Source: an uncultured Acidimicrobiales bacterium
GTDB taxonomy: Bacteria; Actinomycetota; Acidimicrobiia; Acidimicrobiales; Ilumatobacteraceae
Length of the DNA: 64,000 nt
Assembly: GCA_963738325.1 (NCBI GenBank)
Contig: CAVTWD010000015.1
Span: 30,767-94,766 of the forward strand
Direction of reading: 5' to 3'
Below, in pieces: positions 1 through 64,000 of this stretch (position 1 is the stretch's first letter; each line of letters starts with the position of its first letter). Made by a program: the position numbers and the translations under genes. The notes under the pieces were generated by a model. It did not search any database and was not told where the DNA came from. It was given only the letters and a program-made list of their open reading frames with translations.

Positions 1-442
1 GCCGCCGCACACGCCGCATACGGGGCGCTGCGTGCGCCCGGTTGGTCACCAGCGGTGTGCAGCGGCTCGCAATGCCGGCTGCAGATGACGCCGTCGTCGC
101 GAAATGGCCACGGGCCCCGTCGGCCGTCACCACACCCGAGCCGGGACAAGGTCGACGTGGGTGGTTCGACCCCAGGCCACGGCGTCGGCGACAGACGGCG
201 CGGACCTCGCCGGCGGTCGCCGACGTTCTCCCACCCGGACCAAGGCTCAGGTCGGTCGGATCGTCGCCGCTGGACCACCAAGCTCGGGAGCCGGTGACAT
301 CTTCGCTCGAGCCGTTTCGTGTCGCCGCGAGTCCTTCGATGCCGGCCTGTGCCGGCGAGTCCTGTGCACCTGGTGTGCACTTAGCGCGAGCGAGGGGTCC
401 GCTTCGGGACGCCTCTATCGGTCTTGACCTGGGCTGTCCCGG

Positions 443-515
443 TGGGCGATACGGGCCTCGATCCCATGACCTCCACGGTGTGAACGTGGCGCTCTTCCAA
501 CTGAGCTAATCGCCC
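443..515 (-). tRNA. tRNA-Val (anticodon CAC)
   Basis: The reverse complement reads GGGCGATTAGCTCAGTTGGAAGAGCGCCACGTTCACACCGTGGAGGTCATGGGATCGAGGCCCGTATCGCCCA. It has a 7-bp acceptor stem, D-arm, anticodon loop TTCACAC (anticodon CAC), T-arm and discriminator A. CCA is not encoded. Confidence 0.6.
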
Positions 516-578
516 TCGACAGCCGGTGAACCCTATCGGGGGCTGCGACGGAGCCGCCAGCACCGCGCCCAAACCGTT

Positions 579-1186
579 CTAACCGAGCCGGACGCACACG
601 GTCGACGACCCGGCCGGATCCTCGAGGCGAGTGAGCGTCGGTGGGCACGATGCGCCAACGGGTGGCAGCTCCACAACGACGCCATCATGGGTACTGTCGC
701 AGCCGATTTCTTTGACGAACCCGCTGGTGACCTGAACGCAAGAGCCCGGTTGGAGCACGCCGTCGATGCCCGTGCCTTTGCCTCCATGATTGTTCGCGGC
801 ATAGGCGGTGAAGACGAAGATCACGGCGAGGGCGACGAGTATCAGCAACCAGGGCAGGGGCAGCAGACCTCGGCGGGCATGGCCCGGCACCGGGACGCCC
901 ATGGCCGCCTCGTCATCGGGATCGGCCACGAAGAGTTCGTCTTCGTCGGACGACTGCCCCGCCTCCGCGCCGGACCGCCGCCTCGCCGCCGTGTCGGCTG
1001 ACCGGAGCGACGCGTCGTAGATGGCGCGGCGAGCTGGGTCGCGCAGCACGTACCACGCCGAGTTGAGGACGGCCATCGCGTCGAGATCCACCGAGCCCGT
1101 GTCGGGGTGCAAGCGACGGGCCAGCCGTCGATAGGCGGCGTGGATCTCCGCCTCCGACGCGCCCGCCGTGACGCCGAGGGTCTCAT
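579..1186 (-). CDS. DnaJ/J-domain membrane protein; start uncertain (frameshift near the 5' end)
   Basis: Contains the J-domain HYETLGV...EIHAAYRRLARRLHPD with the HPD motif, followed by one hydrophobic TM segment. A good SD+ATG (AGGAGccactATG at 1186) is one nucleotide out of frame with the J-domain frame, suggesting an indel right after the start codon. Confidence 0.5.
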
Positions 1187-1209
1187 AGTGGCTCCTGATG
1201 CCCGTGACG

Positions 1210-1788
1210 CTAATCCTGAAGGTCGTCGACCGTGCCGCCCGCGCGCCAGTATTCGCCGCCAGCCCGATCGAGGAAGCCCTCGTCGACGAGGTAGCGGCGC
1301 AGGGCGGCTGTGTCGGCATACCGGCGGCCGAGCACCAGGTTGACCATCGCCTCGCTGTAGCGATGCCCCGGCTCGAATTCCTGCGCCAGGAGGTCGAGCA
1401 CCACGAGCCGCTTCGAACGGGCGGCCGGGATGGCCGTGAGGCGGCCGTCGACGACGAAGGCCCGGAGCACCTTGGCCACCTCCGGAGGCCGATCGTCCTC
1501 GGCTCCCGGGTCGCGGCGCGAAGCGGCGGCCCGAGCGGCGGACTGGAACGCCGATGCCTGGATGACGAGCGCTCCCTCACCGTTCCGGACCACGAGCCCG
1601 GCGTCCACGAGACGGGCGAGGGCCTTACCCGACCTCGCCCCGTCGAGCCGCGCGTCGAGCGAGATCTGATTCGGTGTCGATGCCCCGAGCACCAACGCGG
1701 CGAACACTCGGCGCCGACCTTCGTCGGCCAGCAGCCCGGCGAGGGCGACAGCGTCGAGGCGCGGCTCGGGAGGCGCCGCGTCGGTCAA
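1210..1788 (-). CDS. DUF2087-like putative transcriptional regulator
   Basis: The C-terminal region (KVLRAFVVDGRLTAIPAARSKRLVVLDLLAQEFEPGHRYSEAMVNLVL) resembles DUF2087. A TTG start overlaps the stop of the upstream dehydrogenase (TTGA). Confidence 0.5.
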   Translation of the reverse strand: MTDAAPPEPRLDAVALAGLLADEGRRRVFAALVLGASTPNQISLDARLDGARSGKALARLVDAGLVVRNGEGALVIQASAFQSAARAAASRRDPGAEDDRPPEVAKVLRAFVVDGRLTAIPAARSKRLVVLDLLAQEFEPGHRYSEAMVNLVLGRRYADTAALRRYLVDEGFLDRAGGEYWRAGGTVDDLQD

Positions 1789-2711
1789 TAGCCGAGCTCG
1801 GGGTCGACCCGCCCGATGAGCTCCTCCCCCTGCCCGTACCGGCGCACATTGCTGGTGATGCGCTCGGCGAGGAGGGGGGCGGCCATCTCCGGCGTGTTGC
1901 CGACGTGCGGCGTGATGATGCAGTTCGGCAACGACCAAAGGGGATGGCCGTCGGGGAGGGGTTCGGGATCGGTGACGTCGAGGCCGGCGCCACCGATGGC
2001 GCCGTCCTTCAACACCTTCACGAGATCGTCGGTGACGATGTGGCGGCCACGGGCCACGTTGACGAGCCACGCGTGCGGCTCCATGAGCGCCAGTTCGCTG
2101 GCGCTCATGAGCCCCTCCGTGTCAGGAGTGAGGGCCAGAGCCAGGATGACGAGGTCGGCTCCGGGGAGCGCGTCGGGCAGCCGGTCGCTCCCGATGACGA
2201 CGTCGGCGCCTTCCATCTCCTGCACCCGGTTGCGCACGACCGTCACGTGAGCGCGGAAGGGCTGGAGCAGGCGCAGTAGCGACTCGGCGATGCCGCCCCC
2301 GCCGACGATGGTGACCCGGGCACCGAGCAGGTTCGTGCCCTGCGGTGGCTCCCACCGCTCGGCTCGGGTGTAGATGCCGAGCCCCCGCAAGCCGGCCAAC
2401 CCCAGCGCGAGGGCGAGCTCGGCGACCGGCTCGGCGTACACGCCCTTGCCACAGGTCCACAACCGCTCGTCGTCCACGAGGTGGGCGAAGGCCTCGACGC
2501 CCGCCCACGGCAGTTGAACCCACCGGACCTTCGGTGACGCCGCGAGCAGTTGCTCGAGTCCGGACACGTCGTGCGGGCTTCCCCACACCACGGCCTCGGC
2601 CTTGTCGACCCCCACGAGCTGCCCACCACCTTGGGTGACGGCCTCGGCCAGCCAGTCCGGAACCCCCTCGGGCGCCAGGGCGATGAGCGGGGCCTCGGGA
2701 CTTGGCGGCAT
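1785..2711 (-). CDS. D-isomer-specific 2-hydroxyacid dehydrogenase (NAD-binding)
   Basis: Carries the family signature NVARGxxVD...GLDVTxPEPLP...ITPHxG and is about 308 aa. Confidence 0.8.
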   Translation of the reverse strand: MPPSPEAPLIALAPEGVPDWLAEAVTQGGGQLVGVDKAEAVVWGSPHDVSGLEQLLAASPKVRWVQLPWAGVEAFAHLVDDERLWTCGKGVYAEPVAELALALGLAGLRGLGIYTRAERWEPPQGTNLLGARVTIVGGGGIAESLLRLLQPFRAHVTVVRNRVQEMEGADVVIGSDRLPDALPGADLVILALALTPDTEGLMSASELALMEPHAWLVNVARGRHIVTDDLVKVLKDGAIGGAGLDVTDPEPLPDGHPLWSLPNCIITPHVGNTPEMAAPLLAERITSNVRRYGQGEELIGRVDPELGY

Positions 2712-3051
2712 GCTGCGCCGACGTTAGCGAAATGACGGAGCCACGGAGATCCGGATCCGCGCGCCGGGCTAGCAGACCGCGCCCCCTCGAATCAGGCGGC
2801 GGCACACGTGCCTGCGAACTTCGCACGGAAAGCTGCCTGGGTCGGACGGCAGGGGTCGGATGGGAGGGATTCAGCCGATCTGCCGCTGACACGTGACGGG
2901 CACCGGGACCTGCCACCCGAACACCCCGATTTGGCGCAAGGGAATCCACGCCCAACCCGGCTGCGGGCAACGGGATCCCTTGCCTGAAGCGCCGGCGACG
3001 GCGAAGATGCGCAGGGCGGTGCCGACAACGGTTCGAAAGAAGGGAGCGCTG

Positions 3052-4482
3052 GTGACCACCACCTACCGGTCCAACTTCATCGGGGGAGCTTGGGTCGACA
3101 CGGTCGAGGGCCGCCAGGATGCGGTCGTCGCCCCCGCGACGGGCCAGCCGATCGCCGAGGTGGCCTCGTCCACGGCCGCCGACGTCGACGCCGCCGCGAC
3201 GGCTGCGGCCGCTGCGTATGACGAGTGGGCCTCCGCCTCCCCGGCCACGCGCTCGGCGGCTCTGCTCCGCTTCGCGGACGCCCTCGAATCCCACGGTGAC
3301 GAGCTCATCAAGCTCGAGAGCGAGAATGTCGGCAAGCCCATCACGTCGGTGCCGCCCGAGCTCGAGTTCCTCGTCGACAACCTGAGGTTCTTCGCCGCGG
3401 GTGCCCGGTGCATGACGACGCAAGCCCCCGGCGAGTACCTGAGCGGCTACACGTCCATCCTGCGTCGCGAGCCCCTCGGCGTCGCCGCGCTCATCGCGCC
3501 GTGGAACTACCCGATGATGATGGCGGGCTGGAAGGTGGGCCCGGCGCTGGCGGCCGGCAACACCGTCATCCTGAAGCCGTCAGAGCTCACGCCGCTCACC
3601 GCGCTGAAGATGGCCGAGATCGCCGCGGATGTGTTCCCGCCCGGGGTGTTCAACGTCGTGACCGGTGACGGCGAGCACTGCGGGGCGGCACTCGTGACCC
3701 ACCCGCTCGTGCGCATCGTGTCGCTCACCGGTGAGACCACCACCGGCAAGCTCATCATGAAGGCGGCCGCCGACTCGTTGAAGCGCGTCCACCTCGAGCT
3801 CGGCGGCAAGGCCCCTGTCATCGTCTTCGACGACGCCGACCTGGAGGCCACCGTGGCCGGCGTGCGCGCCTTCGGCTACTGGAACGCGGGACAGGACTGC
3901 ACGGCGGCCTGTCGCGTGATGGCCGGCCCCGGCATCCACGACGACCTCGTGGCCGGGTTGGCCGATGCCGCCAAGAGCCTCGTCATGGGCGACCCGGCCG
4001 ACGAGGCCACCGAGCTCGGGCCCGTGGTCTCGGCCGAGCAGCTCGACCGGGTGGCCGGCTTCGTGAGTCGAGCCGTCGCCGGCGGGGCGACGGCGGTGGC
4101 CGGTGGGTCGAAGCCCGAGAGCCCCGGCTTCTACTTCGAGCCGACGGTGATCGCGGGGGTCGGCCAGCAGGACGAGATCGTCCAACGGGAGGTGTTCGGC
4201 CCGGTTGTCACCGTGCAACGCTTCAGCGACGAGGCCGAAGCCATCGCCTGGGGCAACGGCGTCGACTACGGCCTCTCGGCCTCGGTGTGGACCAAGGACG
4301 TCGGGCGGGCCCTGCGCGTGTCCAACGCACTCCAGTTCGGCACGGTGTGGGTCAACGACCATGGGCCGCTCGTCTCCGAGATGCCACACGGCGGGTTCAA
4401 GCAGTCGGGCGTGGGCAAGGACATGTCCGTCTACGCCATCGAGGCGTACACCGAGCTCAAGCACGTGATGATCCGCACCTGA
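3052..4482 (+). CDS. NAD(P)-dependent aldehyde dehydrogenase
   Basis: Has the ELGGKAPVIVFDDAD motif and the catalytic Cys motif GQDCTAACR. GTG start after an AAGGGAG Shine-Dalgarno (SD). Confidence 0.85.
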   Translation: MTTTYRSNFIGGAWVDTVEGRQDAVVAPATGQPIAEVASSTAADVDAAATAAAAAYDEWASASPATRSAALLRFADALESHGDELIKLESENVGKPITSVPPELEFLVDNLRFFAAGARCMTTQAPGEYLSGYTSILRREPLGVAALIAPWNYPMMMAGWKVGPALAAGNTVILKPSELTPLTALKMAEIAADVFPPGVFNVVTGDGEHCGAALVTHPLVRIVSLTGETTTGKLIMKAAADSLKRVHLELGGKAPVIVFDDADLEATVAGVRAFGYWNAGQDCTAACRVMAGPGIHDDLVAGLADAAKSLVMGDPADEATELGPVVSAEQLDRVAGFVSRAVAGGATAVAGGSKPESPGFYFEPTVIAGVGQQDEIVQREVFGPVVTVQRFSDEAEAIAWGNGVDYGLSASVWTKDVGRALRVSNALQFGTVWVNDHGPLVSEMPHGGFKQSGVGKDMSVYAIEAYTELKHVMIRT

Positions 4483-4950
4483 TGGCCGTGACCAAACGGG
4501 CCGCGCCGGTTCTCGACGACACGGATCGGGCCATCATCGAACAGCTCCAGGGCGACGGCCGGCTCCCCTACACGCGCCTCGGCCACGCGGTGGGCCTCTC
4601 GGAAGCGGCCGTGCGCCAACGCGTGCAGCGCCTCATCGACGGGGGCGTGATGCAGGTGGTGGCCGTCACCGATCCCCTCTCGCTCGGCCTGCGACGCATG
4701 GCGATGATCGGCCTTCGCACCGAAGGCGACGTCGTCCGCGCTGGCGGACAAGGTCAGCGCGCTGGATGACGTCGACTACGTCGTCGTGACGGCAGGCTCC
4801 TTCGACATCCTCGTGGAGGTCGTCGTCGAGGACGACGCCGCGCTGCTCGAGCTGGTGGGACGGCTGCGCTCGGTCCCCGGGGTGCGCTCGACCGAGACGT
4901 TCATCTACCTCCGCCTCGTCAAGCAGACTTATGCATGGGGGGCTCACTGA
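4482..4950 (+). pseudogene. Lrp/AsnC-family regulator (AldR-like) with an internal +1 frameshift near 4730
   Basis: The N-terminal HTH part (MAVTKRAAPVLDDTDRAIIEQLQGDGRLPYTRLGHAVGLSEAAVRQRV) is in one frame. The C-terminal RAM domain (ALADKVSALDDVDYVVVTAGSFDILVEVVVEDD...) is in the +1 frame. Its start overlaps the ALDH stop (TGATG). Confidence 0.65.
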
Positions 4951-4967
4951 TGCATGAAGGGGGATCC

Positions 4968-6098
4968 GTGTTGACCGTCGGCGTGCCCGCGGAGATCAAG
5001 ACGGCCGAGGGTCGTGTCGCCCTCACCCCCGACGGAGTGCGCGAGCTCGACCGCCACGGTGTTCCCGTGTTCGTGCAAGCCGGCGCGGGGGCCGGCGCGT
5101 CGATCACAGATACCGAGTTCGCGGCCGCCGGCGCCACCATCGTTCCCACCGCGGCCGACGCCTGGAGCCAAGAGCTCGTCGTCAAGGTCAAGGAACCGCA
5201 GGCGAGCGAGTTCGGTTACCTGCGTGACGACCTCAACCTGTTCACCTACCTCCATCTGGCCGCATACCCGGAGGTGGCCAAGGCTCTGCTGTCGGCGCGC
5301 ACGACGGGGATCGCCTACGAGACGGTGCAGCTCGACTCGGGCGCGCTGCCCCTCCTCGCTCCGATGTCGGAGGTCGCAGGGCGCCTGGCGCCGCAAGCCG
5401 GCGCCTATTTCCTCGAGGCCCACAAGGGGGGGCGGGGCGTGCTGCTCGGGGGCGCTCCTGGCGTGCGCCCGGCTCGGGTGGTCGTGCTCGGTGCCGGCAA
5501 CGTCGGATGGAACGCGGCCTGGATCGCGGCAGGGATGGAAGCCGAGGTCCTCCTCCTCGACAAGAACCTCGACCGCTTGCGCTGGGTCGACCAGATCCAT
5601 CGCGGTCGGATCATGACGCTGGCCTCCAACCAGGGAGCGGTCGAGCGGGCCGTGGCCGAGGCCGATCTCGTCATCGGAGCCGTGCTGGTGGCCGGGAGCC
5701 GCGCTCCGGTCGTGGTGAGCGAACCGATGGTCGGCGCGATGAAGGCGGGCGCGGTGATCGTCGACGTCGCCGTCGACCAGGGTGGTTGCATCGAGACCAC
5801 GCGCGAGACCACGCACAAGGATCCGGTCTACGAGCGCCACGGGGTGCTGCACTACGCGGTGGGCAACATGCCGGGCGCAGTTCCCCACACCTCCACCTAC
5901 GCGCTCACGAACGCGACGCTGCCCTACATCCTCTCGGTCGCGCTGCGCGGTCCGGCCGGGGCGGCCGCGGAGGACCCCGCGCTCGGCCATGGGTTCAACA
6001 CGGTGGGAGGCGCGGTCACGAACGCGCCTGTGGCCGACTTCCTCGGGCTGCCCTACGTCGAGCCGGAGGCCGCGCTCAGCGACGTTCGCACCACCTGA
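4968..6098 (+). CDS. ald: alanine dehydrogenase
   Basis: Full-length match to the Ald family (VGVPAEIKTAEGRVALTPDGV...VVLGAGNVG...). GTG start after a GAAGGGGGA SD. Confidence 0.9.
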   Translation: MLTVGVPAEIKTAEGRVALTPDGVRELDRHGVPVFVQAGAGAGASITDTEFAAAGATIVPTAADAWSQELVVKVKEPQASEFGYLRDDLNLFTYLHLAAYPEVAKALLSARTTGIAYETVQLDSGALPLLAPMSEVAGRLAPQAGAYFLEAHKGGRGVLLGGAPGVRPARVVVLGAGNVGWNAAWIAAGMEAEVLLLDKNLDRLRWVDQIHRGRIMTLASNQGAVERAVAEADLVIGAVLVAGSRAPVVVSEPMVGAMKAGAVIVDVAVDQGGCIETTRETTHKDPVYERHGVLHYAVGNMPGAVPHTSTYALTNATLPYILSVALRGPAGAAAEDPALGHGFNTVGGAVTNAPVADFLGLPYVEPEAALSDVRTT

Positions 6099-7519
6099 CT
6101 GCGGGCGGCGCGGCGCCGGAGGATCCAGCACGTGGCTATGCCGGCGGCGACCAGCGCCAGCACGACGGGCGGGTAGAAGCCCACGTTCCGGGTGAGGCCA
6201 CCACCGTCGGGACGCGTCGTGGCCGCGGTGAGGATCGAACCCCACACCAGCAGGCTGGCCGCCGTTCCCGCCCAGGCCACGGCCAGCACCGGGAGCGCCC
6301 ACGCGAAGTACCACGCGTGCACCGACACCCCCAGGATGGCCAGTACGGCCAGCGCGCCGCCGAGGCCGACGAGCCCAAGACGCGGTGTGCGCGCCAGCAG
6401 TACCACGGCCAGCGCCACGCCCAGCGCCTGCAACCACGAGCGAACGGCGTCGAACGTGGTCGTGCGAGAGACCCCGAACGGCACCAGGAGCGGGCGGACG
6501 AGGAGGGCGATCACGGTGGAGAGCGACAAGAAGGTGGTGACGTCGGACCCGGCCGACAACCCGGACAGCCAGCCCCACGACTGACCCGCCGCGACCTGAA
6601 GCGCCTCCATCACGCCGAGGGCCACGAGGAGCAAGCCGGCGGTGCGGCCCACGCGCATGGCGAGCGACGCGGGCCGGCCGTTGTAGCGCCAGCCCACGTA
6701 GACGACGGCCGCGAGGGCGGGGAGCTTCACCGCGGCCCCGAGGGCTATCACGGCCGTCCCCCCCGCCGCGCCCCAGGGGTTCGGCCATCGCGCCGCCAAG
6801 GCGAGACCGGCCACCATCGCGCCGGCCATGAGCGCCTCGTTGTGCACGCCCCCGACGAGGTGGACGATCGTGATCGGTCCCGCCACGGCGAGGACGAGGG
6901 CATCGACGGCATTGGTCGCATGGGCCCGGGCGAGCACCACCACACCGAGGCCCATCAGCGCGACGCCTGCCACCATCCAGAGCCGCAGGCCGACCACGGT
7001 GCGGGTCACGTCGTGCGACGCGGCGGTGACGGCCGAGGCCGCCACTTCAGTCGACCCCGGCCCGTACGCGCTCACCACTCCCCGCCACACGGGATCGACG
7101 GCTACGAGGTAGGGCGAGCTTGCGCCGAGTGCGCTTGGCGCCACCCGGCCTGGATCCTCGCCTTGCACCGCGAGTGCGCCGTGGGCGGCATAACTGTAGG
7201 CATCGCGGCTGCCGAGGGGCGGGACGAGGAGAAGCGGTACGATCCACAGCGCCGTCACGGCGACGACGACTCCCGTCGTGAGGCGCCGACGCCGGGCGCG
7301 ACGATGCAGGTCGATCCACGCGACCGCCAGCGCCACGAATCCCACCACCCACGCGGCCCACGCCACGCCGCGGGGCACCGCCACGGGGGTCAACGACCAG
7401 CTGCCCGGGTGCCCACGAACCGGGAAGGCGCCGTCCCCAAGTGCAGCCAGCGCCACGAGCATGCTCCCGCCGAAGCCGACCAACGCGGGACGCGCGGCGG
7501 CAGATTCCGAGCGGGCCAT
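6053..7519 (-). CDS. polytopic membrane protein, GT87/DUF2029-like putative glycosyl(mannosyl)transferase
   Basis: About 488 aa with roughly 12 predicted TM helices, starting MARSESAAARPALVGF. The functional call rests on family resemblance only. Confidence 0.45.
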   Translation of the reverse strand: MARSESAAARPALVGFGGSMLVALAALGDGAFPVRGHPGSWSLTPVAVPRGVAWAAWVVGFVALAVAWIDLHRRARRRRLTTGVVVAVTALWIVPLLLVPPLGSRDAYSYAAHGALAVQGEDPGRVAPSALGASSPYLVAVDPVWRGVVSAYGPGSTEVAASAVTAASHDVTRTVVGLRLWMVAGVALMGLGVVVLARAHATNAVDALVLAVAGPITIVHLVGGVHNEALMAGAMVAGLALAARWPNPWGAAGGTAVIALGAAVKLPALAAVVYVGWRYNGRPASLAMRVGRTAGLLLVALGVMEALQVAAGQSWGWLSGLSAGSDVTTFLSLSTVIALLVRPLLVPFGVSRTTTFDAVRSWLQALGVALAVVLLARTPRLGLVGLGGALAVLAILGVSVHAWYFAWALPVLAVAWAGTAASLLVWGSILTAATTRPDGGGLTRNVGFYPPVVLALVAAGIATCWILRRRAARSQVVRTSLSAASGST

Positions 7520-7558
7520 GCCGGGATCGTAGGCTCGTCTTCCGCCACGACCATCGCG

Positions 7559-8872
7559 ATGACGCTCCACCGACGCAGTCCGGAACCGACCTTCGAGGAG
7601 AGCGAGGAAGCCCTCGCTGAGGGCGATGCCCTCTTCCCCCGGCGCCGGCCAGGGACGGTGCGCTCGGTCCTCGGCCACACCGCCTTCCGCCGCATGTGGG
7701 TTGGGTCGTTCGCGTCCAACGTCGGCACGTGGATGCAGACCGTCGTGCTCGGCGCCTATGCCTACGAGCTCACGGGGTCGAGCAGCTTCGTCGGTCTCGT
7801 GACCTTCGCCCAACTCGGGCCGCTCCTGCTGCTCGGGCTGTTCGGTGGAGTCATCGCCGACGTGTTCGATCGGCGCCGGCTGTTGATCGTGTTGCAGGCC
7901 GAGCAGCTCGTGTTCTCGCTCATCCTGGCGGCCGTCGTGGGTTTGAGCGACCATCCCTCGCAGCTCGCCTTGTTCGCGTGTGTCTTCGCGGTCGGGATCG
8001 GCAACGCGCTGAACCTGCCGGCGTGGAGCGCGGTGCTGCCCAACCTCGTGGGCAAGGAAGACCTGGCGGGAGCGATCTCGCTCAACTCGACGCAGGTGAA
8101 CATGAGCCGCGTTCTCGGCCCTGCCATCGCCGGTGTGGTCTACCCGATCGCCGGGCCGGCGTGGATCTTCGTGGTCAACGCCGCGACCTACCTCTTCGTG
8201 ATCGCCGCGCTCGTGTCGGTCCGCTTCCCCGACGTCGCCCGCGCCACCGGCAAGGTCTGGGAGAACGTCGTCGGCGGCTTCCGCATCTGCCGCGATGACC
8301 CTCTGGTGGGCCGGATCCTGATCACCCTGCCGATCTTCTCGTTCTTCTGCCTGCCGTTCCTCAGCTTGTTCCCCGCCATCGCCGCCACCGCGCTGGGGAT
8401 GGACACCAAGACCTTCGCCTACGGCGCGCTGTACGCGTGCTTCGGCGTGGGGGCGGCGGTCGGGGCGCTGTCGACTGGAACAGTGCTGGCCGCCGTCGAC
8501 AAGCGCCGGCTCACCCGCCTCGGCTTGATCGGCTTCGCCGTGAGCATCGGTGTCTTCGGGCTGCTGCGCCAACCCCTGCCCGCCTATCCCGCCGTGTTCG
8601 TGCTCGGCGCGTTCTACTTCGGGACGACGACGTCGATGATGACGGTGCTGCAGGAGGTGCTCGACGACGATGTGCGAGGGCGGGTGATGGCCCTCTGGTT
8701 CATGGGCTTCGGCGGGACCGTGCCGCTCGGTGGGCTCGCCTTCGGGCCGATCCTCGATGCCACCAACGCAAGCGTGATCCTGGGCGTCGCCGCCGTCGTC
8801 GCGCTGCTGCTGGCGTGGTGGTGTGACCTGCCCGCTCTCTCCACCAGCGTGGTACCCGGGCTCGCCACCTGA
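7559..8872 (+). CDS. MFS transporter (DHA/EntS-like)
   Basis: About 12 TM helices with MFS-like motifs. Divergent from the GT87-like gene. Confidence 0.8.
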   Translation: MTLHRRSPEPTFEESEEALAEGDALFPRRRPGTVRSVLGHTAFRRMWVGSFASNVGTWMQTVVLGAYAYELTGSSSFVGLVTFAQLGPLLLLGLFGGVIADVFDRRRLLIVLQAEQLVFSLILAAVVGLSDHPSQLALFACVFAVGIGNALNLPAWSAVLPNLVGKEDLAGAISLNSTQVNMSRVLGPAIAGVVYPIAGPAWIFVVNAATYLFVIAALVSVRFPDVARATGKVWENVVGGFRICRDDPLVGRILITLPIFSFFCLPFLSLFPAIAATALGMDTKTFAYGALYACFGVGAAVGALSTGTVLAAVDKRRLTRLGLIGFAVSIGVFGLLRQPLPAYPAVFVLGAFYFGTTTSMMTVLQEVLDDDVRGRVMALWFMGFGGTVPLGGLAFGPILDATNASVILGVAAVVALLLAWWCDLPALSTSVVPGLAT

Positions 8873-8938
8873 TGCTGCGCGCCTTCGCCCCTGGCGTGTT
8901 CGGCGACCAGCAAGGCGACGCCCCCGCGCGTCCTCGCG

Positions 8939-9598
8939 TTGCCCGGCTGGATGCGGCCCCGGCACGACTTCGCCACGGCACTCGCGGGGTTGGACGCCGT
9001 CCTCCTCGATCTCCCGGGCTTCGGCGGCGCCTCGCCGGTGCCCGCCGAACCCGCCGGAGCCGCTGGCTACGCCGAGCTGGTGGCCCCTGCCCTCGAGGCC
9101 TGCGCCCCCGACGTCGTCGTGATCGGCCACTCCTTCGGCGGCCGGGTGGCGGTCAACCTCGCGGCGACCCATCGCGTGGGCGCGCTGGTGCTCACGGGCA
9201 CTCCCCGCTTGGTGCGACCATCAGTGACATCGAAACCCGCCATGTCATTCCGTGTCGTCCGTTGGCTCCAGCGGCGAGGGCTCGTCAGCGACGAACGCAT
9301 GGAGGCCCTACGCCGCCAGCGCGGCTCGGAGGACTACCGGAACGCGAGCGGCGTCATGCGTGACGTGCTCGTGCGGGTGGTGAACGAGGACTACGAGGCG
9401 CTGCTGCCGCGCGTCCAGGTGCCCGTGGAGCTGGTCTGGGGCGACGACGACACCGCCGCTCCCCTGGCGCAGGCCGAGCGGGCCCAAGCTCTGTTCGGCG
9501 GGCCGGCCAAGGTCACCGTGGTACCCGGTGCCGGGCACCTCACCCCCCTCACGATCCCCGACGTGCTGCGGGCCGCGGTGGAGGCGCACCTGCAATGA
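8939..9598 (+). CDS. alpha/beta-fold hydrolase; the N-terminus may extend to ATG 8872 through a +1 frameshift
   Basis: Has the HGW-like LPGWMRPRHDF motif and the nucleophile elbow GHSFGG. An ATG at 8872 overlaps the MFS stop (TGATG) and joins the hydrolase frame if one G is skipped near 8925. The stop overlaps the next start (ATGA). Confidence 0.65.
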   Translation: MPGWMRPRHDFATALAGLDAVLLDLPGFGGASPVPAEPAGAAGYAELVAPALEACAPDVVVIGHSFGGRVAVNLAATHRVGALVLTGTPRLVRPSVTSKPAMSFRVVRWLQRRGLVSDERMEALRRQRGSEDYRNASGVMRDVLVRVVNEDYEALLPRVQVPVELVWGDDDTAAPLAQAERAQALFGGPAKVTVVPGAGHLTPLTIPDVLRAAVEAHLQ

Positions 9599-11106
9599 CG
9601 TGGATCGTGGCCGGCGCCTGCCTCGTCGCGGTGCTCGCCCAAGGCCCCCGCTGGCTGCGCATCGCCCAGCGCGAGCACTACCTGGCCAGCTCGGTCAGCC
9701 GGTTCGCGCTGCGCTGGTGGCGGTCGAGGCCGGGTAATGTCGCTCTGTTCGTCGTCGCCGTCGCCACCGCGGCCGCCGCGTTCGCCCTGCCCGAGCTCGG
9801 CCTCGTCGCCGCGCTCATCACGGTGCTCGCGCCGATCGGCCTCGGCTTGCGCGGTCGAACGTCGAAGCTCGTGTGGACCCGCCGCCTGAAGACGCTCGCC
9901 GCCATCGCGACCGTGATCGACGCAGCCGTGATCCTCGGCCTCCGCGTGGTGGCGCCGGCCTGGTGCGTGCTGCAGCCCCTCGTCGTCGACCTCAGCCTCT
10001 GGATCGCCGGCCCGTTCGAGCGCCTCGCCGCCCGCCGCTACGTCCGCTCGGCGACCGAGAAGCTCCGCGCCGTGCACCCGACCACGGTGGCCATCACGGG
10101 CTCCTACGGCAAGACGACGACGAAGGGGTACCTGCGGCACCTGGCCAGTGGGTCGCGGTCCGTGCTCGCCAGCCCGGCCAGCTTCAACAACACGGGCGGG
10201 CTCTCGCGCACGCTGAACGAGCACCTTGCCCCCGGCACCGAGGTCTTCGTCGCGGAGATGGGGACGTACGGCCCGGGCGAGATCGCGTCGATGGTCTCGT
10301 GGGTCAAGCCGGACGTCGCCGCCATCGTGAACGTCGGCCCCGTCCACCTCGAGCGGATGCGCTCGCTCGACGGCATCGTGGCGGCGAAGTCCGAGATCTT
10401 CGCCACGGCCCGAGCCGCGGTGCTGAACGTCGACGCGCACGGCCTGGCCACCGTCGCTGATCGTCTCGAGGCCGAGGGGCGCCGCGTGATCCGCGTGTCC
10501 ACCGGCGACGTGGGCGCCGACGTCTGCGTGCGTCCCGCGGCCGACGATCCCACCGCCCTCGAGGTCTACGTGCACGGCGAGCACTGCCACCGCATCACGG
10601 GCAGCTCCGCTCATCCGTCCAACGTCGCCGCCGCGGTGGGCCTCGTGCTGGCGTTGGACATCCCCGTCGAGCGCGTGCTCGGCCGGCTCGACACCTTGCC
10701 CGAGAGCGATCACCGCCAGCAGGTGGCACGCAGCGCGGCAGGGGTGACCGTGATCGACAACACGTTCTCGTCGAATCCCGCGAGCGCGGAGGCGTCGCTG
10801 GCTCTGCTCGGCCGCTTCGGTGGCCCGCACGCTCGCCGTGCCGTCGTCACTCCGGGCATGGTCGAGCTCGGCCCGGTCGCCCGCGAGGAGAACCGTCGCT
10901 TCGGTCAGGCCGCGGTGGCCGTTGCCTCGGATCTCCTGATCGTGGGCGTCACCAATCGCTTCGCCTTGCGCGCCGGTGCCTCCGGCTCGGCCGCGACCGT
11001 TCGGCTCGTCAGGACGCGAGACGAGGCAGTGGACTGGGTGCGGGCCAACCTCCGCGATGGCGACGTGGTGCTGTACGAGAATGACCTCCCCGACCATTAC
11101 CCGTGA
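9595..11106 (+). CDS. Mur ligase family protein (MurF-like) with an N-terminal 3-4 helix membrane anchor
   Basis: Contains the P-loop ITGSYGKTTTK and Mur-ligase central and C-terminal regions. The first 130 aa or so are hydrophobic. Coupled to the upstream and downstream genes. Confidence 0.7.
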   Translation: MTWIVAGACLVAVLAQGPRWLRIAQREHYLASSVSRFALRWWRSRPGNVALFVVAVATAAAAFALPELGLVAALITVLAPIGLGLRGRTSKLVWTRRLKTLAAIATVIDAAVILGLRVVAPAWCVLQPLVVDLSLWIAGPFERLAARRYVRSATEKLRAVHPTTVAITGSYGKTTTKGYLRHLASGSRSVLASPASFNNTGGLSRTLNEHLAPGTEVFVAEMGTYGPGEIASMVSWVKPDVAAIVNVGPVHLERMRSLDGIVAAKSEIFATARAAVLNVDAHGLATVADRLEAEGRRVIRVSTGDVGADVCVRPAADDPTALEVYVHGEHCHRITGSSAHPSNVAAAVGLVLALDIPVERVLGRLDTLPESDHRQQVARSAAGVTVIDNTFSSNPASAEASLALLGRFGGPHARRAVVTPGMVELGPVAREENRRFGQAAVAVASDLLIVGVTNRFALRAGASGSAATVRLVRTRDEAVDWVRANLRDGDVVLYENDLPDHYP

Positions 11107-12230
11107 GAGGTGCCAGCGTGGATCGACCGGCAGTCGTTTTCGGCGGGCCGTCCCCCGAACACGACATCAGCGTGCTCACCGGCCTCCAAGCGGCGCGCTG
11201 CCTGGCCGACGCCGACCAGGACCCCCTGGCCGTCTACTGGTCGAAGGCGGGATCGTTCCACGCCGTGCCCGCCGCCCTCGAAGCCAGGGACTTCGTCCAC
11301 GGCGTGCCGCCCAAGGCGGACGGTCTGGAGCTCGTGGCGCAACCCGGCGGAGGATTCGTCGGTGAGCGCGGGCGGTTCGGCAAGCGCGCTCCCCTCGACA
11401 TCGGCGCCGTCGTGAACTGCTGCCACGGCGGCCCAGGCGAGGACGGGACGCTCCAGGCCGCCCTCGATCTGGCCGGCGTGCCCTATACGGGCCCCGGTGC
11501 CGCCGGTGCCGCGCTGGGCATGGACAAGCTGGCCTTCGGCGGGGTCATGGCCGCCGCCGAGATTGCCTGCCTGCCGAGGTTCGCGTTGAGCGAGGACGGC
11601 CCGCAGCCCCCGTTCACCGGGCCGTACATCGTGAAGCCCCGCTTCGGCGGCTCGTCGATCGGCATAGAGATCATCGACGATCTCGCCACCGCACGCGCGT
11701 TGGCGGCCTCCTCGCCCCACTTCCGTGACGGCGCGGTGCTCGAGCCGTACCGGCCAGATGCCGTCGATCTCAACATTTCCGTGCGCACCTGGCCGTCGCT
11801 GACGCTCTCGGCCATCGAGCGGCCGATCCGCCAGGAGGCCTCGGGGCGCATCTACACCTACGCGGAGAAGTACCTCGGTGGCGGCGAGGGTCTGTCGTCG
11901 GCCCCGCGCGAACTGCCCGCCGACATCCCCGACGATCTTGCGGAACGGGTGCGGCGGGTGGCGGTGGCCGTCGCGGCGGTGGCTCTGGTGCGGGGCGCGC
12001 CGCGCATCGACTTCCTCTGGGACGGCCCCGAGCTGTGGGTGAACGAGATCAACACCATCCCGGGCGCGATGGGTTGGTACTTGTGGCACGCCAGCGGGGT
12101 GAGCTTCGCCCAGCTGCTGGCCGACTTGTTGGACGAGGCCAGGCGCGGCCCCGTACGCACCCGCACCACCGAGGGGGCCGATGGCACGGCGTTGCGCGCC
12201 GCTGGCTCGATCGCCGGCAAGCTCGCTTAG
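11103..12230 (+). CDS. ddl: D-alanine--D-alanine ligase
   Basis: ATP-grasp Ddl signature (AVVFGGPSPEHDISVLTG...EINTIPG). The start overlaps the MurF-like stop (GTGA). An alternative GTG lies at 11118. Confidence 0.85.
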   Translation: MRGASVDRPAVVFGGPSPEHDISVLTGLQAARCLADADQDPLAVYWSKAGSFHAVPAALEARDFVHGVPPKADGLELVAQPGGGFVGERGRFGKRAPLDIGAVVNCCHGGPGEDGTLQAALDLAGVPYTGPGAAGAALGMDKLAFGGVMAAAEIACLPRFALSEDGPQPPFTGPYIVKPRFGGSSIGIEIIDDLATARALAASSPHFRDGAVLEPYRPDAVDLNISVRTWPSLTLSAIERPIRQEASGRIYTYAEKYLGGGEGLSSAPRELPADIPDDLAERVRRVAVAVAAVALVRGAPRIDFLWDGPELWVNEINTIPGAMGWYLWHASGVSFAQLLADLLDEARRGPVRTRTTEGADGTALRAAGSIAGKLA

Positions 12231-12239
12231 ACTTTAGGG

Positions 12240-13225
12240 CTTGAGCGGATAGGCGTTTCAGTTGGGGCTCCAGCGGTTTCGCCAGTCGATGAGCTTTGCG
12301 GTGAGTAGTACGGCGACCGCCAGGGTGAATTGGGCGAGTCGGTGGAGTGTTCGCCGGTCGGTGTTGCGGCGGAGTTGACCGAAGTTCGACAGCCACGAGT
12401 TTGTCCGCTCGTTCGGCCAGCGCAGCCCCATGGGAATGTTCGTGGTGCCCTCGCCGGCGTTGCGTTGGCGCTTGGTGGCGAGGCTCGCATCGTCAATCTG
12501 GCGCTCGGCGAGGCGTTGGCGAGTGACGCCACTGTCGTAGCCGCGGTCGAGCCACAACGTGTCGATCTCGGTGAGCAGACAGCGCCCGGCGGCGTCATCG
12601 AGGGTGGGTGCGAGCAGCACCGAGTCGTTGCGGTTGGCACCGTCGATCGTCCAGCCGATGGGCACCCCATGCCGTTCGGAGGCCACGGACCACTTCCAGC
12701 CCAACTTCCCACGATCGGTGGGGTTCGGGCCGGTCCCCTCACCACCGTAGGGAGCGTTGTGCAGCGACCCGTCGAGACTGACCTCGGACAGGTCCAGCCC
12801 GATGATCCGGTCGTAGTCGCCGATCGCTTCCTCTGCGATGGCGGCGAAGACCCCGGCGGCGATCCACTCGTCGCGGCGGTCGCGCACGGTCGTGTCGGAG
12901 ACCTCGCTGCCACACAGCCGCTCGGCGTCTTCCCACGAGCATCCCCTCGCCCACCGCACGAGCATCACCCCAAAGCACGCCCGGTCCGACGCCCGATGGC
13001 GGTGACAGCCGAGCGGATGGGTCACCTGCCGGACTGGGATCAGCGGCTCGACTGCTCGCCAGATCACCTCCACAACTTCGGGATCAAGTGCGCGCATAAT
13101 GGTGAAGACCTCCACTCGGTCGTTGTTCGTGTTCAGCAACCCCGATTCTCTCGGGGCCACCACAACGACCGGTGGATGGTCACCTCGTCGCGAACTACCT
13201 GGTCAAAGGCCATTTCGTCTACCCG
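12240..13225. mobile_element. IS5-family (IS427/IS1031-group-like) insertion sequence; boundaries approximate
   Basis: Single DDE transposase ORF. Imperfect terminal inverted repeats GGCGTTTCAGTTGG (12252) and CCTGGTCAAAGGCC (13198). CTTAG is present on both flanks (12226 and about 13232). Inserted immediately after the ddl stop. Confidence 0.5.
12258..13097 (-). CDS. IS5-family DDE transposase
   Basis: Shows GWKWSVASERHGVPIGW...ANRNDS and an N-terminal HTH (MRALDPEVVEVIWRAVEPLIP). The ORF could extend to 13163. Confidence 0.8.
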   Translation of the reverse strand: MRALDPEVVEVIWRAVEPLIPVRQVTHPLGCHRHRASDRACFGVMLVRWARGCSWEDAERLCGSEVSDTTVRDRRDEWIAAGVFAAIAEEAIGDYDRIIGLDLSEVSLDGSLHNAPYGGEGTGPNPTDRGKLGWKWSVASERHGVPIGWTIDGANRNDSVLLAPTLDDAAGRCLLTEIDTLWLDRGYDSGVTRQRLAERQIDDASLATKRQRNAGEGTTNIPMGLRWPNERTNSWLSNFGQLRRNTDRRTLHRLAQFTLAVAVLLTAKLIDWRNRWSPN

Positions 13226-13322
13226 CGCCGCCTCTTAGGACAAGTCCTGTTACCGTTGCTCAGAGACACGGCATCGTCGGAGTCGGGGCACGCGGGCGAG
13301 GCGGGGAGGCGGGGAGGCGGGG

Positions 13323-14612
13323 ATGTATAGGGCCACTGTGATTGGCATCGTCGCGACCATGACGGCGCTGGCACTGGCAGGATGCGGGAGCAAGGCAGCC
13401 ACCAGCGCGCCAGCAGCCACCAGCGCGCCAGCAGCCAGCACGACAACGGCACCTGCCAGCACGACAACGGCACCTGCCAGCACGACTGCAAGGTCTGCGG
13501 CCGCGCCATCCACGACCACGATGCCCCCGGTCATGAGCGCGTCCTCGGTGGCGCAGTTCGTGACGACCTTCTACAACCAGTATCTGGCCTGCCAGGGAAC
13601 GAACGCTGTTACCTGTTCCAGCAGCGTCGTGAACAAGTACGGCACGCCGAAACTCGACTCGTATTACACACCCGCAGCGGGCTACGAATATGACAGCGAC
13701 CCCATCCTGTGCGCCCAGGACTCCCCGACAGGGGTCCAGGTGTCAGGCGTGACGACGACGCCGAACACCGCTTCGGGAACGGTGAACGAGGAGGGCTTCG
13801 GCTCGGCGAACACGACCACTTTCGTAGTCGTCAACCAATCGGGCACGTTGAAAATCGACACCATCACCTGCAATCCGCCGTTGATGCCAGACAAGCAGCT
13901 CACGGGTGGGGGCGGTACCGGATCCACGGGCGGCTCGGCAACAAGCCTCGACGGCACGTACACGATCTCCCTGCCGCCGGGCGACGACAGCTGCGGCTCC
14001 CCGTCCTTGAGCGCGGAGACCCTCACCGTCAGCGGCACGACGGCGAGCATCACTGCGGTCGGCGGGCAAACCCCATTTCACGGCACAGCAACCACCGCAG
14101 GATCGACGTTCTCGATGCACATCACGAACGGCATCACCGGCCCCGGTGCCATCGTCATCGACCTCACCGGCAGCATCGAGCCGAACGGCGCTCTGTCGGG
14201 TCAGAGTGTGAACGGCGGCGTCTACCCGGGTGGCACGAACGGCTTCGGCTGTAGCTTTCCATTCACCGCCACCCGCACCTCGGCGAAAGCGGGACCACCG
14301 GCGAGCAGCGCGCCCGTCACCACTCCCTCAGCCGGTAGCGCCGCCCCCTGCACCCGAGCCGCGATCACGGCCGCCGCCCGGGCCGCCGCCGGAGCGGACT
14401 TCGACGGCCTGGCCGGCGGCACGGCGGCCTTCGGCTGCTCGGGCCGGTTCGCCTACACGTTCGCCACCGTCGGGTCGGGTAACACCGAGGTCGACGTCAC
14501 GATGCTGTTCATGGCGACCAACGGCACCTGGCAGTCCGCCGACCGGGGCATCTACTGCCAAGACGGCTCGGTACCTCGGGAGATCTATCGGCCCGCGTGC
14601 GAAACCCAATGA
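13323..14612 (+). CDS. lipoprotein of unknown function with an N-terminal Ala/Thr/Ser-Pro low-complexity linker
   Basis: Signal peptide with lipobox LALAGC, tandem ATSAPAA/STTTAPA repeats, and a Cys-containing C-terminal domain. A GGCGGGGA x3 repeat sits immediately upstream of the start. Confidence 0.7.
   Translation: MYRATVIGIVATMTALALAGCGSKAATSAPAATSAPAASTTTAPASTTTAPASTTARSAAAPSTTTMPPVMSASSVAQFVTTFYNQYLACQGTNAVTCSSSVVNKYGTPKLDSYYTPAAGYEYDSDPILCAQDSPTGVQVSGVTTTPNTASGTVNEEGFGSANTTTFVVVNQSGTLKIDTITCNPPLMPDKQLTGGGGTGSTGGSATSLDGTYTISLPPGDDSCGSPSLSAETLTVSGTTASITAVGGQTPFHGTATTAGSTFSMHITNGITGPGAIVIDLTGSIEPNGALSGQSVNGGVYPGGTNGFGCSFPFTATRTSAKAGPPASSAPVTTPSAGSAAPCTRAAITAAARAAAGADFDGLAGGTAAFGCSGRFAYTFATVGSGNTEVDVTMLFMATNGTWQSADRGIYCQDGSVPREIYRPACETQ
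13399..13500. repeat. short tandem direct repeats inside the lipoprotein linker (2 x about 21 bp and 2 x about 21 bp)
   Basis: ccaccagcgcgccagcagc occurs twice and cagcacgacaacggcacctgc occurs twice. Confidence 0.7.
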
Positions 14613-14811
14613 CCGAGGACCCCGTCAAACTCGCCCGGCGACTGGGCGGGTGGTGAGGCCTCGTTTCGTCACGCTCGTCGGATACAGGCCCAACCAAACT
14701 TGATCTGGACGGGATATCCGGCTCTGACGGACTCGTCTCACCGTCGACACCGTAATCAGGGGCGTGGGTTCCGCGGACAGGCCGGGCTGTGGGCAGCAGA
14801 GGGGTGGCCTG

Positions 14812-15057
14812 GTGAGCGACACTTCGGGGCCGGGTTGGTGGCTGGCGTCAGATGGCCAGTGGTGTCCGCCACGATGGGAGTACCGATGGTTCTCGATGGT
14901 GGCCTGGCCCGAAGGCGGGATTTCGGGGTCCGGATCTGAACGGTGCGTTGCATTGCAGGGAACAGTGGAAAATGCGGCCAGCCTCGGGGGGCAGGGATGG
15001 GAGATGGTTAACTTCACGACGCAATTGGTCGAGAACGAACCCGGTTCTGTTAGCTGA
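14812..15057 (+). CDS. small Trp-rich hypothetical protein (about 81 aa), DUF2510-like GWW..DG.W.PP motif
   Basis: GTG start after a GAGGGGTGG SD. Peptide reads VSDTSGPGWWLASDGQWCPPRWEYRWFSMVAWPEG... The stop is followed by the hairpin AAGGGG-accttcc-CCCCTT. Confidence 0.3.
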   Translation: MSDTSGPGWWLASDGQWCPPRWEYRWFSMVAWPEGGISGSGSERCVALQGTVENAASLGGQGWEMVNFTTQLVENEPGSVS

Positions 15058-15065
15058 AGGAGAGA

Positions 15066-15086
15066 AGGGGACCTTCCCCCCTTCGA
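15066..15086 (+). terminator. GC hairpin downstream of the small ORF (putative intrinsic terminator, no U-tail)
   Basis: The arms aagggg and cccctt are complementary around an accttcc loop. Confidence 0.3.
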
Positions 15087-15193
15087 AACCCCCCATCCTC
15101 GCAGCTCCGCTCGGCCGGCCGAGCCGGACCAGCTCCGCACGAATGCCTGCCAGAAGGCACCTTCAGGTCGTCGGTCCGCGAGGCGAACTGGCT

Positions 15194-15799
15194 TCACGGG
15201 CGCAGGGCGGCGTGCACGTACACGAAGAGCTCGCGCCGCAGGCGGCGCAGCGACGCGATTGACGCGTCGAGCCCGACGACTCGTTGCGCTTCCAGCTCCG
15301 TGGCGGCCCCGACCACCGTGGCATAGAGCAGCAGCACCGTGAGGCGGGGATCCGCCTGGCGCACCGTGCCGGCCGCCATCTCGTCGTCGAGGAACGCCCC
15401 CGCCCGGTCCACCAGCGGTTGCAGCCCCTGCTCCAACCGGCCGGCCGGTCCCGCCCCCAGCCGGTTCACCTCGCGCAGCAGCCCGAGTACCGCAGGCCGG
15501 CGCACCCCGAAGCGGAAGACGGCGCCGAGCACCAGCTCGACCCGGGCCAGGCCGTCGCCACCACGGGCCAGAGCGCCCTCTATCGCCTCCGCCAACGCCG
15601 CGGCCACGTGGTCGATCACCGCGTCGAGCAAACTCTCCTTCGAGTCGAACCAGTAGAGGATGGTCTGCTTCGTGATACCGAGCTCGCCCGCCAACGCGTC
15701 GAGCGACGTGGCTTCGTAGCCGCGCGTACCGAAAGCGGAGAGAGCGGCGTCGACGATCCGCCGGGCGGTCTCGGACGGTCGATGGTCTGCCCGGGGCAC
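15194..15799 (-). CDS. TetR/AcrR-family transcriptional regulator
   Basis: N-terminal HTH (ARRIVDAALSAFGTRGYEATSLDALAGELGITKQTILYWFDSKESLL). Divergent from the FAR gene. Confidence 0.85.
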   Translation of the reverse strand: MPRADHRPSETARRIVDAALSAFGTRGYEATSLDALAGELGITKQTILYWFDSKESLLDAVIDHVAAALAEAIEGALARGGDGLARVELVLGAVFRFGVRRPAVLGLLREVNRLGAGPAGRLEQGLQPLVDRAGAFLDDEMAAGTVRQADPRLTVLLLYATVVGAATELEAQRVVGLDASIASLRRLRRELFVYVHAALRP

Positions 15800-15800
15800 T

Positions 15801-15812
15801 TACCATATGGTA
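15801..15812. promoter_or_regulatory. perfect 12-bp palindrome TACCATATGGTA between the divergent TetR and FAR starts (candidate TetR operator)
   Basis: The palindrome lies in the 24-bp divergent intergenic gap. Confidence 0.5.
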
Positions 15813-15823
15813 GACAATCGAGC

Positions 15824-18173
15824 GTGATCGCCGAGACCCTCGCCGGTTCGCGCATCGCCATCACCGGAGGGACGGGGTTCGTGGGGACGGCGCTCGTCGA
15901 GCGACTGCTCCGCGACGTGCCGCGTTGCGAGGTCGTGCTCCTCGTACGCGCCGGCCGCCGCTCCAGCGCCGCGCAGCGGGTGCAGCGCGAGATCCTGAAG
16001 AACGACGCCTTCGACCGGCTGCGTCGGGAGGTCGGCCGGGACGGCTTCGCGGCCCTCGCCGAGCGCCAGGTGCACGTGATCGCGGGCGACGTCGGCACCG
16101 ACGGCCTAGGCCTCGACGACGCCGATCGCGCCATGCTGGCCAGCTGCAGCCGCGTCATCCACTCGGCCGCCACGGTCGCGTTCGACGCGCCCCTCGACGG
16201 TGCCGTCGAGGTCAACCTGCTCGGACCGTCACGCCTCGCGCTCCTCCTCCACGAGCTCGGCGTCAGCCCCCACCTCATCTCGGTGTCGACGTGCTACGTC
16301 GCCGGCAACCGTCGAGGGAAGGCTCCCGAGTCACCGGTGAGTGACGGCCCATTCGATCTGGGAGTGGACTGGCGCAAGGAGGTCGACGCGGCGCGGCGGG
16401 CACGGGCCGACACCGAGGCCGAGAGCCGCCAGCCCGAACGCCTGGCCGAGCTCCACAAGCGGGCGCGGGCCGAGCTGGGCGCGGCCGGTTCGCCGGCGCT
16501 CGCGGCCAAGACCGAGCAGCTGCGCGGGCGCTGGGTGGCCGATCGAATGGTCGAGCTCGGCCGAGCCCGAGCCGTCAGCCTGGGTTGGCCCGATGCCTAC
16601 GCGTACACGAAAGCCCTCGGCGAAGGGGCGCTGCTCGAGAACGCCGGGCCGGTGCCCGTCACGATCGTGCGGCCGTCGATCATCGAGTCATCGCTGGCCG
16701 AGCCGCGACCGGGCTGGATCCGCGGCTTCCGCATGGCCGAGCCGATCATCGTCTCCTATGCCCGAGGCCTGCTGAAGCAGTTCCCCGGCGTGCCGGAAGG
16801 AATCGTCGACGTGATCCCCGTCGACCTCGTCGTCGGCGCCATCTGCGCGGCGGCTGCGCTGGGCCCGGAGTCGGCACCCCCGATCGTGCAGGTGGCATCC
16901 GGCTCCCGCAACCCGCTGAAGTACCGCTTCCTCGTCGACACCGTGCGCCACTGGTTCGGTGAGCATCCGGTGTACGACAGCATCGGTCAGCCCATCGCGG
17001 TCGCCGACTTCGACTACTCCGCTCGCCACGAGGTCAAGGGCCAGCTCGAGCGGGCCAAGGGAATGATGTCGCGCGCCGAGAAGGTCCTCCACGCGTTGCC
17101 GTTGCGGGGCACGCAGGCCGCCTTCGCGGCCCGACTCGAGGAGCGGCGCAGCGAGGTGGAGCGGGCCCTGTCCTACGTCGAGCTGTACGGCAGCTACGCG
17201 GAGTGCGAGGCCGTCTACTCCGTCGACCAGCTGCTCGCGATGCAAGACGAGCTCAGTGCCGAGGATCTCGTTGCGTTCTCCTTCGACCCCGCCGCCATCG
17301 ACTGGGCGCACTACATCCGCGACGTCCACCTCCCGAGCGTCATCGAGCACGCCCGCGTGAAGACAACACCCACGCGCGGCCGCGCCGACCATCGCCGCGA
17401 TCGGCTGCGGGCCCAGGTCCTGTCACCGGAGCGTCACGTGGCCGCCTTCGACCTCGAGAACACGTTGATCGCCTCGAACGTCGTCGAGAGCTACTCGTGG
17501 TTGGCCACCCGACGCCTCCCCACGCAGGACCGGGTCCGCCTTGCCCTCAAGACGCTGGCCGAGGCCCCCGGGCTGCTCGCCTTGGACCGCCGCGACCGCG
17601 GCGACTTCCTCCGGGCGTTCTACCGACGCTACGAGGGCGCCCCGGTCGCCCAGATCGACGAGGACGCCACCGAGCTGTTCAGCCAACTCATCCTGGCCAA
17701 GAGCTTCCCCGCCGCCATCCGTCGAGTGCGCGAGCATCGCGCCGCCGGGCATCGCACCGTGTTGATCACCGGCGCGCTCGACTTCGCCGTCCGTTCCCTC
17801 CAACCGCTGTTCGACGAGATCATCGCCGCGCGACCTGAGCGTCCGTGACGACGGGACCTACTCGGGCGAGCTGACCGACGTGTCCCCCACGGGCGAGACG
17901 CGTGCGCAACTCCTCGCCGAGTACTGCGAAGCCGAGGGCCTGCGCTTGGACGAGTCGGTCGCGTATGCCGATTCGACGTCCGATCTGCCCCTGCTCGAGG
18001 CCGTGGGCTTTCCGGTGGCCGTGAACCCCGAGACCCGCTTGGCCACCCTTGCCCGGAAGCGGGGGTGGCTCGTGGAGGACTGGCGGAAGCCGCCCGGCTC
18101 CTCAGGGCCCCGGTTGCCGATCGGACCGGCCTGGCGCGCGCCGCGGGTCACGGAGCTGCGGGGCGCCCGATGA
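15824..18173 (+). pseudogene. fatty acyl-CoA reductase (thioester-reductase/NAD-binding) fused to a C-terminal HAD-IB hydrolase domain; -1 frameshift near 17830
   Basis: N-terminal region has ITGGTGFVG...YAYTK, an FAR/TE-reductase fold. The C-terminal part has HAD motif FDLENTLI and ...ADSTSDLPLLEAVGFPVAVNP. The HAD tail continues in another frame (17880..18173). Confidence 0.7.
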
Positions 18174-19355
18174 AAGCGCTTCGCTTCGAGCGCAGCATGG
18201 CCCGCTTCGCCGCGGCGCGTGTCGCCGGAGCCCTGCGACCGGGAGGCGGCGCCCTCGTCGGCCCGCTCGAGCTCGCCGATGTGGATCCACCCGAGCGCCC
18301 AGGGCCGGGCTGGGTCCGACTGCGCCCGCGACTCTCCGGCATCTGCGGCTCGGATCTCTCCACCATTGACGGCGCCGCCAGCCGCTACTTCTCCCCCATC
18401 GTCAGCTTTCCCTTCGTCCCGGGACACGAGGTCGTGGCCGACACCGACGACGACGAGCGCGGTCGTGCTCGAACCGGTGCTCGGTTGCGTGGCCCGTGGT
18501 CTCCATCCGGTGTGTCCCGCGTGTGCGGCCGGTCACCTCGGGAACTGTGAGCGCTTGGCCTTCGGTGACATCTCCCCCGGCCTGCAGACGGGCTTCTGCT
18601 GCGACACGGGCGGCGGCTGGGGCACGTTCATGGTCGCGCACGACAGCCAGCTGCACCGGGTGGCCGACGACATGACCGACGAGGCCGCCGTGATGATCGA
18701 GCCCGCCGCCTGCGCAGTGCACGCCGCGCTGAGCGGCGGCGTTCGCGACGGCGACACCGTGGTCGTACTAGGCGCAGGGACCTTGGGCTTGTTGACGGTG
18801 GCCGCCCTTCGGGCCTTCACCGGCGTCGGCACCCTCGTGGTGGGGGCCCGGTACGCCCATCAGCGGGGTTTCGCTGACCAGTTCGGGGCGGACCTCGTGA
18901 AAGAGCCGGACAAGCTCGGGCGGCTCGTGCGGCGCATGAGCGCGTCAATGGCATACGGCAACCAGCTGACCGGCGGGGCCGAGGTCGTCGTCGACTGCGT
19001 GGGCACGAGCGAGTCGATCGCGCAGTGCCTGACGCTCGTGAAGCCGCGTGGGCGGGTCGTGCTGGTCGGCATGCCGGGCTCGGTACGCCTCGACCTCACG
19101 ACGCTCTGGCACCGTGAGACCGAGCTCGCCGGTGCCTACGCCTACGGCACCGAGACCCTCGCCGACGGCTCGCGGCCGCGGACGTTCGAGCTCGCCTTCG
19201 AGCTGGTGCGGCGGGCCGGTCTCGACTGCCTGGTGTCGGCCACCTATCACCTGGCCGACTACCGGGAAGCGATCGAGCACGCGGCCACGGCCGGTCGCCG
19301 CGGTGCAGTCAAGATCGCCTTTGACCTCCGCCCTGAGAAGGAGCGAAACCGATGA
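18170..19355 (+). pseudogene. zinc-dependent alcohol dehydrogenase (MDR family) with a +1 frameshift near 18467
   Basis: Carries GICGSDL and GHEVV in the first frame and the Rossmann-fold remainder in the second. The start overlaps the upstream stop (ATGA). Confidence 0.7.
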
Positions 19356-19581
19356 GCCGGGCGCGCGTCACGGCCCAGCGTGGGGCAGGGGCCCCACGCT
19401 CGGGAGGAGGCTGGGGTTGGGGCCCCAGCCGGGCCGACCAACAAGGAGCGAAACCGATGAGCCGGGCGCGCGTCACGGCCCGGCGTGGGGCAGGGGCCCC
19501 ACGCTCGGGAGGAGGCTGGGGTGGGGGCCCCAGCCGGGCCGACCAACACGGAGCGAAACCGATGAAGGAGGGCGCGCGCTG
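19338..19581. repeat. 105-bp tandem direct repeat (2 full units plus a partial third), each with an internal 9-bp-stem hairpin
   Basis: Each unit begins aaggagcgaaaccgATGagccgggcgcgcgtcacggcc... and is repeated at 19338, 19443 and 19548 (period 105). The hairpin is agcgtgggg-cagggg-ccccacgct. Confidence 0.85.
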
Positions 19582-19582
19582 A
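19352..19582 (+). CDS. upstream ORF created by the tandem repeat (35-aa peptide repeated twice, then MKEGAR), coupled to the downstream gene
   Basis: Each repeat carries an AAGGAG SD 7 nt before an ATG. The period of 105 is 35 codons, so the frame is kept. The stop overlaps the LarA-like ATG (TGATG). Confidence 0.25.
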   Translation: MSRARVTAQRGAGAPRSGGGWGWGPSRADQQGAKPMSRARVTARRGAGAPRSGGGWGGGPSRADQHGAKPMKEGAR

Positions 19583-21168
19583 TGCCACGGCCGGGTTTCG
19601 TCCTCGAGGTGGACCGCTCCACGCCGCCGTCACTCTTCTGGCACGGGGAGGGCTTTCGCCTCGAGCAGCTACCACCGGGGCGGTCACGAGTCGTCTACGG
19701 GCCCGAGCCGCTCGAACCCCTCGACGACATCGACGGCGCCATCCGGCACGCGCTCCACCATCCACTCGACCACGACCCTCTGCCCTCGCTCCTCTTTCCC
19801 GGCATGCGGCTGACCATCGCCTTCGATGACATCAGCCTGCCGCTGCCGCCGATGCGGCGCCCCGACATCCGCCAGCGGGTGATCGAAGCCGTGCTCGACC
19901 TCGCCGCCGCGGCCGGCGTGGATGACGTCCACATCATCGCCGCCCTCGCCCTTCATCGTCGGATGACCGAAGCAGAGCTGCGCCATGCCGTCGGGGATCG
20001 TGTCTACGACACGTTCGCGCCACGCGGGCTCCTCTACAACCACGACGCCGAGGATCCCGACGGCATGACCGAGCTGGGCTGGACGGCCCACAACGAGCTC
20101 GTCGAGATCAACCGGCGGGCCGCGGAATCGGACCTGCTCGTCTACGTGAACATCAACCTGGTCGCCATGGACGGAGGCTGGAAGTCGACCGCCACCGGCC
20201 TGGCGAGCTACCGCAGCCTCCGGTACCACCACAACGTCCGCACCATGCAGCACAGCCGGAGCTTCATGGACCAGGAACGGTCCGAGCTCCATACGTCGAA
20301 CCGGCGCATGGGGAAGGTGATCCGCAACGCCGGGGTGAAGGTCTTCCAGATCGAGACGACCCTGAACACCGACACGTTCCCGTCCCCCTTCGAGTTCCTG
20401 GCCAAGAGAGAGTGGGAGTGGTCGGCGAAGGACCGGGGTCTCTACCTCGCCAGCTCGGCCTCTCTGAGGCGCTTGCCCAGCCGTCTGAAGCGCGACATCT
20501 TCCACGGCATCCGCTCGCCTCATCAGATGACGAGTGTCCAAGCCGGCGACGTGGACGCCGTTCATCGGATGACGACGGCCAATGTGTACCGCCAGCAGCT
20601 CGTGGCCGTGGAGGGCCAGACGGACATCCTCACCATGGGGATCCCCTTCGTCTGCCCGTACAACGTCAACTCGATCATGAACCCGATCCTCGTGATGTGC
20701 ACGGGGCTCGGCTACTACTTCAACCTCTACCGCGGCCGCCCCCTCGTCCGTGAGGGCGGCGTCGTGATCATGACCCACCCCACCCCGTGGGAATTCCATC
20801 CCGTCCATCATCCGAGCTACATCGACTTCTTCGAGCAGGTGCTGGCGGAGACGACCGACCCCGCGGAGATCGAGCAGCGTTTCGAGAAGTCCTTCGCCGA
20901 CGACGAGTGGTACCGACACCTCTACCGCACCTCGTACGCCTACCACGGCGTGCACCCCTTCTACATGTGGTACTGGGGAGCGCACGCGCTGCAGCACGTC
21001 GGACGGGTGATCGTGGTCGGCGGTAAACCGAAGACCGTTCGACGGTTGGGGTTCGTGCCGGCGTCGACGCTCGACGACGCCCTCGAGCTGGCCGGTGACG
21101 TCGTCGGCCGCCAGCCCACGATCACGCATCTGCACTTGCCGCCGCTGCTGCTGGCGGACGTGAGTTGA
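19582..21168 (+). CDS. LarA-like (DUF2088) lactate-racemase-family protein
   Basis: About 529 aa. Has a GGWKS motif resembling the LarA lysine that tethers its cofactor. Domain order is family-consistent. No larB/larC/larE nearby. Confidence 0.55.
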   Translation: MPRPGFVLEVDRSTPPSLFWHGEGFRLEQLPPGRSRVVYGPEPLEPLDDIDGAIRHALHHPLDHDPLPSLLFPGMRLTIAFDDISLPLPPMRRPDIRQRVIEAVLDLAAAAGVDDVHIIAALALHRRMTEAELRHAVGDRVYDTFAPRGLLYNHDAEDPDGMTELGWTAHNELVEINRRAAESDLLVYVNINLVAMDGGWKSTATGLASYRSLRYHHNVRTMQHSRSFMDQERSELHTSNRRMGKVIRNAGVKVFQIETTLNTDTFPSPFEFLAKREWEWSAKDRGLYLASSASLRRLPSRLKRDIFHGIRSPHQMTSVQAGDVDAVHRMTTANVYRQQLVAVEGQTDILTMGIPFVCPYNVNSIMNPILVMCTGLGYYFNLYRGRPLVREGGVVIMTHPTPWEFHPVHHPSYIDFFEQVLAETTDPAEIEQRFEKSFADDEWYRHLYRTSYAYHGVHPFYMWYWGAHALQHVGRVIVVGGKPKTVRRLGFVPASTLDDALELAGDVVGRQPTITHLHLPPLLLADVS

Positions 21169-21178
21169 GGATGCCGCC

Positions 21179-22201
21179 GTGACCGGAGCGGCTCCGTTGA
21201 AGGCGAAGCATCTCGCCGACCGCGCCGTCGGGTCGGCCCGGCGCACCCGGATCCGCGTGGGCCGCGTCACCACCGCTTTCGGGTTCCCGTGGCGGGCGCC
21301 GACCGTGCCCCGCGGCGTCGAGGTGATACGAGAGCCACGGAAGGTCGGTGCAGACTTCGACACGGACTGGGCTCGCAGACCCCCGGCCCGGCTGGCGCGC
21401 GCCGCCATCGTGGAGGGTCCTCTGCGCCTTGCCGTGAAGGCCATCGCCGCCCCTGAGATCCAAGGCCTCGACCGGCTGGCCGACCTCCGGCGACAACACG
21501 ACCGCGGCGGCGATGCTCGTCCCGTCATCTTCGCAGCGAACCATGTGAGCCATCTCGACGCGCCGATGATGATCACGTCGATTCCCGAACCGTGGCGTCA
21601 CCGCCTGATCGTCGCCGCCGCGGCGGACTACTTCTTCGCCACCCGGGTCAAGGGGACGGCCAGCGCGCTGGCCCTCGGCGCCATCCCGATCGATCGCTCG
21701 CGCGTCAACCGCCGTTCGGCCGACCTGGCGTCGTCACTCATGGGCGACGGTTGGAGCCTGTTGATCTTCCCGGAAGGGGGCCGCTCGCCCGACGGTTGGG
21801 GCCAGCCTTTCCGCGGCGGGGCCGCCTTCCTGGCCGTGCGCACCGGGGTCGCGGTCGTGCCCGTGCACCTCGACGGCACGGGGTCCATCCTCGGCAAGGG
21901 GATGAAGCGGCCCAAGCCGGGTCGCACCATCGTGACCTTCGGCGCGCCGCTGCGGCCTGAGGACGGCGAGGATGCTCGGCGGCTCGGTGACCGGATCGAG
22001 CGGGCGGTGGCCGAGCTGGCCGACGAAGCGGCGACGGACTGGTACTCGGCCCGCTTGCGTGCTGGCCGGGCCGAGACCCCGTCGCTCGGGGGTCCGGAGG
22101 CCACCGGCTGGCGGCGCGCCTGGGCGCTCGGCGAGCGGCGAGCCCGTGGTCGGGCCGGCCAACGCCGCCGGCAGCGCCGCCGTTGGCCCAAGCTCGGCTA
22201 G
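21179..22201 (+). CDS. lysophospholipid (1-acyl-sn-glycerol-3-phosphate) acyltransferase, PlsC family
   Basis: Carries the NHVSHLD (HX4D) and FPEGGRS motifs. Confidence 0.75.
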   Translation: MTGAAPLKAKHLADRAVGSARRTRIRVGRVTTAFGFPWRAPTVPRGVEVIREPRKVGADFDTDWARRPPARLARAAIVEGPLRLAVKAIAAPEIQGLDRLADLRRQHDRGGDARPVIFAANHVSHLDAPMMITSIPEPWRHRLIVAAAADYFFATRVKGTASALALGAIPIDRSRVNRRSADLASSLMGDGWSLLIFPEGGRSPDGWGQPFRGGAAFLAVRTGVAVVPVHLDGTGSILGKGMKRPKPGRTIVTFGAPLRPEDGEDARRLGDRIERAVAELADEAATDWYSARLRAGRAETPSLGGPEATGWRRAWALGERRARGRAGQRRRQRRRWPKLG

Positions 22202-22235
22202 CGAAGGGGGTCTCCTTCTCCGCTTCGCTACTCGG

Positions 22236-22820
22236 CTAGCCCGGGACCTTGAGGAGCTGCCCGGGCTTCAGGCGCACGGTGGCGAGGTCGAGGTTGTTGA
22301 GATCCAGCAGCGTCTGCAACGAGATGCCGAACTTGTTGGCGATGCCCGCCGGGGAGTCGCCGTAGACCACGACGTAGGCCTTCTCACCGGTCGGCAGCAC
22401 CGTGGTGGGCGGGAGGACGCGGGGGATCTTCAGCTTCTGCCCGGGGTGGATGCTCGGCCGGCTCGGATCGATGCCATTAGCCGCGTAAAGGGCGTCCAAG
22501 GCGACGTTGTAGCGGGCCGCGATCGAGGCCGGCGCGTCGCCGAGCTTCACGGTGTAGATCGCCTTCACACGAGGGTCGGCGGGCGCCGCGTTCAGCGCCG
22601 CGCCCCCGGCAATCGTGGTGGTGGTGGCGGCGGCCGCGATCGTGGCCGACGTCGGTCGGGGCGGCGACACGGGGATCGTCCGGAAGGCCGTGCTCGGGAT
22701 CGTGCTGGTCGGCGCGGTCGACGCCGACGAGCCCAGGTCGCAGCTGGCCAGGGTCAGCAGCCCGAGCGTGAGGGAGCCGGCGACGACGGCCGCGGCGGTG
22801 GATCGGCGGGCGACCAGCAT
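22236..22820 (-). CDS. LysM-domain lipoprotein (two LysM repeats)
   Basis: Signal peptide with lipobox LTLASC, a Thr/Pro linker, and two LysM motifs (YTVKLGDAPASIAARYNV...; YVVVYGDSPAGIANKFGISL...). Confidence 0.75.
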   Translation of the reverse strand: MLVARRSTAAAVVAGSLTLGLLTLASCDLGSSASTAPTSTIPSTAFRTIPVSPPRPTSATIAAAATTTTIAGGAALNAAPADPRVKAIYTVKLGDAPASIAARYNVALDALYAANGIDPSRPSIHPGQKLKIPRVLPPTTVLPTGEKAYVVVYGDSPAGIANKFGISLQTLLDLNNLDLATVRLKPGQLLKVPG

Positions 22821-23089
22821 GGCGACCCTGCAGCCTAGGAGCCGTTGCCGCGACGGCGGCCGCGCTCCCCTCCCGAGGCCGGGCTCCCCGCTCGGGGCCG
22901 GGCTCCCCGCTCGGGGCCGGGCTCCCCGGATCGGTCGCTCACCGGCGGAACTTGAACCTGAGGGTGCTGTCCACGGCCCTTCCCGGTTCAACTTCAGCAG
23001 CAGGCGGGCTACTCGGCGGCAACGATGGTGAACCGCAAGGAGAGCGGGCACGTACAACAGTCGTGCGCGTCGACGACCGGGGAGGCACG

Positions 23090-23890
23090 ATGACCCAGGT
23101 GACCATCAGCGACCGTCGCTCCGGGACCCTTTCCCCTGGCCCTGCCCTGGCGCTCCGGCTCCTGGCCGCCGGCTTCATCCTCGTCGGGGGATGGGTCCAT
23201 CTCAAGCTCTACATGGACGGCTACAAGGACTTCCCGGACCACAACCTGGGCCGTTCGTTCCTCCTCAACGTCATCGCGTCCGTCGTGGTGGCCGTGGCTG
23301 TGGCGCTGTGGGCTTCGGTGATCAGCCGGGTGGCCGGCATCCTCCTCGCCGGCGCCACCCTCATCGCGTTCGCGCTCAGCCGCACCGACAGCGGCATCTT
23401 CGGCTTCACCGAGAGCGGCTGGAACCCCTCGCCCGAGGCGGTGATCGCGTTCATCGCCGAGGTCGGCGCCATCGTCGTGCTCGTCGCGCTCCTCGTGCTG
23501 GACCGCCATCCCCGCCCCGCTCCGCTCCGCCTCGGCCCGGCGCTCGCCGTGGGGACCGTCGCCATCGTCGTGACGCCGATCCTGGCCGGCATCTGGAGCG
23601 GCGACACCTCGCAGGCGCCCGGCACCGCGAGCGCCACGGCGCCTGGCAGCGTCACGATCGCCAACTTCGCCTTCGGCCCACAGGAGCTCCACGTCGCGAC
23701 GGGCGCCACGGTGACCTGGACGAACACGGACGGCACCGACCATTCGGTGGTCGCCAACGACGGCGCGTTCAAGAGCAACCCGCTCGACCAGAACGCCACG
23801 TTCTCGTTCAAGTTCTCCAAGGCGGGGACGTACACCTACATCTGCGGCATCCACAACTCGATGAAGGGCACCATCGTCGTCGGGAGCTGA
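23090..23890 (+). CDS. membrane protein with a C-terminal cupredoxin (plastocyanin/azurin-like blue-copper) domain
   Basis: About 5 TM helices followed by ...HSVV...YTYICGIHNSMKGTIVV (Cu ligands H, C, H, M). Confidence 0.7.
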   Translation: MTQVTISDRRSGTLSPGPALALRLLAAGFILVGGWVHLKLYMDGYKDFPDHNLGRSFLLNVIASVVVAVAVALWASVISRVAGILLAGATLIAFALSRTDSGIFGFTESGWNPSPEAVIAFIAEVGAIVVLVALLVLDRHPRPAPLRLGPALAVGTVAIVVTPILAGIWSGDTSQAPGTASATAPGSVTIANFAFGPQELHVATGATVTWTNTDGTDHSVVANDGAFKSNPLDQNATFSFKFSKAGTYTYICGIHNSMKGTIVVGS

Positions 23891-24110
23891 CCCCGGCGCA
23901 GTCGAAACTCACTCGCGATCGCGGTAGCTCCCGTGGCCGTGGTTGGCTATCGTAGAGGGACGGCCAAATGGCGACCGCGACGACCCGCAAGTTGGTCGAA
24001 GCGAGCGCCAGGACGCCGAATCGATCGCCAACCGGCGGATCCCGACAGCGGGCCCACGGCGAGAAGCGTCGTGGGCCCGGCCGCGTTCGGGCAGGCGCGG
24101 GCCCCTCGGA

Positions 24111-25589
24111 TCAGACCAAGGGACGTGTACCCGGACCGATCGGCGCGGGGAGAGCGGTGTCGCCCATCAGGTAGCGGTCCACCGCCGCCGCCGCCGAACG
24201 CCCCTCGGCGATCGCCCACACGATGAGGCTCTGGCCACGGCCCATGTCGCCGGCCACGAACACGCCCGGCACGCTCGTCATGAAGTGCTCGTCGCGAGCG
24301 ACGTTGCCCCGGCCGTCGAAGGTGACGCCGAGCTGGTCGAGCCAACCACCCCGCTCGGGACCGACGAACCCGAGCGCCAGCAGCACGAGCTCGCACTCGA
24401 GCTCGAAGTCGGTGCCATCCACCTTCTCGAAACGGCCGTCGCGCAGCTCCACCTCGTGAGCCCGCAACCCGCGCACTCTGCCCTCGGGGTCACCGAGGAA
24501 GCACTCGGTGTTGACGCTGAAGACCCGCTCCCCACCTTCCTCGTGAGCCGACGAGACGCGGTACACGAGTGACCACTGCGGCCACGGATTGCCCGCGGCG
24601 CGGGCCCGGGGCGGCTCGGGGAGGATCTCGAACTGGTGCACCGAGCGGGCCCCTTGACGGTGCACCGTGCCGAGGCAGTCGGCGCCGGTGTCACCGCCCC
24701 CGATGATCACCACCCGCTTGCCCTTCGCGCTGATCACGGGCGCGTCGACGTCCCCGTTGGCGGAGGGTCCGCTGCCGTGGACCTGCACCCACCGGTTGGC
24801 GGTGGGCAAGAACTCCATGGCCTGATAGATGCCCTCGAGCTCGCGCCCGGGAATGGGCAGGTCGCGCCACGCCGTCGCCCCGGCGGCCAGCACGATCGCG
24901 TCATGGGTGGCGAGCAGCACGTCGACGTCGACGCCCTTGTCCACCTGCGCGTTCGTCCGGAGCTCGGTGCCCTCGGCCCGCATCTGGGCGAGGCGTCGTT
25001 CGAGGTGGCGTTTCTCCAGCTTGAACTCGGGGATGCCGTAGCGGAGGAGCCCGCCGATGCGATCGGCTCGTTCCAGCACGACGACGTCGTGGCCCGCTCG
25101 CGTCAGTTGCTGGGCGGCGGCGAGGCCTGCCGGCCCCGAGCCGATCACCGCCACCCGCTTGCCCGTGCGGGTCGAGGGGGGCTGGGGCTGCACCCAGCCC
25201 TCCCGCCATGCGCGGTCGATGATCTCCACCTCGACCTGCTTGATGGTGACTGGGTCGGCATTGATGCCGAGCACGCAGGCCGCTTCGCAGGGCGCGGGGC
25301 ACAGACGCCCGGTGAACTCGGGGAAGTTGTTGGTGGCGTGGAGCCGCTCGATGGCGTCGATCCAATGGTCGCGGTAGACGAGGTCGTTCCAGTCCGGGAT
25401 GAGGTTGCCGAGAGGGCATCCGTTGTTGCAGAACGGGATGCCGCAGTCCATGCACCGCCCGGCCTGGTGGCGGAGACGGTCCTCCGGGAATGGCTCGTAG
25501 ACCTCCTTCCAGTCGCGGAGGCGCACCGGGACAGGTCGCCGCGTCGGGCCCTCGCGGGTCCACTGGAGGAAGCCGGTCACCTCACCCAT
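24111..25589 (-). CDS. gltD: glutamate synthase small subunit
   Basis: Cys-cluster CMDCGIPFCNNGCPLGN plus FAD/NAD(P) binding VAVIGSGPAGLAAA. Confidence 0.9.
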   Translation of the reverse strand: MGEVTGFLQWTREGPTRRPVPVRLRDWKEVYEPFPEDRLRHQAGRCMDCGIPFCNNGCPLGNLIPDWNDLVYRDHWIDAIERLHATNNFPEFTGRLCPAPCEAACVLGINADPVTIKQVEVEIIDRAWREGWVQPQPPSTRTGKRVAVIGSGPAGLAAAQQLTRAGHDVVVLERADRIGGLLRYGIPEFKLEKRHLERRLAQMRAEGTELRTNAQVDKGVDVDVLLATHDAIVLAAGATAWRDLPIPGRELEGIYQAMEFLPTANRWVQVHGSGPSANGDVDAPVISAKGKRVVIIGGGDTGADCLGTVHRQGARSVHQFEILPEPPRARAAGNPWPQWSLVYRVSSAHEEGGERVFSVNTECFLGDPEGRVRGLRAHEVELRDGRFEKVDGTDFELECELVLLALGFVGPERGGWLDQLGVTFDGRGNVARDEHFMTSVPGVFVAGDMGRGQSLIVWAIAEGRSAAAAVDRYLMGDTALPAPIGPGTRPLV

Positions 25590-25627
25590 GACCCGGCCCT
25601 TCGCGCTGGCCCGAGCCGCGGATCGGC

Positions 25628-28600
25628 TCAGCCATGGCTCGCCGCCATGACCAGCTCCAGCGTCTTCTTCTCGGCCAGTCCCTCCCGTTCGGCCCGAGCC
25701 ATGACCTCGACCACCCGCTTGTAGTCCTTCGGCATGACCTTGCGGAACGAGGGCCCGGCGACGGACCACGCGTCGATCAACCGCGCTCCCAGCGTCGATC
25801 CCGTGTAGGTGACGTGGGCACGGATCGCGTCGTGCACGAAGGCGAGGTCCTCATCGCTGAGGGCCTCGAGCTCGACCATCTCCGGGTTGACCAGCGCCGG
25901 AAAGCGACCCTCCGGGTCGTACACGTAAGCGATGCCGCCCGACATTCCGGCCCCGAAGTTCCGCCCGGTCTCGCCGAGCACCACGACCCGACCACCCGTC
26001 ATGTACTCGCACCCGTGGTCACCCACACCTTCGACCACCGCGAGGGCACCGGAGTTCCGAACGCAGAAGCGCTCCCCCACGACGCCGCGCAGGTAGAGCT
26101 CCCCGCCGGTGGCTCCGTACGCGATGACGTTGCCGGCGATCACGTTCTCCTCTGCCGCGAACCGGGCCGCCCGATCCGGAAACACCGCGACGCGCCCCCC
26201 TGACAGGCCCTTGGCCAGGTAGTCGTTCGCGTCGCCTTCCAGCAGGAGGGTGAGGCCGCGAGGCAGGAAGGCGCCGAAGCTCTGGCCCGCCGAGCCCCGC
26301 AGGTGCAGCTCGACCGTGCCGTCCGGCAGCCCCTCGGGCCCCCAACGGCGGGTGACCTCGGATCCGAGCATGGTGCCGACCGTGCGGTTGATGTTCCGCA
26401 CCCGGAGCTCGGCCCGCACCTGGTGGCCGTCTTCGAGGGCGAGCTCGCACAAACGGATGAGATCTCGGTCGAGGGCACGATCGAGCCCGTGATCCTGGCG
26501 GCGGCTGTTGAGCATCGTCTGCTCGTAGGGGTTCTCGGGCACCTGCAGGATGGGACGCAGGTCGAGCCCGCGCGCCTTCCAGTGGTCGACGGCGGCGCGG
26601 GTGTCGAGCAATTCGGCGTGACCGACGGCCTCGGCCATCGAGCGGAAGCCGAGCTCGGCCAGCAGCTCGCGCACCTCTTCGGCGATGTACTCGAAGAACG
26701 TCACCACGAACTCGGGCTGGCCGGTGAAACGACGGCGCAGCTCCGGGTTCTGGGTCGCGATGCCGACCGGGCAGGTGTCCAAGTGGCAGACGCGCATCAT
26801 CACGCATCCCGACACGACGAGGGGGGCCGTGGCGAAGCCGAACTCCTCGGCCCCGAGGAGCGCGGCGATCACGACGTCACGCCCTGTCTTCATCTGCCCG
26901 TCGACCTGCACGACGATCCGGTCGCGCAGCCCGTTCAGCAGCAAGGTCTGCTGTGTCTCGGCCAGGCCGAGCTCCCAGGGCGCCCCGGCGTGCTTCAGCG
27001 AGGTGAGCGGCGAGGCCCCGGTCCCGCCGTCGTGGCCCGAGATGAGCACCACGTCGGCATGCGCCTTCGACACGCCGGCGGCCACGGTGCCGACCCCGAC
27101 CTCGGCGACCAGCTTCACGTGGATGCGGGCCCGTGGGTTGGAGTTCTTCAGATCGTGGATGAGCTGCTTCAGGTCCTCGATCGAGTAGATGTCGTGGTGG
27201 GGCGGTGGGCTGATGAGCCCGACGCCCGGGGTCGAGTACCGGGTCTTCGCGATCCACGGGTAGACCTTGTGGCCCGGCAGCTGGCCCCCCTCGCCCGGCT
27301 TGGCGCCTTGGGCCATCTTGATCTGGAGGTCGTCCGCGCTGACGAGGTACTCGCTCGTGACGCCGAAGCGGGCCGAGGCCACCTGTTTGATGGCCGAGCG
27401 CTTCGAGTCGCCGTTCGCCAGCGGCACGTAGCGCTCCGGGTCCTCGCCGCCTTCACCGGTGTTGCTCTTGCCGCCGAGGCGGTTCATGGCGATGGCGAGC
27501 GTCTCGTGGGCTTCGGCCGAGATCGAGCCGTAGCTCATGGCGCCCGTGGCGAAGCGGCGCACGATGGCGCTGACCGGCTCGACCTCCTCGATGGGCACGG
27601 GCGGCCGCTCACCGAAGCGGAGCTCGAACAGCCCCCGTAGCGTGGCCAGCCGTTGCGACTGGTCGTTGACCGCGCTCGTGTACTGCTTGAAGACGTCGTA
27701 TCGGCGGGCGCGGGTCGCGTGCTGGAGGCGGAAGACCGTCTCGGGGTTGAACAGGTGGTAGTCGCCCTCCCGGCGCCATTGGTACTCGCCACCGAGCTCG
27801 AGCCGGCGATGAGCCCGCCCCTCCGGCCGCTCGGGGTGGGCCGAACGATGGCGGGCCGCCACTTCGGCCGCGAGCTCGTCGAGGCCGACCCCGCCGAGGC
27901 GGCTGACCGTGCCCGTGAAGTACTCCTCCACGAGCTCCGCTCCCAACCCGATCGCTTCGAACACCTGGGCACCGGTGTAAGAGGCGACCGTCGAGATGCC
28001 CATCTTCGACATGACCTTCAGCACGCCCTTGCCCGCCGCCTTGATGTAGCGGCGCACCGCGGTGGCCGGGTCGAGGCCACCCATGCCGTGGAGGCCCTCG
28101 TTGATCATGTCCTCGATCGACTCGAAGGCGAGGTACGGGTTGATGGCCCCGGCCCCGTAGCCGACGAGCAGCGCCATGTGGTGCACTTCGCGGGCGTCGC
28201 CGGCCTCGATGACGAGCCCGACCTTGGTGCGCGTCTTCTCGCGGATGAGATGGTGGTGCACGGCCGCCGTCAACAGCAGCGACGGGATGGGCGCGTAGAC
28301 CTCGTCGGCGTTGCGGTCGGAGAGCACGATGATGCGGGCCCCGTTGCTGATGGCCTGGCTGACCTGCGAGCGCACGGCGTCGAGAGCGCGGCGCAACGCC
28401 AACCCGCCCCCGGCCACCCGGTAGAGCCCGCTGATGATGGCGGCCGCGAACCCGGGCATGTCGCCGTCGGCGTTGATGTGGATCAGCTTGGCCAGCTCGT
28501 CGTTGTCGATCACCGGGAACGGCAGTTGTACCTGCCGGCACGATGCGGGACCGGGATGGAGCAGGTTGCCCTCCGGCCCGATCGTCGAGCCGAGCGCGGT

Positions 28601-30199
28601 CACCTGCTCCTCGCGGATGGCGTCCAGCGGCGGGTTGGTGACCTGCGCGAACAGTTGCTGGAAGTAGTCGAACAAGAGTCGGGGCCGATCCGAGAGCACC
28701 GCGATGGGGGTGTCCGTGCCCATCGAGCCGATCGGCTCGTAGCCGGCCTTCGCCATGGGCGCGAGGATGATCTTCAGTTCCTCGTGGGTGTAGCCGAACA
28801 CTTGTTGGCGGCGAAGCACCGACTCGTGGCTGTAGGTGACGTGCTCGCGGGCGGGCAGGTCCTCCAGTCGGACGATGCCCGCATGTAGCCAGTCGCCGTA
28901 CGGCAACTCGGCGGCCAACGCGGCCTTGATGTCCTCATCGTCGACGATCCGGCCCTGCGCGGTGTCGACGAGGAACATCCGGCCCGGTTGGAGGCGGCCC
29001 TTGCGCACGACGGTGGCCGGGTCGACGTCGACCACGCCGACCTCCGAGGCCATGATCACGCGGTCGTCGTCGGTCACCCAGTAGCGGCTGGGGCGCAGAC
29101 CGTTGCGATCGAGGACGGCTCCGATCACGGTGCCGTCGGTAAAGGCCACCGACGCCGGGCCGTCCCACGGCTCCACGAGGCTGGCGTGGAACTGGTAGAA
29201 GGCGCGCTTCGCCCGATCCATCGACTCGTGGTTCTCCCACGCTTCGGGGATCATCATGAGCACCGCGTGGGGCAGGGGGCGGCCACCGAGGTGAAGCAGC
29301 TCGAGGACCTCGTCGAAGCTGGCGGAGTCGGACGCACCCGGGGTGCAGATCGGGAAGATCCGCTCGAGGTCGCCGGGGAACAGATCGCTGGCGAGGAGAG
29401 CCTCGCGGGCCCGCATCCAGTTGCGGTTGCCCTGCACCGTGTTGATCTCGCCGTTGTGGGCCAGGTAGCGGTACGGATGGGCGAGGGGCCACGAGGGGAA
29501 GGTGTTGGTGGAGAACCGGCTGTGCACGAGGGCGAGGGCCGATTCGAAGCGCTCGTCGGCGAGATCGGGGAAGAACTCCCCCAGCTGCGCGGTGGTGAGC
29601 ATGCCCTTGTAGATCAAGGTTCGGCACGACAGCGACGGGAAGTAGACGGTGTGCTCGTGCTCGGCGCGCTTGCGGAGGCAGAACAGCTTGCGCTCGAGCT
29701 CGAGGCCGGTCGCACCCGCGCCATCGGTCAGGAAGAGCTGCCGGAAGGCGGGCATGACCCGGAGGGCGGTCGCGCCGATGGAGGAAGCGTCGGTGGGCAC
29801 GGGCCGCCAACCCACGACCACGAGACCTTCCTCGTCGGCGAGCTCCTCTACGGCCGCGGCGACCTTGTCGGCCTGCTCGGGGTCGGCCGGTAGGAAGGCC
29901 ATCCCGACGCCGTAGCCGCCCGCAGGCGGCAGCGGCGCGCCGATGACGGCCCGCAGGAAGCGGTCGGGCACCTGCGTGAGGATCCCGGCGCCGTCGCCGG
30001 TGTTCACCTCTGCGCCCGAGGCCCCCCGGTGCGCCAGGTTGCACACCGCGCCGAGGCCCGTGGCGACGATGTCGTGGCTCGGGCGGCCTTTGATGTCGAC
30101 CACGAACGAGACACCGCAGGCGTCGTGCTCGAAGCGAGGGTCGTAGAGGCCGTGGCGGGCGGGCGGGCCGCCGAAGGGCGCGGGTTGGTCGGTGGGCAT
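25628..30199 (-). CDS. gltB: glutamate synthase large subunit
   Basis: N-terminal amidotransferase (HDACGVSF), FMN and GXGXG domains. About 1520 aa. Confidence 0.9.
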
Positions 30200-30309
30200 C
30201 GTCCTCGTTCCACGACGTCGGCTTGCGGCTGCTGTGGACGCAGGGGACGACGCTGGCCGGCTGCGCAACCTCCTACTCTAGCCGCCGGCCCCCATCCCGG
30301 GTGGTCTTT

Positions 30310-31119
30310 TCAGTCGGTGAAGACCGGCTCCCGACGCTCGAAGTTGGCCGTGATCGCCTCGACCTGGTTGGGCGAGCCGATCAGCCCGCCGATCACCCGC
30401 CGCTCCTCGGCGAACTGGTCGGCCGGCGAGGCGTCGAGCGAGCGGTTGAGCAGCGCCTTGGCCCCGCGGACGGCCTCCGGGTTGCGTCCGGCGATCTCCC
30501 TCGCCACCGCAAGGGCGTCGAGGAGCGGGTTGGCGGTCAGGTGGGTGACCAGGCCGAGCTGGTAGCCCTCCTCGCCGGTCACGATCTTGGCGGTCAGCAC
30601 GAGCTCTTTGGCGATGTCCGGGCGCACGAGACGGGCGAGCATGTAGGTGCCGGTCATGTCGGGCACGAGGCCCCAGTGCACCTCCCGCACCGACAGTTGC
30701 GCGTCGGGCGTGCAGAAGCGGATGTCGGCACCAAGGGCGATCTGCAGTCCGCCACCGAGGGCGTGACCGTGGATGGCCGCGAGCACCGGCGCCTCGATCT
30801 CTTGCCAGACCCAGCACACCTGCTGGCCCAGATGGGTGATGCGCCCCGGAGCCATGGAGGCCGGGCTGGCACCGGCTTCGCCCTCGGTCGCCGGCGCGCC
30901 GGCCATCGCCTGGAAGCCGCCGAAGTCGAGACCCGCGCAGAACGAGGCACCCTCTCCCGACAGCACCACCGCCCGAACGCCGGGCTCGACCTTGAGCTGC
31001 TCACCGACCTCGGCCAGGGCGGCGAACATCGGGCCGTCGAGCGCGTTGCGCTTGTCAGGGCGGTTGAGGCGAACGTCGGCGACACCGGCCTCGATCGTGC
31101 AGGTCACTCGGTCGGACAT
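30310..31119 (-). CDS. enoyl-CoA hydratase/isomerase (crotonase fold)
   Basis: Crotonase signature LSGEGASFCAGLDF ... HGHALGGGLQIALGADIR. Confidence 0.8.
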   Translation of the reverse strand: MSDRVTCTIEAGVADVRLNRPDKRNALDGPMFAALAEVGEQLKVEPGVRAVVLSGEGASFCAGLDFGGFQAMAGAPATEGEAGASPASMAPGRITHLGQQVCWVWQEIEAPVLAAIHGHALGGGLQIALGADIRFCTPDAQLSVREVHWGLVPDMTGTYMLARLVRPDIAKELVLTAKIVTGEEGYQLGLVTHLTANPLLDALAVAREIAGRNPEAVRGAKALLNRSLDASPADQFAEERRVIGGLIGSPNQVEAITANFERREPVFTD

Positions 31120-31204
31120 GCCCGCAGTCTGTCACCACTCCCTGTGATCTGACGCGGTTGAACGTCGCATGGCACCGCTCAGCCGCGCGGAATCACCAGC
31201 GCCG

Positions 31205-31937
31205 TCACTCCACGAGGCGGAGACCGGTGGGCGCGATGCTCGGCTCGGCTTGGGGCAGGTCGACGGCGAACTCCGTGCGGTGCCCGGGGAAGACGTGGGC
31301 GCTGAGCAGCACCGGCTTGCCGTCGGTGTCGCGCGTCACCCGTTCGCAGTGCAACACGGGCGACCCGGGCGGGATGCCGAGGCGCCGCCGCGTCGGCGGG
31401 TTCGGCGGCCGCGGCCCCGATGGTCTGCGTGGCCCCACCGAGCGGCACGGCCAGCAGCTCGTAGAACGGCGAACGCTCGACCGCGGCGCGCGAGAGACGC
31501 TCGGCCAGGGGCGCCGGGCACCACACGGTGACGAGCGCGAACGGCTCTCCGTCGGCGAGGTTGACGCGCTTGACCCGCAGCACCCGGTCGCAGCCGAGGA
31601 TCCTGCGCACCCGAGGGTCGGCGGGGACGAAGGCGAACTCCAACACGTTGCGCTCGGGGTGCACACCGATCGCTTCGAGCTGGGCCTCGATCGTCGCCAG
31701 CCGCCCGAGGCTCTGGCGCAGCGGATCACCGGCCACGAACCAGCCGACCCCCTGGCGAGCGTCGAGCAGGCCGTCGTCGCGCAGGAGCTCCAGCGCCCGC
31801 CGGATCGTGACGCGGCTGGCGTGGTAGGCCACCTGCAGCTCGGCCTCGCTCGGTAGCAGCCGGCCGGCCGGGAACTCGCCGCTCTCCACCCGCCGCCGCA
31901 GCGCGTCGGCGATCTCCCGGTAGCGGATGGTGCGCAC
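31205..31937 (-). pseudogene. GntR/HutC-family regulator (HTH plus UTRA) with a +1 frameshift near 31385
   Basis: The N-terminus (TIRYREIADALRRRVESGEFPAGRLLPSEAELQVAYHASRVTIRRALELL) is in one frame. The UTRA C-terminus (LGIPPGSPVLHCERVTRDTDGKPVLLSAHVFPGHRTEFAVDL) is in the next frame, after a GCGGCGGCG run. Confidence 0.65.
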
Positions 31938-31989
31938 GGCCGCCCGACCCGCCCGCCCCTCAGCGCTTCCGTGTCGTCGCGCGCCGGGC

Positions 31990-32797
31990 GCCTGGCCTCG
32001 GCGACGATGGCCACAGCCGCCTCGGGCGTGAGGGCGCGGAAGGTGACGGTCTCCTCCAGGAAGAGCCGGACCCGCTCGGCGTCGTGGTCGAGGTAGCCGA
32101 TGGACAGATCCTCGCCGGTGGTGAGCTCGAAGTCACCACCCCGCAGGCTGAGCACCACCGCGCAGGCGACGGCTGGCGCCCAGACGATCGGCCCGTCGAG
32201 CAACAGGCGGACGTGATTCAGCACGGGATAGCCGCCGTAGGCCGTCTCGGTGACGCCCGTGTACGGATCGGGCCCGAGGGCGATGGCGTACGGCCCGCCG
32301 ATGCCGGCTTCACGCAGCACGCCGATGGCTTGCGCCACCGCGGTGGGGAAGCGGTCGAAGTCGTCCGGCATCGGGATGGGCCGATGCGGGGTGGCCTCGG
32401 TGACGCCTTCGATGGCTCCCGGTCGGTAGCCGTTGAAGACGAGGTTGTCCTCGGCGAAGGCGATGCGACGCGACGCTTCGACGAGGGGGTCGAGGTCCGG
32501 GTCGGGCGCGCCGCGGTCGACGTCGTCGAGCACCGTGCGGGTGAGGGCGAACTCGGCCCGCAGCTCGATGAGCGGCTGGAGCCGCCGGGCGGCGGCGGAG
32601 GTCCCGGGCGCGGGTGTGTCGGCCAGCGGGGCGACGCGTCCGAGGTCGACCGCAGAGTGCGTCCAGCCGAGCGGCCCCGCGAAGTCGACGACCTTACGGG
32701 CGCCGAGGAAGGTGGCGAGGCGGCCTCGGGCTTCGTCGTCGATGACCGCCCAGGCCGTCTCGGTGATCGGCGCGATCTCCCGGTAGAGGTGGTTCAC
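31990..32797 (-). CDS. family-1 encapsulin shell protein (HK97 fold, Cfp29/linocin-like); 3' end undefined because no in-frame stop is present
   Basis: VNHLYREIAPITETAWAVIDDEARGRLATFLGARKVVDF...GYPVLNHVRLLLDGPIVWAPAVACAVVLSLRGGDFELTTGEDLSIGYLDHDAERVRLFLEETVTFRAL... matches M. tuberculosis Cfp29 throughout. A GTG start overlaps the cargo stop (GTGA). The ORF reads through into GntR, so a frameshift near the C-terminus is likely. Confidence 0.7.
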
Positions 32798-33192
32798 TCC
32801 GTCACCCCCGGCTTCAGGCTGCCCAGGCCGAGCGAGCCGCTGGTCGCAGCGGCGGGCCCTCCGCTGGCTTCGGCGGCGGCCTCGACCGCCACGATGTCCC
32901 CGGTCGTGAAGAGGTACGTGCGCAGGTGGCCGTCGAAGATGGGGTCGTGGCGCCGCAGCCATTCGATCGTCATGGCCGCGTGCTCCTTCTCCTCGTCGCG
33001 GTTGTGGCCGAGGACGGCGGCCAGAGAGTCGTCGGCTGTGGCGTCGACCCGCTGCGAGTACCAGTCCACGGCCTCGAGCTCTTCCTTGATGGAGGTGAGC
33101 GCGCGGTGGAGATCGATCGTGGAGCCCGACAGCTTCCCTTCGTCCTCGTGCAGGCCGTCGCTCGCCATGAACACCCTTTCTGGACTCGCCAC
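32794..33192 (-). CDS. encapsulated ferritin-like cargo protein (EncFtn) with a C-terminal targeting peptide
   Basis: EELEAVDWYSQRVDATADDSLAAVLGHNRDEEKEHAAMTIEWLRRHDPIFDGHLRTYLF resembles EncFtn. The C-terminal SGSLGLGSLKPG matches the encapsulin cargo-loading peptide consensus. Confidence 0.8.
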   Translation of the reverse strand: MASPERVFMASDGLHEDEGKLSGSTIDLHRALTSIKEELEAVDWYSQRVDATADDSLAAVLGHNRDEEKEHAAMTIEWLRRHDPIFDGHLRTYLFTTGDIVAVEAAAEASGGPAAATSGSLGLGSLKPGVTE

Positions 33193-33348
33193 TTGCTTCG
33201 GATCGTGCCGGGTCGGACACTACCTGCGCCCGGCAGAGGCGAAACCTGCCGAACTTCTGGCGGACTTCCGGTGACAACTTGTCTGCAACTTGTATTAGAC
33301 TGAGAGCGAAGCCGAATCAGAGCGAGCACTCGACCGAAAGGGGACAGC

Positions 33349-35637
33349 ATGGCCGTGACCGCAGGAACACCCATCGAGCTCGTCGAGCGCGTGTACGCCA
33401 CGCTTCTCGACCGGTTGGCGATCGGGCGGCGCCGCCTCGGGCGCGGACTCACCCTCACCGAGAAGATCCTCCTCAACCATCTCGACGATCCGGAGGGTCA
33501 GGGGCTCGAGCGGGGACGGAGCTACGCAGACTTCCGGCCGGACCGCGTCGCCATGCAAGACGCCACCGCGCAGATGGCCCTCCTGCAGTTCATGACCGCG
33601 GGCCTGGCCGAGGTGGCGGTGCCGAGCACGGTGCACTGCGACCACTTGATCCAAGCTCGGGCAGGCGCCGACATCGACCTCAAGTTCGCGCTCGACATCA
33701 ACAGCGAGGTGTACGAGTTCCTGCGCTCGGTCTCCGCGAAATATGGCATCGGCTTCTGGAAGCCCGGCAGCGGGATCATCCACCAGGTCGTGCTCGAGCA
33801 CTACGCCTTCCCCGGCGGGATGATGATCGGCACCGACAGCCACACCCCCAACGCCGGAGGGCTCGGCATGGTGGCCATCGGCGTGGGTGGCGCGGACGCG
33901 GTCGACGTGATGACGGGGTTCCCGTTCAACGTGCGCTGGCCCAAGGTGATCGGCGTCCACTTGACAGGTTCGTTGTCGGGTTGGTCGGCGCCGAAGGATG
34001 TCATCCTTCGCGTGGCCGAGATCCTCACCGTGGCCGGTGGCACGGGCGCCATCGTCGAGTACTTCGGTCCCGGCGCCGATTCCATCAGCGCCACGGGGAA
34101 GGCGACGATCTGCAACATGGGCGCCGAGATCGGCGCCACCACGTCGGTGTTCCCGTTCGACGACAACATGGTCGCCTACCTCAAGGCGACGGGACGCGAA
34201 GCGATCGCCGATGCCGCCACGAAGGTGGTCGCCGACCTCCGGCCCGACGACACCGTCGTCGCAGATCCCGCCTCGGCCTACGACCGCGTGGTCGAGATCG
34301 ACCTCGACACCCTGCGGCCACTGATCAACGGGCCCGACAGCCCCGACCTCGCCCATCCCGTGAGCGAGCGTAGGGGCGTGGGCGAAGGAGCACGGTGTGC
34401 CGGTCGAGGTCAGCTCCGCCTTGATCGGGTCGTGCACGAACTCGTCTTACGAGGACATCACGCGCGCCGCGTCGATCGCCCGCCAGGCCGCGGCCAAGGG
34501 GTTGCGGGCCCGGACGCAGCTGCTCATCACGCCTGGTTCCGAGCAGGTGCGGGCCACCATCGAGCGCGATGGCCTCCTGGCCGACCTCGAGGCCATCGGC
34601 GGCGAGGTGCTCGCCAACGCCTGCGGACCGTGCATCGGGCAGTGGGAGCGCACCGACCTCGACCCGTCGAAGGTCAACACGATCGTCAACAGCTACAACC
34701 GCAACTTCCCGAAGCGCAACGACGGCAACGCCAACACCAAGGCGTTCGTCACGTCGCCCGACGTGGTGATCGCGTACGCCCTGTCGGGCACGCTGGAGTT
34801 CGACCCCGTGTCCGACACGCTCCGCAACGACGACGGGGTGGAGGTCACGCTCGACCCGCCGGTCGGTGAGATCCTCCCGGCCAGGGGCTTCGACCCCGGG
34901 CAGAGCGGGTTCCTCGCTCCCCCGGCCGACGGCTCGGGCGTCTCCGTGGTCGTCGACCCGGCGAGCGAACGCCTCCAGCTCCTCGATGCCTTCCCGGCCT
35001 GGGACGGTGGGGACTACCAAGAGCTCCCCGTGCTCATGAAGGCGCGGGGCAAGTGCACGACGGATCACATCTCGGCCGCGGGGAAATGGCTGACCTACCG
35101 CGGCCACCTCGAGAACATCTCGGGCAATCTCTTCCTCGGCGTGGTCAACGCCTTCACGGGTGCGGTCGGGGAAGGCAAGGACCACCGCGACGGAGGCACT
35201 CGTTCGTACCCCGACATCGCGAAGGGCTACTCCGAGGCGGGCATCGCCTGGTGCGCGGTGGGCGACCAGAACTACGGCGAAGGGTCCTCGCGTGAGCACG
35301 CCGCGATGGAGCCGCGGTTCCGCAACGGCCGCGTGATCTTCGCCCGGTCCTTCGCCCGCATCCACGAGACGAACCTCAAGAAGCAGGGGCTGCTGCCGCT
35401 GACGTTCTCCGACCCGGCCACCTACGACCTGATCGACGAGGAGGATCGGATCTCGGTGCTCGGCCTGGCCGATCTGGCCCCGGACGTGCCCGTGCGCTGC
35501 AAGATCCACAAGCCCGACGGCACGACCGTCGACTTCGAGTGCACCCACACGTTCTCACCAGAGCAGATCGAGTGGTTCCAGCGCCGGCTCGGCGCTCAAC
35601 ATCATCCGCGGCCGCGCCGGACGTTAAGGAGCCGGCC
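33349..35637 (+). pseudogene. acn: aconitate hydratase (mitochondrial/AcnA-type) with two +1 frameshifts (about 34375 and about 35575)
   Basis: N-terminal domains are in the 33349 frame, the swivel domain in the 34397 frame ([26 protein letters not shown]...), and the true C-terminus (AGSALNIIRGRAGR*) in a third frame. Confidence 0.7.
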
Positions 35638-35767
35638 GAGCGAAGCTCCAAGGATGAGGGTTCCCAGGGGCTCTTCGCGCGGAGCTCGGTCCGGCTTGGC
35701 CGGTCGAGGCGAAGCTCCAAGGAGGGCGTTTCCAAGCGGGGAAGCTCTGCTTCTCCCCTTTTGACTC

Positions 35768-37203
35768 TCAATCCGTCCCCGGGCGGCGGTGAAGCTCGGC
35801 GTCGGGGTCGCCCTTGTACCCGGGCGGCAAGGTGAGGGCGAGCTCCGCAGCGGTGGGCTCGTGGTGCTTGTGGGCCTCCGGCGGAAGGAGGTCGGCGATC
35901 GCCTCCATGATCCGCTCGGTGTCCTTGTCGATGCTCTTGTACTTGAGGTCCACCGGTGGCCCGACTCGCACCGTGATGAGCGGCGGGCTCGTGACGTTCG
36001 TGATGTTCGGCAGGCGACTGCGGCGCGGCCACACCTTCTCGGTGCCCCAGAGGCCCATGGGGATCACCGGGACATGGGTGAGATGGGCGAGCCGGGCGGC
36101 CCCCCAGCGGCCCTTCAGCTTGGGATCGAAGAACGCCTTGCCCCTCGGGATCGTGCCTTGAGGCATGAGCGCCACCATCTGCCCGGCCTCCAGCGCGGCC
36201 GCCGCTTCGCGAAGCGGATCGTCGCTGCCCGTCCCCCGATCGACACGGATGCCGCCCATGGCTCGGGCCAGCGGCCCGATGACCGGGGCGTCGAACACCT
36301 CCTTCTTGCCGAGGAAGCGCGCCGGGCGCCCGACCTGCGCGAATCGCCAGGGTCATGGCGGCGGCGTCGAAATACGACCGGTGGTTGGCCACCAGGATGA
36401 CGCCGGCCCGATCGAGGCACGCGATCGGTGCCCTTGATGTCGAAACGGGCGTACGGCATGAGCTCTGGGCGGGAGAAGAGCATGCCCAACCGCTGGGGCT
36501 CGACGTTGAGGAGGGGGATCTTGGGCACGCCGGCGGGCACGTCAAGGTGAAGGCGGGGCCATCGACGGGCGGTAGCCATGACCATCATCCTCGGGTCAGG
36601 GTTCACGACCACGGGGTGACCGACGGCCGCGAGCAGCGGGGTGTCGTAGAAGCTGTCCGAGTAGAACCAGCTCTCGGCCAAGTCGACGCCGTGCTCCTTG
36701 GCCCACTGCCGCACCGCGTCCCGCTTCCCGTTGGCCCACACGAACGGCCCCACGATGCTTCCGTCGTAGGTGCCATCGGGGTTGACGCCGTAGCGGGTAG
36801 CCACCACGTCGTCGAAACCGAGCTCGTCGGCCAGCGGCTTCACCAGATCGAACGGCGTCGTGGTGGCGAGCACGAGGAGCCGTCCCGCTGGCGCGGTGCT
36901 CGGTGAACAGGCCCTTGGCGTACGGCTGGATCATGCCCACCAGCACCTCGGCAGCCTCCCCTGCCGCGGCCTGCACCGCGGCCCGCGGGCGACCGCGTCG
37001 ACAACGACGCCGCCTGGCGGGCCAGCGCCATCGACGGGATGCGTCTCGCCCACCGTGTTGAACAGCCGGTAGAGCGCGTTCTCGCCCGGGAAGGCACGGC
37101 CGGTCACCACGCCGGCCTTCCGGAGCGCCTCGCTCAGGACGGGGCCACTCGCCCCGGACAGCAGGGTTCGATCAAGGTCGAAGAAAGCGGCACCGATGAC
37201 CAT
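35768..37203 (-). pseudogene. HAD-IB hydrolase / lysophospholipid acyltransferase fusion, broken into at least 4 frames
   Basis: Pieces are spread over three reading frames. The HAD N-terminus is MVIGAAFFDLDRTLL. The middle is IPSMALARQAAS, then LLVLATTTPFDLVKPLADELGFDDVVATRYGV...SDSFYDTPLLAAVGHPVVVNP. The acyltransferase part is GVILVANHRSYFDAAAM, then ...FDAPVIGPLARAMGGIRVDRG... Confidence 0.6.
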
Positions 37204-37270
37204 GGTCGCACCGTAGTCCTCCACCACGGACCACGGCCCGAGGCACGCGTCGAACCGGGCTCGTGCGACT

Positions 37271-37297
37271 CCCGACGGGGAAAGGCCCTGGTTGGGG
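37271..37297. other. strong hairpin (11-bp perfect stem AGGCCCTGGTT / AACCAGGGCCT, loop GGGGG) in a divergent intergenic region
   Basis: Lies in the 298-bp gap between the HAD-acyltransferase start (37203, minus strand) and the carboxyltransferase start (37502, plus strand). An AT-richer stretch follows. Confidence 0.4.
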
Positions 37298-37501
37298 GAA
37301 CCAGGGCCTCTCAACCCAGGAGCCCACGCGATCGGGGGAATCGCATTGCGGACCCCGAGACGATGTGGGCCTTGGGGGTGGCGCCACGTCGTTCTTGTGA
37401 AAGTATGCACGATTTCGCTGTCTCGCACAACCCTTTGTTACCGACAAGTATCCTGACCTGGACGAACGAGACGGGGGCGCCCGGCTCGTAGGCTCCGGAC
37501 G

Positions 37502-38850
37502 ATGCCCCCGGTCGGGTTACGGGTCCGCACTCCCGGCGCTGTCAGCGTGGCCGTGGGCGAGATCGGCGGCCGGTCGGCCGTGGTGGTGGAGATCGAGGCC
37601 AGCGAGCATCTGGGCGCGCTGTCGTCGATCGCCTCGGAGAGCCTCGAGCTGGCCGCCCGCCTGGCGCGGGCCGAACGCCTCCCGCTCGTGGTGATCCTCG
37701 CGTCGAGCGGCGCCGACCTCACCGAGGGTATGGCCGCGCTCCATGGCTGGGGACTGGCCGCTCGTGCCCTGGCCGACTGCTCCGGCATCGTGCCCGTGCT
37801 GATGTCCGTCACGGGCCCGGCGGTGTCGGGCCCGGCGCTGCTGCTCGGCCTCGCCGACCACGTCGTGATGACCGAGTCGGCCTACGCGTTCGTCAGCGGC
37901 CCGACATGGTCGCCGAGTTCACCGGCGTCCAGGTCGACAACGAGCGAGCTCGGGGGGCGCGCACCGCGCACGCCCGCTACACCGGCGTGGCGTCGCTCGT
38001 CGTGCACGACGACGAGGCGGCCCGGGAGGCGCGTCGGCGACCTCCTCGCCTACCTCCCGCCGCACAACGACGCCGAACCCCCGCGTGGCCGCACCGACGA
38101 CCCGCCCGACCGCCTGACGCCCGAGGCGGGGGTGCTGTTGCCGCCGGCGCCGACTGGCAGCTACGACGTCCGCGCCGTGATCGCGAGCGGTGGCCGACGA
38201 GGCGAGCTTGCTCGAGCTGCGCGCCCGCTGGGCCCCGAACCTCGTCACCGCGTTCGCCACGATCGCCGGCCGGCCCGTCGGCATGCGTCGCGAACCAGCC
38301 GCTCGCCATCGCCGGCACCCTCGACATCCCGGCGTCGCAGAAGGGCGCCCGTTTCGTCGCCTTCTGCGACGCCTTCAACCTGCCGATCATCACCCTGGTC
38401 GACACCCCGGGCTTCTACCCCGGCAAGGACCTCGAGTGGCGGGGGATGATCCGCCACGGCGCCCAGCTCGTCTTCGCCTACGCCCGCGCCACGGTGCCCC
38501 GCGATCTGCGTGATCCTGCGCAAGTCCTATGGCGGCGCCTACATCGTCATGGACTCGAAGACGATGGGCAACGACCTCTGCCTGGCCTGGCCCGGCGCCG
38601 AGCTGGCGGTCATGGGGGCGAAAGGTGCGGTCGAGATCCTGCACCGGCGGGCAGCGCCGGAGGAGCGGGCGCGGCGCGAGGCCGACTACGAGGAGCGCCT
38701 CCTCAACCCGTACATCGCCGCCGAGCGGGGCTACGTCGACGCCGTGATCGACCCCGCCGAGACCCGTCGCGAGGTCGCGCAGGCGCTCGAGCTGCTCGCC
38801 GCAAGCGGGAGCGGCTCGTCGCCCGCAAGCACGACAACTCGCCGCTCTGA
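37502..38850 (+). pseudogene. acyl-CoA carboxylase carboxyltransferase (AccD/PccB-like) with about 6 frameshifts
   Basis: Segments alternate between three frames: ...[19 protein letters not shown]...[17 protein letters not shown]...[28 protein letters not shown]...[48 protein letters not shown]...[18 protein letters not shown]...KHDNSPL*. Confidence 0.65.
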
Positions 38851-38932
38851 TCCGAGGTGAGGTCGAAGTGGGACGCCGGTGTCCCGGCCGATAGTGTCCA
38901 CATCCGGGTGTGCCGACCGAAAGGGGAGCCAG

Positions 38933-40201
38933 GTGCCTGACACCATCACCATCATCGACAACCGCACCGGAAAGAAGGTCACCGTCCCCATCGACAACGG
39001 TGTGTTCCCGTCGTCCGCCCTCCGGGAGCTCGACCCGGACCTGCGGATGTACGACCCCGCGTTCCTGTCGACCGCGGCCTGTGCATCCGCCATCACCTAC
39101 CTCGACGGCGACGCCGGCATCCTGCGCTACCGCGGTTACCCGATCGAGCAGCTCGCCGAGCAGTCGACCTACCTCGAGGTCGCGTACCTCCTGCTCAACG
39201 GCGAGCTGCCCGACGCGGCGCAGCTCGCGGAGTGGACCTACGACGTCACCCACCACACGTTCATCCACGAGAACGTGCGCAAGCGGTTCATGGAGGGCTT
39301 CCACTACGACGCCCACCCGATGGGCATGCTCGTATCGGCCGTCGCCGCCCTCTCCACGTTCTACCCCGAGGCCAAGGACATCTTCGACACCGACAACCGG
39401 GACAAGCAGATCCTGCGCCTGATCGCCAAGATGCCCACGCTCGCGGCCTGCTGCCACCGCTTCAGCGTCGGGATGCCGTTCGTGTATCCCGACAACAAGC
39501 TGTCCTTCACCGGCAACTTCCTCAACATGATGTGGAAGGTCGGCGAGTACGAGCTCGACCCCGTCCTCGAGCGGGCGCTCGACGTCCTGTTCATCCTCCA
39601 CGCCGACCACGAGCAGAACTGCGGCACCACCGCCATGCGCGTGGTCGGCTCGGCCCACGCCGACCCCTACTCCGCGTGCGCGGCCGCGGCGGCGGCGCTG
39701 TACGGGCCGCTGCACGGCGGCGCCAACGAGCAGGTCGTGCGCATGCTCACCGAGATCGGCTCGATCGACAACGTGCCCGCGTTCGTCGAGGACGTGAAGG
39801 CCGGCAAGGGCCGACTCATGGGCTTCGGCCACCGCGTCTACAAGAACTACGACCCCCGCGCCACGATCATCAAGCGCACCGCCGACGAGGTCTTCGAGGT
39901 CACGGGCAGGAACCCGCTGCTCGACATCGCGCTGAAGCTCGAAGAGGCCGCCCTCTCCGACGACTACTTCAAATCACGCAAGCTCTACCCGAACGTCGAC
40001 TTCTACTCGGGCCTCATCTACCAGGCGATGGGCTTCCCGATGGAGATGTTCACGGTGCTGTTCGCCATCCCCCGCACGGCGGGCTGGCTGGCGCACTGGG
40101 AGGAGCTGCTCGCCGACAAGGACCAGAAGATCGCCCGGCCCCGCCAGGCATACAGCGGCGCTGAGTTGCGCGATTACGTGCCGCTCGCATCCCGTCAGTA
40201 A
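38933..40201 (+). CDS. gltA: citrate synthase
   Basis: Intact, with GFGHRVYKNYDPRA and the His/Asp catalytic context. GTG start after an AAAGGGGAG SD. Confidence 0.9.
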   Translation: MPDTITIIDNRTGKKVTVPIDNGVFPSSALRELDPDLRMYDPAFLSTAACASAITYLDGDAGILRYRGYPIEQLAEQSTYLEVAYLLLNGELPDAAQLAEWTYDVTHHTFIHENVRKRFMEGFHYDAHPMGMLVSAVAALSTFYPEAKDIFDTDNRDKQILRLIAKMPTLAACCHRFSVGMPFVYPDNKLSFTGNFLNMMWKVGEYELDPVLERALDVLFILHADHEQNCGTTAMRVVGSAHADPYSACAAAAAALYGPLHGGANEQVVRMLTEIGSIDNVPAFVEDVKAGKGRLMGFGHRVYKNYDPRATIIKRTADEVFEVTGRNPLLDIALKLEEAALSDDYFKSRKLYPNVDFYSGLIYQAMGFPMEMFTVLFAIPRTAGWLAHWEELLADKDQKIARPRQAYSGAELRDYVPLASRQ

Positions 40202-40212
40202 CGGCTTCTCCG

Positions 40213-40907
40213 CTAACGCCACCAGTGGGCTGCGGTCGCAGCGCGGGCATCGACCCACGCCTGCTGTTGGACGCCCCCAGCTCGTGCAGATGACCGACCC
40301 ATCGGCTGATCCACCCGAGGTGCCGCAGGTCGAGCGGACCGTTGGCGGGATCACGGGCGCACTCGGCGAGCACCACGTCGTCGCCGTGCGCGGGCCACGC
40401 GGAGATCGGCGTGCCGTGCCCCACGGCGTCGAGGTCGGAGGCCAAAGCGTCCGCCTCGCCGACGAGGCGATCGCCGGCCCGGCGCCAGGAGGCTCGGACC
40501 ATCGGCTCGGTGCCCAGGGCGACGACGGCGCGCCCGGCCAGCTCGACGATGACCGCCGTCCCCACGAGCGACCCCGCTTGGTGGCGGGGGAGGTGGTGCC
40601 GCCCTCGTTCGCCGAGGTACTCGCCGAGGGTCTCGTCGGCCCGTCCTACCGCGGCATGGGCTCGGTGGCGGGCCGCGTCCTCGCCGGAAGGGCGGCCGAA
40701 GGCGCGAGCCACGGCGGCGGCGACGAACCGGCCGCTGGCGGACAGCGACGCAGCGGCCGCATCGCAGAGCTCGGCGCTCGCGCCACGGGGCCAGAACACG
40801 AGGCTGACGACGAGGCTCACGGCGACCCCCACGGCGGGGTCACCACCGCGACGCGCGCCGCCCGCCGGAGCACGACGCCGTCGGGGTCGTGGAGATGGGT
40901 GCGCCAC
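40213..40907 (-). pseudogene. hypothetical protein (possible FUSC-like C-terminal domain), probably frameshifted near its 3' end
   Basis: The 285-aa minus-strand ORF would overlap gltA by 150 nt. Another frame ends at a TAG 12 nt past the gltA stop. Confidence 0.25.
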
Positions 40908-41020
40908 CCGGGACGAGGCCGCCCCTGCGTTCCCCGTCGGCCGCGGCCATGCCCGGAGTCTGGCGCGCCGGCGCGCAACTCCCGGGACATCGCCAGCGCA
41001 CGTCGCTACCGTCGGCGGGC

Positions 41021-41805
41021 ATGGGGATCCCCGTCACCGTCGTCGACGCCTTCACCGATCAGCCCTTCGCCGGCAACCCGGCGGCCGTCTGCCGCTTGCG
41101 CGAGCCGGCCCCGGAAGCGTGGATGCAACGAGTCGCCACTGAGATGAACCTCTCCGAGACCGCCTTCGTGGTGGCCGACGACGATGGGAGCTACGGCTTG
41201 CGTTGGTTCACGCCCGTCGCCGAGGTGGATCTGTGCGGCCACGCCACGTTGGCGTCGGCGTACGTCCTCGGCGGCACGCCCCGCTTCGTCACCCGCAGCG
41301 GCGTCCTCGCCTGCCGCACGGCGACCGACGGTTGGATCGAGATGGACTTCCCGGCCTTGCCCCGTCACCCATCGCCCACGACGGGTCGCTGGCGCGGGCG
41401 CTCGGCACCGACGACCTCTACACCGTGGCCCGCAGCCGCTTCGACCTGTTGGTCGAGCTCGGGTCGGGCGACGGCGTCCGGCGCCTCGAGCCCGACCTCC
41501 GAGCGCTGCGCAACCTCGAGGCTCGGGGCGTGATCGTGACCGCGCCAGGCGACCGTCCCGGCATCGATTGCGTGAGCCGGTTGTTCGCGCCCGCCTTCGG
41601 GGTCGGCGAAGACCCCGTCACCGGCTCGGCGCACTGCGTACTCGCCCCCTTCTGGGCCGAACGAGTAGGGCGCGCCGATCTCGTCGGTGAACAGGCTTCG
41701 GCGCGCGGCGGCATCGTCCGGATGCACCTCGAGGGCGATCGCGTGCTCCTCGGCGGGCGCGCCGTCATGGTGTGGGAGGGCACGCTGCTCGTCGAACCGT
41801 CGTGA
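41021..41805 (+). pseudogene. PhzF-family isomerase with a frameshift near 41345
   Basis: The N-terminus MGIPVTVVDAFTDQPFAGNPAAVC and the C-terminus ...DPVTGSAHCVLAPFWAERVGRADLVGEQASARGGIV... are in different frames. Confidence 0.7.
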
Positions 41806-41828
41806 GTCCGGTCCTAGAGTCGCGGGCG

Positions 41829-42843
41829 ATGACGACGAACCGCAGGATCGTGTTGGCCCGCCGCCCGGTCGGCGCCATCGAGCGCGATGTCTTCCGGCTC
41901 GAGGCCGAGGAGCTCGCCCCGGTCAAGGAAGGGGAGGCTCGCGCTCGCGTCGTCTACGTGTCGGTCGACCCGGCCATGCGAGGCTGGCTCGACGAGGGCG
42001 ACACCTACCTGCCCGCGGTGAAGATCGGCGAGGTGATGCGGGCGGTGGGCGTCGGCGAGGTGGTCGACTCGCGCAACGAGCGCTACCCGGAGGGCGCGCT
42101 CGTGAGCGGGCTGATGGGCTGGCAGGACTACGTCACCATCGGGAAGGCCAACCCGGCGCGGCCGTTGCTGCCCGGCGTCTCGCCGCAGTCGGCCGTCGGC
42201 GTGCTCGGCCCGACCGGGCTGACCGCGTACTTCGGCCTTCTTGAGATCGGCAGGCCCCAGCCCGCGGAGACGGTGCTGGTGTCGGGCGCGGCCGGCGCCA
42301 CGGGGTCGGTGGCCGGCCAGATCGCCAAGATCGTCGGTTGCCGTGTGGTGGGCGTCGCCGGCGGACCCGAGAAGTGCTCCTGGCTCGTCGACGACCTTGG
42401 CTTCGACGGCGCCATCGACTACAAGTCCGCCAACGTCGCCCGGCGCCTCGCGGAGACCTGCCCGAACGGTGTCGACATCTTCTTCGACAACGTGGGCGGC
42501 CCGATCCTCGAGGCCGCGTTGGACGTGATCAACCTGCGTGCTCGGGTCGTGCTCTGCGGCGGCATCGCCGGCTACAACACCGCCGAGCCCCCGCCCGGCC
42601 CGCGCAACTACATGCAGCTCGTGCTCAAGCGCGGCTCGCATGGAGGGCTTCATCGTCCTCGACTTCGTCAGGCGCTTCGACGAGGCGGCCCAGCAGCTGG
42701 CGGCCTGGATGGGTGAGGGCCGGCTCAAGGAGCGCAACCAGGTGATCGAGGGCCTGGAGCGGGCGCCCGACGCGCTCTTGATGCTGTTCCGCGGCGCGAA
42801 CACGGGCAAGCTGATGGTCCAGATCGGCCCCGAGCCGAGCTGA
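41829..42843 (+). pseudogene. NADP-dependent oxidoreductase (MDR family, YncB/prostaglandin-reductase-like) with a frameshift near 42640
   Basis: GAAGATGSVAGQIAKIVG is in the first frame. The C-terminus MEGFIVLDF...GKLMVQIGPEPS is in a second frame. Confidence 0.7.
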
Positions 42844-43095
42844 CTCCCGCGAGATCGGGGGCCGGTGGCGACACGTCGTTCTGGCGCGCGCAGGGCCTGC
42901 GGCGCGCCAAGTCGCCTGCCGAGGAAGTCGACCGCGCCCATCCCGTCCTCCTTCGCGAACCCTCAGCGGCGCCGGCGTCCCCTCCCGCCGGCACGGCCGG
43001 CTCGCGCGATGTTCCCGTGAAGTGGTCGCGGCCCGACGATCGCGAACGGCGCCAGGCGGTGGTGGACGATCGCCCATCCGGGCCCGTCGACCGAA

Positions 43096-44073
43096 TCAGC
43101 CGAAGACGTCGATCAGGATCTTCCCGACGTTGACGTTGGCCTCCATGGCGCGGTGCGCCACCGCAATCTCGTCGAAGGGGTAGCGGCGGTCGATCACGGG
43201 GACGAGGGCGCCGGACTCGAACAGCGGCACCACTTCCCGGATGAAGCGTTGGCTCAGCGCGATCTTCTCTTCGAGCGGCCGGGCCCGCAGGACGGTGCCG
43301 ACGAGGCGGACCCGCTTCGTGAGGAGAGCCCCCAGGTTGATCGAGGCGGCGCCCCCGCCCATGAGGCCGACCTGCACGATCGCGCCCTGTGGGGCGACGA
43401 CCTCCAGGTTGCGGGCCAGCTCGTCGCCGCCGATCACGTCGAGCACCACGTCAAAGCCCGGCGGCACCGCGGCGTGGGCGTCGTCGGCCCACGGATGGGG
43501 TGAGCGCTCGAAGACCCAGTCGGCCCCGAGGATCCGGCACGCCTCGGCCTTCGCCGCCGAGCAGGTGACGGCCACCCGGGCGCCGAGGGCTCTCGCCAGC
43601 TGGATGGCGGCGGTGCCCACCCCGCTGGCGCCGGCGTGCACGAGGGCGCGGCGGCCCGAGGTGAGGCCGCCCTGGAGCACCAACGCGTCCCAGGCGGTGA
43701 GGAACGCCTCGGGGATCGCCGCAGCATCGGCCAGAGGCACGGTCTGGGGCACCGGGATCAGCTGGCGCTCGTGGACGGCGACCCGCTCGGCGTATCCCCC
43801 GCCACTGATGATCCCCATGACGTGCGCCCCGACTTCGACCTCGCGGGCCCGTTCCCCCACCGCCACGACGGTGCCGGAGAACTCCAGGCCGGGGATCTCC
43901 AGCTCCGCGGCCGGCCCGGAGTACAGGCCCATGCGTTGCAAGACGTCGGCCCGGTTGAGCGCGGTCGCCCGGATGGCGACCAGTGCCTCCTCCGGCCCTG
44001 GGACGGGATCGGCGACGTCCTCGATCCGCAGGACCTCGGGGCCGCCGTGGTCCCGGAGCACGACGGCGCGCAT
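43096..44073 (-). CDS. NAD(P)H:quinone oxidoreductase (zeta-crystallin/Qor-like MDR)
   Basis: MRAVVLRDHGGPEVLRIEDVADP...HAGASGVGTAAIQLARALGARV; intact. Confidence 0.85.
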   Translation of the reverse strand: MRAVVLRDHGGPEVLRIEDVADPVPGPEEALVAIRATALNRADVLQRMGLYSGPAAELEIPGLEFSGTVVAVGERAREVEVGAHVMGIISGGGYAERVAVHERQLIPVPQTVPLADAAAIPEAFLTAWDALVLQGGLTSGRRALVHAGASGVGTAAIQLARALGARVAVTCSAAKAEACRILGADWVFERSPHPWADDAHAAVPPGFDVVLDVIGGDELARNLEVVAPQGAIVQVGLMGGGAASINLGALLTKRVRLVGTVLRARPLEEKIALSQRFIREVVPLFESGALVPVIDRRYPFDEIAVAHRAMEANVNVGKILIDVFG

Positions 44074-44181
44074 CGGGCGGCAGTCTGCCAGGCGCAGCCA
44101 ACCCGGTCGATAAATCCCGCCGTGGCCCCTGGCCTGCGCTCCGACCGAGCGGCCCCGTCAGTCGTCTCCTAGAGTGGTGGC

Positions 44182-45123
44182 ATGCCCGCGTGGAGTGACG
44201 CCGACATCCCGGACCAGGCCGGGCGCGTCGTGGTGGTCACCGGGGCGACCAGCGGGCTCGGCCGCCAGACGGCGCTCGCCCTGGCCCGGCGAGGGGCAAG
44301 CGTGACGCTCGCCGTGCGAGACGCCGACCGAGGCGCGGCGGCCAAGGGCTTCATCAAGCGGGAGGTACCCGCGGCGGACGTCTCGGTCGGCCTGGTCGAC
44401 CTGGCCTCCCTGGCCTCGGTGGCCGACTTCGCCGCCGAGTTCGTCGGGACGCACCCCGGCGTGGACGTGCTCGTGAACAACGCCGGGGTCATGGCCCTGC
44501 CCCGGCGCACCACCGTCGACGGCTTCGAGCTGCAGTTCGCCACCAACCATCTCGGCCACTTCGCGCTCACGGGGAGGCTGCTGCCCCTGCTGCTCGCTCG
44601 GCCCGGCGCGCGCGTGGTCACCGTGAGCAGCGGCGCCGCCCAGATGGGGCGCATGCACTTCTCCGACCTCGAGGGCGAGCGCCGCTACCAGCGCTGGATG
44701 GCCTACGCCCAGTCGAAGCTCGCCAATCTCCTCTTCGCCTTCGAGCTCGACCGTCGGGTCCGTGCCGCCGGGGTCGACCTCGTGAGCGTCGCCGCCCATC
44801 CCGGGTACGCCGCCACCAACCTCCAGGCCGTGGGTCCGAGGATGACCGGGAACATGATCGCCGAGCGCATGGCCGACTTCGGCAACCGCCTGGTCGCCCA
44901 GTCCGATGCGCAGGGCGCCCTCCCGCAGCTCTACGCGGCGACGGCCCCCGGCGTGCAAGGCGGCGACTACTTCGGGCCCGATGGCCTCTTCGGGCTGCGC
45001 GGGGCCCCGACCAAGGTGCGGCCGCCCGGCCGAGCGCTCGATGCCGCCGCGGCCCACCTGCTCTGGGATCGCTCCGAAGAGCTGACCGAGGTTCGCTATC
45101 GGGAGCTCGACGCCTCCGCGTGA
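44182..45123 (+). CDS. SDR-family oxidoreductase
   Basis: VVVTGATSGLGR ... NNAG ... YAQSKLAN (catalytic YxxxK). Confidence 0.85.
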   Translation: MPAWSDADIPDQAGRVVVVTGATSGLGRQTALALARRGASVTLAVRDADRGAAAKGFIKREVPAADVSVGLVDLASLASVADFAAEFVGTHPGVDVLVNNAGVMALPRRTTVDGFELQFATNHLGHFALTGRLLPLLLARPGARVVTVSSGAAQMGRMHFSDLEGERRYQRWMAYAQSKLANLLFAFELDRRVRAAGVDLVSVAAHPGYAATNLQAVGPRMTGNMIAERMADFGNRLVAQSDAQGALPQLYAATAPGVQGGDYFGPDGLFGLRGAPTKVRPPGRALDAAAAHLLWDRSEELTEVRYRELDASA

Positions 45124-45200
45124 GCGGCCGCGCTTCTGTCCGCCACACCCCTGTCCGGAAGAACTTGAACCGGGGAGCGCGCTCGACGGCTCATCCCGGT

Positions 45201-45695
45201 TCAAGTTCGCGGGGAGAGCTCCAACACGAACCCGAGCAGGCGGATGTTCGGGACGGGCAGCCAGTCGAGGTCCGGTCGGCGGACGAAGCCGAGGCGGCCG
45301 TAGAGCTCGTGGGCGCGGGTCATCCAGGGCGTCGAGTGGATCATGACCCGGGCCCGCCCCTCGCCGCGCGCCCGTTCGATGCACCAACGCACGAGCGCCC
45401 CGCCGGCCCCGCCGCCTTGACGCAGGGGATCCACCGCGAGCATCCGGAAACCACACGCCTCCGGATCGTCGAACTCTGCGAACGCGTTCGTCTGGTCGGG
45501 CACGTACGTGACGCAACCGACGACGTCGGGGTCGAGGGCGACCGCCACCACCGCGGCCGAAGCGCGCCCGGCGACATCGACCAGCTCCCGCTCGTAGGCG
45601 GGCTCGGACACGTAGCCGGGCAGGTCGCGATAGGCCTGGAGCACGATGTTGGCGGCGCGCTCCCACTCTTCCGGACGTACCTCGCGCACGAACAC
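45201..45695 (-). CDS. GNAT-family N-acetyltransferase
   Basis: CoA-binding motif RQGGGAGGALVRWCIERAR. Confidence 0.75.
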   Translation of the reverse strand: MFVREVRPEEWERAANIVLQAYRDLPGYVSEPAYERELVDVAGRASAAVVAVALDPDVVGCVTYVPDQTNAFAEFDDPEACGFRMLAVDPLRQGGGAGGALVRWCIERARGEGRARVMIHSTPWMTRAHELYGRLGFVRRPDLDWLPVPNIRLLGFVLELSPRT

Positions 45696-45755
45696 CGGAC
45701 AAATCTAGGATGCCGAGGTTCTCGCAGACCGCCCCACGCCTAGGAGGCACACCCC

Positions 45756-46952
<1,197 letters not shown>

Positions 46953-46957
46953 CGGCC

Positions 46958-46978
46958 AAGGGGGGAAGGCCCCCCAGC
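46958..46978 (+). terminator. GC hairpin GGGGGG-aagg-CCCCCC followed by AGCTTT, 6 nt after the icd stop
   Basis: Perfect 6-bp G/C stem with a short T-containing tail. Confidence 0.5.
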
Positions 46979-47218
46979 TTTGGACTCGAGCGGCGGACGG
47001 TGACACCGAACCAGGCGGCTGACCGTACCGCGGAAGGCGCTCGTTCGGGTGACCCCTTCGGGAGCGGGGGAGGACCAGTCCTGCCTTCCGATCCTCCCAC
47101 CCACAGAGCTCCGGTCGAGCGCGCGCATCTACCCCTGGAAAGCCCGCCGCGCAGACCGCTACACTCCGCGTTCACGTCGGCGGCGAGGCGGGCCCCGCCG
47201 GCCAGGACGGAGGCGGAG

Positions 47219-48367
47219 ATGCGCTCGTTGGCGGCTGCTGTTGCTGGCCTTTCTCTCGTCGTCGGCCTCGCCGCGCCCGCCGCGGCGGCCACGGTGAGCA
47301 CTGCACCACGGGCCACGGGGGGCACCTCCGGCGGCCAGGTGAACGCCCTCGATGTGAGCGGCACGACCGCCTACGCGGGCGGGACCTTCACGTCGCTCGC
47401 CGACGCCTCGCCCGGGACGGGCACGGTCAACGCGAAGTTCCTCGCCCGCTTCAACGAGGCGACGGCTGCCGTGGACAAGACCTGGAAGCCGACACCCGCG
47501 CCAGCCAGCGCGGTGTTGTCGGTGAAGGTGGCCGGTGGCCTCGCGTGGGCTGGCGGCGCGTTCGGCGTGGCCGGTTACGACCTCACGACGGGTGCCCGCC
47601 GCGTCTCGTTCGGCTGCGGCACCGTGAAGGCGCTTGCCACCGCTGGCTCGTTGCTGTACGTGGGCGGTGCCTTCTCGACGTGCAACGGCGTGGCTCGTTC
47701 GAACCTCGCCGCCGTCGACCTCTCGCTGACGAAACCAGCCGTCACGTCCGCCTGGAAGGTGACCGCCAACTCCGCCGTGCTCTCCCTCGACACCGACGGG
47801 ACCACGTTGGCCGTGGGCGGGAAGTTCACGAAGATCGCCGGCCAGGTGCGAGATGGTGTCGCCCTCCTGCCCGCGACCTGCGCCGGGCCCTGCGTCGTGC
47901 AGCCGCAGGACTTCGGTGCCGCGCCGGTGGACGCCGACCGCGTGAAGGCGCAAGGGCGCGCCATCGGGCTGGCGTTCGGCCGCGTGGCCGTAGCGTGGGG
48001 CTTCAGCGAGGTCAACGCCGTCTACCTGTACTCGGCGACGGACGGGTCGCTGACGATGACGCTCGAGGCCCCCAGCGGCGACATCCAGGCCGTGGCCCAC
48101 GGCCACGGCACGTGGTACTTCGGCGGGCACTGGGACTACACCTGCCCCCACGCCGTGCCGTGTGACCCGACGTTCAACGGCGAACCGGCGATGTACCTTG
48201 CCGCTTTCGACGATGCCAAGCTCACGAATCTGGCCTTCCCGTCGGCCACCAAGGTGACCTTCCCCGGCGTGCTGGCATTGGCGGTGGCGGGGACCGACGT
48301 GCTCGCGGCCGGCAAGCTCGGCCAGATCGACGGCGTCACAGTGAAGAACATCGTTCGCATCGTCTGA
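47219..48367 (+). CDS. secreted hypothetical protein (signal peptide, Gly/Thr-rich, conserved Cys pairs)
   Basis: Starts MRSLAAAVAGLSLVVGLAAPAAAA with SD GGAGGCGGAG. Preceded by a 266-bp GC-rich leader. Confidence 0.6.
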   Translation: MRSLAAAVAGLSLVVGLAAPAAAATVSTAPRATGGTSGGQVNALDVSGTTAYAGGTFTSLADASPGTGTVNAKFLARFNEATAAVDKTWKPTPAPASAVLSVKVAGGLAWAGGAFGVAGYDLTTGARRVSFGCGTVKALATAGSLLYVGGAFSTCNGVARSNLAAVDLSLTKPAVTSAWKVTANSAVLSLDTDGTTLAVGGKFTKIAGQVRDGVALLPATCAGPCVVQPQDFGAAPVDADRVKAQGRAIGLAFGRVAVAWGFSEVNAVYLYSATDGSLTMTLEAPSGDIQAVAHGHGTWYFGGHWDYTCPHAVPCDPTFNGEPAMYLAAFDDAKLTNLAFPSATKVTFPGVLALAVAGTDVLAAGKLGQIDGVTVKNIVRIV

Positions 48368-48447
48368 AGCGGCCCTCACGGCCCATTCCGCGCGGTTGAG
48401 CGGCGTCCTACGACGCTCAACCGCGTCAGATCGCTCTCGGTGAGCTT

Positions 48448-49302
48448 CTAGGCCGGCGGCGGTGGCGGAGGGAGTGGGTCTCCTGGGCGCGCCGGCGGGG
48501 TGTCGGGCGGTGCCGGGCTCGGCGGCGGCGGCATTTGCCCCGGTGGGACGGTGCCCGGCGGGTACGGCGCGCCCGGATAGGGAGCACCCGGGTAGGGCGC
48601 CCCGGGATACGCGTACGGGTAGCCGGGGGTGCCGTAGGGCACCTGGCCCGGCGGCAGAGGCCGGCGCTTCGCCCCGAACACGACGAGCAGGATGCCACCG
48701 ACGAGGAAGACCAGGCCCACGGCCAGCAGCGCGAGCGCGACCGGGAAGATCCACGGGATCTCGATGCCGAGCCGGCCGGACACCTGGACGCTCGGCGAGC
48801 CGTCGCTGTTCATCACGACCACCTGGTAGGTGCCCGTCTTGATCTCCCAGTCGATGGTCTGCTGCCCCGAGCCCTGCGCCTTGGCCGCCCAGAAGCTCTG
48901 CTCGCCGGGCGGCGGCGGGGTCTTGGTGCCAGGGACGGGCGTGAGCTGGTACCGGAACGGCGCGAAGCGGACGTTGTCGATGCGCTCGCGGTCGACCCCG
49001 TCGAGGTACTGCGTCACGTCGGACGCCGGACCGATCCCGACGAAGAGCTGCTTGCCGTTGGTCGACGCGAGCTGCAGGCGGAGCTTCACGCCGGCCACGT
49101 CGTGCCCGGGTGTGTCGCCGCTCACGTCGGCCGTGGCCGAGACGAGGGCGCGACTCGTCGTGTTGATCTGCTCGGTGCCGCTCGTGAACCGGCCGTCCGG
49201 GCCGAACACGATGGCGAGCGCCGCCCCTCCGATGAGCAGAGGGAGGCACAGCACCAGGGCGATGATGCCCAGGACGATCATCCAGGTTCTGCGCTTCCCC
49301 AC
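48448..49302 (-). CDS. membrane protein with two TM helices and a Pro-rich C-terminal tail (GAPYP x3)
   Basis: N-terminal TM, periplasmic domain, second TM, then PGYPYAYPGAPYPGAPYPGAPYPPG...PPPPPPA. Confidence 0.6.
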   Translation of the reverse strand: MGKRRTWMIVLGIIALVLCLPLLIGGAALAIVFGPDGRFTSGTEQINTTSRALVSATADVSGDTPGHDVAGVKLRLQLASTNGKQLFVGIGPASDVTQYLDGVDRERIDNVRFAPFRYQLTPVPGTKTPPPPGEQSFWAAKAQGSGQQTIDWEIKTGTYQVVVMNSDGSPSVQVSGRLGIEIPWIFPVALALLAVGLVFLVGGILLVVFGAKRRPLPPGQVPYGTPGYPYAYPGAPYPGAPYPGAPYPPGTVPPGQMPPPPSPAPPDTPPARPGDPLPPPPPPA

Positions 49303-49433
49303 GCTCGACCTCCTTGGCGGCGATCACCTTACCGAGGGCGCACCGGAGGCTCGGGGATGACGCGCCGGTGCGGTCACCCACGCTCGCTGCTGCTCGGCGG
49401 TCGGCCGCCGCCGACTTGCCTAGCCTGCCGCCC

Positions 49434-50540
49434 ATGGACTTCGACTGGTCGCCGGCCCTCCGAGCCCTGCGGGCCGAGGCCGAGGAGGTCGCCGACCAGG
49501 CGGTCGCCAGCTACGGCAGGCACGACGACGCCTGGATCAACGGGTACTCGCGCGAGTTCTCCCGTGAGCTCGGCCGGCGGGGCTGGATCGGCATGACCTG
49601 GCCGGTGGAGGTGGGCGGAGGCGGTCACAGCGTCCTCGAGCGCTTCGTCGTCACGGAGGCCCTGATCGAACGCGGCGCGCCGATCGCGGCATCGTGGTTC
49701 GCGGACCGCCAGATGGGTCCCACCCTCATCGCCTACGGCAGCGACGACCAGAAGCGCCGCTTCCTCCCCGGCATCCTGGCTGGCGAGACCGGCTGGTGCA
49801 TCGGGATGAGCGAACCCGACTCAGGCTCGGACCTCGCCTCCCTGCGGACCCGCGCCGAGCGAGACGGCGACGAGTTCGTGATCAATGGGCACAAGACGTG
49901 GACGAGCTTCGGCGAGACCGCGGACTTCTGCTACCTGATCTGCCGGACCTCGACCGAAGGGCCGCCCCACGCCGGCATCTCCGAGGTCATCGTGCCGCTC
50001 GACACGCCCGGCATCACCATCCGGGCCATCGAGGACATGACGACGAACCGGCACTTCTGCGAGGTCTGGTACGAGGACGTGCGCGTGCCGGTCGCCAACA
50101 TGGTGGGCACGGAGGGCGGGTCGTGGAAGCAGACCATGCGCCAGCTCGAGCACGAGCGCGGCGGCATCGACCGGCTCGTGTCGAACCGGGCCGTGTACCT
50201 CGAGGCCCGGGCGCGGGCGGACACGTCCGATCCGCGAGTGCGCCAGGACATCGCCGCCCTCGAGTCCTCATACCGACTCGGCCGGCTGCTCGTGCTACGC
50301 GAGACGCTCGATCAGGGGCCGCGCTCGTTCTCGGCGGCCACGAAGGCGTTCTGCACCGAGCACGAGCAGCGCGTGGCGCAGTTCGCCGCCCGCAGCTTCG
50401 GCCCCGACGCGACGGTCTGGGGCCGCGTCGCGCGGGCTGCGTGCTACGCGCCGGCGTACACGATCATGGGCGGGACATCGAACGTGCTGCGCAACATCAT
50501 CGGTGAGCGCGTGCTCGGACTGCCCCGGGAGCCGTCCTGA
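49434..50540 (+). CDS. acyl-CoA dehydrogenase family protein
   Basis: GWCIGMSEPDSGSDLASL ... catalytic-base region. Confidence 0.85.
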   Translation: MDFDWSPALRALRAEAEEVADQAVASYGRHDDAWINGYSREFSRELGRRGWIGMTWPVEVGGGGHSVLERFVVTEALIERGAPIAASWFADRQMGPTLIAYGSDDQKRRFLPGILAGETGWCIGMSEPDSGSDLASLRTRAERDGDEFVINGHKTWTSFGETADFCYLICRTSTEGPPHAGISEVIVPLDTPGITIRAIEDMTTNRHFCEVWYEDVRVPVANMVGTEGGSWKQTMRQLEHERGGIDRLVSNRAVYLEARARADTSDPRVRQDIAALESSYRLGRLLVLRETLDQGPRSFSAATKAFCTEHEQRVAQFAARSFGPDATVWGRVARAACYAPAYTIMGGTSNVLRNIIGERVLGLPREPS

Positions 50541-50552
50541 CCCCGAGCTCGC

Positions 50553-51071
50553 TCAGGCGTCGTCGGGCTCGGGCCGCCGACGGGTCCACACCAGCGCAAC
50601 CGCACCGAGGCCGACGAGGGCGACACCAACCCCGCCGAGCAACGCGGTGTCGCCGCCCGTGGCCGGCAACCGAGCGGGCAGCGCCTTCACGGTCGCCTTG
50701 GACGGCGACTTCGGCACGTGCGCGTGGGGATGGGCCGCGGGGGCGGCGGCCGGGGTCGTGGGCACCGCCGTCGTCGGCGTCGTCACGACGGTCGGCTCGG
50801 TGGGCGGCGTCGTCACCTCGGTGGGCGGCGTCGTGACCTCGGTGGGCGGCGTGGTCGGCTCGGTCGCCTCGGTGGGCGTCGTCGCCTCCGTCGGCGTCGT
50901 CACCTCGGTCTCCAGTGGGTTGGCCTCGGTGGGCGCGGTCTGCGCCCAGGCGCTGGTGGCCAAGGCCCCGACGCCGGCGACACCGAGCGTCGCCGCCACC
51001 ATCATCTGAACTCCGGCTCGAACCAGCCTCCGCCGGCCGGTCCGGCCGTGTTGCTCGCCCGCCTGCTCCAT
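50553..51071 (-). CDS. LPXTG-type cell-wall-anchored surface protein with TTPPTEV repeats
   Basis: Signal peptide, Thr/Pro/Glu repeats, then LPATGG followed by a hydrophobic stretch and RRRPEPDDA. Confidence 0.6.
   Translation of the reverse strand: MEQAGEQHGRTGRRRLVRAGVQMMVAATLGVAGVGALATSAWAQTAPTEANPLETEVTTPTEATTPTEATEPTTPPTEVTTPPTEVTTPPTEPTVVTTPTTAVPTTPAAAPAAHPHAHVPKSPSKATVKALPARLPATGGDTALLGGVGVALVGLGAVALVWTRRRPEPDDA
50740..50930. repeat. tandem repeats of about 27 bp encoding TTPPTEV units
   Basis: ggcggcgtcgtgacctcggtgggc-like units repeated about 5 times. Confidence 0.6.
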
Positions 51072-51228
51072 GCCCTCACGCTCCGTCGTATGGTGCCCTC
51101 GGTCCGGCGACCGACGCCCGCGCACCGTTGGACCCGCAGTGTGCGACGGAGCGCGGTCACCGGCCCATAGTGCAGACGGCTCATCCTGGGACTTCGGTGT
51201 GCGCTCGCCCACGGAGCGTGGTTATCCC

Positions 51229-54097
51229 TCAGACGAGCACCCGCACTTGATCGAAGTCAGCGCGGGGCGGCGGCTCGACGCGCACCTGGGCGTCGAGCAC
51301 CCAGACCCCGCTTCGCGATGCGAGGAACGGGTTGAGCCGCGCCGAGCGGATCTCCGGGAAGTCGTCAGCCAGCTGTCCGACCCGCCCCAGCACATCGAGC
51401 ACGGTGTCCGGGTCCACGCCGAGCGCGCTGAGCGCCTCCGCCGCCCTCGACGACGACACGAGCTCGCGCCCGTCGAGGTCGGTGAGCGGCAGGCTCCGCA
51501 CCGGCCGATCGGCGATGGCGTCCGCGAACGCGCCGCCGAGACCGAACGACACCACCGGGCCGAAGGAAGGATGGTGCTCGACCCCGATGAACGTCTCGAC
51601 GCCCCCGGGGACCATGCGCTGCACCACCGCCTCCGCCATGGCCCCGCCGAGGGTGGCGGTCATCCGCTGGTACGAGCCGCGCAACTGCGCCTCGGTCTGG
51701 ATGTCGAGCGCCACTCCCCCGCTCTCGGAGCGGGCCAGGTGGGGGAAGCCGGACGCCTTGAGGGCGACGGGGTAGCCGACGGCCTGGGCCGCGGCCACGG
51801 CCTCGTCGATATTGGTGGTGGCGATGGCCGGCGCCGTCGGGATGCCGTACGCGGCGAGCAGACGATGGGTGACGAGAAGGGGCAGGAGCGTGCCTCGGGG
51901 TCGGAGCACGAGCGCCTGCTCGATGATCTCGCGGGCCGCGTCCTCGTCGAGTCCGGGGTAGCTGGGGACGACCCCCTCGGGCCGGGCCCGCCAGGCCGCA
52001 TAGCGGCTGATGCGGCCGAGGACGGCGACGGCCGGTTCGGGGAAGGCGAAGGCCGGCACCACGCTGCCGGGCAGCAGCGGGCCGTCGTCCTTGCCGAGGG
52101 TGACGGTCAGGACCGGCTTGTCGTGGCCGGCGGCCGCCTCGGCGATGGCGGCGGCGACGTCGTGGTGACCGATCACGAGGGGAGGCGTGTAGATGGCGAG
52201 CACCGCGTCGACGCCGGGATCGGTGAGCAAGTGCTCGAGGGCCGCCCGGTAGTCGGCCGGGACCGAACGGTAAGTCAGGTCGAGGGGGTTGGCGACGATC
52301 ACGTCGTCCGCGAGGTTGGCCGCAAGCTCGTCACGCGTGTCCACGGCGAGCTCGGCCACTTCGAGGTGGGCGGTGGCAAAGCCGTCCATGGCCAGGATGG
52401 CCGGGCTCGACGAGTTCGTGATGATGGCGACGCGCGGTCCACATGGGAGGGGTTGCCCGGCCAGCACCCGCCCCACGTCGAACAGCTCGCGAACGGTCTC
52501 GACCCGGATCACGCCCGCCTGCTGGTAGAGCGCGTCGGCGGCGACGTCGGCCGCCGACCCGCGTCCCGACTTCACGGCGACGATCGGCTTTCGCCGTGAC
52601 ACCCGCCGAGCGATCCGGCCGAACTTCTTCGGGTTGCCGAATCCTTCGGTGTAGAGGAGGACGGCGTCCGTGGCGGAGTCCTCGTACCAGTAGTTGAGGA
52701 GGTCGTTGGCGCTCACATCGCCCTTGTTGCCCAACGACACGAACGTCGAGATGCCGGCGCCGAGCCGCTTGGCCAGCTCCAGCATGGCCGTGCCGAGGGG
52801 CCCGGATTGCAGGGACACCGCGAGCCGGCCGGGGAGCACGTCGAGCGGAGCGAAGCTGGCGTGCAGCCGAGCGTCGGGGGCGGTGGCGATGATGCCCATC
52901 GAGCCGGGGCCGACGATGCGCATCCCGTTCCGGCGGGCGAGGTCGACGACCTCGCGCTGCAAGGCCGCCCCTTCCGGCCCGGCGTCGGCGAAGCCGGTGC
53001 TCACGATCACGGCGCCACGCACCCGCTTCTCTCCGCACTGGCGCACGATCTCGAGGACCTCGTTGGCGGGCACCGCGATCACGGCGAGATGCACGTCGTC
53101 GGGCACGTCGAGCACGCTGGCATACGCCGCGACACTCGCCACGTGCGGCGTGGTGGGATTGACCGGGTAGACGCCGCCGTCGAAGCCGGAGTTGAGGAGG
53201 TTGCGGAAGATCTCCCGGCCGACCGAGCCCGGGCGATCGGAGGCGCCGATCACGGCGACGGCGCGCGGGTGCAGCAGCCGAGCGATGGAGCGGCTCTCGG
53301 CCCGCTGCTCGCGGCGGTCGACGCTCTCCAGGTAGCGCGCTCGTCGGCTCGATGTCGAAGGCGACGTCGATGATCCCGCCCGAGAACTCGTTGGTCACCT
53401 CGAACCCGGCTCGCCGGAAGACGCCGAGCATGGCCCGGTTGTCGGGCAGCACCTCAGCGGTGAAGCGGGCGATGCCCCGCTGCCGGGCGAGGGCGGCCAG
53501 ATGTTCGAGCAAGAGGGTGGCGAGGCCGCGACCTTGGTGCGCGTCGTCGACGGTGAAGGCAACCTCGGCCTCGTCTCGCCCCGGCCAGCGGTCGTACCGG
53601 GCCACCGCGATGATGTCGTCACCGAGAATGGCGACCAGCGCCACCCGGTCCTGCATGTCGACGGTGGTGAACTTCTCGACCTCTTTGTCGGTCAGCCGCG
53701 GCTTCGGCGAGAAGAACCGGAAGTACACGCTCTGCGGGGACAGACGGGAGTGGAAGGCGACGAGGCTCGCCGCGTCATCGGGACCGATCGGGCGCACGTG
53801 CACCGGTGCCCCGTCGGAGAGCACGACGTCGGTCTCCCACGTCGGTGCGTCGTTGGAGGGCACGGGCGGCAGGGTAGTGGGCGGCCTTGGCGAGGTTCTG
53901 CGGCGCGGAGTGACGTTCGGCACCGGATTCGGACCTCGTCTCGCGCCGCGCGTGGCGGACGCCGTGCGGGACGCTCCGTGACGTCGTAGGGTGCGCTCGG
54001 GCACACACGGCGATGGGAGGGCGGTCCATGGCTCAGGCCCCGGCGTCGCTGGCGCGGCGTTCTCCGCTTGGTGACGATCAGGCGCGCTCCGCTGCAT
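51229..54097 (-). pseudogene. Pat-type protein acetyltransferase (N-terminal GNAT plus NDP-forming acyl-CoA synthetase-like CoA-binding/ATP-grasp domains) with a +1 frameshift near 53300; 5' start uncertain (GTG 53853 alternative)
   Basis: The GNAT part (...APTWETDVVLSDGAPVHVRPI...AFTVDDAHQGRGLATLLLEHL) is in the 52331 frame. The remainder (YLESVDRREQRAESRSIARLLHPRAVAVIGASDRPGSVG...) is in the 51229 frame. Confidence 0.65.
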
Positions 54098-54160
54098 CCT
54101 GTCGTGCCCCGTCCGTTGATCCTCCCTGCTCGACGCGCGTTGCCGCCCCCCCACTTTCGA

Positions 54161-54174
54161 TATACCGTGGGTAT
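54161..54174. promoter_or_regulatory. inverted repeat ATACC-GTG-GGTAT abutting the second TetR start (candidate autoregulatory operator)
   Basis: Shares TACC/GGTA half-sites with the operator candidate at 15801. Confidence 0.35.
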
Positions 54175-54175
54175 C

Positions 54176-54790
54176 ATGAATAAGCGGACCTACACGATGC
54201 GGGCAAGGGCTGAGACGGCCCGGGCCACGCATCGCCGGATACTCGAAGCGGCGGAGCAGCTCTTCCTCGAGCGGTGGTACGACGAGGTGACTCTCGAGCA
54301 GGTGGCCGAGCTGGCCGGTGTCTCCAAGCAGACCGTTCTGCGCCGCTTCGGCTCGAAAGAGGCCTTGTTCGCCGCGATGGCCGATGATCTCGGCGCCCAC
54401 ATCGAAAACCGCCGCAACGGTGTGGCCCCGGGCGATCTCGGACGGGCCGCGGCGGTGCTGAGCGCCGACCACGAGCGGACCGCCCTCACGACGACTCGAC
54501 TCGAGGCCATGGAGGAGCGCATCCCTGCACTCGGCCCCATCCTCCGCACCGGGCGTTCGCGCCGTCGGGACTGGGTCGAGCGCACGTTGGCGGCCTTGCT
54601 CCCGCCGAAGGCGAGCAAGGACCATCGCCGCCGCCTGGCGATGGCCATGCTGATCACCAGCCCGGCGGCGTGGAAGACGCTGCGCCACGACCTGGGGCTC
54701 GGCCGCCGCGAGGCCGAGCGGGCGGTCGAGGAGCTGCTCCTCGCCCTTCGTCAGCTCGACGGGCCCGGCCGGAGGCGGCCCTCGTCGTGA
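54176..54790 (+). CDS. TetR-family transcriptional regulator
   Basis: HTH region RRILEAAEQLFLERWYDEVTLEQVAELAGVSKQTVLRRF. The stop overlaps the glycosyltransferase start (GTGA). Confidence 0.8.
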   Translation: MNKRTYTMRARAETARATHRRILEAAEQLFLERWYDEVTLEQVAELAGVSKQTVLRRFGSKEALFAAMADDLGAHIENRRNGVAPGDLGRAAAVLSADHERTALTTTRLEAMEERIPALGPILRTGRSRRRDWVERTLAALLPPKASKDHRRRLAMAMLITSPAAWKTLRHDLGLGRREAERAVEELLLALRQLDGPGRRRPSS

Positions 54791-56061
54791 CCCGCCGGGG
54801 CCGGTTCCTCGTGGCCACGTGGGAGGGCGGCGGCACGTCCACAGTCGAGCTTGCCCTCGCGAAGCGGCTCGTGCGCCGGGGGCACAGCGTGCGGGTCATC
54901 GGCGACCCCACCATCGCGGCGATGGCCGAAGCGGCGGGCTGCGGGTTCACGCCGTGGCGGCGCGCCCCCATCGCCGCAGCTTCGAACCGACCGAGGGGTT
55001 CGTGCGGGATTGGACCGCGCCCACGCCGTTGCACGCCTTCGTCAGCGCCCGCGATCGGCTGCTGTGCGGGCCGGCGTTGGCCTTCGCTCGCGACACCCTC
55101 GACGAGCTCGGCAACCATCCCGCGGACGTGGTCGTGGTGGACATGGCCCTGTTCGGGGTGCTGCTGGCGGCCGAGCGAGCGGGCGTCCCGGCGGCGGTGG
55201 CGATGCCGACGGTCTATGTCCGTCCCACGCCCGGCGCCACGCCCGTCGGCATCGGCTTGACCCCGGCTCGCGGGCCCCTCGGGCGCCAACGCGATCACAT
55301 CCTGACCGCGGCCGCCTCCCGCGCGTGGGACACCGGCACGCCGGCCCTCAACGAGGCTCGCACCGCCCTCGGCCTACCGCGGGTGAGCCATCCGTTCAGC
55401 CTCTACGACGGCGCCGCCCGGGTGCTCGTGCTCACGACCAGCGTCCTCGACCGCCCGCAGGTGGCGCTGCCGCGCAACGTCGTGTACGCGGGACCGGTGC
55501 TCGACGATCCTTCTTGGGCGGGTGACGAGGTGGTCACGCCGCCCGGGACCGACCCGCTCGTGCTGGTGGGCCTGAGCGCCACGTTCCAGGACCAGGCCTC
55601 GATGCTCCAGCGGATCATCACCGCGCTCGGTTCGCTGCCGGTCCGTGGGCTCGTCACGCTCGGCCCTTCGCTCGAGTCGACTCGGTTCGACGCGCCTCCC
55701 AACGTTCGCGGTGATCGGCCGGGCGCCGCACAACAAGGTCCTCCCCAGCGCCGTGGCCATGGTGACGCACGCCGGGCACGGCTCGGTGGTGCGATCCTTG
55801 GCTCATGGGGTGCCGCTCGTCTGCTTGCCGATGGGGCGTGATCAACACGACATCGCCAAGCGAGCGACCCTCGCCGGGACCGCGATCACCGTGCACCGAC
55901 CCCAACCCGCCGCGATCGCCAGGGCCATCGAGGCTCTGCAGCGCGACCCCGGGTACCGGATGGCGGCGGCGACCGCAGCGCGGACGATCGCCGAGGAGGT
56001 GCGGGCCGATCGCGCCATGGGCGAGCTCGAAGCCCTCGCGCTCATGGGCGCCGGCGTGTGA
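54787..56061 (+). pseudogene. GT1-family (MGT/UDP-glycosyltransferase-like) glycosyltransferase with two frameshifts (about 54960 and about 55720)
   Basis: N-terminus RFLVATWEGGGTSTVELALAKRLVRRGHSVRV. The C-terminal sugar-donor motif is ...THAGHGSVVRSLAHGVPLVCLPMGRDQHDIA. The three parts are in three frames. Confidence 0.7.
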
Positions 56062-56143
56062 GCGCCGCGAAGGCACCCGCATGGTCGTCGGTGGGTTGAA
56101 TGGGCCGAACGGCCCATTGATGGACCACTGAGCGAGACCGACG

Positions 56144-58324
56144 GTGCCACCGATGCGGTTGCTCGGGCGAGTCCTCGGCTCGGCGTGGCTGGTGGCGTTG
56201 GTCGCGACCTCAGCCGCGGGCGCCGCAGTGGCAGACCAGCTCCAGGTGGTCGACGTCAACGCCTCGGCCGCGCCCGGTGCCCGCATCGTGGTGGCCACGC
56301 CCGCCCAGTTCAGCGGCCGCACGCTCACCTCGGCAGAGTTCCTGGCCACCCAAGGCGGCACCACCATCCCCGTCCAGGCGACACCGATCCCACCGGCCTC
56401 ACGCCGGGTGGCGTTGGTGATCGACAACGGCGACGGCATCGATCAGCACACCTTCGACCTGGAGCGGGGCGCGGCGACGGAGTTGATCCGCCGGCTCGAC
56501 AACGGGACGTGGGTCGCCGTGCTCGCTTCGGTGACCCCCTTCGGCGTCCAGGCCCCCACCCAGGACCGCGCCAAGGCCGTCGCCACGCTCACCACCTTGA
56601 AGCGGGGGGGCCTGCGCCGCCTCGACGCCGCCGCCGGCGTGGCGGCCTCGCTCGTGCAGCCTGGGACTCCGATCACGAAACGGGTGGTGGTGTTCTCGGG
56701 CGCGGCTGGAGGCGGCCTCGACGGCGTGGCCGCCGTACCTGGCGGGCGACTCGACGTCGTCTCGGTGGCGGGCGGGGTGTCGCCGACGATTCCGCTCGCC
56801 GGCATCCGGGTGCTCACCGCAGGGACGAATCTCACCGCCACCGTCGACGGCATCGCCAGCCAGCTCACCGGGCAGTACGAGCTCGCTCTCCAGACCCGCC
56901 CACCGAGCACACAGCCCATCGACCTCACGCTGGTCGCCGATGGCCGGACGTTCAGCGCCCGTGTCGATGTGCCCGCGCTGACGGCCACCACGGTCGTCCC
57001 GCCGACGAGCGCCCCAACCGCGCCCGCGCCGACAACTGTCGCGACGCACGACGACCTCGTCTCGTCGCCCGGGTTCCTCGTGTTCCTCGCGGTCGATGCG
57101 GCCGCCATTGCCTTGTTGCTGCTCTCCCTCGCGCTGCGCCGGCACCACCGCAAGAGCCGTCACCGTCCGGTGCGCAGCCGGCCCGCCCCGCCGACACGGG
57201 AGGAGGAACCTGCGCCTGTCCTCGCCGCCGAGGGAGGGGCGGTCGAGGCGCCTGAGTCCGCCCCGCCCGGGCGAGAGGAGACCACCCGGGCCGAGCCCGA
57301 GCGCGAGGTGAAGCCGGCAAGGGCAAGTGGAGCGGTGGCGGGGCTGTCTTCGCCGCTCGAAGTCCTCGCCAGTGTGGCGACCGTCGCCGTGGCGCAACAG
57401 GAGGCTCCCGCGGAACCCGAGGAAGAGCCGGTCGCCGAACCCGAGGAAGAGCCGGCGCCCGAAGCGGAGGACGAACCAGTCTGCGAGCCCGAGCAAGGGC
57501 GCGTCGCAGAGGAACTCGCCTCGGCGCCGGAGCCCGAAGAAGAGTCGGCGGAGCTCGAGCCCGAAGAAGAGACGGCGCCTGTAGCGGAAGAAGCACCGGT
57601 CTCCGCGCCCGAAGAGCCTGTCGCCGAGGAAGTCGCGGCGGAGCCCGAGCCCGAGGAAGAGCCCGCCGCCGAGGCGGAGGAAGCGACCGTCCCAGAGCCC
57701 GAGCAAGAGCCCGCCGCACAAGCGGAGCAAGTCACGTCGGCCTCCGAGCCGGACGAAGCGATCGCCCCTGAGCCCGAGGAGGAGCCCGCCCTCGAGCCCG
57801 AGCCCGTCGAGGCGGTCGCGACGGCGATCGGCCTGGCGGCCGCGACCGCGCCGGCCGAGGCAACCGCGCCCGTCGATGACGACGTCCAGCTCGAAGGCCA
57901 TGTCCTCGTCGCGTGGCGGCGGGATGATGCCACCGAAACCCGGCCGCGCCGACGCCGCACCTCCCTGGTCGACCTCGCCCTCGTCGACGATGGCTGGCAC
58001 CACGAGACCGACATCGACACCGACAGCGAGCCCGTCGACGCCATCGAACCGGACGACGTCGCCCTCACCGAGCGGGCCCACCCCATCCATTCGACGATTG
58101 CGCGCCACGACCCAGACAGCGACCTGAGGGCCGAGCCCTCCGTCCCTCCGACCCCCGGCACCCGCCCCCCGGGACGCCCGGCGGTGATCCGGCGCTACCT
58201 GATCGGAGCCGTGCCGTCGCCGCCCGACCACAACGGCAGCTACGCGGAGTGGCCTCGGGCATTCTCGGGCGTGGCCGACACCACCACCGAGCCGCGGAGG
58301 CCGTCCGGTTCCACTCGCTCGTGA
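56144..58324 (+). CDS. secreted/membrane protein: N-terminal VWA-like domain, a central TM helix, and a long acidic Pro/Glu/Ala repeat tail
   Basis: Signal peptide, then ...RRVALVIDNGDGID..., then a TM (FLVFLAVDAAAIALLLLSLAL), then EPEEEPAAE-type repeats over about 200 aa. Confidence 0.55.
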   Translation: MPPMRLLGRVLGSAWLVALVATSAAGAAVADQLQVVDVNASAAPGARIVVATPAQFSGRTLTSAEFLATQGGTTIPVQATPIPPASRRVALVIDNGDGIDQHTFDLERGAATELIRRLDNGTWVAVLASVTPFGVQAPTQDRAKAVATLTTLKRGGLRRLDAAAGVAASLVQPGTPITKRVVVFSGAAGGGLDGVAAVPGGRLDVVSVAGGVSPTIPLAGIRVLTAGTNLTATVDGIASQLTGQYELALQTRPPSTQPIDLTLVADGRTFSARVDVPALTATTVVPPTSAPTAPAPTTVATHDDLVSSPGFLVFLAVDAAAIALLLLSLALRRHHRKSRHRPVRSRPAPPTREEEPAPVLAAEGGAVEAPESAPPGREETTRAEPEREVKPARASGAVAGLSSPLEVLASVATVAVAQQEAPAEPEEEPVAEPEEEPAPEAEDEPVCEPEQGRVAEELASAPEPEEESAELEPEEETAPVAEEAPVSAPEEPVAEEVAAEPEPEEEPAAEAEEATVPEPEQEPAAQAEQVTSASEPDEAIAPEPEEEPALEPEPVEAVATAIGLAAATAPAEATAPVDDDVQLEGHVLVAWRRDDATETRPRRRRTSLVDLALVDDGWHHETDIDTDSEPVDAIEPDDVALTERAHPIHSTIARHDPDSDLRAEPSVPPTPGTRPPGRPAVIRRYLIGAVPSPPDHNGSYAEWPRAFSGVADTTTEPRRPSGSTRS
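57330..57800. repeat. imperfect tandem repeats (about 18-27 bp, gagcccgaggaagagccg-like) encoding the acidic EPEEEP tail
   Basis: Repeated at least 12 times with variation. Confidence 0.6.
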
Positions 58325-58334
58325 CCGGGTCGCG

Positions 58335-58757
58335 GTGACAGCATCGAGCGGCGTGCCCAAGCCTCCGCCCGTCGCCCCGCTCACCGTCCTCGGCCACGAC
58401 GTGCGCCATCCCATCGCCCATGTCGAGACCTTCCCCGCCCCGGCGGGGTGCAGCCTCGTGCGCCTTCGCACTGACGAGCTCTCGTCGGTGTGCCCTGTCA
58501 CGGGCCAGCCCGATCTGAGCACCCTCGTCATCGAGTACGGCCCGGAGGCGGCGTGCGTCGAGGCGAAGTCGCTCAAGCTCTACCTCTGGGGATTTCGCGA
58601 CCGGCCTGTCTTCGCCGAGGCGCTCGTAGCCGAGATCGCCGAGGAGATCCGCTCGGCCGCCCGGCCCCGCTGGGTGAGGGCCACCGTGGTGCAACGGCCT
58701 CGCGGCGGCATCACCGTGGAGGCCGAATCAGTCCTCGGCGACGCGCCTCAGAGGTAG
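58335..58757 (+). CDS. queF: NADPH-dependent 7-cyano-7-deazaguanine reductase
   Basis: CPVTGQPDL...IEY...KSLKLYLWGFR matches the QueF signature with the catalytic Cys. Confidence 0.8.
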   Translation: MTASSGVPKPPPVAPLTVLGHDVRHPIAHVETFPAPAGCSLVRLRTDELSSVCPVTGQPDLSTLVIEYGPEAACVEAKSLKLYLWGFRDRPVFAEALVAEIAEEIRSAARPRWVRATVVQRPRGGITVEAESVLGDAPQR

Positions 58758-60019
58758 CCCAGGGACTTGGCCGAGGAGGTCAACGAGTCACGGTGCTCGG
58801 GATGGGCGATGGCGATCAGCGCCGTCGTCCGCTGGCGGATGGAGCGACCCCGCAGCTCGGCCACCCCCCACTCGGTCACCACCTTGTCGACGGTGTTCTT
58901 GAGCGTGGTCACAGCGTCGCCAGCGGCGAGCCGGGGCACGATGCGCGACACGCCGTGGCGACCGGTCGACTTCAGCACGAGGAAGCCCTGGCCTCCTTGC
59001 GAGTACATCGCCCCGCGGGCGAAGTCGGCCTGGCCTCCGCTCGACGAGTAGTACGCGCCGGCCACGGTCTCCGAAGCCGCCTGGCCGAGGAAGTCGACCG
59101 CCAGGGTGGCGTTGATCGACACGAAGCTGCTCTCCTGCGCGATGACGCGCGGATCGTTGACGTAGCGAACCGGCCACAGCTCGAAGGCCGCGTTCTGGTC
59201 GAGGAAGTCGTAGAGCGCGGCTGTTCCCAGGGCGAAGGTACCGACGGTCTTCGTGCGGTTGAGCTGCTTGCGGACGCCGTTCACCACGCCTTGCTCCACC
59301 AGCGCCACGACCCCGTCGGACAGCAGCTCGGTGTGCACCCCGAGGTCTCGATGGTTGCGCAGGGCGCTCATCACCGCATTGGGGATCGACCCGATGCCCG
59401 TCTGGAAGGTGGCCCCATCGGGAATGCGTTCGGCGATCAGGGCGCCGATCCGTCGATCGAGCTCGTCGGCTGCGGGCGGTTGGACCTCGATGAGGGGCAC
59501 GTCCGACTCGGCCCATCCGATGATCTGGGACACGTGGATCTGGTTGCGACCGAAGGTCCGCGGCATGCGCCGGTTGCCCTCGAGGAAGAAGCGCGCCCGC
59601 CCGATGAACGACGAGACGTAGTCGGCGCTGACGCCGAGCGAGAAGTAGCCGTGGCGGTCGGGCAAGGAGGCGGCGGCCAGCACCAACGGATCGCGGGTGG
59701 CCTCCCGGAGGATCTCCCGCATCTCGGAGAAGTTGTTGGGCACCAGCTCGACCGTGCCCTTGGCGAAATGGGGCCTCGTGACGTGGGAGAGGAAGTACGA
59801 GACGTGGTGAAGGCGCTCACCGAAAACCCCGGCCAGGTAGGGGCGGTCGCGGAGCGCGTGCATCTGGTGCACACGTACGCCCTCCAACCGGTCCGCGTGG
59901 TCTTCGATGGCGTCCATCAGCACCGGCGGCTCACCGTTGGCGAGCGGCAGGATGATGTCGGTGCCAGGCCCGATGTGGTCGAGCACCGCTTCTGGGCTGG
60001 AGGCGGGGGGCGCCTGCAC
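58748..60019 (-). CDS. acetyl-CoA hydrolase/transferase family (4-hydroxybutyrate CoA-transferase-like)
   Basis: ...FQTGIGSIPNAV...SSSGGQADF... are the family motifs. The start is GTG at about 60019 or 59986. Confidence 0.75.
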   Translation of the reverse strand: MQAPPASSPEAVLDHIGPGTDIILPLANGEPPVLMDAIEDHADRLEGVRVHQMHALRDRPYLAGVFGERLHHVSYFLSHVTRPHFAKGTVELVPNNFSEMREILREATRDPLVLAAASLPDRHGYFSLGVSADYVSSFIGRARFFLEGNRRMPRTFGRNQIHVSQIIGWAESDVPLIEVQPPAADELDRRIGALIAERIPDGATFQTGIGSIPNAVMSALRNHRDLGVHTELLSDGVVALVEQGVVNGVRKQLNRTKTVGTFALGTAALYDFLDQNAAFELWPVRYVNDPRVIAQESSFVSINATLAVDFLGQAASETVAGAYYSSSGGQADFARGAMYSQGGQGFLVLKSTGRHGVSRIVPRLAAGDAVTTLKNTVDKVVTEWGVAELRGRSIRQRTTALIAIAHPEHRDSLTSSAKSLGYL

Positions 60020-60055
60020 GGGCGGAACCGTACCGGCCGTGGCTACCGTGCGATC

Positions 60056-61274
60056 ATGCCGACGACGGTGCACGATCTCGACCTCCCCAGCATCGATCTC
60101 ACCGCCATCGAGGATCACGAGGAGCGCACCTCCACCCTCCACACGTTGCGCGAGCAGTCGTGGCTGCTGCGCACGCCGATCGGCTTCGCGGTCACCCGTT
60201 ACGACGACGTCGTGGCCATCCTCCGCGAGCGGCGCTTCCATTCGGCGGCGCGCCTTCTCGCCGAGCTCTCGGGCGTCACCGACGAGGCCTTCCTGGCCCG
60301 GCGGCGGGTGTCCATCCTCACCGCCGAAGGCGACGAGCACGCGCGGCTCCGCCGCCTCGTGGCGCCCGCGTTCACGCCGAAGGCGGCGGACCGCCTGCGG
60401 CCGTTCATGCGCGAGGTGGTGAATGGTCTCGTCGATGGCGTGGCGCCTGCGGGGCGCACCGAGTTCGTGGCGGACATCGAGCGCGCCGTATCCCATCCCG
60501 ATCATCTGCGAGCTCCTCGGCGCGCCGAAGGAGGACTGGGAGCTCTTCGCCCGCTGGGCGCCCGACATCCTCCGCGTCTTCAACCTGAACTTCCAGGAAG
60601 ACCTCCCGATCATCATGCAGGCGCAGGACGAGCTGGGCGCCTACGTGCGGGCGCTCATCGACCAGCGGCGCCACGAGCCGCGCGACGACCTGCTGACCGA
60701 CCTGATCCAGGCCGAGGAGGCCGGCGATCGTCTCTCCACCCAAGAGCTGGAGACCATGGTCGAGGCCGTGCTCGTGGGAGGAACCGACACCACCCGCAAT
60801 CAACTGGCGTGCACGATGGCGTTGTTCAGCGGGCAACCCGAGCAATGGGCACTGCTGGCGGAGCGGCCCGAGCTCGCGCCGCGCGCCGTCGAGGAATCGA
60901 TGCGCTACCTCGGGGCCGTGCGAGGCACGGCGCGCATCGCCTCGGAGGACATCGAGCACCGCGGCGTCGTGTTCCCGGCGGGAACGCTCGTCAACGCGTC
61001 GTTCGTCGCCTCGAACGCGGACCCCGAGGTGTGGTCCGAGCCGGAACGCTTCGACATCACCCGCGAATCCCCGTCGCCGCAGCTGACCTTCGGCAGCGGG
61101 ATCCACCACTGCCTGGGCGCGTGGCTGGCGCGAGCCGAGATGCAGGAAGCTCTCACGATCCTCGCTCGCCGCATGCCCGGCCTGAGGCCGGACGGCCCGG
61201 TGCTCTGGAAGCCCAACACCGTGGGCATCTGGGGCCCGCAGCGCCTCCCGTTGCGCTTCGAGCCCAGCCGCTGA
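60056..61274 (+). pseudogene. cytochrome P450 with a +1 frameshift near 60490
   Basis: N-terminus MPTTVHDLDLPSIDLTAIEDHEERTSTLHTLREQSWLLRTPIGFAVTRYDDV. The heme loop FGSGIHHCLGAWLARAE is in the second frame. Confidence 0.75.
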
Positions 61275-61281
61275 GGCCCGA

Positions 61282-62292
61282 TCAGTCCTTGCGGGCCCGG
61301 CTGGGGGCGACGCGGGGCGGCTCCCCGGGCATCTTCGGGTACACCGGCGGCCAAGGAGCGTCGCTCAACCCGTTGTCGAGGTCGCGGTGGAACAGCGCGA
61401 GCAGGGGCTCCAGTGTCTGGCGTCGCTCCCCCATCGGCGCCCACGGGTCCCCGGTCGCCTCGAGTCGCTCGGGCACGGTGGCGATGGTGAGGGCGTTGGG
61501 GTCGAGCCTGTCGAGCTCGTCCCATGGGAACGGCGTCGACACCTGGGCGCCCGGCCGCGCCCGCACCGACCACGCGCCGAACACGGTCTTGTGCGGCGCG
61601 TTCTGGTTGAAGTCGATGAACACCCGCCGGCCCCGCTCTTCCTTCCACCACGCCGCGGTGATCAGCTCGGGCCGCCGCCGCTCGAGCTCTCTCGCCGCGG
61701 CCACTGCGGCGGCGCGCACGGCGACCGAGTCCCAGTCCGGCGCCAGCTCGGCGTACACGTGGATGCCGCGGTTGCCGGTGGTCTTCGGGTAGCCCACGAG
61801 ACCGAGCTCGCCGAGGAAGCCGCGCACCTCATGGGCCGCTTCGCGCACCTGCTCAAACGCCACCCCGGGTTGGGGGTCGAGGTCGAGGCGGAGTTGGTCG
61901 GCGTGATCTGCCTCGGCCGCCAGCGCCGGCCACACATGGAACCCCAGGCAGCCGAGGTTGACGGCCCAGAGGACATGGGCGAGGTCGGCCACGACCAACG
62001 CGCGCGAGCTGGTGCCATTGGGGGTCGAGACGATGGTGGTCTCCAACCAGTCGGGCGCGCTGTCGGGCACCCGCTTCTGGAAGAAGGACGAGCCACCTGC
62101 GCCGTTCGGGAACCGCTGCAACAGGACCGGCCGGCCCCGCATCGCCCGCAGGAGCGGTTCGGCCACCCGTTGGTAGTAGTGGACGAGGTCGAGCTTCGTC
62201 TCGCCGCGCTCCGCGAAGAAGACCTTCGAGGCATGGGTGATGGCGAGGCGGCGCCCATCGACCTCGATCTCGACGGTGTCCTTGCCGGCCAC
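61282..62292 (-). CDS. LigD-type NHEJ polymerase/primase domain protein (standalone PolDom)
   Basis: ...GNRGIHVY...FIDFNQN... are archaeo-eukaryotic primase-fold motifs. No fused ligase or nuclease domain. Confidence 0.75.
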   Translation of the reverse strand: MAGKDTVEIEVDGRRLAITHASKVFFAERGETKLDLVHYYQRVAEPLLRAMRGRPVLLQRFPNGAGGSSFFQKRVPDSAPDWLETTIVSTPNGTSSRALVVADLAHVLWAVNLGCLGFHVWPALAAEADHADQLRLDLDPQPGVAFEQVREAAHEVRGFLGELGLVGYPKTTGNRGIHVYAELAPDWDSVAVRAAAVAAARELERRRPELITAAWWKEERGRRVFIDFNQNAPHKTVFGAWSVRARPGAQVSTPFPWDELDRLDPNALTIATVPERLEATGDPWAPMGERRQTLEPLLALFHRDLDNGLSDAPWPPVYPKMPGEPPRVAPSRARKD

Positions 62293-62308
62293 CTTCGCAC
62301 GCTACCGA

Positions 62309-62983
62309 TCAACGTCCGACGTAGTGCGCACGCGGGCGGAAGCGGCCCGGAGCCTCGCCGCACCCCTCGAGCGCGTGGGCGATCCATCCGGCCGTACGAG
62401 CGATGGTGAAGATGGCCTCACCCGCATCCTCGGGCATGGCCGCGGCGAAGCCGAGCACCGCCAGGGCGAAGTCGATGTTCGGTTGGATGGGCGCTCGCCG
62501 ACGGCGCGGGGGTCGCCATCCCGGTAGAGCGGGTGGCCGAATCCCGGGTAGGCGCCGTGCAGGCGCAACGGAGATGGTGCCTCGAAGCGCCTCGCCGCCG
62601 GCCGGCAGGACGAGCCGGGGCGTGCGGCCGTCACCAGGGGGCGCCAACCCGTCCACCATCGTCGAGATGAGTGCCCGGGCACACGCGATGACCGCGAGCG
62701 GGCGCAGATCCGAGCGCGACGGATCGTCGGCGGCGGCGACATCCACCAGCAGGCGGAGGCGATCGAGAAGATGCATCGCGTTAGGGGTGCGGTGAGAGCT
62801 GCCTTCCCACGGGCCGGCACGAGCGGGCAGCACTCCGCCCCAGAGCAGCTCGGCGACCTGCTCGAAGGTGGCGCGGCGAGCCAGACCCGTGGCGTCGTGG
62901 CCCCGGTAGCGTAGAGCGTGGCCGTCGATCGATACCGCCCCTGCAGCGAGGTAAGCCCGTCGTGGGGGGCCGGCCAACGACAT
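62309..62983 (-). pseudogene. short citrate-synthase-family paralog, internally frameshifted and lacking the central region
   Basis: ...LRYRGHD...FEQVAELLWGG..., then (other frame) LHGAYPGFGHPLYRDGDPRA, then PNIDFALAVLGFAAAMPEDAGEAIFTIARTAGWIAHALE. Confidence 0.5.
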
Positions 62984-63037
62984 CCGGTCCGGGCGGGCTC
63001 CACCACGGAGGCGGGAGAGCCGGGTAGCGTCGCCGCC

Positions 63038-64000
63038 GTGGTTTCGCCGCGCCGACCCCCTGCGCGGCTGGGTCGGGGCACGCTCACCGCGGCCGTGTTG
63101 GTCCTCGTCGCGGCCCTCACGAGCTGCACCTCCGCCGCCAGCCAGGCCGAGACGCGACGAGCGGCCGCCGGAGCCATCACGACCGGCCGCTACGTGCCCG
63201 TGGTGCCGACGCGCGTGGCTGACACCCGCCGCGCCTTTGGGACGTCGCCCGCGGGACGGCTGCGCGCCAACGTGGCAGTGACGCTGGCGGTCACCGGGCG
63301 TCGCGAGGTGCAGGTGCCCTCGTCGGTCACGGCCGTCGTGCTGGGGGTCGTGTCCGTGGGCGCGTCGGCGCCGTCGTACGTCACCGTGTGGCCGGCAGGC
63401 GCGCCACGCCCCAACGCCTCCAATCTCAACGTCGTCAGCCCCGGTCAGGCGGTGGCCGATCTGGTGACCTCGCGGCTCTCGACCTCGGGACAGCTGTCGC
63501 TGCTGAGCAGCGCGCCGGCCGACCTGGTCGTCGACCTCTACGGCTACTACGAGCCGGCGAGCGGCGCGGTGACGGCCGGGCGCACGGTCGCCATCACACC
63601 GACGCGTGCCTACGACTCGCGCAGCACGGGCGGCGCGCTCGGAGCCGGGCAGACCCGGGTCATCCCGCTTCCGGCCTCGGCCGTGCCGGCGGGCTCCAGC
63701 GCCGCGGTGCTCAACCTCACCGTCACCCAAACGAGGGCGCCGGGGTTCTGGACGATCTTCCCCACCGCGAGCCGAGGCGGCCCCGTGCCGACGACCTCGA
63801 ACCTGAACGTGGCGGGTCCGGGGCGCACCGTCGCCGTCCAGGCGATCGTGCCGGTCGGTGCCGACCGCACGGTGAAGGTCTTCAGCTCCGGTGGGGGCCA
63901 CGCGATCGTCGACGTCTTCGCGTACATCACGGGCGCGACCACACCGGCCTCCACCGCCGGCCTGTTCGTCCCGCTCGCCGCCCCCGTCCGCTTCGCCGAT
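63038..64000 (+). CDS. secreted lipoprotein with repeated RV.DTR / NL(N)V.PG modules (partial, runs off the window end)
   Basis: GTG start, signal peptide with lipobox LTSC. Repeats such as RVADTR...SNLNVVSPGQ... and ...RAYDSR...SNLNVAGPGR... are typical of actinobacterial cell-surface repeat proteins. No stop before 64000. Confidence 0.5.
   Translation, partial: MVSPRRPPARLGRGTLTAAVLVLVAALTSCTSAASQAETRRAAAGAITTGRYVPVVPTRVADTRRAFGTSPAGRLRANVAVTLAVTGRREVQVPSSVTAVVLGVVSVGASAPSYVTVWPAGAPRPNASNLNVVSPGQAVADLVTSRLSTSGQLSLLSSAPADLVVDLYGYYEPASGAVTAGRTVAITPTRAYDSRSTGGALGAGQTRVIPLPASAVPAGSSAAVLNLTVTQTRAPGFWTIFPTASRGGPVPTTSNLNVAGPGRTVAVQAIVPVGADRTVKVFSSGGGHAIVDVFAYITGATTPASTAGLFVPLAAPVRFAD

Follow-up and report, generated by a model that had tools for sequence, protein, structure and literature searches.

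Programmed frameshifting and slippage, as described for prfB, dnaX, IS elements and the poly-A tracts of endosymbionts, need conserved slippery or homopolymeric sites, usually with a single event per gene that is conserved among orthologs. Real pseudogenes, besides losing their reading frame, gather stop codons and deletions, and their conserved sites undergo amino-acid changes. Frameshift-causing indels are retained in long-read metagenome-assembled genomes (MAGs), and nanopore bins below ~40-fold need short-read polishing (PMC9262707). Regarding the error spectrum, PacBio CLR reads are reported to bear ~8% insertions against 3% deletions (bioRxiv 10.1101/2021.08.23.457338).

In the window, the whole stretch of 64,000 nucleotides analysed here, three consecutive conserved genes are interrupted by frame disruptions and are followed by an intact citrate synthase. 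The features are as follows:

33349..35627, plus strand: aconitase, mitochondrial-type, ~758 aa after correction, with +1 insertions near 34369 and 35582.
35768..37203, minus strand: HAD-hydrolase/acyltransferase fusion, ~476 aa after correction, with +1 insertions near 37041, 36998, 36890, 36405 and 36342.
37204..37501: intergenic gap of ~300 bp between the HAD-acyltransferase and AccD-like genes, at the position of a LysR gene in relatives.
37502..38850, plus strand: AccD-like carboxyltransferase, ~448 aa after correction, with 8 indels by ortholog and profile alignments.
36341..38801: core of the indel-dense patch, with 13 indels in 2.46 kb (5.3/kb) by ortholog and profile alignments.
38936..40201, plus strand: citrate synthase, intact, bordering the patch on its downstream side and used as internal control.

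When single orthologs and ortholog profiles were aligned to the DNA with frameshifts allowed, 15 single-base indels were called between 34369 and 38801, two in the aconitase, five in the HAD-acyltransferase and eight in the AccD-like carboxyltransferase, and the same frame switches were recovered independently by a composition-only GC3 hidden Markov model. All 15 lesions are 1 nt in size, and the corrected reading paths carry no in-frame stop codons. The AccD-like gene has deletions near 37904, 37958 and 38800 and insertions near 37944, 38032, 38183, 38286 and 38503, including a compensating pair formed by the GAG[C]GAG insertion near 37944 and the G7-to-G6 deletion near 37958; once this pair is removed, the conserved ELGG motif returns. 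The indel density reaches 2.7/kb over 33349-38850 and 3.4/kb over 34369-38801, compared to ~0.22/kb (~13 shifts) in the remaining window, a local excess with a binomial P of 1e-9 to 6e-11. When the same ortholog method was applied to ~13.5 kb of non-focal sequence, including a 4.5-kb gltB without a shift, only 2 shifts were found.

The extreme local density of disruptions reported by the initial annotation is thus borne out, with 15 indels relative to its ~12, and its description of mostly +1 insertions with a few -1 shifts agrees with the 22 insertions and 6 deletions counted window-wide (P = 0.004). The two frameshifts that it placed in the aconitase correspond to two +1 insertions by ortholog alignment, and the HAD-acyltransferase that it saw broken into at least four frames carries five. 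As for the AccD-like gene, the multiple breakage stands but the count of about six rises to eight by ortholog and profile alignment; likewise, the clustering in four consecutive genes holds only in part, as three genes are broken within 33349-38850 and the next one, citrate synthase, is intact.

After correction, the three products are complete: the alignments span the full ortholog length, and the corrected paths are free of in-frame stops, truncations and internal deletions. The aconitase aligns along its whole length (100%) with intact orthologs of 751-771 aa, at 87% identity and without in-frame stops, and precomputed Pfam domains on these 87%-identical orthologs match the aconitase family (PF00330/PF00694). 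The HAD-acyltransferase, ~70% identical to its orthologs, shows both Pfam domains at full length, HAD (PF12710) at residues 6-190 (89.9 bits) and Acyltransferase (PF01553) at residues 253-383 (82.7 bits); a scan of the corrected protein against genome and metagenome collections gave 160 related loci, none above 72% identity. The AccD-like protein, also ~70% identical to orthologs, matches Carboxyl_trans (PF01039) as one stretch over residues 13-445 (419 bits). These family matches all exceed the curated cut-offs. Regarding the flanking enzymes, the 420-residue citrate synthase query is 100% identical to a database protein of 422 aa (P0121), and the isocitrate dehydrogenase of the window is confirmed as intact, in agreement with the initial annotation of a broken aconitase between two intact flanks. 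If real, such a broken aconitase with both of these enzymes intact would be an odd metabolic arrangement.

The comparison with orthologous loci that had been proposed there was carried out, and the orthologs are intact, with a conserved gene order. This order, GntR-EncFtn-encapsulin-aconitase-HAD/AT-AccD-citrate synthase-PhzF, is common to the relatives, indicating that the locus is orthologous and not a decaying duplicate. In 105 of 109 related loci, a gene of ~930 bp for a LysR-type regulator lies between the HAD-acyltransferase and AccD-like genes. No LysR remnant was found when it was sought in 37204..37501 of the window, a gap that sits in the middle of the indel-dense patch. The absence of LysR at the patch centre may be the sign of a true genomic event here.

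Frame disruptions are also present outside the patch, where at least 10 unrelated genes carry indels of this type. A Pfam domain spans the junction in the Lrp regulator (~4739), FAR-HAD (~17825), Zn-ADH (~18460), NADP oxidoreductase (~42640), P450 (~60490) and at the second shift of GT1 (~55705), and the shifts of GntR (~31385) and PhzF (~41360) are confirmed by orthologs. In addition, shifts are probable at the encapsulin 3' end, there without an in-frame stop, in Pat (~53333) and at the first GT1 position (~54930), and a citrate-synthase-like paralog probably bears at least two. Two frame switches of the composition model, at 50641 and 58292, were discarded as gene boundaries, the acyl-CoA dehydrogenase being complete and QueF being a separate gene. 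The frame change near 32797 between EncFtn and encapsulin is likewise a normal gene boundary in the window; what looked like a shift stems from the locus of a relative used for comparison (L003, GCA_964616935.1), whose own EncFtn/encapsulin gene looks frameshift-fused. Many of the relatives in public collections are long-read MAGs.

Judged from the sequence, the frame disruptions are best explained as consensus errors of the assembly and not as mutations of the organism, a reading to which we assign a probability of roughly 0.88. The suggestion of the initial annotation that this is indel-rich, poorly polished assembly sequence fits the indels of only 1 nt, the error class extending window-wide and the lack of substitutional decay. 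Accordingly worded as a model, residual single-base indels at ~0.2/kb would persist throughout the consensus of the long contig, apparently of 327.5 kb, to which the window belongs in this uncultured Acidimicrobiales metagenome-assembled genome, and a stretch of 2.5-4.4 kb (36.3-38.8 kb, tailing back to 34.4 kb) with weaker consensus evidence would rise to 3-5 indels/kb. The local spike may be caused by low read support, by a failed polishing chunk or by a minor structural-variant branch, the last being suggested by the LysR gene missing at the patch centre. The source platform was probably a long-read one, as the spectrum is dominated by insertions and mostly non-homopolymeric, resembling residual error of the PacBio CLR type more than the homopolymer deletions classic for nanopore.

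As an alternative, a recent and real pseudogenisation may be considered, in which the loss of LysR left the flanking genes and the aconitase dispensable, and true frameshift mutations followed. The regulator present in 105 of 109 related loci has gone here without a remnant, right at the centre of the densest cluster, and the shifts are uncompensated overall, so the proteins would be non-functional as written. Against it stands the retention of conserved residues, for which columns at least 97% conserved among orthologs were scored, with leave-one-out of the intact orthologs and the citrate synthase as controls. The three broken genes together keep 723 of 730 such columns (394/396 in the aconitase, 156/158 in the HAD-acyltransferase and 173/176 in the AccD-like protein), and their miss rate is in line with that of intact orthologs scored by leave-one-out (median 0.5-0.6%) and with that of the unbroken citrate synthase, which keeps 208 of 208. 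Downstream of the first shift of each gene, 5 of 481 conserved columns differ: three are the ELG residues of the AccD-like protein, its only misses, restored by the compensating pair, one reflects ambiguity in indel placement and one is real. Neutral decay matching 13-15 indels would predict ~7-55 changes by indel-to-substitution ratio and span, an expectation resting on an assumed value of this ratio, compared to the single real change among these near-invariant residues; at 1 indel per 2 substitutions, with the wider 4.4-kb span and all five raw differences, P = 0.27 and the test loses power.

Pseudogenisation is also opposed by the substitution rates, as no lineage-specific acceleration relative to the citrate synthase was found for the AccD-like protein (z = 0.08), the HAD-acyltransferase (z = 1.28) or the aconitase (z = 1.43), and by the absence of in-frame stops, truncations and internal deletions. 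Moreover, an explanation specific to this locus leaves at least 10 unrelated shifted genes elsewhere in the window unexplained, and the loss of aconitase beside its two intact partners would be metabolically odd. The genuine decay that the initial annotation had offered as its other option is therefore disfavoured, with no stops, no excess of changes at conserved residues and no acceleration, and true pseudogenes at this locus appear improbable.

A combined history, in which the LysR deletion was followed by a very recent indel-only burst that inactivated the aconitase, HAD-acyltransferase and AccD-like genes before substitutions could accrue, is more doubtful still. More generally, a real localised burst of indel mutagenesis without substitutions, for example by error-prone synthesis repairing a double-strand break or the LysR deletion, would be in line with the tight clustering of the indels, 13 of which fall within 2.46 kb around a point of structural difference from the relatives, and lesions consisting only of indels are conceivable from a specialised process. 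However, a cell that lost the aconitase and two neighbours together would need to survive in numbers high enough to be assembled, and the identical lesions across the window argue for a technical cause. We know of no bacterial process that adds ~5 one-base insertions per kb, chiefly away from homopolymers, while leaving no substitutions, and such a burst appears very improbable. The combined history, if true, would mean that a hitherto unknown mutagenic process with a bias to insertions acts locally and that the TCA cycle lacks this aconitase. Were the indels real, the locus would hint at an unknown mutational process yielding indels only, which the evidence speaks against.

No motif is common to the sites beyond a weak enrichment of GCG, found within 9 nt of 15/15 sites, where the 95th percentile of random sets is 13. 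An insertion signature of GG-to-GCG (or CC-to-CGC) from the first alignments was dropped, because profile placement leaves the inserted base ambiguous, and at several sites the ortholog consensus favours another base (A, G or T). An association with homopolymers was also rejected, the longest run within 2 nt averaging 1.87 compared to 2.25 at random positions, with a G6 run at only one of the 15 sites; unusual GC leading to drop-out of short-read polishing was discarded as well, since the patch GC of 0.69-0.70 is the same as in the rest of the window.

Programmed recoding, by which ribosomal +1/-1 frameshifting or transcriptional slippage would restore the frame and leave the genes functional as encoded, agrees with the mostly +1 direction of the shifts but is effectively refuted at the sequence level by the missing motif and the missing conservation: the sites show neither a slippery heptamer nor a homopolymer tract nor a zero-frame stop, none of the collected orthologs (38 for the aconitase, 82 for the HAD-acyltransferase and 68 for the AccD-like protein, each taken as one ORF that spans 85% or more of the query) carries a shift, and five to eight events in one gene would be without precedent as well as very inefficient.

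If the disruptions are consensus errors, such indels divide about a quarter of the genes in the window, and annotation would list three genes of central metabolism or lipid metabolism as fragments or pseudogenes. Work on this genome that reconstructs metabolism, counts pseudogenes, estimates completeness or analyses selection would then be misled, for example towards a falsely broken TCA cycle. The cluster is a quality flag, not biology. The conserved-residue retention test can be reused, as it tells frameshifts derived from errors from real decay without the need for reads.

Comparing the locus with the known systems, a one-nucleotide frame change within a gene is shared with the programmed frameshifting and slippage of prfB, dnaX, IS elements and endosymbiont poly-A tracts; unlike those cases, there are 2-8 events per gene here, with no motif and no ortholog conservation. 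The frameshifting of adjacent conserved genes recalls the pseudogene clusters of reductive genomes, such as Mycobacterium leprae and recent host-restricted pathogens, whereas the stops, deletions and conserved-site decay of M. leprae-type clusters are not seen in the genes of the window. Classic nanopore errors are deletions in homopolymers, and the sites of the window differ from them in being predominantly insertions outside homopolymers, nearer to the PacBio CLR spectrum. Over 2.5-4.4 kb the indel rate climbs ~12- to 15-fold, more steeply than a uniform error model would predict. The closest likeness is with the errors of long-read assemblies (PMC9262707; proovframe, 10.1101/2021.08.23.457338), in which 1-nt indels scattered genome-wide split conserved genes, homolog-guided frame correction gives full-length products and the damage is worse where read support is poor.

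GC content is 70% across the whole window and does not set the patch at 33349-38850 apart, and the nearest matches of the window genes come from MAGs of uncultured Acidimicrobiales and Ilumatobacteraceae. The genes at the locus are ordered GntR, EncFtn, encapsulin, aconitase, HAD-acyltransferase, AccD-like carboxyltransferase, citrate synthase and PhzF, and the same order is seen in relatives (a JGI contig and the related locus L002, along with a tblastn comparison), indicating at the sequence level an orthologous locus rather than a stray duplicate. The translation of the adjacent citrate synthase (420 residues), an intact internal control, is 100% identical to the database protein P0121 (422 aa). 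In the window (31150-35627), as in the JGI contig and in the related locus L003 (GCA_964616935.1, CAZTVJ010000055.1), aconitase is directly preceded by GntR, EncFtn and encapsulin, which are oriented divergently from it; in L001 and L002, aconitase is adjoined by GntR only, without the encapsulin pair. Genes of an iron-storage nanocompartment thus adjoin the gene for an iron-sulfur enzyme.

A hidden Markov model based on composition alone (GC by codon position) revealed many same-strand frame switches in the window, with the greatest density at 36.3-38.9 kb, and a frameshift-aware dynamic programme, aligning protein to DNA with single orthologs and profiles from 38-82 orthologs, placed indels in three genes:

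33349-35627, + strand, aconitase: two +1 insertions near 34369 and 35582
35768-37203, - strand, HAD-acyltransferase: five +1 insertions near 37041, 36998, 36890, 36405 and 36342
37502-38850, + strand, AccD-like carboxyltransferase: insertions at 38032, 38183, 38286 and 38503, deletions at about 37904 and 38800, plus a compensating pair

The compensating pair, which the frameshift alignment itself does not pay for, consists of the insertion of a C near 37944 (GAG[C]GAG) and the loss of one G from a run of seven near 37958 (G7 to G6); undoing both members converts NERARGART to NEELGGART, regaining the invariant ELGG motif of the family. In total, 15 indels are spread over three genes, not the four consecutive ones proposed by the initial annotation, which listed two frameshifts in aconitase, at least four frames in the HAD-acyltransferase and about six shifts in the AccD-like gene, where the compensating pair brings the count to eight.

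These 15 shifts in 4.4-5.5 kb correspond to 2.7-3.4 per kb, against about 13 in the 58.5 kb outside the focal region (0.22 per kb), so that the extreme local density of frame disruptions first noticed at 33349-38850 is far beyond chance (binomial P 1e-9 to 6e-11). This contrast is not a detection artefact, as the same ortholog approach gives only two shifts over about 13.5 kb outside that region, a sample that takes in the shift-free gltB (4.5 kb). Window-wide, insertions outnumber deletions by 22 to 6, in agreement with the earlier impression of mostly +1 insertions with few -1 shifts.

At the centre of the densest part (36341-38801, 13 indels) lies the intergenic region (300 bp) between the HAD-acyltransferase and AccD-like genes, where a LysR-type regulator gene is present in 105 of 109 related loci. 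The minimum start-to-start distance between both genes in the relatives is 1171 bp; the window gap (37204-37501) measures about 300 bp, and no LysR remnant was found in it or elsewhere in the window. It is possible that the patch consensus follows a minor LysR-less structural variant with few reads, that the deletion is itself an assembly artefact, or that it is real and its co-location with the error patch a coincidence.

After removal of the 1-nt indels, the reading paths of the three focal genes contain no in-frame stops and align across the full ortholog length. Over 100% of its length, the corrected aconitase shares 87% identity with intact proteins of 751-771 aa, and the Pfam domains of the corrected HAD-acyltransferase and AccD-like proteins are complete, Carboxyl_trans being recovered in one stretch (419 bits) in the latter. 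Of the columns with 97% or more conservation across orthologs, aconitase keeps 394/396, HAD-acyltransferase 156/158 and AccD-like 173/176, matching intact orthologs (leave-one-out median of 0.5-0.6% broken columns), and the intact citrate synthase keeps 208/208.

If the shifts were real, the sequence past the first shift of each gene could not be under selection. Downstream of these first shifts, 5 of 481 conserved columns differ: three (the ELG residues) are accounted for by the compensating pair, one depends on indel placement and one is real. Under neutral accumulation, substitutions should outnumber indels several-fold, as known from bacterial mutation-accumulation studies; assuming such an excess, 13-15 real indels are calculated to entail 7-55 broken conserved residues, by the ratio and span assumed. 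Moreover, branch lengths relative to citrate synthase are normal (z = 0.08 for AccD-like, 1.28 for HAD-acyltransferase and 1.43 for aconitase).

An indel-only spectrum without substitutions is the look of noisy long-read consensus errors and the opposite of natural decay, and the focal frameshifts are, with a probability of about 0.88, an assembly or consensus artefact and not a biological feature. Indels without accompanying decay thus favour the first option of the initial annotation, an assembly rich in indels that includes a poorly supported stretch. Its second option, genuine decay, as a recent pseudogenisation linked to the LysR loss, is improbable given the stop-free corrected paths, the single real change where 7-55 were predicted and the normal branch lengths. 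A localised indel-only mutational burst, to which such a spectrum could also be ascribed, deserves even less credence. Programmed recoding is excluded for practical purposes by two to eight events per gene, by a shift in none of the collected orthologs of the three genes (each a single ORF, at least 85% of the query) and by no slippery or homopolymeric motif being common to the sites. The artefact is of value in flagging the quality of this MAG, and also as a worked example of how frameshifts due to error can be told from real decay without recourse to reads.

Further shifts lie elsewhere in the window, where "Pfam" denotes a domain spanning the junction of the frame-fused protein:

~4739, Lrp: Pfam
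~17825, FAR-HAD: Pfam
~18460, Zn-ADH: Pfam
~31385, GntR: insertion, ortholog-confirmed
~41360, PhzF: deletion, ortholog-confirmed
~42640, NADP oxidoreductase: Pfam
~53333, Pat: probable
~54930, GT1 (first): probable
~55705, GT1 (second): Pfam
~60490, P450: Pfam

The single shifts previously called in Lrp, FAR-HAD, Zn-ADH, NADP oxidoreductase, P450, GntR and PhzF are therefore borne out, together with the second of two in GT1; the first remains probable, like those in Pat, the encapsulin 3' end and the citrate-synthase paralog. The encapsulin (31945-32797, - strand) has a complete Linocin_M18 domain and no in-frame stop; with its frame uninterrupted for 690 codons and running on through the GntR gene, it probably carries an indel close to the 3' end (about 31.95-32.0 kb). 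Upstream of it, EncFtn (32794-33168) is intact and ends in a cargo-loading-peptide-like GSLGLGSLK. In the short citrate-synthase-like paralog (62302-63180, - strand), a minimum of two shifts is implied by the conserved GAYPGFGHPLYRDGDPRA motif being out of frame with the remaining ORF. As the composition model scores the whole stretch as non-coding, the paralog may have suffered more damage than the other genes, or may be truly degenerate. The model's frame switches at 50641 and 58292 were rejected as frameshifts, being ordinary gene boundaries.

The lowest-GC stretch of the window (12236-14558, 0.66), possibly of foreign origin, repetitive or poorly assembled, includes a short ORF (13381-13519) with repeated QHDNGTC and SSHQRA units and a segment (13520-14558) with 8 stops in its best composition frame. 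No family match was obtained for two low-complexity translations whose GC3 pattern resembles that of coding sequence: GVVTSVGGVV-type repeats downstream of acyl-CoA dehydrogenase (50642-51006) and a leucine/glycine-rich one at 57158-57731 (- strand).

The indel sites are mostly outside homopolymers, with only one in a G6 run, and the longest homopolymer within 2 nt averages 1.87, compared to 2.25 at random positions. A GG-to-GCG signature seen in the first placements was discarded, as profile-based placement changed the extra base, or left it ambiguous, at several sites. All 15 of the 15 focal sites have a GCG within 9 nt on the gene strand (the 95th percentile being 13 when 15 positions are drawn at random), a weak signal that may reflect basecaller or polisher bias, or chance. 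In L003, a 288-aa gene (4641-5507) annotated as EncFtn-like plus Linocin_M18 has an EncFtn start, out-of-frame filler and then an early-ending encapsulin; it appears from its sequence to be a frameshift fusion, suggesting a consensus error of the same class in another public Acidimicrobiales MAG.

Among the relatives found in public collections, many are long-read MAGs. The source of the window was probably sequenced on a long-read platform. Low-coverage nanopore MAGs retain frameshift-causing indels, polishing being needed below about 40-fold coverage (PMC9262707), and PacBio CLR reads carry about 8% insertions versus 3% deletions (preprint 10.1101/2021.08.23.457338). Being insertion-dominated and non-homopolymer, the window errors are closer to the PacBio CLR spectrum and resemble less the classic nanopore errors, which are homopolymer deletions.
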